Shown here piece by piece: positions 1-20,000 of a stretch of 20,000 bases of DNA. The stretch lies in the IMG/VR virus record IMGVR_UViG_3300001481_000036, one strand, 5' to 3'. Numbering within the stretch: position 1 is the stretch's first letter; the number at the start of each line of letters is the position of its first letter. Below the pieces are notes generated by a model. The model was given only the letters and a program-made list of their open reading frames with translations, was not told the origin of the DNA and did no database searches. Made by a program: the position numbers and the translations under genes. The DNA comes from an uncultured virus (IMG/VR IMGVR_UViG_3300001481_000036) (taxonomy: Duplodnaviria > Heunggongvirae > Uroviricota > Caudoviricetes).

Positions 1-315
1 ATTACTATACACCGTCAAGAAGCAAGTGTCTTTGTAGCCCTGTTTTCATCCTTTATGTGCGGGCTTATAATGACTACGGTAGTAAAGTTCGCAAGACAAA
101 AGAAATTTATACCACTCTTAGTCGGCGTTCCTTTATTTATCCTAGCGGGGTTTTGGCATTCAATAGCAGATGCTTTTTATTATTCTGTCTCATGGGATAT
201 TACACCATCTTTTTGGTATATTTACATCATAACCGTACTAGGTAATTTTATAGGTTGTAATACCTACAATTTACTGGTAAACAAAACATTTAAACTAAAA
301 GAAGAAGGAGAATAA
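1..315 (+). CDS. Formate/nitrite transporter (FNT/FocA family) channel, 5'-truncated by the window edge
   Basis: Frame 1 is open from base 1 to TAA 313-315. The protein is hydrophobic with FNT-type motifs SFMCGLIM, GVPLFILAGFWHSIADAFY and ITVLGNFIG. Confidence 0.85.
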   Translation: MTIHRQEASVFVALFSSFMCGLIMTTVVKFARQKKFIPLLVGVPLFILAGFWHSIADAFYYSVSWDITPSFWYIYIITVLGNFIGCNTYNLLVNKTFKLKEEGE

Positions 316-317
316 AC

Positions 318-1022
318 ATGGTAAAATTAAAACGGTGCAATGAAATTTCTGATTATGATTCTTGGGTTAAGTATGATTCCAATCCATATTGGAATGAAGA
401 TTGGAGGGAAGATGACGAGGACTCTGATGATTCAGAAGTATTAGTAGAAGCTACGCATACTTCCTCTGCACATTTTTATGATTCTTATGTTGATTATACT
501 GATAGTATAGACTTAGAATATAATAATGGTGAGAAAGACAATAGATCTGAAAGTGTTAAAATAAAGTATGTAGATTTATTACCTGAGATAAAGGTACTGG
601 ATAAGAAAAAACTACAGGATTGGATTTCAAGAATTTCTAAAGGAGAGGAAGAAGGATTACTAGAGGACAATAAAGGTGGTTTTGATTACATTATATGTAG
701 TTTCTTTAAAGGGATAGTAAAGAGAGGAGTTATTACTAATGAGTACAAATATTCTTGGTATAATGATACCTCTAGTACATGGTTCCATGATGTTGGTTGG
801 ACTAAAGCAGACACTTTTGATAAAAATAAAGCTGCTGACATTTTCCTTGTAGATATAATGGATCCCGTTTTTGATAAACTTAAAATAGACTTTTCAAACT
901 TAACTTTTGACGATTTCTGTTATTATATAGAATTTGGTCAGGGTAATTTCCATAATCCAGAAGTGACTATAGTAAGTGAAGCTACTCAAGAAGACTTAGA
1001 TTATATAGAAAGAATGTCCTAA
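318..1022 (+). CDS. Acidic hypothetical protein with N-terminal MVKLKRCNE peptide
   Basis: 234-aa ORF with AAGGAG SD upstream. The N-terminus is shared with the ORFs at 18537 and 19065. Confidence 0.85.
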   Translation: MVKLKRCNEISDYDSWVKYDSNPYWNEDWREDDEDSDDSEVLVEATHTSSAHFYDSYVDYTDSIDLEYNNGEKDNRSESVKIKYVDLLPEIKVLDKKKLQDWISRISKGEEEGLLEDNKGGFDYIICSFFKGIVKRGVITNEYKYSWYNDTSSTWFHDVGWTKADTFDKNKAADIFLVDIMDPVFDKLKIDFSNLTFDDFCYYIEFGQGNFHNPEVTIVSEATQEDLDYIERMS

Positions 1023-1029
1023 ATACTAT

Positions 1030-1058
1030 ATTTTCTTCTTGATTATATAGAAGAAAAT
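1030..1058. promoter_or_regulatory. Inverted repeat (operator or hairpin) overlapping a weak possible promoter upstream of nrdD
   Basis: ATTTTCTTCT-9nt-AGAAGAAAAT. A possible TTGATT(1039)-17-TAGTCT(1062) promoter overlaps it. Confidence 0.35.
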
Positions 1059-1129
1059 TTTTAGTCTAAGCTATAAACAAGTATCTAAAAAATGAACCAT
1101 GTAGGTATCTAATAAGTGCTAAATTGATG

Positions 1130-1152
1130 AGGCGTCCAAGAGACGCCTTTTT
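1130..1152 (+). terminator. Rho-independent terminator-like hairpin upstream of nrdD
   Basis: AGGCGTC-CAAGA-GACGCCT followed by TTTT. Confidence 0.65.
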
Positions 1153-1195
1153 GTAACCTATACTATACCTAACTGAATGGACAGGGAGTAACATC

Positions 1196-3322
1196 ATGGT
1201 TCAGATTCGTAAAAAGACGGGATTGGTGCAAGCATTTGATTCTAATAAAATAATAGAAGCTGTAAAAAAGTCGGCGGATAGAGTTAATGTAGAGATGCCA
1301 CCCACTAAAAATAACCGTCTTATAGAACTTGTCTTAGAAGCTATACAGGATAAGGAGATTATAGATGTTAAAGACCTTCACAAATATGTTGAATTAGCTT
1401 TGGATGAAGTGGATCATGATGTTGCTAAATCATATCGTGAATACCGTAATTATAAAATGCAGTTCGTAAAAATGTTGGATGAGGTATATAGAAAGAAATT
1501 ATCTTTAAATAATACACAGGATGCGTCTAATGCTAATGCTGATTCCGCTTTGGTTACAACACAAAAAGCTATCACTTATTCAGAACTGAATGGTGAATTG
1601 TATAGAAGATTCTTTTTAACAGATGAAGAAGAAAAAGCTATGAAGGATGGTTATATATACATTCATGATCGTGGATCTCGTCTGGATGCTAGTAACTGTT
1701 GCCTCTTCGATATGAAATCTGTTTTAACAGGTGGCTTTGAAATGGGGAATATGCACTATAATGAGCCTAAAAGTATAGGTGTTGCATTCTCTGTTATGTT
1801 AGATGTTATATTTAATGCAGGATCTAGTCAATATGGTGGCTTCACTGTATCAGAAGTTGATAAGTTACTAGCGCCTTATGCAGAAAGGTCTTATAATGAA
1901 TATATTAAAGAATATGAAAGTATTAAAGGAATGGATGACCTTAAAGGTGCTGATGAGTATGCTACTAAGAAATTAAAAAGAGAGATTGAACAACATGTAC
2001 AAGCTATGGAGATGAAGCTAAATTCATGTGAGACCTCTCGTGGCGATTATATCTTTACCTCTATTTCTTTTGGTCTTTCTAAGGATCGCTTTGGGCAAAT
2101 AATATCCTCTGCTATACTTAAAGTAAGAAAAGAAGGACAGGGTAAAGATGGTTTTAAACGTCCTGTGTTATTCCCCAAACTTACTTTTATGTATGATGAA
2201 AATCTACATGGTGAAGGAAAAGAATTAGAGTGGTTATTCTTAGAAGCGGTAGATTGTACTATGAAAGCACAATACCCAGACTTTCTTTCTATGACAGGTG
2301 ATGGGTATGCACCTTCTATTTATAAAAAGTATGGTGTTACTATTAGCCGTATGGGATGCAGAGCCAATCTATCCCCGTGGTATGAGAGAGGTGGTATAGA
2401 GCCCGCAGATGAAAATGATAAACCTGTTTATGAGGGTAGGTTTAATATGGGAGCTATCTCATTGAATTTCCCAATGATAGTAGCAAAGGCTAAAGAGGAA
2501 AGTAAAGATTTCTTTAAAGTATTGGAGTATTACTTAGATCTTTGTCGTAAAATTCATCTTCGCACCTTAGAATATTTCTCACACAAAAAAGCAGGTATAA
2601 ATCCATTAGCTTTCTGTCAGGGAGGCTTCTATAAAGGTCATAAAGATCCTGATGAAGAATTAGGAAAAGATTTTCTTAAACCTTGTACAGTGTCTTTTGG
2701 TATTACAGCTCTTAATGAAGCTACAGTAATGTATAATGGTAAATCAATATATAAAGATAAATCAGAGTTTGCATCTCAGGTTTTACAGTTTATAAATGAT
2801 TATGCAAATAAGCATAAAAAAGAAGATGGCGTACTATATGCTATTTATGGAACTCCCGCAGAATCATTAGCTTCATTACAAGTAAAACAATTCCGTAAAA
2901 AGTATGGTGTTATTAAAGGTGTATCTGATAGGGAGTATATGTCAAACTCTTTTCACATGCACGTATCCGAGGATATAACCCCAATAGAAAAGCAGGATGC
3001 AGAATACAAATGTTTCCATCTTTGTAATGGCGGAAACATAATGTACAATAGGTTTACTTCCGAATATAACAAAGACTCTTTTGTAGCTTTAATTCGTAGA
3101 GCTATGAAACTAGGGTATTACTATGGATGTAATCAATCAAAAGATTATTGTAAAAATTGCGGTAAAGAGTTTATTGATTTAGACCAATGTCCTAATTGTG
3201 GTAGTGAGGATATTGTGCGTATAGAACGTGTTTGCGGCTACCTAGGGATGTCCAGAGTAGGTGATAAAACAAGAATGAATGATGGAAAATTAGCAGAAAT
3301 AGCAGATAGAAAATCTATGTAA
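1196..3322 (+). CDS. nrdD: Anaerobic (class III) ribonucleoside-triphosphate reductase with N-terminal ATP-cone
   Basis: ATP-cone (VQIRKKTG..FDSNKIIEAV), YIHD, SNCC, SRMGCR finger loop, YGTPAES, SNSFH, Zn site CKNC..CPNC and glycyl-radical motif RVCGYLG. GGGAG SD. Confidence 0.98.
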   Translation: MVQIRKKTGLVQAFDSNKIIEAVKKSADRVNVEMPPTKNNRLIELVLEAIQDKEIIDVKDLHKYVELALDEVDHDVAKSYREYRNYKMQFVKMLDEVYRKKLSLNNTQDASNANADSALVTTQKAITYSELNGELYRRFFLTDEEEKAMKDGYIYIHDRGSRLDASNCCLFDMKSVLTGGFEMGNMHYNEPKSIGVAFSVMLDVIFNAGSSQYGGFTVSEVDKLLAPYAERSYNEYIKEYESIKGMDDLKGADEYATKKLKREIEQHVQAMEMKLNSCETSRGDYIFTSISFGLSKDRFGQIISSAILKVRKEGQGKDGFKRPVLFPKLTFMYDENLHGEGKELEWLFLEAVDCTMKAQYPDFLSMTGDGYAPSIYKKYGVTISRMGCRANLSPWYERGGIEPADENDKPVYEGRFNMGAISLNFPMIVAKAKEESKDFFKVLEYYLDLCRKIHLRTLEYFSHKKAGINPLAFCQGGFYKGHKDPDEELGKDFLKPCTVSFGITALNEATVMYNGKSIYKDKSEFASQVLQFINDYANKHKKEDGVLYAIYGTPAESLASLQVKQFRKKYGVIKGVSDREYMSNSFHMHVSEDITPIEKQDAEYKCFHLCNGGNIMYNRFTSEYNKDSFVALIRRAMKLGYYYGCNQSKDYCKNCGKEFIDLDQCPNCGSEDIVRIERVCGYLGMSRVGDKTRMNDGKLAEIADRKSM

Positions 3323-3335
3323 ATAGGGAGACTTT

Positions 3336-3818
3336 ATGAACTATCATAACATTCTTCATTGTAATGAGAATAATGGTACTGGGTTACGTGTAGTATTATT
3401 CGTATCTGGCTGTTCTCATAATTGTAAAGGCTGTCATAATCCACAAACACATGATCCTTGTTCTGGAATACCCTTCACTGAGGAAGCTAAGAAAGAAATA
3501 TTCCAAGAATTAGAGCAGGAATGGTGTACTGGATTAACACTAACAGGTGGAGATCCTTTATTCCCTGATAATCGACCTATTATTCTTTCCTTAGTAAAAG
3601 AAATAAAAGAGAGATTCCCTAATAAAACCATTTGGATTTATACTGGTTATCTTTATGATTCCATTAAAGAATGGCTTGGAGTAAAGGAAATTCTAAAATA
3701 CTGCGATGTTATTGTAGATGGCCCATTTATAGAGGAACAAAAAGAATATGGGTTACAATGGCGCGGATCAAAAAATCAACGTGTCATAGAATTAAATACA
3801 GGTAATTCACTCGTTTAA
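3336..3818 (+). CDS. nrdG: Anaerobic RNR activating radical SAM protein
   Basis: NGTGLRVVLFVSGCSHNCKGCHNP (CxxxCxxC), TGGDPL, VDGPF and WRGSKNQRVI. Lies directly after nrdD. Confidence 0.97.
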   Translation: MNYHNILHCNENNGTGLRVVLFVSGCSHNCKGCHNPQTHDPCSGIPFTEEAKKEIFQELEQEWCTGLTLTGGDPLFPDNRPIILSLVKEIKERFPNKTIWIYTGYLYDSIKEWLGVKEILKYCDVIVDGPFIEEQKEYGLQWRGSKNQRVIELNTGNSLV

Positions 3819-3829
3819 ATAATCCCCCT

Positions 3830-3880
3830 AAAGGCTAATAACCACCTTTCTAAATAAGATGGTTATTAGCCTTTTCTTTT
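3830..3880 (+). terminator. Terminator after nrdG
   Basis: 15-bp stem AAAGGCTAATAACCA / TGGTTATTAGCCTTT followed by TCTTTT. Confidence 0.8.
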
Positions 3881-3894
3881 ATATGGAGGTATTC

Positions 3895-3942
3895 ATGCAA
3901 ACATTAAGAAAAAGTGTGGACAAAGACCCGACACACCCATAA
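3895..3942 (+). CDS. Possible 15-aa peptide MQTLRKSVDKDPTHP (or gene relic)
   Basis: GGAGGT SD just upstream of the ATG, with an early TAA stop. Confidence 0.3.
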   Translation: MQTLRKSVDKDPTHP

Positions 3943-4014
3943 CACTTATGTTCACACAACGTAGAACAGTACCGATTATTAAGGGGTAGAATATATTAAC
4001 CATCTTATATGATT

Positions 4015-4138
4015 CTATACTTTCAGTTAATTACCTAAGAATATACACACTATAAAATTCAAGGGTAATTAGAGTATAGTTTCAGAAAACACTGAAACGA
4101 CCCAGTGGGAAACCATCTTCCACTGGGTCTTGTTTTTT
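4015..4138 (+). ncRNA. Candidate structured non-coding RNA ending in a strong terminator
   Basis: Nested stems CTATACT/AGTATAG and TAATTACC/GGTAATTA, hairpin GTTTCAG/CTGAAAC (4079-4098), then GACCCAGTGG/CCACTGGGTC plus TTGTTTTTT. Confidence 0.4.
4099..4138 (+). terminator. Strong Rho-independent terminator
   Basis: Stem GACCCAGTGGGA / TTCCACTGGGTC followed by a U-rich tail. Confidence 0.8.
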
Positions 4139-4219
4139 ACTCAAAAAACGCCCTCAAACCCGCACCACATCTAAGAATCCGAGTGATTTTAAAAATTTGA
4201 AAATTTTGATCATTTTTTG

Positions 4220-4228
4220 TGTTACTAT
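4220..4228 (+). promoter_or_regulatory. Possible extended -10 promoter for the accessory array
   Basis: TG-T-TACTAT preceded by a very AT-rich tract (TTGAAA at 4197). Confidence 0.35.
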
Positions 4229-4357
4229 TGCAGGTGGGAGAGATACAGTAGTTCTAGGTAAATATACCTGAAGTATTGGGGTATTAATCCTGATGAGGTT
4301 GAAGGTATAGACAACCTAAAGTTATTCACGTTATAGAGGACTGGGGAGACAGCTTTT

Positions 4358-4741
4358 ATGAGTAATTCAGCAAGAAAAAAAGAAACAGAATTAAAAACCA
4401 TTCATACACTTTCTTATGAGGTAATGGATTGTAGAACACATCTTGTGTCAGAGACAGTGGCAACGTATCCTAGTTATGATGCTTGTTTAGACAAGTTCTA
4501 TGCTATACTCAATGAAGCTAAACATGCTAAAATTGATTTGGTTGTTCGTGATGGATTAGGAACGCCTATATTTAGAACATCTCTTTTGGATATGAGTTTT
4601 GTTGATAGAGATTTTAAAGGTCAACTCTATAGTGATCCTTATGGTTGGTTTGGCACTCCATCTGTCTATAATGCTGATTATAAGGATGCACCTAATAGTG
4701 GTTATGAGTTTTACACAAAACCAACTAAACAATGGAGTTAA
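4358..4741 (+). CDS. Hypothetical protein
   Basis: 127-aa ORF with GGGGAG SD. Confidence 0.8.
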   Translation: MSNSARKKETELKTIHTLSYEVMDCRTHLVSETVATYPSYDACLDKFYAILNEAKHAKIDLVVRDGLGTPIFRTSLLDMSFVDRDFKGQLYSDPYGWFGTPSVYNADYKDAPNSGYEFYTKPTKQWS

Positions 4742-4744
4742 TTA
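4721..4744 (+). repeat. Leader/RBS direct repeat, copy 1 (no ATG)
   Basis: CCAACTAAACAATGGAGTTAATTA, 22/24 identical to 5547-5570. Confidence 0.8.
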
Positions 4745-4811
4745 ATAAGGTAGGTGGGTAGTTCACATAAATCCCCACAGACCAACTTTACAAAAATTAA
4801 AGGAGTTAGTT

Positions 4812-5522
4812 ATGGCAGGAATAGACAAAATATATTTAAAAAATTATACTGAGTATGAACATCTTAAGATTTTCTTAGAGAGATGTGATTCTGAGTTCTT
4901 AAAGGGATATAATTATAGCTTGTTCGGAATGTTATATGAGTTAGGCAGTTCTTATTTTAATGGGATTGATGAACATCCAGTCTCGAATTTCTCTCTAGCG
5001 GCTGATGTGTTTATTATTCATCACTTTTTAGATGAAGATATTAGCTCTATGCCTAATGTGTGGAATAGATTAAAAGAACAGTATGGTGATGATTTTGAGT
5101 TAATTAGAAATCACACTTCTTGTTATGATAAATATAGAGTAGATTTATCAGGATGTAAGATTAAATTAGTGAAGTCTTCTAATAATAAGACACTTAGACA
5201 CATCAAACGGGAACATTGGTCACATTGTTCTATTCATTTTGTCGGAAATAAGACTGCTTTTAAAAAGAAAATAATCATAACTTATCCAGAGTTTAATTAT
5301 TTCTATAGATGTTTCTATGATTGGGGAAATGGATGTAAGTATGACAGATATGATCCAGTAAACAACAACTGCTTTTGTGAAGAAACGTCTATGAAACAAA
5401 TTATTAAATATATAACAAATTCAGGTTTAAAGAAAGATGATACTATTCTTGTTCATTGTTGGGACTTAAATAATGATGGAGAATATGAGAAAGAAGCCGA
5501 GTATGAGTTTATTGTTGTTTAA
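4812..5522 (+). CDS. Hypothetical phage protein
   Basis: 236-aa ORF with AAGGAG SD. Confidence 0.85.
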   Translation: MAGIDKIYLKNYTEYEHLKIFLERCDSEFLKGYNYSLFGMLYELGSSYFNGIDEHPVSNFSLAADVFIIHHFLDEDISSMPNVWNRLKEQYGDDFELIRNHTSCYDKYRVDLSGCKIKLVKSSNNKTLRHIKREHWSHCSIHFVGNKTAFKKKIIITYPEFNYFYRCFYDWGNGCKYDRYDPVNNNCFCEETSMKQIIKYITNSGLKKDDTILVHCWDLNNDGEYEKEAEYEFIVV

Positions 5523-5546
5523 GGAATTATCTTTGGTTAAAACACA

Positions 5547-5570
5547 CCAACTAAACAAAGGAGTTAGTTA
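5547..5570 (+). repeat. Leader/RBS direct repeat, copy 2
   Basis: CCAACTAAACAAAGGAGTTAGTTA, running into the ATG at 5570. Confidence 0.8.
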
Positions 5571-5803
5571 TGCTTCATTATCCAACTCTGCCGAAACATA
5601 AATCCAAAAGAAAACTAAAGAAATATAGCCATTCTAAATTAAGAAAAGATAAAGCATTCTGTGGCAGGAAGGTGTACACCTATAATATTGGAGATTATTG
5701 CTACCTCACATCAAATCCAAAACAAAAAGGAGCAAAAGCATATCCCTATAAGTATGCTTTGTGGTTAATCAGATATTACAATGGCGTTATGGATAGGAGA
5801 TGA
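5570..5803 (+). CDS. Small basic hypothetical protein
   Basis: 77-aa K-rich ORF with AAGGAG SD. Confidence 0.8.
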   Translation: MLHYPTLPKHKSKRKLKKYSHSKLRKDKAFCGRKVYTYNIGDYCYLTSNPKQKGAKAYPYKYALWLIRYYNGVMDRR

Positions 5804-5805
5804 TT

Positions 5806-5995
5806 ATGGATGAAATGATAAAATTAAGTGATGAAGATTTTGAAGAATATCGTGAGATATTTCAGGATGTCCTAGCATTGCGTGGAGATTTTAGATTACC
5901 AAGAATTATCTGATGCCATATATGATATTCAGGAACCGTTAGATGCACTCTTTAAGGCTTTAAAGAAAATAGTTATTGATCAGAAACAAAAATAA
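5806..5995 (+). pseudogene. Frameshifted small helical protein (62 aa if one T is removed from the run at 5889-5892)
   Basis: AGGAG SD plus ATG 5806 gives MDEMIKLSDEDFEEYREIFQDVLALRGD and stops at TGA 5911. The +1 frame continues DYQELSDAIYDIQEPLDALFKALKKIVIDQKQK to TAA 5993-5995. Confidence 0.6.
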
Positions 5996-6052
5996 AAAAT
6001 AACAAAAACTGATTGCAAAAATCGAAAATAAGCTGTATAAAGAATAAAGAGA
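5971..6052 (+). promoter_or_regulatory. Promoter-containing repeat cassette, copy 1
   Basis: TTGCAA(6013)-17bp-TATAAA(6036) with an A-rich upstream element. Near-duplicate of 7204-7283. Confidence 0.75.
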
Positions 6053-6142
6053 GTGATGGTTGACGTTATCTTCGAGAAACACAATCATCGTTTGAAACTA
6101 ACTAATCAGTAATGGTGCTGATTAAACTAGGGAGATAAAGGT

Positions 6143-7243
6143 ATGAGAGAAAGGAAAGAGTTAGAAGGTGTAATTTCTTGTTGGAATGAGATATATCCAA
6201 ATAGGAAAAATCAGCCAACTTTGTTATTTGTAACAGATACAATATTACAAAGCATTGCTAAGGATTTAGGGTTTGTAATATGTGAAGAAAATGATAAAAC
6301 ACTTACATTTAAGTGTTTGAATTTTCCTTTAATCGGTGAGCTAGACCTTAATAAGAAAGCGAAAAATTTATCTCTATTTTTCGATCTTAATCCATATTCT
6401 TTAGTTATAAATGGAGAAGAGAGAAGTAGAGAATATACGATTACTGCATTTAAGTGTGACTTGAAGCATCGTGTAGCAGAGTTTGTATTTCTACATTATG
6501 TTGATTTACAGAAACAATTAATATCTTTACAGAAAGCATATTTAGGGTTTAGTATACAAAGTATGTATATGAATCATGTAGACACAAAGTTTGTATTAGA
6601 TTTTAATGGTATGTTTAATAAAGCAGAGTTGCTATTAAACAATATACATATACATCTAAGTAACCTTATAGGAACATCTTATTTTAGCAATTCAGTTTAT
6701 AGCTTAACAAGTAATTTTAGATGTGTACCAAAAGTATCATCTGATGGTTCATCACACAGCAATATAACATTATGTGTAAATGTTATTCCTGTTGTTGAAA
6801 AGTTAGAAAATAGAAAATGCTTTGATGCTGTTCATTCTTTTGTGAAAGAAAGACTAAAAGAACAGTATAAGGAATATTCATTAAAGGATTTAGAAAACAG
6901 AAAAGCGAATATTTCTTCCACAGATACTAGGTGTGTTTCATTTCCAGATACACTTATTCTTAATGAAACGACATTTAAAAATGTATTTCCAGACAGGCTT
7001 TTACCTGAATGGAGTTTAATGTGGGGTATGTGTTCTATATATATTACTGAAGATATATCAGATGGTCATATATTATTTATTAGTTCTTCTGATGATATGC
7101 GAAACCCTATCTGCATTGATAAAGAAAATAATAGGTATTATGTAAATGAAACAAGTAGAGATATTCTCGCTTTTAATGTTTCTATTAAAAGTAAAGATGA
7201 ATTAGTTATTGATCAGAAACTAGTAGAAAATAATAAAAACTGA
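6143..7243 (+). CDS. Hypothetical mosaic protein, possibly containing virion-protein-like fragments
   Basis: 366-aa ORF downstream of a promoter and hairpin leader. Confidence 0.85.
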   Translation: MRERKELEGVISCWNEIYPNRKNQPTLLFVTDTILQSIAKDLGFVICEENDKTLTFKCLNFPLIGELDLNKKAKNLSLFFDLNPYSLVINGEERSREYTITAFKCDLKHRVAEFVFLHYVDLQKQLISLQKAYLGFSIQSMYMNHVDTKFVLDFNGMFNKAELLLNNIHIHLSNLIGTSYFSNSVYSLTSNFRCVPKVSSDGSSHSNITLCVNVIPVVEKLENRKCFDAVHSFVKERLKEQYKEYSLKDLENRKANISSTDTRCVSFPDTLILNETTFKNVFPDRLLPEWSLMWGMCSIYITEDISDGHILFISSSDDMRNPICIDKENNRYYVNETSRDILAFNVSIKSKDELVIDQKLVENNKN

Positions 7244-7283
7244 TTGTAAAAATCGGAACTAAGCTGTATTTAGAATAAAGAGA
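7204..7283 (+). promoter_or_regulatory. Promoter-containing repeat cassette, copy 2
   Basis: TTGTAA(7244)-17bp-TATTTA(7267). Shares AGTTATTGATCAGAAAC, AAAAACTGATTG, AAAAATCG, TAAGCTGTAT and AGAATAAAGAGA with copy 1. Confidence 0.7.
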
Positions 7284-7350
7284 ACCTGTTTGGTTCTCTT
7301 TTTGTTACTGGATGGTATTCCAGACTCCCGTTGGAGACTCACATTTGAGG
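7277..7350 (+). other. Four-hairpin structured 5' leader
   Basis: AAAGAGAACC/GGTTCTCTTT, CTGGA/TCCAG, CTCC/GGAG and CTCA/TGAG. The last hairpin overlaps the GAGG SD. Confidence 0.55.
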
Positions 7351-7355
7351 TAAGT

Positions 7356-8576
7356 ATGCGTGTTGCAGTAAAGAACATGAGTGGTGTATTTATACATTCC
7401 ACCACTCCACGAAAAGCTAGGCTTCTTCTAAAAGAGAAGAAAGCTGTCATAGAATCAAACAATCCTTTCACTATTCGTCTTTTGTTTTCTAAAAGTGAAT
7501 GTGGATTAAAGGATTCTGAATCATTAAACAGACTTAACGCAGGCTTATTGTCTGAAAAGGATAACACTATGTGTGATGATAGAAAAGAAATAGAAGAATT
7601 GCACAATGCTTATGGCGACTACATACAACCAAGTCTAAATGTTATAATGGCTAATCCTAAGAACAAAAGGATAAAATGGTGTAGTAAAGATAGCAATTCT
7701 GCAAACGGTGAGAATAGTTCTGAATCATTTGTACAAACCTTATATGATGCTTGCACCATGTTATATCAGCAAACAGATGGCCGATATTATGGTAACTTTG
7801 TACATATTGGTAAAAGAGGATTTGAGCTTTTACAAAGACTTGACCCTAAAAGATTCTGGAAAATGGATAATTGGGTAGGAATTGATGATGCTATAAAAGT
7901 ACACTATATCGCGACTATGCCAGAAAACAATTTTATTGTAAGTATAAATAATAATTATTTTAAGGATCGTGATAAATTCATTGTGGGGTCTATAGTGGAT
8001 GAAGAATGTTCTGAGAAAAGTGAATCAGAGGAAGCTATTAAACAACAGGAACAGTCAGACAATAATAAGTCTGAAAAGGAAAGCATTATGAGTAATGAAA
8101 TACATATCCCCAAAACACATCTTATTTTTGGTGCAGTAGGATGTGGTAAAACTACGCTATTAGCTAAACTGGTTAGAGATAGGCTAAATAATGGTGAACA
8201 AGTTGCACGTGTTTTATATAATAAAAATAAAGACGTACACTCTAAACTATTTCATTCAGAGAATGGAGGGTATTGTACTTTGATTGAATTTCATGGGAAA
8301 GACGCATATTCACCAGTTGAAGCAAGTTATCATCTGATGAAAGCGTGTGAATTTCCAGCTTCTATTACAACAATAGTGTTAGATGATATTAATAAATTTT
8401 TAATACACGGTGATTACGATCCTCAGGAATATTTCCGTGAGTTCTCTAGGGTATGTCGTGAGAACAATATAGATTTCATCTGTACTTTAGGTGCTGATTC
8501 AGATAAAAATGAGGTCTATCACAAACTTCCAGAAATCTATGAACGATTCTCTGATATTATAACTGTTTTGAAATAG
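7356..8576 (+). CDS. Fusion protein: PLMP/RRXRR domain + capsid(gp23)-A-domain-like module + P-loop NTPase
   Basis: ATG 7356 follows GAGG. The N-terminus VAVKNMSGVFIHSTTPRKARLLLKEKKAVIESNNPFTIRLL matches the IscB N-terminal pattern. Walker A GAVGCGKT (8130-8153) and Walker B IVLDD. Confidence 0.8.
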   Translation: MRVAVKNMSGVFIHSTTPRKARLLLKEKKAVIESNNPFTIRLLFSKSECGLKDSESLNRLNAGLLSEKDNTMCDDRKEIEELHNAYGDYIQPSLNVIMANPKNKRIKWCSKDSNSANGENSSESFVQTLYDACTMLYQQTDGRYYGNFVHIGKRGFELLQRLDPKRFWKMDNWVGIDDAIKVHYIATMPENNFIVSINNNYFKDRDKFIVGSIVDEECSEKSESEEAIKQQEQSDNNKSEKESIMSNEIHIPKTHLIFGAVGCGKTTLLAKLVRDRLNNGEQVARVLYNKNKDVHSKLFHSENGGYCTLIEFHGKDAYSPVEASYHLMKACEFPASITTIVLDDINKFLIHGDYDPQEYFREFSRVCRENNIDFICTLGADSDKNEVYHKLPEIYERFSDIITVLK

Positions 8577-8584
8577 TGCTTATA

Positions 8585-8613
8585 AGGGAGATTCATTTGT
8601 TAGGAATCTCCCT
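8585..8613 (+). other. Intergenic hairpin followed by CCAACTTT leader motif
   Basis: AGGGAGATTC-9nt-GAATCTCCCT with no U tract. Confidence 0.6.
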
Positions 8614-8645
8614 GTAACCAACTTTAAGAAATAAGGAACACTATT

Positions 8646-8855
8646 ATGAGATGGAATTACACAGTTTTCTCTGAATACCCGCAAAAACGAGCGCTTTGTT
8701 TCGTCGAAATAGGTATTAATCATTATAAATTATTATGGTTTCAGAAGGAGGATAAATGGTGGTATGACTATGATACATACAAACCTTATGCAGAGAGTAC
8801 CGAACATTTAAAGTGGGTGTACTTAGACGACATCTTAGAAAACATTGATATATAA
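8646..8855 (+). CDS. Small Trp-rich protein, DUF551-like
   Basis: W..P....CFV....WY....KWVYL pattern with AAGGA SD. Confidence 0.75.
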   Translation: MRWNYTVFSEYPQKRALCFVEIGINHYKLLWFQKEDKWWYDYDTYKPYAESTEHLKWVYLDDILENIDI

Positions 8856-8882
8856 CCAACAAACTACAAAGGAGAACAAACA

Positions 8883-10046
8883 ATGACAGAGAAACATACA
8901 CTAACAGTCATCATTAATGTATTTGATGAGAAGTATTGCGACGTTTATTTCTTCACACCAGAACATAAGAAATGGTGTGCAAATTTAATGTGCAGTAATA
9001 CCTTCACATCTTTTGTAATAGACTCAATGTACTATCCTCTGTTTAACACAAAGCATGACAACCCAGAAAGAGATTTAAAAAGTCTGGTTAGAATATATTT
9101 AAATGCTCAGTTTAGTAGAGTTCACGATATGAGCATTCATTCATACTTTGACTTCCCACAGTCTTATTCTTTAGAGCCTGCATTTGATATAGATGACTGC
9201 GTGATGGATGAAGTCTATGTTTGCGAGTACCGTATTGGGAAATTGTATAACCTAGATTCATTCTATAACAGAATACCAAGCCTATATAGAGCAGATGAGC
9301 TTGTTTGTGATGAGGACTGTACTTTTCATCTTTTACAAGAGAATTTAGACGATGTAATTTCTACGGTGAAACGATGTGGAGATGGGTTAGAAACTTTTGC
9401 AGAATTGTCATTATATGCAGTCAAAGATGATAGAGGAATTGAAGTATGTCCATTCTCAGTCGGCAATAAAGATTACTTTGTACAAAAGGCTAGAGAATAT
9501 GCAAATGATAAAAATTACTTAACACATAAAACCTATGTTTATGAATATAAAAATGGTAAAACAAACAAAATATATGGATGTTGTAAATTTAATGAGGCTA
9601 GTAATGTAGTGGCACTTAATTTAGAAAAAGAGGATGATTGTAACAAAGAAGATAATTCAATGCAATGTTGTGCAGATAAAGATAAGAGAGATACTATAAA
9701 TAAGAGATATGAGGCTTTTAGAGCAGACAACTTTAATCTTACGGTAGATGATGTAGAGGTTCTAAGTAGCTATTGTACAGAGGTGTTTGTGTCATATCAA
9801 AAAGGAAAAATCATTGTAAAAGCTAAATTTTATTGTAACAAGGCTACACGGAATGTTAGCACCAGTAATGCCTTTAATATTGGCTCAAAGCATAGCTTGT
9901 ATTTAACAGCCTTTAATGATGATCTTAACGAGCATGAAGAATTATTATCGTTGACAACATGCGTCCTAACAAAGAAATCATATTGTTTAAATAAAAAAGG
10001 AGTAGACGATCCTTTAGAGTTTGAATTAGTATTTGAAGCAGAGTAG
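8883..10046 (+). CDS. Mosaic hypothetical protein with C-terminal tail-tube-like module
   Basis: 387-aa ORF with AAGGAG SD. C-terminal YEAFRADNFNL...LEFELVFE. Confidence 0.85.
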   Translation: MTEKHTLTVIINVFDEKYCDVYFFTPEHKKWCANLMCSNTFTSFVIDSMYYPLFNTKHDNPERDLKSLVRIYLNAQFSRVHDMSIHSYFDFPQSYSLEPAFDIDDCVMDEVYVCEYRIGKLYNLDSFYNRIPSLYRADELVCDEDCTFHLLQENLDDVISTVKRCGDGLETFAELSLYAVKDDRGIEVCPFSVGNKDYFVQKAREYANDKNYLTHKTYVYEYKNGKTNKIYGCCKFNEASNVVALNLEKEDDCNKEDNSMQCCADKDKRDTINKRYEAFRADNFNLTVDDVEVLSSYCTEVFVSYQKGKIIVKAKFYCNKATRNVSTSNAFNIGSKHSLYLTAFNDDLNEHEELLSLTTCVLTKKSYCLNKKGVDDPLEFELVFEAE

Positions 10047-10057
10047 GAAAATATACA

Positions 10058-10450
10058 ATGAGTGCAAATCATAAACCTAGTGACATTGAACGCATGAAGG
10101 GAAAGGCTTATGATCTTTTCTACAGAATGCATGTTTGTCGTCTCATAACAAGTCAAGCAATGGAACTGCATAAGTTATTCTGTAATAAAGAAAGGTATGA
10201 TACTTTTAGAATGACAGAAATAGAGGGTTATCAAAAATTACTAAACAAAGTGTGGATGAAATTAAGAGAAAAAGAGGATCTTCTTATTCAAGAGATGATA
10301 GACTTAGATTTTAACAGTTTGGATATTCAATCTGTTATGTCTTATGCAGAACCTAAATATACTGATGATTATGCTATAATGGAAACGTATGGCATAGTCA
10401 TACGTGATTTTGAAGGTAATGAACGCAGAATAAACTCTCTAAGATGGTGA
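10058..10450 (+). CDS. Hypothetical helical protein
   Basis: 130-aa ORF with AGGA SD. Confidence 0.8.
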   Translation: MSANHKPSDIERMKGKAYDLFYRMHVCRLITSQAMELHKLFCNKERYDTFRMTEIEGYQKLLNKVWMKLREKEDLLIQEMIDLDFNSLDIQSVMSYAEPKYTDDYAIMETYGIVIRDFEGNERRINSLRW

Positions 10451-10479
10451 GGGTGGCGCTAATATAGGTAGGTGACTAT

Positions 10480-11205
10480 ATGATATGGTGGCATTTGATT
10501 GAGACGGGGCATAGACCCAAGCATGGTGCATCTGTAATTTGCTTATTCTTTAATGGAGATGCAATAGAATGTCATTATGATAGGTCTGATGATACGTTCA
10601 TTCCATACGATCAAGAGTGGGATATGTATCCGTTTGACGCAACAGAGTTTAAAGCATGGTGTTTCAGCCCTTCTATTTGTTCTGATCTTTTTCTTTATTG
10701 TGCAAGTGCAGACTTCTTGGAGTTCTCAGAGACACATACGTTTCCACCGTTAAAAAAGAAAACACATACAAGACAGTGTGCAGATGACTTTAGTCTTATA
10801 GCAAGAGAATTAAATTCAAAAGAGATTAGACAGTGCAGTAGGATTATCCTTGAATCAAATACAAAACATTTTGGTCTTAAATGTTTAAGTTTTGAGTTTG
10901 AGTGTCAAAGATATTTCATTGATAAGAATTGGTCTAATCCACATGATCACAATAGTGTTTATGCTGAACTTTCTTTAACACCAGAAACATTAGAGTGGTT
11001 TAATACAAACAAATCTAAATCAAATTATTCTAAACTAACTTTGTTTGTTCGTATTAAATTTTGTGATTCTGAACATAATGTACTTTCCTCTTTCAGAGTA
11101 CAGTTTCTTCGTACTATTTATAATAGACGTTGTTGCTTGCCAAATAATAGACCTTTTAAATGTATAGCAAATGACAAATTTGTGGTGCAGTTTCGTTTGA
11201 TTTAG
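10480..11205 (+). CDS. DUF551-like N-terminal domain fused to a beta-rich (possibly tail-tube-like) module
   Basis: WWHLIETGHRPKHGASVICL...KAW. AGGTGA SD. Confidence 0.8.
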   Translation: MIWWHLIETGHRPKHGASVICLFFNGDAIECHYDRSDDTFIPYDQEWDMYPFDATEFKAWCFSPSICSDLFLYCASADFLEFSETHTFPPLKKKTHTRQCADDFSLIARELNSKEIRQCSRIILESNTKHFGLKCLSFEFECQRYFIDKNWSNPHDHNSVYAELSLTPETLEWFNTNKSKSNYSKLTLFVRIKFCDSEHNVLSSFRVQFLRTIYNRRCCLPNNRPFKCIANDKFVVQFRLI

Positions 11206-11215
11206 GTGACAGGTT

Positions 11216-11797
11216 ATGGACACTAGAGAAGATACTTTTAATTTCATGGTTGGGCAAATAAGAAACTTTATTATTCATTGTCTAGGTTTCCAACCAGATG
11301 ATATGACAGGCGGTGAGTTTAATAATCGTTTCATTTGGGAAACAAGTAATTCAGAGTTTGAAATAATCGCTTATTATGGTTGCCCTAGGGATGAAAAACC
11401 ATATTACTTTGACTATTATTTAACAATAGATGGACAAAGAACAAGTGGTACGTATTCTTTTGGTACACAGCTAACTTGTGAAGATGAGAATGCAATAGCA
11501 AAAATAATCCAACCATTTAAAAAATCCGTTGTTAATAAAGCTACTCTAGGTGTAACAACCAATATAGAACGATCACCTTACTTCAAATGGTATTACATTA
11601 TTCAGGCTTTCAAAGATTGCCATTGGCAGGATGTATTATTTAGTCGTGGTGACATTTCTACAGCAGAAAAGAAAGCAAGGCATTATCGTAACAAAAATGA
11701 TTGTGATACCAGAGTAATTGGAGTAAAAGAGAATGTGATCTATTCCTATGATTATGAGTTGGTCACAGAGTATAGCAAAAAGGAGGAAAATTTATGA
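11216..11797 (+). CDS. Hypothetical protein
   Basis: 193-aa ORF, tightly packed in the array. Confidence 0.8.
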   Translation: MDTREDTFNFMVGQIRNFIIHCLGFQPDDMTGGEFNNRFIWETSNSEFEIIAYYGCPRDEKPYYFDYYLTIDGQRTSGTYSFGTQLTCEDENAIAKIIQPFKKSVVNKATLGVTTNIERSPYFKWYYIIQAFKDCHWQDVLFSRGDISTAEKKARHYRNKNDCDTRVIGVKENVIYSYDYELVTEYSKKEENL

Positions 11798-11991
11798 AGT
11801 ATCTTGACAAAATGGATCATGCAAACATAGCTATGCAATATTGGGAAACTTCAATGAAAATTGATAGAGTGAAGTCTGTATTAAAGAAATTAAAAAAAGA
11901 ATTAAAAGGTTATGAGAATGCTATAAGGGCAATAGAAGATAGAAATGACGGACAACCAAAACATTGGTACATGTTCAGGAAACTGAATTGA
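11794..11991 (+). CDS. Small coiled-coil hypothetical protein
   Basis: AGGAGG SD and ATGA overlap with the upstream gene. Confidence 0.8.
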   Translation: MKYLDKMDHANIAMQYWETSMKIDRVKSVLKKLKKELKGYENAIRAIEDRNDGQPKHWYMFRKLN

Positions 11992-12008
11992 ATTAAGGAG
12001 ATACCTAT

Positions 12009-12671
12009 ATGAATATGCACATTATAAAGAACGAAATAACATCTCTGTTACTAAGAACTGTTGATAGATTTAATACTATTAGAACACAATTAAAACACAT
12101 AAGGAATATTGAAGATAAAAACAATGTTTCTGGATGTTTAGACTTGGTAGATGATTTTATTGAAATTAATATAGAATATGAAAAAGAGGATTTTAACAGA
12201 TTACTTGAATCTTTAGAAGAAACAGAGATTCAAGAAAAGAATTTAGTCTATAAGTACTTCTTGATAACGATTAGAGACAATGATTTTTATAGGTCACTAA
12301 GTACACTAGGTGACATCTTTGTTAGGACTTTGGGTTATGAGTTTACGTCCGATAGATTTGACTTTGAGAAATTTAAAACCTCTCTACCAGACCTAGTTTG
12401 TTCCATATTTTCTATTTGTCAGAGTGGACATTCAGATTATGTTCGTAAACATTTGAAAATATGCTATACCCCAGAAGAAATAAAGGATTTTATACAGAAG
12501 TACGGAATGTGTGCTTGTGAAGATTACGAGAACCCGTTGTTCAAAGATGATCCTGTGTTTGCAGATGTCGTTCATTGTGACTGTGATGCTGAAGCATTAA
12601 TCATTAAACTGGTATATGATAAAGAGAATAATGAGTATATAGAAGAAAAGAGTGATTGGCTTGTTATTTAA
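12009..12671 (+). CDS. Hypothetical protein
   Basis: 220-aa ORF with AAGGAG SD. Confidence 0.85.
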   Translation: MNMHIIKNEITSLLLRTVDRFNTIRTQLKHIRNIEDKNNVSGCLDLVDDFIEINIEYEKEDFNRLLESLEETEIQEKNLVYKYFLITIRDNDFYRSLSTLGDIFVRTLGYEFTSDRFDFEKFKTSLPDLVCSIFSICQSGHSDYVRKHLKICYTPEEIKDFIQKYGMCACEDYENPLFKDDPVFADVVHCDCDAEALIIKLVYDKENNEYIEEKSDWLVI

Positions 12672-12692
12672 CATGTGCTTTGGAGGACATTT

Positions 12693-12851
12693 ATGAAGAA
12701 GCGGAAAATAACTGTTAAAAAATTAAACGTGAAAGAATGTTTGCAAAGAGCAAACAGAAATAGAGATAATTTCCTGAGCCTTTACGATGCTGTTAAGCAA
12801 CTGGTCGATGACGTAAAGTATAACCATTACCCATATCCTAAATCATTATAA
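12693..12851 (+). CDS. 52-aa basic hypothetical protein (not in the ORF track)
   Basis: GGAGG SD, MKKRKITVKKLNVKECLQRANRNRDNFLSLYDAVKQLVDDVKYNHYPYPKSL. Fills the gap between flanking genes. Confidence 0.75.
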   Translation: MKKRKITVKKLNVKECLQRANRNRDNFLSLYDAVKQLVDDVKYNHYPYPKSL

Positions 12852-12877
12852 AGTTCACGGTTACAGGAGTATTCGTT

Positions 12878-13381
12878 ATGGATAAAGATTTAACAGATTT
12901 TTTCTCAGATTCAGAAATTAAATATAACAAACCCCTTTCCAAAGTAGAGAACTTATTATGGCATAAGAAATATAGAGTCCGCAGGAAGAATCTGAAGCGT
13001 ATTGATCCACATAAATTCTCTATTGGTGATGAGATTTATTATTACACTTTTTATTTGTTTACTAATTACTCATTAATAAATAATGAATCTGATTATTATG
13101 AGGATGATGTGGCTTATAAAAAGTATTTTTCTACTAAACGATGTAGAACATGTTATGGCCCAGCAATGGATGTAACATGGGGAAACTACATAATAAGTGG
13201 TAGAAAATTTCGTAATTATGTAGCATTGTTTGATCCTTATAAAGGATGTGTCGCATATTTCACTAAATTCAAATCAGCATTAAACTTCGTGAATCGTTAT
13301 TGTTCTGTAAACGATGAGTTTTATGACTATTTTATTATAGCAACAAAAAATAGTGTATTTAGAGTTTGGAATCAATACTGA
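12878..13381 (+). CDS. Hypothetical protein
   Basis: 167-aa ORF with AGGAG SD. Confidence 0.8.
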   Translation: MDKDLTDFFSDSEIKYNKPLSKVENLLWHKKYRVRRKNLKRIDPHKFSIGDEIYYYTFYLFTNYSLINNESDYYEDDVAYKKYFSTKRCRTCYGPAMDVTWGNYIISGRKFRNYVALFDPYKGCVAYFTKFKSALNFVNRYCSVNDEFYDYFIIATKNSVFRVWNQY

Positions 13382-13400
13382 TTCTATTTTAGGAGTACTT

Positions 13401-13661
13401 ATGAAATGGAAAGATTTTAGAGCATGGATGAACGAATACTTTGATGATGAAGATGATATTCGCATCACTGTTGCAAACGAATATTCAGAGCTTAATGATG
13501 ATATTAAAGATATTTATCCTGTTATCACTATTATTACACCAGAAGAATCAGAGGATGATGGAGGTTATCCTATTTTTGTAGCATCCGATCTAGAAGAAAG
13601 AGAAGAAGGTTACTTTGCTTGGTCACATGAGGACATAATAAACTTTGTTAAAAACAAATAA
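13401..13661 (+). CDS. Small acidic hypothetical protein
   Basis: The start is more likely ATG 13401 (AGGAG SD) than the track's 13353. Confidence 0.8.
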   Translation: MKWKDFRAWMNEYFDDEDDIRITVANEYSELNDDIKDIYPVITIITPEESEDDGGYPIFVASDLEEREEGYFAWSHEDIINFVKNK

Positions 13662-13673
13662 GGAGAACAAACT

Positions 13674-14258
13674 ATGACACAAATTAAAATTAACTCTGTT
13701 AATACCACTCATGGAAACATTGAATTTGAAAAATCTGATAATCCAGTTATATCAGACTTCATACAACAAAGTAGAGAGCAACCAAATTACAAGTATATTG
13801 TTCAGATAATCCCAGATTATAATTCTTCTGTTATTGTGAAGGATTGGCGAGATTATAAGGAATGTCTATGTTACGAGGGTGCAGAAAAATGTATAAAAGA
13901 AATTGTAGATGATCCGAGACAGCATAAAGCTAAGAGAGTTAGGATTGTTGTTGAATACATAGACTCTTCTTTAGAGGAGTATATTAAAGATCATACTGAT
14001 AAGAAAGGAAACCTTAAACCTAAATCAGTTACACTATCTCCAGAACATATAGGTAAAACAATAACTTGTGCAGGATGTAAGGATACTATTCCTTATGGAA
14101 AACCTTTTGCATATTATGGTCAATCAGCATATTGTTCTAAGAAGTGTTGTGTAGATCATATCTGGGATGGGGATAATAATAGATTATTTGATGTAAGTCC
14201 TGATAAAAGTCTTGAAGAATATGATAGAGAGTTTTTAAGGTATTATTCACATGAATAG
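13674..14258 (+). CDS. Hypothetical protein with C-terminal TRASH/MYM-like Zn finger
   Basis: CAGC...AYCSKKC. AAGGAG SD. Confidence 0.8.
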   Translation: MTQIKINSVNTTHGNIEFEKSDNPVISDFIQQSREQPNYKYIVQIIPDYNSSVIVKDWRDYKECLCYEGAEKCIKEIVDDPRQHKAKRVRIVVEYIDSSLEEYIKDHTDKKGNLKPKSVTLSPEHIGKTITCAGCKDTIPYGKPFAYYGQSAYCSKKCCVDHIWDGDNNRLFDVSPDKSLEEYDREFLRYYSHE

Positions 14259-14595
14259 TTATGAAAGACATAAACAATCGGTAGAACAACAACTCTACTT
14301 GTATTATTCTACCAAAGAAATATTTGGAAAACCTGTGAAAAGCAGGCTGTTTAAAAAGTGGCATCATCGTTATATGCGAGAAAGAGATAGAGACATTAAA
14401 CGCCTTGGAAAACAGAATCAAAAAGAGAATAAAATATACTTTGGTAGAGTTGTTTACACCTATTGCTTTCAGCAGTGTGGTGATAGTAAGTTAGCATTTA
14501 CGTGTAAGCCTAGATGTAGGCATTCACATCCTTTTCCACTCAATTATGCTATTGAGGAAATGAGAGGTTTTTATGAAACACAAGGTTGTTTATAA
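14251..14595 (+). CDS. Basic hypothetical protein
   Basis: 114-aa ORF overlapping its upstream neighbour by 8 nt. Confidence 0.7.
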   Translation: MNSYERHKQSVEQQLYLYYSTKEIFGKPVKSRLFKKWHHRYMRERDRDIKRLGKQNQKENKIYFGRVVYTYCFQQCGDSKLAFTCKPRCRHSHPFPLNYAIEEMRGFYETQGCL

Positions 14596-14880
14596 TGATT
14601 GACTAAGCAGTTTATAGCTCAAAAGAGACTAGAAGCTAATGAGAAAACAATAAATGATAGTACCAAGATCTTTTATGTCATGGGTGCTCTGAGATATTTT
14701 TTAAAAAGGCATGACCCAGATTTGATTGCCGTTGTAGAAGCTCTAGGTAAAGATGTTAATGGTACTTTCTCTGACTTAGCTATTGGAGAGATAGACGGAG
14801 ATAAGTATTATATAGAAGAGTATGATGGTAGAGAAACAGTTGTAACTCCAGAGGATATTTGTTGGACAGTTATATCATAG
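14573..14880 (+). pseudogene. Frameshifted member of a common phage family (VVYN..GGF / RHDPDL..VVE.LG / IEEYDG.E)
   Basis: GAGAGG SD plus ATG 14573 gives MKHKVVYND-TGA. The body (RHDPDLIAVVEALG...YIEEYDGRETV) is in another frame from TTG 14599, which has no SD of its own. Confidence 0.6.
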
Positions 14881-14893
14881 GTACAATCATTTT

Positions 14894-15427
14894 ATGTCTA
14901 AAACATTCTTTATTGCAGATACACATTTTAATCACGAACGCATAATTTCTATCTGCGAGCGTCCATTCTCAGATGTAGAAGAAATGAACAAAACATTAAT
15001 AGAGAATTGGAATAGCATTGTTGAAGACGAAGACATTGTGTGGGTTTTAGGCGACTATTTTTATTTTCCAGAACCACTAAAAAGCAGTGTACCACTGTTA
15101 GTATGCAGAGAAATTACAAATAATCTTAAAGGAATAAAAAACCTAATTATAGGAAATCACGACACACAAGATCCTGAATACTATAAATCATCTGGATTTG
15201 AATTTGTCTCACCATATCCGATTATTTATGACGATTTCTTTATCCTATCACACGAACCACTACTTCTATCTAATACTACTCCATACTTTAATTTATACGG
15301 ACATGTTCATAGTGATCCCAGATTTGGAGACACTTCAACTTCAAAATGTGTTTCAGTTGAGAGAATCAACTACACTCCAGTTTCATTAGAAAAAATAAAG
15401 TTTGAAATTGAAACATGGATATTTTAA
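14894..15427 (+). CDS. Calcineurin-like metallophosphoesterase
   Basis: Motifs DTHF, LGD, GNHD, SHEP and GHVH. Confidence 0.93.
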   Translation: MSKTFFIADTHFNHERIISICERPFSDVEEMNKTLIENWNSIVEDEDIVWVLGDYFYFPEPLKSSVPLLVCREITNNLKGIKNLIIGNHDTQDPEYYKSSGFEFVSPYPIIYDDFFILSHEPLLLSNTTPYFNLYGHVHSDPRFGDTSTSKCVSVERINYTPVSLEKIKFEIETWIF

Positions 15428-15453
15428 CCAACAAACAAAGGAGATAATTAATA

Positions 15454-15747
15454 ATGAGTGGTGGACATTTTGATTATCAGGATAATCGCATTGATGACAT
15501 GATGGATATAATTAAGCATGATATTAAATACAATGATGTAGAATGGAATTATAATACTGAGACTGGTGAATCTGTAGAAGATTATGGGTTTCAGCATTCT
15601 AAAGAAACCATAGCTATTTTAAAGAAATTGCTGAAAGATATGAAGAAAGTAATGAATGTTTTACACGCATACGACTGGTATGTATCAGGAGATACCTGTG
15701 AGGAAACATTCTTAAAAGAAGCTAGTAAGTATTACAAAACAATATAA
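15454..15747 (+). CDS. Conserved phage hypothetical protein (MSGGHFDY...DWYVSGD type)
   Basis: 97-aa ORF with AAGGAG SD. Confidence 0.85.
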   Translation: MSGGHFDYQDNRIDDMMDIIKHDIKYNDVEWNYNTETGESVEDYGFQHSKETIAILKKLLKDMKKVMNVLHAYDWYVSGDTCEETFLKEASKYYKTI

Positions 15748-15758
15748 AGGAATCATCC

Positions 15759-16370
15759 ATGAGTCTAGAATATCTCAAGTGGAATATTACTAAAGAGAGT
15801 GGACGACCCGTTATCTTGGATGAAGATAAACCAGACAAAGAAACAAGAAAATTATGTCTGGTTAAAATGACAAACACAGAAGATTTAAAGAATCTGTGTA
15901 ATGTTACAGAGTTTGAAAGTGTAGAACATAAGCTAGGATCAAACATCCGTATCCTTTGTTACGATGCTGAATACGAAGCATGGTTTGATGAGTCCGATGA
16001 GAATATTGGAGATTTCTACTCTGTCTATGCTTGGTATCCGCTGTCCTATATTACAGATTACTTAGACGGCAAACCTGAACCAATGAATTGTTGGGAGTTT
16101 GGTTGGTTTACAGCAAAGCGTTCAATCCCTGCATTAGCTAAGTGGATAGAGAAAGGTGTTAGTTATCATCCTTCAATGTCACCAGACGCATGGAAAGAAA
16201 TTCTAACAAAGATAAAACAAGGATTTGAAGTCTCTTTGTCTGATTTAGGTGGAGATTTAGATGATATTGTTAATCTGGATGAAAGAAAGCGTATATTAGA
16301 AGAGCATGATGCTATACGCAAAGAAGCATTTGCACTTATGGCAGAGTATTACTTAGATTTGTGGGATTAA
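15759..16370 (+). CDS. DUF551-like N-terminal domain fused to a helical phage domain ending in LWD
   Basis: LKW...KP...LCLV...WF...VYAWYPL, then WKEILTKIKQGFE...AFALMAEYYLDLWD. Confidence 0.8.
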   Translation: MSLEYLKWNITKESGRPVILDEDKPDKETRKLCLVKMTNTEDLKNLCNVTEFESVEHKLGSNIRILCYDAEYEAWFDESDENIGDFYSVYAWYPLSYITDYLDGKPEPMNCWEFGWFTAKRSIPALAKWIEKGVSYHPSMSPDAWKEILTKIKQGFEVSLSDLGGDLDDIVNLDERKRILEEHDAIRKEAFALMAEYYLDLWD

Positions 16371-16394
16371 GAAGCAAGACTTAAAGGAGGATTT

Positions 16395-16781
16395 ATGGTA
16401 CAGAATAACTCTGAAAAATGTGAGCTTAACAATAAGGATTATGAGTGTTATAGAACAAATCATTTTGAAGTTAGCCTAACAGATTATGATAATGGTTTAA
16501 GAGAAGTAGAAGAATTAAGACTAGCAACAACTAAAGCAAAACTGGATAAGTTTTCTGGTGATCTTACACTCTATGTCTATGCCACTAGATCTGTTTTAGA
16601 ATATATGGAATCTCTGCATAAAAATCACCTATTTCATGTCAAATACACTCTATACAGTCCTGATGCTGAACACAATTTTGTTGTTTTAAACAGGATGATG
16701 AAGCTAACTGAAATCTCATTTGAATCTTATTCTAAATCGAGTGACGGAGCTTTAGTGAGATTAAATTTTTGTTATGTTTAA
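16395..16781 (+). CDS. Stand-alone degenerate tail-tube (gp19-like) protein candidate
   Basis: AGGAGG SD. YECYRTNHFEV, YTLYSPDA and LTEISFESYSKSSDGALVRLNFCY. Confidence 0.6.
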   Translation: MVQNNSEKCELNNKDYECYRTNHFEVSLTDYDNGLREVEELRLATTKAKLDKFSGDLTLYVYATRSVLEYMESLHKNHLFHVKYTLYSPDAEHNFVVLNRMMKLTEISFESYSKSSDGALVRLNFCYV

Positions 16782-16784
16782 AGG

Positions 16785-16994
16785 ATGTATGAGATGTGTA
16801 ATAAATTATTTTTAACAAAGGAAACCGTAAGAAAACTAATAGAGAAGCATGTGAGCAACTATATTAATTTCTCTATTGTGAACATGCAGTACACAAACTT
16901 CGATACACTGGAAGTACTCTTTAAAGTAAAAAATAAAAGTAATAGATTATTTGCCGTATACTTTAGTCAAAAGGAGATAGAAGGAGAGCTGTAG
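16785..16994 (+). CDS. Hypothetical protein
   Basis: 69-aa ORF; the start may be the second ATG. Confidence 0.7.
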   Translation: MYEMCNKLFLTKETVRKLIEKHVSNYINFSIVNMQYTNFDTLEVLFKVKNKSNRLFAVYFSQKEIEGEL

Positions 16995-17008
16995 AACTCC
17001 TTCTATCT
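16975..17008 (+). terminator. 12-bp hairpin at the end of the accessory array
   Basis: AGATAGAAGGAG-10nt-CTCCTTCTATCT with a weak U tail. Confidence 0.55.
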
Positions 17009-17051
17009 ACATTTAAGTCATTCCTAGAGTCCTTTTAAAGGAGGTATAGAT

Positions 17052-18011
17052 ATGTCCTATCCGTATAGCTTAGATTTAATTTTTGGTTCTGAGAAAGCTA
17101 CAGTAGACCCTTTTGGTAGATTAAGTTTTGGTAGTGGTGGAGATTCCCCTACACCTGAACCTACGGAATCTTATTGGAGAACATCATCTTTTAATATTAC
17201 AAGTATGTTACATGATTATGCGGGGGAGGGTTTAGGTACGTTTAAATCACCTATAGTTAGGTTTTTTGCTGAAGATTGGCAAGAGTTAAGAAGCTATATT
17301 TATTATGTAAAAATATGGTGTTATGATGATGTTGAAGTAGATCCTAGTAGGTTAGAGCAATATAAAGAATGGTTATCACAATCCACAATATCTATAATCA
17401 AGGATGATTCTGATGAAGAGAAAGTAATAATAAATGGGCCGTCTTCTCATAGTGAGTGGAATGTAGACCAACCCATAGATTCTTTAGGGTTTTTCCAAGT
17501 GGATGTAAATGCCCCAACTCCATCTGATTTATCCGAATTTTCCCTTTATTTTATTTTAGCGGATGAAAACGGAGTACTAGACCCTATGGATGGTGAGAGT
17601 ATGTCTATGCTTCAGATAGAAGATCCCGTATCGTTTACCCCTACTCAAATCTCTAATAAAGAAGTGGTCTCTTGTTATTATAAAGTAGATATTCTTTCTG
17701 GTAATGATATGGATACCTATTTACAATCAGCTACACTCTCTTCTTTTGGTGTAGGTGGTTCTAATGAAGTATCATCCACAGAATCCGATATTATTGGTAA
17801 TTTAGATTTTCCAGATGGAGAAGATACTAATGGTAAATTAGAGTCTTTAGATTTAATAAATTCGTTTGACGTAGATATGTATGAAAACTTTGAGAGTGAG
17901 AATATTGTAGCTAAACTACGTTTTACTTTAGTAATAGATGGTGATGTAACACCTTTCCCACCATTCTTTACTGTAGACGAAGAAGCATTAACTTTTGAAA
18001 AAGTTGAATAA
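17052..18011 (+). CDS. Acidic beta-rich protein with short N-terminal anchor and GSGGDSPTPEPT linker (possible virion decoration protein)
   Basis: AGGAGGT SD, 319 aa. Confidence 0.8.
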   Translation: MSYPYSLDLIFGSEKATVDPFGRLSFGSGGDSPTPEPTESYWRTSSFNITSMLHDYAGEGLGTFKSPIVRFFAEDWQELRSYIYYVKIWCYDDVEVDPSRLEQYKEWLSQSTISIIKDDSDEEKVIINGPSSHSEWNVDQPIDSLGFFQVDVNAPTPSDLSEFSLYFILADENGVLDPMDGESMSMLQIEDPVSFTPTQISNKEVVSCYYKVDILSGNDMDTYLQSATLSSFGVGGSNEVSSTESDIIGNLDFPDGEDTNGKLESLDLINSFDVDMYENFESENIVAKLRFTLVIDGDVTPFPPFFTVDEEALTFEKVE

Positions 18012-18025
18012 AATGGAGTAAAAGC

Positions 18026-18077
18026 TAGGACTACTAATATTTCTTGGGATAACTATTTTATGTCCATAGTAGTCTTA
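18026..18077. other. Long intergenic stem-loop
   Basis: Outer stem TAGGACTACTA / TAGTAGTCTTA with an imperfect inner GGATAA/TTATGTCC stem. Confidence 0.55.
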
Positions 18078-18093
18078 TGAAAGGATTGGGATT

Positions 18094-18522
18094 ATGAGCA
18101 AGGTACGATCTAAGATTAACTATGATGAAGAGAGCAAAACTTTTCTGGATGCTTCTGCGCCGAAAGAATCACAGACGTTTGAGGCTAAAAAAGAGTTGGT
18201 AAAAGAGATGGTATCTTTATTATCAGAGTTTAGAGATACCTTGCCGCCCATATCACAGAAATATCACAAGGCTTTAACATCCATTATACTGTCTCTGAAT
18301 ACCTATATAAATTATGAGGAAACACATACAGGGATATGGAATGGTTTTGAGCATTTGTGTATGGCTCATACACATTATTCTTATTTGATGTATTGTACAC
18401 ATCCTAAGAATCCAAAGAGGGATTCAAAGATACAGGTTAGTCTTTATGAGTTTTTAAAAGAGTTAAACCGTCTTTGGGTCATTCTGCTTAGTCAGTATCT
18501 TGATTATTCATCCAAGCACTAA
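18094..18522 (+). CDS. Hypothetical helical protein
   Basis: 142-aa ORF. Confidence 0.8.
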   Translation: MSKVRSKINYDEESKTFLDASAPKESQTFEAKKELVKEMVSLLSEFRDTLPPISQKYHKALTSIILSLNTYINYEETHTGIWNGFEHLCMAHTHYSYLMYCTHPKNPKRDSKIQVSLYEFLKELNRLWVILLSQYLDYSSKH

Positions 18523-18536
18523 TGGGGTGTAGAAAT

Positions 18537-19061
18537 ATGCTTAAATTAAAGAGGGTATGTGAAGCAAAGCAGGTAGGTGACATCTACCATTATTGCACAT
18601 TACAAATAGCTGTGAAATATATCATTCCTAATGATACTTTATCACCTTCTGGCAAGTGGCCAAACCGTTTAATCGGTTCATCCAATGTATTATCTTTTAC
18701 TAGGGACAAGCGATATATTGTTGATATTCTTAGAAAAGATCCCATTCTTGTACAGTTTAAGGTAGATGGTGACAAGGTATCGGAGAATCATAAAGTCTTT
18801 CCTTATAATGATTATTATGATCCTGATTATGATGTTCCCGAGTATGAAGAAGAATTGGAAAAAGAGGAAGTTGTAGTTGGCAAACTTTCCCCATTCTCAA
18901 ACTTCATTAAGTCGATTAAGGTTATTTTAAACAAGCCTGTAAAAGATTTAAACCCTCTATACATTCAGTCTATGCTTGAGGATATAGAGGATTATGCACA
19001 GTCTCATTCGATACCTTTAGAGATGGATAAGGAATTAAGAGAGATATTAGAGGAGGGGTAA
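18537..19061 (+). CDS. Putative ADP-ribosyltransferase-fold protein with N-terminal MLKLKRVCE peptide
   Basis: Start at ATG 18537 by analogy with the shared N-terminus. IYHYCT, LSFTRD and EKEEVV resemble an H-S-E ART triad. Confidence 0.55.
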   Translation: MLKLKRVCEAKQVGDIYHYCTLQIAVKYIIPNDTLSPSGKWPNRLIGSSNVLSFTRDKRYIVDILRKDPILVQFKVDGDKVSENHKVFPYNDYYDPDYDVPEYEEELEKEEVVVGKLSPFSNFIKSIKVILNKPVKDLNPLYIQSMLEDIEDYAQSHSIPLEMDKELREILEEG

Positions 19062-19064
19062 TTT

Positions 19065-20000
19065 ATGGTTAAATTAAAGAGGGTGAATGAGAATCAGTTG
19101 GATTTATTTAGTTGGAAACCTAAAGGCGGTAATGCCGTAGATACCGTCTATGATGGTTTATCTGATACGGATGATAAAGACTGGTTTAATGTCTCATATC
19201 TGTATAAAAAATATGGTGAGTATAATCGCAGATTTTTTAACTCTGCTTTACCCGAGTTACCTTTGTATATAAAGACATACAAACACGCTTTGGGTGTCTG
19301 TATTTCATTAGGCAGTAAGTCAAGGAATGAAATCAATCTCAAAGAGATTTGTATTTCCAAACTTAAATTTAACAACAGATTCTCTATGGAGCAAGTCCTT
19401 GTCCATGAGATGTGTCATGCCTACCAGATTCATATATTGTGTGATAATTCCCTTACTCGATATTCTATGGATGCCAAACAGGGATCAGGTAGTCAGGGAC
19501 ACGGCCCATTATTCTTTAAAGCGGCTGATTTAGTGAATAACTCTCCAGAAAATAAAGAAGGGTTTAAAATAACACAGTATAATGAGGATATTAACACGGC
19601 GCATAGAATAGGCGGTAAATCCACCTCTGGTTATTGCTATATTAAACCAACCCTAGAAGGTCTTTTTGTCTATACCATAGCCGACACGCCATCTAATAAA
19701 GAGAATATAGACTATCTTAAACATTATGAGCCTGAGTATATGTACAGCTATAAGGATGCAGAAGCAAAGAGTATCTGTACCACTCATTTTGGCCGTACCA
19801 AAGGTTATATTTATCCTTGGCAGAAAATCATAGAGAGTATTTGTAATAAAATCATTAATGGAGATCTTATCCCTCTGGTAGAAGATAATAAATTAGAGAA
19901 AAAGTATATTATATACAAAGATGATGTTGTTTCGGTCTCTATGGTAGAGCCTTTTGGTAAAGAGATGAAAGAGGTGGTTATGAACAAGCCATATTCCATA
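19065..20000 (+). CDS. SprT-like zinc metalloprotease, 3'-truncated, with N-terminal MVKLKRVNE peptide (not in the ORF track)
   Basis: GAGGAGG upstream and the frame is open to the window end. YNRRFFNSALP, VLVHEMCH (HExxH at 19404-19418) and downstream GHGPLF. Confidence 0.88.
   Translation, partial: MVKLKRVNENQLDLFSWKPKGGNAVDTVYDGLSDTDDKDWFNVSYLYKKYGEYNRRFFNSALPELPLYIKTYKHALGVCISLGSKSRNEINLKEICISKLKFNNRFSMEQVLVHEMCHAYQIHILCDNSLTRYSMDAKQGSGSQGHGPLFFKAADLVNNSPENKEGFKITQYNEDINTAHRIGGKSTSGYCYIKPTLEGLFVYTIADTPSNKENIDYLKHYEPEYMYSYKDAEAKSICTTHFGRTKGYIYPWQKIIESICNKIINGDLIPLVEDNKLEKKYIIYKDDVVSVSMVEPFGKEMKEVVMNKPYSI

Follow-up and report, generated by a model that had tools for sequence, protein, structure and literature searches.

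In the genome of a 252-kb giant (jumbo) gut phage, we detected a gene (P0001) that begins with a homologue of the PLMP domain, the part of IscB/IsrB that contacts the omegaRNA, whereas the nuclease has been lost. The domain is linked to a short leader of tandem hairpins directly before its start codon, and both are under purifying selection. Based on these observations, we propose that the leader and the PLMP-like domain form a portable unit that may repress its own translation and is placed before shuffled cargo, a reading to which we give a probability of about 40%. The window, i.e., the whole stretch of DNA analyzed, comprises 20,000 nucleotides of the virus record IMGVR_UViG_3300001481_000036, and contains the following features at the start of the gene.

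6143..7243: upstream open reading frame, with hairpin 1 as its terminator
7277..7301, + strand: hairpin 1, intrinsic terminator of the open reading frame 6143..7243, outside the conserved module
7308..7323, + strand: hairpin 2, CUGGA / UCCAG with a 6-nt loop, covarying stem
7325..7336, + strand: hairpin 3, CUCC CGUU GGAG, stem identical in 7/7 distinct leaders
7338..7349, + strand: hairpin 4, CUCA CAUU UGAG, invariant in 7/7 distinct leaders
7356..8576, + strand: open reading frame P0001, 406 codons and a stop, start at ATG 7356
7356..7499, + strand: PLMP-like domain, aa 1-48 (Pfam, NCBIfam, hhalign), predicted beta-beta-alpha-beta-beta

The PLMP-like N-terminus of P0001

Based on sequence comparison, the homology of aa 1-48 to the PLMP domain of IscB/IsrB is genuine, and the nuclease has been lost. 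The Pfam profile RRXRR (PF14239; cut-off 25 bits) aligned with aa 5-47 at profile positions 3-45 of 174, scoring 22.9 bits (E 8.6e-5) when all of P0001 was searched and 27.9 bits (E 2.6e-6), i.e., above the cut-off, with the first 55 aa alone. In a profile-profile comparison (hhalign), the N-terminus of the family matched 14 IscB proteins at 98.4% (E 6.8e-15), over columns 1-48 only, while NCBIfam guided_IscB (NF040563) matched aa 5-46 (26.5 bits, cut-off 175). When IscB loci were compared by tblastn, their PLMP domains showed 43-54% identity, and seven of the nine matches listed in a PDB sequence search were IscB/IsrB N-termini, each weak singly (E 0.12-0.5). The PLMP domain folds as a four-stranded sheet with one helix, similar to IF3-N. 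The full-length AF2 model of P0001 places strands at residues 3-6, 12-16, 30-35 and 38-42 and a helix at 18-26 (pLDDT ~90), and the N-terminal domain modelled in isolation was poor (pLDDT 61). The TTPRKARLLLKEKKAV helix is kept, H14 is nearly invariant across the family, and the PLMP motif is absent as such, being replaced by FIHS in the window.

The initial annotation had read an IscB-type N-terminus with FIHS in place of PLMP, followed by no RuvC, HNH or bridge helix, and on all of these points our results agree with it. Searches of P0001 with Pfam, NCBIfam and hhalign revealed no RuvC, arginine-rich bridge helix, HNH or TI/WED, and when the whole family was compared with the 14 IscBs, only columns 1-48 aligned, with all alignments ending at residue ~48. 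On the other hand, it had ended the feature at 7487, which is after codon 44, whereas the open reading frame runs over 406 codons to 8576. The domain does not stand alone here but opens a protein of 406 aa that continues into capsid-like and RecA-like parts. P0001 is a chimera, in which an IscB domain is joined to a piece of the capsid protein of the same phage and to a RecA-like ATPase of minimal size. Its order is PLMP-like domain, linker, capsid-protein-like domain, linker and RecA-like ATPase, and the AF2 model is folded at aa 1-50, 87-220 and 250-406 and disordered at aa 55-86 and 221-248. There are 65 homologues of a length near that of P0001, and a further 16 homologous proteins.

The domain also occurs by itself. 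A 204-kb related phage carries a 59-aa stand-alone domain (L003) behind the same leader, and this near-complete genome lacks both IscB and the ATPase cargo. Three further proteins end near the same point (P0075, 65 aa; P0066, 69 aa; P0074, 71 aa), possibly cut by contig ends. An exhaustive search with a 60-aa query listed 14 cluster representatives (clustered at 50%) that shared at least 68% identity with it and were spread over many architectures. Besides, the 252-kb phage also encodes an intact IscB (388 bits to guided_IscB) preceded by a HEARO RNA (136.9 bits), and IscB elements occur in related phages as well. We considered the module as a general partner of the phage's own IscB-omegaRNA and rejected this, as a 95%-complete relative (G001) has the module and no IscB.

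Searching IMG/VR with the single protein returned nothing, with the alignment one family locus and 10 IscB loci, and with the leader pattern only the contig of that one family locus. Searches with P0082 and P0086 found no more diverged loci, and the GTDB genomes held no family members and only one IscB-like match. Among the INPHARED phages, the gene had neither a DNA nor a protein match, and nothing beyond weak P-loop matches was obtained with PADLOC and PHROGs.

Hairpins, linkage and selection of the leader

Four tandem hairpins, the first terminator-like and at the predicted TSS, had been described upstream of the gene, and all four are present in the minimum free energy (MFE) structure of the RNA at 7244-7370 (z -2.74; 3/200 shuffles equally good), a stability that is owed to hairpin 1. 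The terminator scan confirmed the first one (10 pairs, 5-nt loop, T-rich tail) as a terminator, but it does not belong to the leader module, since it is missing before the homologous gene in three of seven relatives (L003, L019, L020); in L018 its loop is inverted. The promoter scan listed no site at the predicted TSS or between the terminator and the start codon, and among the public sequencing runs listed as containing the region, none was an RNA run. The spacing of the last three hairpins by a single A was seen again (7308-7323, 7325-7336, 7338-7349), as was the covering of the Shine-Dalgarno (SD) sequence by the last one: the 3' arm of hairpin 4 overlaps GAGG (7347-7350) and holds its GAG, with the ATG at 7356 located 5 nt further on.

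Hairpins 2-4 are backed by conservation and covariation, not by folding energy. Folded by themselves, they are the MFE structure in 7/7 relatives, with a stability not above that of shuffled sequence (z +0.30 to -1.61). The stem of hairpin 2 occurs as CUGGA/UCCAG, CUGG/CCAG, CAGGA(A)/(U)UCCUG and CAUGG(G)/(U)CCAUG, three of its five pairs are altered on both sides and none on one side only, and its covariation score (0.139 vs 0.032 in shuffles) was reached by 0/500 shuffles. Variation in hairpin 3 is confined to the loop (C7329>A in L017, G7330>A in run X2). As hairpins 3 and 4 (4 bp each) never vary in their stems, they offer no covariation test. A further variant of hairpin 2, CAUGGA/UCCAUG, was read by us in a sequencing-run contig and is a loose end.

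The two palindromes CTCC-N4-GGAG and CTCA-N4-TGAG might instead act as operators in the DNA, bound by a transcription factor of the phage or of its host, rather than as RNA hairpins. Their strict invariance, a folding energy no better than shuffled and a position between terminator and start codon, as a promoter/operator would require, all fit such sites; nevertheless, the half-sites are only 4 bp long, the scan listed no promoter there, and the neighboring hairpin 2 covaries like an RNA stem. Moreover, the core motif (ACTCC to GAGG, 27 nt) is unique in the 252-kb genome even with up to three mismatches allowed, and thus there is no regulon. We therefore regard operators as very unlikely. The same uniqueness indicates a gene-specific element and not a general promoter or ribosome-binding site (RBS) motif.

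Hairpins 2-4 accompany the domain in all eight loci (seven distinct leaders), although the upstream context takes three different forms and the downstream architecture at least four. The core is the same in L015 and L014, where 0/36 leader positions differ, while 51% of the synonymous sites in the adjacent codons (19 of 37.3) have changed; zero changes in 27 positions would arise by chance with a probability of ~5e-9. In codons 1-54, dN/dS is 0.05-0.22 in 21/21 pairs. Purifying selection acts on both the leader and the PLMP-like domain, as judged from these substitution patterns. The suggestion that the phage has domesticated the PLMP domain is thus partly borne out, namely by the missing nuclease and the low dN/dS.

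The selection data also bear on the idea that the N-terminus and leader are merely what is left of an IscB element that landed in front of a phage gene, decaying and with no function of their own. The IscB descent of the domain, and possibly of the leader, would be expected for a remnant, as would the presence of IscB elements in this and related phages, but the intact stand-alone copies and the spread of the listed representatives over many architectures speak against it, and the dN/dS values bring this explanation close to refuted.

Part of the conservation may have a different cause. Between L015 and L016 or L017, positions -120 to +180 are 92-97% identical, the interior 40-60% and the last ~100 nt 83-92%, so that the conserved 5' arm may partly reflect recent recombination. 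The conserved 5' and 3' ends could then mainly be the homology arms of a cassette-exchange hot spot, with the N-terminus serving at the protein level (oligomerization, localization) and having no RNA contact. Besides this mosaic, the reassortment of module types (P0014) and the 11-mer TCTGAAAAGGA present at both junctions of P0001 are in line with such an exchange. However, in the most diverged pair (L014) the core has no changes despite the synonymous drift, which points to constraint and not only to recent exchange, and the compensatory changes in hairpin 2 would be needless for homology arms. Exchange as the main cause is therefore improbable in our view.

A possible autogenous control unit related to OMEGA systems

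According to the available text of two structural studies (PMC9581776, PMC9640706), the PLMP domain of IsrB/IscB holds the tandem 3'-terminal hairpins of the omegaRNA, the SD included; these hairpins sit directly 5' of the nuclease's own start codon, and the domain of IscB reads them chiefly by sequence-independent contacts, while the PLMP motif touches RuvC and the omegaRNA. In the accessible parts of this literature, the role of the domain is so far deduced from cryo-EM contacts.

A minimal RNA partner had been suggested along with the domain. The leader is linked to the domain in 8/8 loci, but no HEARO/omegaRNA model matched it. For HEARO (RF02033), positions 6500-9000 gave no match with a threshold as loose as E 10, and L002, L003 and L014 gave none that reached the gathering score, in a search that did detect the HEARO RNA before the phage's own iscB. 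The Rfam search (E up to 10) gave chance matches below threshold only, and a covariance model of the leader (R1) found nothing significant in 67 IscB loci, its best match at the expected place being L005:2940-2996 (12.8 bits, E 1.7). Nevertheless, the sequences before the ATG in a phage IscB clade (L004-L013, L069-L076) are leader-like, with TAAC, a CAGGN..NCCUG hairpin and ACU...GUUG...ACAUU. Local alignments of the leader for L015-L004 and L003-L005 scored above 2000/2000 shuffles. In total, 3/50 pairs of leader and IscB terminal region were similar and 47/50 were not above shuffles, and the leader was not significantly similar to the terminal region of the 252-kb phage's own IscB (score 14, reached by 428/2000 shuffles). 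The comparisons are therefore at most suggestive of a leader derived from the 3' end of an omegaRNA.

The linkage in all eight loci, the invariant core and the covariation of hairpin 2 hint indirectly that the domain may bind the tandem hairpins of its own gene, including the SD. We propose that the phage retained a single protein-RNA contact of the IscB type, while the guide scaffold and the nuclease were dropped. The resulting 5' unit would consist of a ~50-nt leader of three small tandem hairpins and the 48-aa PLMP-derived domain. Once the protein is finished, its PLMP-like domain would attach to the hairpins in the mRNA that encodes it, and binding would stabilize the weak SD-containing stem, so that further translation is repressed (autogenous control). 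Behind the unit lies exchangeable cargo, here a major head protein fragment and a small RecA/KaiC/DnaB-like ATPase, the dose of which would be self-limited by its position behind a self-repressing unit. In evolutionary terms, the RBS-touching PLMP-hairpin contact of OMEGA, freed of nuclease and guide, may circulate as a portable repressor-operator cassette among ruminant-gut jumbo phages, with capsid-protein fragments, RecA-like ATPases and other cargo genes swapped behind it, an extension that we put forward tentatively and with somewhat more doubt than assent.

Some observations count against binding of this kind. A strictly invariant sequence would equally be expected if any factor at all recognized it sequence-specifically, or if the site worked at the level of DNA. 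The invariant leader also sits uneasily with the sequence-independent recognition of hairpins described for the IscB PLMP domain in the available text, and the motif that contacts RuvC and omegaRNA according to the same sources is swapped for FIHS.

With OMEGA systems, P0001 shares the homologous domain (hhalign E 6.8e-15), the helix TTPRKARLL, which is the string in the DtIsrB PLMP seed in the portion of PMC9581776 available, and small tandem hairpins right before the start codon, one with the SD, comparable to SL7/SL8 as far as described there and in PMC9640706. It differs in the lack of RuvC, bridge helix, HNH, TI and WED, in having neither guide nor HEARO scaffold, in FIHS replacing PLMP, in a leader of ~50 nt instead of 200-400 nt, and in a domain that is alone or fused to unrelated cargo. 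TldR proteins (TnpB-like nuclease-dead repressors, some phage-encoded) likewise reuse a component of a transposon-type RNA-guided nuclease for regulation, but in TldR the protein is retained in full along with its guide RNA, and the target is DNA, according to the descriptions available. In the window, only a domain of 48 aa is left, with perhaps two or three hairpins, and there can be no guide.

Autogenous translational operators are well known in phages, e.g., those of T4 gp32, gp43 and RegA and the operator hairpin of the MS2 coat protein. The proposed logic would be analogous, i.e., a protein that binds a small structure over its own RBS and limits its own synthesis, while the protein folds are unrelated and our case is known from sequence alone. 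Full-text literature searches yielded no account of PLMP domains in proteins other than IscB/IsrB. If true, the cassette reading would represent the first exaptation of an OMEGA RNP interface without RNA guidance, and it would naturally test whether contact between PLMP and the SD regulates the expression of IscB/IsrB, as has been proposed. With a natural 59-aa PLMP protein and its partner-like leader of 50 nt, RNA binding and SD contact could be studied in isolation, and such a protein would show that phages also reuse parts of RNA-guided nucleases that are smaller than the complete enzyme.

Capsid-like and ATPase modules behind the unit

The downstream part of P0001 contains the following features.

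7551..7571, + strand: junction 1, TCTGAAAAGGA, 7 nt and in-frame ATG 7569 (M72); SD-like element and start at a module boundary
7635..7988, + strand: middle domain, aa 94-211, with homology to the major head protein of the same phage (aa 317-439 there)
8070..8090, + strand: junction 2, TCTGAAAAGGA again, 7 nt and in-frame ATG 8088 (M245); same 11-mer
8103..8573, + strand: RecA-superfamily P-loop core, aa 250-406 (VIA-align, Foldseek, conserved motifs)
8130-8156, + strand: Walker A GAVGCGKTT, conserved in the family

The middle domain found the major head protein when compared with the phage's own genome (E 1.2e-7), with 27% identity over 126 aa (BLASTP, E 5e-10). This 481-aa protein matches the phrog_138 major head protein (E 9.8e-37) and has an HK97-type fold. 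Model residues 80-216 likewise resemble capsid and encapsulin structures (VIA-align: encapsulin 9i8e, Z 10.2; YSD1 capsid 6xgp, Z 10.2; T4 6uzc, Z 10.0). In contrast to HK97-fold capsid proteins, the complete fold is absent, since only aa 94-211 align; with only about a quarter of a capsid protein, P0001 would form no shell alone.

In the model, the C-terminal core is RecA-like and carries a Walker A motif (GxxxxGK[TS]) together with a Walker B aspartate, which is the criterion for RecA-superfamily ATPases of the KaiC/DnaB/RadA type. The Walker B-like strand TIVLDD (aa 339-344) is conserved, and G259, C263, G264, K265, T266 and D343 are among the invariant or near-invariant columns. Structural neighbors of aa 250-406 (VIA-align) were TK1 2orw (Z 13.0), KaiC 9ofh (Z 12.9), T4 gp41 (Z 12.3), DnaB, RadA, Rho (Z 9.6), PH0284 and T7 gp4, with KaiC, gp41, DnaB and PH0284 at Z 12-13; Foldseek listed KaiC (E 7.5e-6), and P-loop matches in Pfam were weak and below threshold. 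The core thus resembles Rho, DnaB, T7 gp4, T4 gp41 and KaiC (Z 9.5-12.9) including the conserved Walker A and Walker B-like aspartate, although it comprises only ~157 aa and thymidine-kinase-type folds score equally.

P0001 has a putative nucleic-acid-binding domain at its N-terminus, a disordered linker and a RecA-like core, and its structural neighbors include Rho, DnaB, T7 gp4 and T4 gp41, i.e., motors with a nucleic-acid-binding N-terminal domain. This raises the alternative that the PLMP-like domain targets the ATPase cargo to another structured RNA, or to a nucleic acid other than RNA, in the way the N-terminal domain of Rho works for its RecA-like motor. The omegaRNA of the phage's own intact IscB would be a candidate, as would a host RNA, and the leader would be conserved for an unrelated reason, i.e., translation initiation or another regulator. 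This alternative is unlikely, although we give it real weight: the domain is also found alone in short frames behind the same leader, the 204-kb relative has neither IscB nor ATPase cargo, and the tie of leader and domain in 8/8 loci is left unexplained.

Both junctions carry possible internal starts. At junction 1, GAAAAGGA followed by ATG is kept in 6/6 distinct fused loci, and homologues without the N-terminus begin at M72 (P0062). The 11-mer TCTGAAAAGGA has only two copies in the window, both at module boundaries, with two or more matches in 36/200 shuffles. T7 gp4 is made in two forms, which the in-frame internal starts of P0001 resemble. Module types of the middle and ATPase parts reassort, since P0014 combines a different middle type with the ATPase type of the window; such a chimera of reassorting modules identifies the gene as an accessory locus of uncultured jumbo phages that evolves rapidly.

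A PLMP domain without nuclease in a chimeric protein

P0001, encoded by 406 codons between the ATG at 7356 and the stop (8574-8576), carries a PLMP domain at its N-terminus and is itself not an IscB. Residues 5-47 align to positions 3-45 of the 174 of the Pfam profile RRXRR (PF14239), scoring 22.9 bits with full-length P0001 and, against a cut-off of 25 bits, 27.9 bits (E 2.6e-6) with the first 55 residues only. A profile of the N-termini of the family (P0001 and its homologues) aligned to a profile of 14 IscB proteins from the fetched loci over columns 1-48 and none further (probability 98.4 %, E 6.8e-15), and the whole-family profile aligned over just the same 48 columns. The RRXRR search that the initial annotation had suggested thus supports its assignment of an IscB-type PLMP/RRXRR domain, and the profile alignment agrees with the lack of a nuclease. 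The NCBIfam model 'RNA-guided endonuclease IscB' matched the same N-terminal residues in four family architectures (E 3e-6 to 4e-8), all with scores far under the 175-bit equivalog cut-off, and IscB/IsrB N-termini made up seven of the nine hits listed in a PDB sequence search, each of them weak (E 0.12-0.5).

As had been claimed, FIHS stands in P0001 where the PLMP motif is expected. The most conserved part of the domain is the helix that follows (TTPRKARLLLKEKKAV), and the DtIsrB PLMP seed given in PMC9581776 also contains the string TTPRKARLL. AlphaFold2 modelling of the entire protein (52-sequence alignment) predicts strand-strand-helix-strand-strand for residues 1-50 with a pLDDT of about 90, an order that would match the PLMP domain as published, the fold of which is likened to IF3-N (PMC9581776); a model of the isolated domain was poor (pLDDT 61). 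Over codons 1-54, dN/dS was 0.05-0.22 in each of the 21 pairs, which contradicts the view of leader and domain as an IscB remnant without function and leaves it next to no probability.

The end initially annotated at 7487 is codon 44 of the ORF, and the domain heads a three-part chimera, in which an IscB PLMP domain is joined to a segment from the capsid protein of the phage and to an ATPase of RecA-like type. Beyond the N-terminus, two more parts of the model are folded, and aa 55-86 and 221-248 are disordered linkers. Residues 80-216 resembled HK97-type capsid proteins and encapsulins (VIA-align Z about 10). When aa 72-406 were searched against the phage's own genome, a second site was found at G000:C1:52394-52768 (E 1.2e-7), inside the 481-aa ORF of the major head protein (L081:553-1998; phrog_138, E 9.8e-37); in BLASTP, aa 94-211 of P0001 (window 7635-7988) matched aa 317-439 of this head protein (27 % identity over 126 aa, E 5e-10). 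A protein that is not a capsid protein has here taken over part of one. Residues 250-406 form a minimal RecA-superfamily P-loop core, with VIA-align Z scores of 13.0 to thymidine kinase, 12.9 to KaiC, 12.3 to T4 gp41 and 12.2 to Twinkle, T7 gp4 and DnaB, and lower ones to RadA, RAD51 paralogues and Rho (9.5-9.6). KaiC gave the top Foldseek matches (E 7.5e-6), and the Walker A motif (GAVGCGKTT) and a TIVLDD strand are kept across the family.

A three-hairpin leader conserved with the domain

The leader consists of three hairpins with single A residues between them:

7308-7323, + strand, hairpin 2
7325-7336, + strand, hairpin 3
7338-7349, + strand, hairpin 4, containing the GAG of the GAGG SD, 5 nt 5' of the ATG

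Of the four hairpins initially described, these three precede the domain in all eight family loci with DNA, so that homologues do have a structured leader, and they are the MFE structure in 7/7 folds; the eight loci, including the window's contig (L015), provide seven distinct leaders, as L019 and L020 are identical there. The terminator scan identified hairpin 1 (7277-7301), 34 nt past the stop of the upstream ORF, as an intrinsic terminator of textbook form; this hairpin is responsible for the whole-region folding z of -2.74. It is absent in L003, L019 and L020, all with a different upstream context, and was therefore assigned to the upstream gene. In L018, the loop and upper stem of the terminator, some 60-80 nt 5' of the ATG at 2501, are inverted (CCAAACAGG vs CCTGTTTGG in the window), as if the centre of the palindrome had been flipped. 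In one bovine gut contig (run X12, record 1), 28 nt in the window 7286-7315 region, from the first arm of the terminator to the loop of hairpin 2, are swapped for 301 other letters.

The case for a function of the leader is a comparative one, the folding energy of hairpins 2-4 being no better than that of shuffled sequences (z -0.13, +0.30, +0.22, -0.60, +0.01, -0.58 and -1.61 for the seven leaders). L015 and L014 have no differences in the 36 nt upstream of the ATG and 34 in the next 54 codons, 20 of them at third positions; with the resulting synonymous proportion of 0.51, the absence of changes in the 27-nt leader core would have a chance of about 5e-9. Hairpin 2 occurs in four stem versions, with both partners exchanged in three of its five pairs and a one-sided change in none, and its covariation score of 0.139 (0.032 when shuffled, 0/500 shuffles reaching 0.139) comes from an alignment fitted to the structure, which biases it in favour of pairing. 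The stems of hairpins 3 and 4 are invariant, with changes confined to the loops (L017; public run X2 at 7330), and give evidence neither way on pairing. Among the differences listed for contigs of four public runs compared at at least 80 % likeness (goat gut, bovine gut, gut metagenome and 'organism A'), there were new hairpin-2 variants and a T>C at 7351, and none in the stems of hairpins 3 and 4. The palindromes might also serve as DNA operators, a role we consider very unlikely; the leader core occurs once in the phage genome, allowing up to 3 mismatches.

Relation to the OMEGA locus of the same phage

A real IscB-HEARO locus elsewhere in the same phage had been missed initially. This complete OMEGA locus lies about 29 kb upstream of the P0001 gene, beyond the window:

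L001:1222-2739 (G000:C1 about 131.5-133.0 kb), HEARO RNA and IscB

The IscB (413 aa, 388 bits to guided_IscB) has visible PLMP, RuvC-I, bridge helix and HNH motifs, and the HEARO RNA (RF02033, 136.9 bits) ends 55 nt before the iscB ATG. Other loci sharing the N-terminal pattern (10 from IMG/VR and 56 from metagenomes) read as IscB-type genes over the first 75 residues inspected in each, most with PLMP or PMMP followed by the RuvC-I motif and several cut or frameshifted. No report of a PLMP domain without nuclease came up in full-text literature searches, judged by titles and abstracts.

The leader matched no Rfam family, HEARO included, so that the initially suggested comparison with omegaRNA models gave no match. 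In one phage IscB clade (L004-L013, L069-L076), the stretch from the HEARO end to the ATG comprises TAAC, a covarying hairpin CAGGN...NCCUG about 60 nt before the ATG (variants CAGGA/UCCUG, CAGGG/CCCUG and CAGAG/CUCUG) and a constant ACUUAUGUUGAAUAAACAUU, and resembles the TTAC, hairpin 2 and ACUCCCGUUGGAGACUCACAUU of the family. In local alignments of the leader with IscB loci, the pairs L015-L004 and L003-L005 scored above all 2,000 dinucleotide shuffles and L003-L004 above 1,977 of 2,000. Since the remaining 47 of 50 pairs were unremarkable and the sole match of the leader covariance model at the expected place (L005) had an E of 1.7, derivation of the leader from an omegaRNA 3' end is plausible but not established.

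A probable mobile unit and its possible role

The near-length homologue search found 65 proteins (E <=0.001) among 2,689 candidates, and the shorter-length search with residues 1-60 found 16 of 19 candidates. Exhaustive HMMER searching of the 60-aa N-terminus over 1.84 billion representatives yielded 44 proteins (E <=0.001), 14 of them with at least 68 % identity to the query and lengths of 71-684 aa.

Architectures in the family
Domain alone: 59 aa in L003
Ending near the 59-aa point: P0075 (65 aa), P0066 (69 aa; contigs up to 262 kb), P0074 (71 aa); cutting at contig ends possible for short proteins
Domain and ATPase: 240-269 aa
Domain, capsid-like module and ATPase: about 406-443 aa
Two capsid-like modules: P0004
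Other cargo: P0071, P0070, P0063, P0064, P0065, P0037
No domain, starting at the first-junction Met: P0062 and five more, 340-348 aa

The middle modules are of three types, and module types reassort, as in P0014, where a different middle type is combined with the window's ATPase type. In P0004 (587 aa), two different capsid-like modules stand in tandem with a SEKDxTMC junction before each; in P0044, the Walker A segment is partly duplicated ahead of the real one. The 11-mer TCTGAAAAGGA lies at both module junctions of the window, 7 nt ahead of the in-frame ATGs 7569 and 8088; the window has no third copy, and 36/200 shuffles likewise contained at least two. GAAAAGGA followed by ATG is conserved in 6/6 distinct fused loci. 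The junctions may represent SD-like sites and starts of formerly separate genes, and their start codons may still yield shorter products.

The DNA of L015 is 92-97 % identical to L016 and L017 at -120 to +180 from the ATG, 40-60 % in the gene interior and 83-92 % in the last ~100 nt. Such conserved ends could chiefly be recombination arms, with the domain acting at the protein level, which seems quite unlikely to us. Most likely, leader and PLMP-like domain form a single unit, kept under selection and moved between contexts. We tentatively favour autogenous translational repression by this unit (probability about 0.4), because the domain would by homology bind tandem hairpins adjoining an SD and the leader offers such hairpins. 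In published IscB and IsrB structures (PMC9581776, PMC9640706), the PLMP domain contacts the tandem hairpins at the 3' end of the omegaRNA, the SD included. The 4-bp SD-containing stem alone would be too weak against ribosomes, and a protein-held stem could block them; cargo fused behind the unit would be dosed through the same autogenous loop. The 59-aa form, which stands alone in a phage lacking both IscB and cargo, argues that the unit works by itself and speaks against joint action with the IscB-omegaRNA of the phage as its general role. The domain might otherwise bring the ATPase of the fused forms to some other RNA, a role we consider rather unlikely. A putative domestication of the PLMP domain with its leader, as initially proposed, is the best available explanation, strengthened by the comparative data and the structural literature. 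With its RecA-like core and capsid fragment, in a locus where phages swap modules, the cargo may have an accessory role, be it in assembly or in conflict between phages or between phage and host.

The virus record is 252,372 bp long (94 % complete by CheckV), and the window has a G+C of 30-35 % with all long ORFs on the + strand. Most of the other 20 window ORFs scanned had no family match. The region 1196-3818 encodes NrdD, an anaerobic ribonucleotide reductase with an ATP-cone (E 6.5e-115), together with the NrdG activase (Fer4_12, E 2.1e-49), consistent with a phage of anaerobic hosts. Besides, a metallophosphoesterase (phrog_547, E 1.6e-44) is encoded at 14894-15427, and the ORF at 19065-20000, which continues past the window end, contains a SprT-like domain (E 1.9e-9).

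Follow-up and report, generated by a model that had tools for sequence, protein, structure and literature searches.

The HK97 fold is the shell-building unit of capsids and encapsulins. In gp23, the A-domain forms the interface between subunits within one capsomer (PMC9958956). According to a 2026 preprint (10.64898/2026.01.04.697583), the part of the A-domain that forms pentons and hexons in major capsid proteins (MCPs) is engaged by sensors of the Avs7/Dsr1 type. The Lit/Gol case, in contrast to this region, concerns the first quarter of gp23 (PMC3014915). A phage protein can also block the trigger site of a protein-sensing defence, as described for DSAD1 and DSR2 (PMC11087589). SaPIbov5 Ccm is a satellite-encoded homologue of the helper-phage capsid protein that redirects capsid shape (PMC8569155). 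Finally, the PLMP domain of the OMEGA nuclease IsrB touches the terminal omega-RNA hairpin, which carries a Shine-Dalgarno sequence (PMC9581776).

Here, we describe an accessory gene of a large gut phage that encodes a three-part chimera composed of an IscB-type PLMP domain, a capsid-derived domain and a small KaiC/RecA-like ATPase. A piece derived from the phage's own capsid protein is placed, as an exchangeable cassette, after a small domain of the RNA-binding type and before a small ATPase, which suggests a capsid look-alike employed in the contest with host immune systems or with competing phages. The window, i.e., the whole stretch of 20,000 nucleotides that was analysed, belongs to a phage genome of 252 kb, in which the gene is surrounded by ORFans and located approximately 109 kb from the head (MCP) gene. 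It is a single gene in one open frame of 406 amino acids plus stop; the frame is that of the + strand ORF 7290..8576, which contains the peptide quoted in the earlier note, and the likely start is the ATG at 7356, 5 nucleotides 3′ of the GAGG motif. Many independent contigs show the fused frame again, and an artefact of gene calling or assembly is therefore ruled out. The features are listed in Table 1. A full-text literature search, with most subscription journals outside its coverage, yielded no description of such an architecture.

Table 1. Features of the chimeric gene and its borders (positions in the window).
Feature	Position	Strand	Details
Terminator-like hairpin, 10-bp stem and T run, closing the upstream ORFan	7277..7301	+	stem kept in 5/6 aligned loci
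Invariant leader: 4-bp mini-hairpins (7325-7336, 7338-7349) and GAGG Shine-Dalgarno (7347-7350)	7322..7355	+	
Gene	7356..8576	+	406 aa; cluster P0001 (100% identical) plus 64 others
PLMP-like domain	7356..7505 (about aa 1-50)	+	Pfam RRXRR, PDB profile and NCBIfam matches
Left junction repeat, coding for SEKDNTMCDD, with AAGGA and ATG (M72)	7550..7579	+	30-nt direct repeat
Capsid-derived domain: long helix, then HK97-fold A-domain core	7569..8000 (aa 72-215)	+	sequence and fold
Acidic, serine-rich low-complexity linker	8001..8087 (aa 216-244)	+	from translation; length varies in the family
Right junction repeat, coding for SEKESIMSNE, with AAGGA and ATG (M245)	8069..8098	+	83% identical to left repeat
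Small KaiC/RecA-like P-loop ATPase	8088..8573 (aa 245-406)	+	AF2 model, Foldseek, Walker motifs
Conserved 9-bp hairpin at the right end of the cassette, just 3′ of the stop	8586..8612	+	stems kept, loops differ: L009, L011, L016

The central part of the protein, residues 72-218 (7569-8009), shares homology with the gp23-family MCP that the phage itself encodes (MCP residues about 319-430). When the whole protein was searched against its own 252-kb genome, one extra place was found (E 1.9e-7, query residues 94-213). This place is a 481-aa ORF that matches the Pfam family Gp23 (PF07068) with an E-value of 4e-37 and is the sole Gp23-family gene in a genome-wide PF07068 search. Aligned with this true capsid gene, as the earlier note had proposed, the domain gave a pairwise BLASTP E-value of 5e-10 (27% identity over 126 columns, MCP residues 317-439), and hhalign of the domain alignment versus 82 MCPs returned 99.1% (E 8e-19). 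Moreover, an HMM of the domain, built from 38 family members, was run on the complete set of 1854 six-frame ORFs (40 aa or longer) of the phage genome and matched only the protein itself and the MCP (E 3.4e-17). The third allele, P0028, weakly matches phrog_138, the same PHROG as the MCP (E 0.0098). The capsid homology is real and far above chance. The family-invariant residues coincide with near-invariant MCP residues (domain/MCP: W108/W330, F125/F347, G146-N147/G367-N368, G152/G373, F167/F388 and K181-V182/K410-V411), and the fold of the domain is therefore under selection in all alleles. Employed alone, the domain had no match in Pfam and PHROGs at E ≤ 1; the curated PF07068 model is likewise left unmatched by it. 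A phmmer search of 1.84 billion representatives likewise revealed no MCP at E ≤ 1e-3. Six of its 17 matches were counted as family (P0016, P0037, P0022, P0060, P0152, P0153), P0163 (81 aa) looks like a further family fragment, and the remaining 10, long repetitive proteins, were taken as spurious.

The predicted structure is in line with the sequence profiles. The AF2 model of the domain is confident (pLDDT 85), and in VIA-align 50/50 among the matches listed are HK97-fold capsid or encapsulin shell proteins, with T4 gp23 at the top (Z 10.2, rmsd 4.0 Å, 138 aligned residues) and 7rwz among them. All matches listed by Foldseek are likewise capsid or encapsulin shell proteins (best E 9e-4, TMq 0.5-0.6). 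Both programs hence find an A-domain-type three-dimensional structure in the predicted model, the similarity to HK97-fold A-domains on whose presence the earlier note had made its proposal depend. With 147 aa compared with 481 aa of the MCP, the domain comprises solely the counterpart of MCP residues about 319-430 and the preceding helix. It is devoid of the N-arm, E-loop, P-domain sheet and C-terminus, and is not a complete HK97 fold. Lacking N-arm, E-loop and P-domain sheet, the cassette would therefore be unable to build a shell. Sequence profiles and fold together support the suggestion of an isolated, non-assembling gp23-like fragment of the A-domain type fused to an NTPase. Too short and without most of the fold, the domain does not represent another complete capsid gene or a vertex gene of the gp24 type.

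The capsid-like part and the ATPase share one frame without an intervening stop. The ATPase harbors the Walker A motif GAVGCGKT, the Walker B motif IVLDD and a conserved tail ERFSDIITVLK. Its AF2 model (pLDDT 85) yielded Foldseek matches to KaiC, RecA, RuvB-like, VirB11-type and thymidine kinase structures (E about 1e-5, TMq 0.5-0.7), so that both Walker motifs and a RecA-like core fold are present, and the NTPase fusion proposed earlier is borne out. The KaiC/RecA-like ATPase fold is usually ring-forming. Sequence matches are confined to the Walker A level: curated KaiC/FlaH/RecA models scored 13-18 bits at best versus cut-offs of 194-408, and PADLOC defence models (STAND/Avs and other defence ATPases) matched no more than 30-60 residues at a time, located around Walker A, with E 2e-4 or worse. 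The ESM Atlas returned small viral hypothetical proteins for the ATPase, with Zot and AAA_24 as leads only.

At the N-terminus, residues 5-47 match positions 3-45 of the 174 of Pfam RRXRR (E 8.6e-5, below cut-off), a PDB profile search identified TbaIscB (E 5e-4) and other IscBs, and the NCBIfam model guided_IscB was matched with an E-value of 3e-6, far below its cut-off. The N-terminal PLMP domain of IscB/IsrB is therefore present with all matches below the curated whole-protein cut-offs, because PLMP is the sole IscB domain in the protein. RuvC, bridge helix and HNH are missing, the RRXRR match being limited to 3-45/174 and the remainder consisting of the capsid-like domain and the ATPase. 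This domain and the mosaic make-up of the gene had not been noticed in the earlier note. The phage encodes a separate complete IscB with a HEARO (omega) RNA elsewhere; the RNA library that detected HEARO at 137 bits before this true IscB gave no HEARO match at E ≤ 1 in 6900-7700, and the two leaders could not be convincingly aligned. From alignment column 75 to the Shine-Dalgarno sequence, the leader of the chimeric gene is identical in 6/6 loci, bar one loop base in L011. The GAGG overlaps the 3′ arm of the second mini-hairpin, and the fold z-score for 7244-7375 is -2.9. Both hairpins next to the Shine-Dalgarno sequence are invariant and a double change occurs in 1/25 predicted pairs; since covariation is lacking, the leader hairpins stand as predicted structure only. 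The terminator-like hairpin lies within the conserved left end of the cassette. A sigma-70-type scan found fewer sites than in shuffles and none positioned before the gene, and a phage-specific upstream motif that k-mer enrichment revealed is missing there as well.

A 30-nt repeat flanks the capsid-derived part, which forms an in-frame cassette. Related ruminant-gut jumbo phages have this cassette in four or more deeply diverged alleles, with 0, 1 or 2 copies per protein, and also as a free-standing ORF. The protein family comprises 65 clusters from DNA of animal gut metagenomes, largely ruminant; the listed sources include no RNA source. At least four capsid-like alleles and at least four ATPase alleles occur in shuffled combinations, with 0-2 capsid-like copies per protein. 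The capsid-like alleles are mutually 31-40% identical and share 18 invariant columns, and the 38 full-length members show 0 frame breaks. Two diverged capsid-like domains each are present in P0004 and P0165, and L017 is a free-standing capsid-like ORF. The cassette was deleted at at least three different junctions, and P0052 and P0059, which are devoid of the capsid-like domain, read straight through such a junction. The direct repeats that bracket the cassette at 7550-7579 and 8069-8098 are 83% identical. A contig of run X14 carries a closely related backbone over 6143-7573 (62 other letters, 35 gaps), followed by a different allele right after 7573, whereas the whole unit 7203-8632 recurs in three other runs with approximately 96% identity and unlike flanks; in contigs of other samples matching ends at 8631/8632. 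The distribution is narrow, with 6 true representatives among 1.84 billion proteins. Neither tblastn with the protein nor megablast with the whole window found a match in 50,697 phage records, and a scan of viral contigs yielded one locus with the ATPase part only. In five related loci, 27/31 neighbour genes are without a Pfam family, and none is a constant companion of the gene.

Cassette swapping, arrays of diverged copies, repeated loss, unlike flanks, narrow spread and the ORFan setting are signs of a conflict gene. A putative decoy or inhibitor of capsid sensors, or a putative means of interfering with rival phages, as the earlier note had inferred, is the most plausible functional class. 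Our leading reading, held tentatively and as possible rather than probable, is that the domain mimics the capsomer-forming face of the A-domain and soaks up capsid-sensing immunity. As a non-assembling mimic, the cassette would still present the surface bound by proteins that recognise the HK97 A-domain, and could occupy shape-reading host sensors of MCPs (Avs7/Avs8/Avs10/Dsr1-like) without the rest of the trigger. Once the sensor is occupied, real capsid protein would no longer trigger abortive infection. The ATPase may join several copies of the mimic and so raise avidity, or may remodel the sensor in an active manner; a wider range of sensors may be covered by arrays of different alleles, and translation may be controlled by the PLMP domain acting with the invariant hairpin/Shine-Dalgarno leader.

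Several observations speak against the mimic. The domain shares only 27% identity with the MCP of its own phage, although low sequence identity is no bar in the light of the 2026 preprint, in which the A-domain is the MCP surface most engaged by Avs7 (10.64898/2026.01.04.697583). Being 31-40% identical to one another, the capsid-like alleles cannot all copy one surface in detail, and a cassette that is often lost must be dispensable. A decoy alone needs neither an ATPase nor a PLMP domain. Other domains in the same slot (P0037, P0063-65, P0165) show no similarity to proteins of this genome, Pfam or PHROGs, and thus provide no case for a general 'array of structural-protein mimics'. The word 'capsid' is absent from a text on 268 anti-defence proteins, so that there is no precedent there for such a decoy. 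The earlier note had also invoked Lit and the Gol peptide. Gol corresponds to the first quarter of gp23 (PMC3014915), whereas the fragment corresponds approximately, by our mapping, to T4 gp23 residues 309-442; being the wrong part of gp23, a Gol-type Lit trigger is ruled out. A more elaborate version, which we consider a long shot, holds that the phages' own A-domain became a portable in-frame trigger-mimic cassette, single or arrayed on a ring ATPase, that would neutralise Avs7/Dsr1-like sensors and be exchanged at short junction repeats, with PLMP and the hairpin/Shine-Dalgarno leader as a captured piece of an OMEGA locus that would autoregulate translation.

A close rival, which we regard as somewhat doubtful, is interference with capsid assembly: the A-like domain would dock in a dominant-negative manner on the A-domains of MCPs of co-infecting relatives or capsid-forming satellites, whose capsomers would thereby be capped or malformed, the ATPase would act as oligomeriser or motor, and the phage's own MCP would be spared by divergence. 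Contacts within a capsomer are made by A-domains, which also determine whether a hexamer or a pentamer forms (PMC9958956), Ccm sets a precedent for a capsid-protein homologue as a weapon (PMC8569155; 7rwz is among the structural matches), and defence by blocking virion assembly is known (PMC10884400 and PMC11364771). Several deep alleles and tandem arrays would provide a range against several rivals. However, no MCP was found that is closer to the cassette than the phage's own. In a quick tree a single branch separates all capsid-like alleles from 33 MCPs (SH-aLRT 100), so that no allele is tied to a target lineage, and the fragment is devoid of the parts that join neighbouring capsomers.

The domain might instead be directed at the phage itself, binding its own MCP or procapsid and bringing PLMP and ATPase as an assembly helper, packaging accessory or packaged protein. 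That the closest relative found is the gp23-family MCP lineage including the phage's own head protein agrees with such an adaptor, as do the fusion and fission of the three modules, which suggest joint working. We nevertheless consider it improbable: a housekeeping head function is expected to be conserved and single-allele, whereas the domain is repeatedly lost, duplicated and swapped, and a large distance separates the gene from the head genes. Most gp23-type phages lack it, as judged by tblastn against the phage records.

About as improbable is a generic oligomerisation or spacer module, i.e., an A-domain recruited solely for stacking the KaiC-like ATPase into rings or for spacing it, with no capsid or immunity link. 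The A-domain naturally packs into five- or six-fold rings. The ATPase fold is of the ring-forming KaiC/RecA/RuvB-like type, free-standing A-subdomain-like folds such as PF0899 exist (PMC11476376), and unrelated domains can fill the same slot. Yet tandem diverged copies (P0004, P0165) and the free-standing L017 are hard to square with ATPase ring formation, and since forms without the capsid-like domain exist, it is not needed for the ATPase. A partial MCP duplication that became caught in an accessory gene and now decays there without a function of its own would fit the frequent deletions and the low identity to the MCP, but is very improbable given the invariant columns across such diverged alleles, the confident model, the intact frames of the full-length members and the duplication and spread of the domain.

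An A-domain part of the HK97 fold that is cut out, kept folded under selection, diversified and moved as a cassette in a non-structural ATPase gene is a novel reuse, by a virus, of the protein that it conserves most. Provided that the domain does act as a mimic, the family would offer a handle on phage escape from sensors that read the capsid fold, along with naturally occurring minimal versions of the A-domain with which sensor recognition could be probed; should the trigger-mimic cassette version be correct, anti-defence decoys would gain their first member that stems from the very structural protein being sensed. Even with a different function, it is a clean case of domain-level cassette exchange in ruminant-gut jumbo phages.

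Compared with gp23-family MCPs (PF07068; T4 gp23/gp24), approximately 110 residues are homologous, and the fold and the order of secondary-structure elements match those of the helix plus A-domain part. In contrast, the domain here represents about a quarter of an MCP, lacks the insertion domain, leaves the Pfam model unmatched and resides within a non-structural chimera, where it is multi-allelic and often deleted. With the KaiC/RecA minimal ATPases (KaiC, FlaH/ArlH, core-only RecA-like phage ATPases) the protein shares fold and Walker motifs, and the P0028 ATPase allele weakly aligns over the whole domain to FlaH, KaiC and ArlH models; unlike these, the ATPase here has approximately 160 aa, scores far below every curated cut-off and carries the family-specific tail DY..EYFRE ... 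ERFSDIITVLK. The PLMP domain of the IscB/IsrB OMEGA nucleases matches the N-terminal ~45 residues of the gene product, and, reminiscent of the IsrB hairpin with its Shine-Dalgarno sequence, an invariant hairpin/Shine-Dalgarno leader lies directly 5′ of the ORF, whereas RuvC, bridge helix, HNH and TI domain as well as an upstream omega-RNA match are absent. DSAD1 is reportedly not homologous to the trigger of its sensor. Like SaPIbov5 Ccm, the domain is a capsid-protein derivative outside the normal head gene set that is plausibly used in conflict via capsid-type contacts. Ccm, however, is described as satellite-encoded and joining the shell (PMC8569155), whereas the piece here is phage-encoded, fused to an ATPase and limited to the A-domain; without most of the fold, it would not qualify as a homologue that can join a shell. 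DSAD1/DSR2 and the MCP sensors Avs7/Dsr1 follow the logic that is proposed here, namely a phage protein that would occupy a sensor of structural proteins; unlike DSAD1, the candidate blocker here is derived from the trigger itself.

The open reading frame that holds the A-like domain (residues 72-218) extends from 7290 to 8576 on the plus strand. The earliest ATG preceded by a Shine-Dalgarno motif (GAGG, at a distance of 5 nt) is located at 7356, and we therefore place the gene at 7356..8576, encoding 406 residues. When the whole protein was used as a query against the genome of the phage itself, its residues 94-213 matched one additional place (G000:C1:52394-52768, E 1.9e-7), in a 481-aa ORF, which is the true major capsid protein (MCP; Pfam Gp23, E 4e-37; PHROG 138 'major head protein', E 1e-36) and the sole Gp23-family gene genome-wide. 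BLASTP aligned the A-like domain to MCP residues 317-439 with 27% identity over 126 columns (E 5e-10), and a domain profile built from 38 family members and run against the complete six-frame set of 1854 ORFs (minimum length 40 aa) of this genome retrieved itself and the MCP alone (E 3.4e-17, 59 bits). Likewise, profile-profile comparison (38 domain rows, 82 MCP rows) placed domain positions 26-135 on MCP 319-430 with 99.1% probability (E 8e-19), and the invariant columns of the domain family correspond to near-invariant MCP columns (W108/W330, F125/F347, G146-N147/G367-N368, G152/G373, F167/F388, K181-V182/K410-V411). The domain itself had no match in Pfam or PHROGs, and a single-sequence phmmer search of 1.84 billion proteins retrieved no MCP; the similarity is therefore remote, and what establishes it at the sequence level is comparison within the genome and by profile, not database-scale single-sequence statistics. 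The own-genome match, the alignment to the phage's true capsid gene, the profile searches and the shared invariant residues bear out the gp23-like pattern that an earlier note had seen here. In Bacillus phage SP-15 (KT624200.1 / NC_031245.1) the annotation splits the gp23-type capsid gene into two parts separated by a putative endonuclease, a reminder that mobile endonucleases target capsid genes in the same lineage.

Residues 72-218 were folded from the family alignment with the MCP rows left out, which resulted in a model (pLDDT 85, pTM 0.80) with the element order H-E-H-E-H-E-E-E-E-E. All entries listed by Foldseek against the PDB are capsid or encapsulin shell proteins, including T1 (9e-4), T4 gp23 (2-3e-3), gp24, HK97 and P1, with query-normalised TM scores of 0.5-0.6 and high rmsd; the HK97-type similarity expected by the earlier note is thus present. 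In the Foldseek-independent VIA-align (48,161 chains), all 50 entries shown are HK97-fold shell proteins, with T4 gp23 as the best (Z 10.2, rmsd 4.0 Å, 138 of the 147 residues aligned), where best Z values of 7-8 are frequent by chance; the argument for the HK97-type fold is carried by the uniform match list together with the sequence evidence. The homologous part corresponds to about residues 309-442 of T4 gp23, as derived by aligning the phage MCP with that protein in phmmer. The first long helix is what we take to be the spine helix and the remainder the A-domain core, both named by element order, and the domain lacks the N-arm, E-loop, P-domain sheet, insertion domain and last ~50 residues of the MCP.

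The NTPase proposed to be fused to this domain is likewise found in the same 406-aa frame: residues 245-406 contain a Walker A (GAVGCGKT) and a Walker B motif (IVLDD), and the ATPase model (50 rows, pLDDT 85) has KaiC, RecA, RuvB-like and VirB11-type ATPases and thymidine kinase as best structural neighbours (E about 1e-5, TMq 0.5-0.7). Sequence libraries gave matches at the Walker-A level only, and PADLOC no system-level match.

The N-terminus resembles the PLMP domain of OMEGA nucleases: residues 5-47 align with Pfam RRXRR over its initial 45 positions (E 8.6e-5, below the cut-off), with IscBs of known structure in their PLMP domain (TbaIscB, E 5e-4) and with NCBIfam guided_IscB (E 3e-6). 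No RuvC or HNH domain follows it in the gene product. The IsrB PLMP domain consists of a small beta-sheet and a helix and touches the Shine-Dalgarno sequence and the terminal hairpins of the omega RNA, which lie just before the ORF (PMC9581776). Outside the window, the phage genome harbors a complete OMEGA unit (L005:1177-2694; G000:C1 about 131483-133000), in which a HEARO/omega RNA (Rfam RF02033, 137 bits, E 1e-29) is directly followed by a 413-aa IscB-like protein with RRXRR (E 4e-69) and HNH; the PLMP domain of the gene may be derived from such a unit.

The leader of the gene is kept in six out of six related loci, with one different loop base in locus L011, and is conserved in L012 despite unrelated sequence further upstream. 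Judged from sequence, it could represent an operator for the PLMP domain, its hairpins being predicted with no covariation bearing on them. A sigma-70-type scan yielded sites below shuffle expectation. A phage-specific motif pair, CCAATTTTACAAAAAT ... ACCAACTTTAAAGGAG, precedes many genes, including the window genes at 4812 and 8646, with at least 20 further sites in the genome (mostly at 112-144 kb and 201-237 kb), and is probably a phage promoter class. It is absent before 7356..8576, which bears the invariant leader in its place.

Features of the window by position, and domain architectures of the family by representative (P, protein clusters or members; L, related loci)
Feature	Position or representatives	Remark
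NrdD and activase NrdG	1196-3818	anaerobic ribonucleotide reductase system; NrdD 708 aa, with ATP-cone
Motif pair sites	4782-4811; 8618-8645	
~85-nt direct repeat	5967-6052; 7200-7283	78-88% identical
366-aa ORFan gene	6143-7243	flanked by ~85-nt repeat
Terminator-like hairpin	7277-7301	end of upstream gene
Leader (33-nt)	7322-7355	two 4-bp hairpins, second overlapping Shine-Dalgarno (predicted)
30-nt direct repeat	7550-7579; 8069-8098	83% identical, flanks cassette
69-aa ORF	8646-8855	after the gene
PLMP + A-like + ATPase	most members	
PLMP + ATPase without A-like	P0040, P0043, P0044, P0052, P0059; L012, L013, L016	
A-like + ATPase	P0049, P0055, P0057, P0060-62	start is M of TMC
ATPase alone	L003, L010, L014	
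A-like alone	L017	170 aa, own stop
Tandem of two different A-like domains	P0004	
A-like + unknown domain + fourth A-like allele	P0165	unknown domain ~215 aa
Other domains of no identified kind in slot	P0037, P0063-65	

A threshold of E <= 1e-3 groups 65 clusters into the family. Across an alignment of 38 members, the N-terminal ~72 residues, ending in ..EKDxTMC, are nearly invariant and the C-terminal tail is invariant, while the region between them holds at least three capsid-like alleles (mutual identity 31-40%), freely combined with at least four ATPase alleles. A quick, unrooted tree with long branches (42 domain rows, 33 MCP segments) separates all domain alleles from the MCPs by a single branch (SH-aLRT 100), a topology compatible with one capture and subsequent deep divergence of the A-like domain. 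In loci L010 and L013, a coding sequence for a Thg1-like tRNA-His guanylyltransferase (Pfam E 3e-32; at 6306-7079 and 1511-2281, respectively) lies a few kb from the gene; L010 also encodes a PIN7 domain protein.

Each copy of the 30-nt repeat contains AAGGA plus ATG. P0052 and P0059 read straight through one such junction, P0038 and P0019 have other deletion end points, and P0010 retains the tail of a lost second copy. Contigs of sequencing runs X2, X3 and X8 match 7203/7205-8631/8632 and differ from the window to the left of 7203, those spanning the whole ~1430 nt (X2, X8) with 52-58 differing letters. One X14 contig matches 6143-7573 and continues right after 7573 with other sequence, which by comparison with P0023 can be read as a second allele; another shares the stretches 8112-8152 and 8467-8631 only. 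Therefore, the unit, with leader and trailing hairpin, moves as a block, and its inner modules are swapped at short conserved joints. The repeat around the ORFan gene and the different left side in X2, X3 and X8 suggest that this gene is itself an inserted cassette. Contigs of X3 and X8 lack the 69-aa ORF, 8632 being joined to 8869, and X2 has 600 other letters in its place.

The window represents positions 153750-173749 of a 252,372-bp record estimated to be 94% complete, with a G+C content of 29-36% and 269 of the 276 ORFs of a crude whole-genome gene call on one strand. Neighbours of the gene include NrdD, NrdG, a phosphoesterase and an SprT-like protein; in Pfam and PHROGs scans, 12 of the 22 window ORFs had no match and four more sub-threshold matches only. 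The NrdD/NrdG system is in keeping with a phage whose gut host is anaerobic. The closest characterised capsid proteins (~30% identity) are from phages of Bacillota. The DNA datasets holding the stretch are gut metagenomes of animals, largely ruminant, and no RNA run is among the listed holders.

Several features point towards a role in conflict rather than in head assembly: alleles combined at will, arrays, recurrent loss, mobility of the unit as a block, a narrow distribution and a setting among ORFans. The subunits of one capsomer meet at the gp23 A-domain, which also affects whether a hexamer or a pentamer results (PMC9958956). According to a 2026 preprint (10.64898/2026.01.04.697583), the sensors Avs7, Avs8, Avs10 and Dsr1 wrap the HK97 fold by shape, with SeAvs7 contacting above all the part of the A-domain that forms pentons and hexons. 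Thus, an isolated A-domain is the minimal object that could occupy such a sensor, or cap a capsomer, while building no shell. The A-like cassette might, tentatively, serve as a sensor decoy or sponge, as the earlier note had proposed; however, the cassette has little identity with the MCP of the phage, and this reading does not account for the ATPase and PLMP domains. The Lit/Gol precedent cited for it does not hold, as it relates to the first quarter of gp23, another region than the A-like domain (PMC3014915), and CapRel is said to sense the MCP by short motifs (same preprint). Nor does a text on 268 anti-defence proteins offer a precedent for such a decoy, the word 'capsid' occurring 0 times in it. 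Interference with the capsid assembly of rivals or satellites is a somewhat more doubtful candidate, for which Ccm, a capsid homologue used in conflict, provides a precedent (PMC8569155). We consider it unlikely that the cassette is a self-directed capsid adaptor and equally unlikely that it is a plain oligomerisation module; a functionless remnant is highly improbable, and what little remains falls to something not considered.

A literature search with limited coverage of subscription journals retrieved no account of a non-structural protein in which an excised HK97 A-domain serves as a module. The nearest known systems each have one aspect only in common with the A-like cassette gene: gp24 and Ccm, which are full-length capsid paralogues, the sensor blocker DSAD1, and the OMEGA nucleases, with which the PLMP domain is the sole shared aspect.
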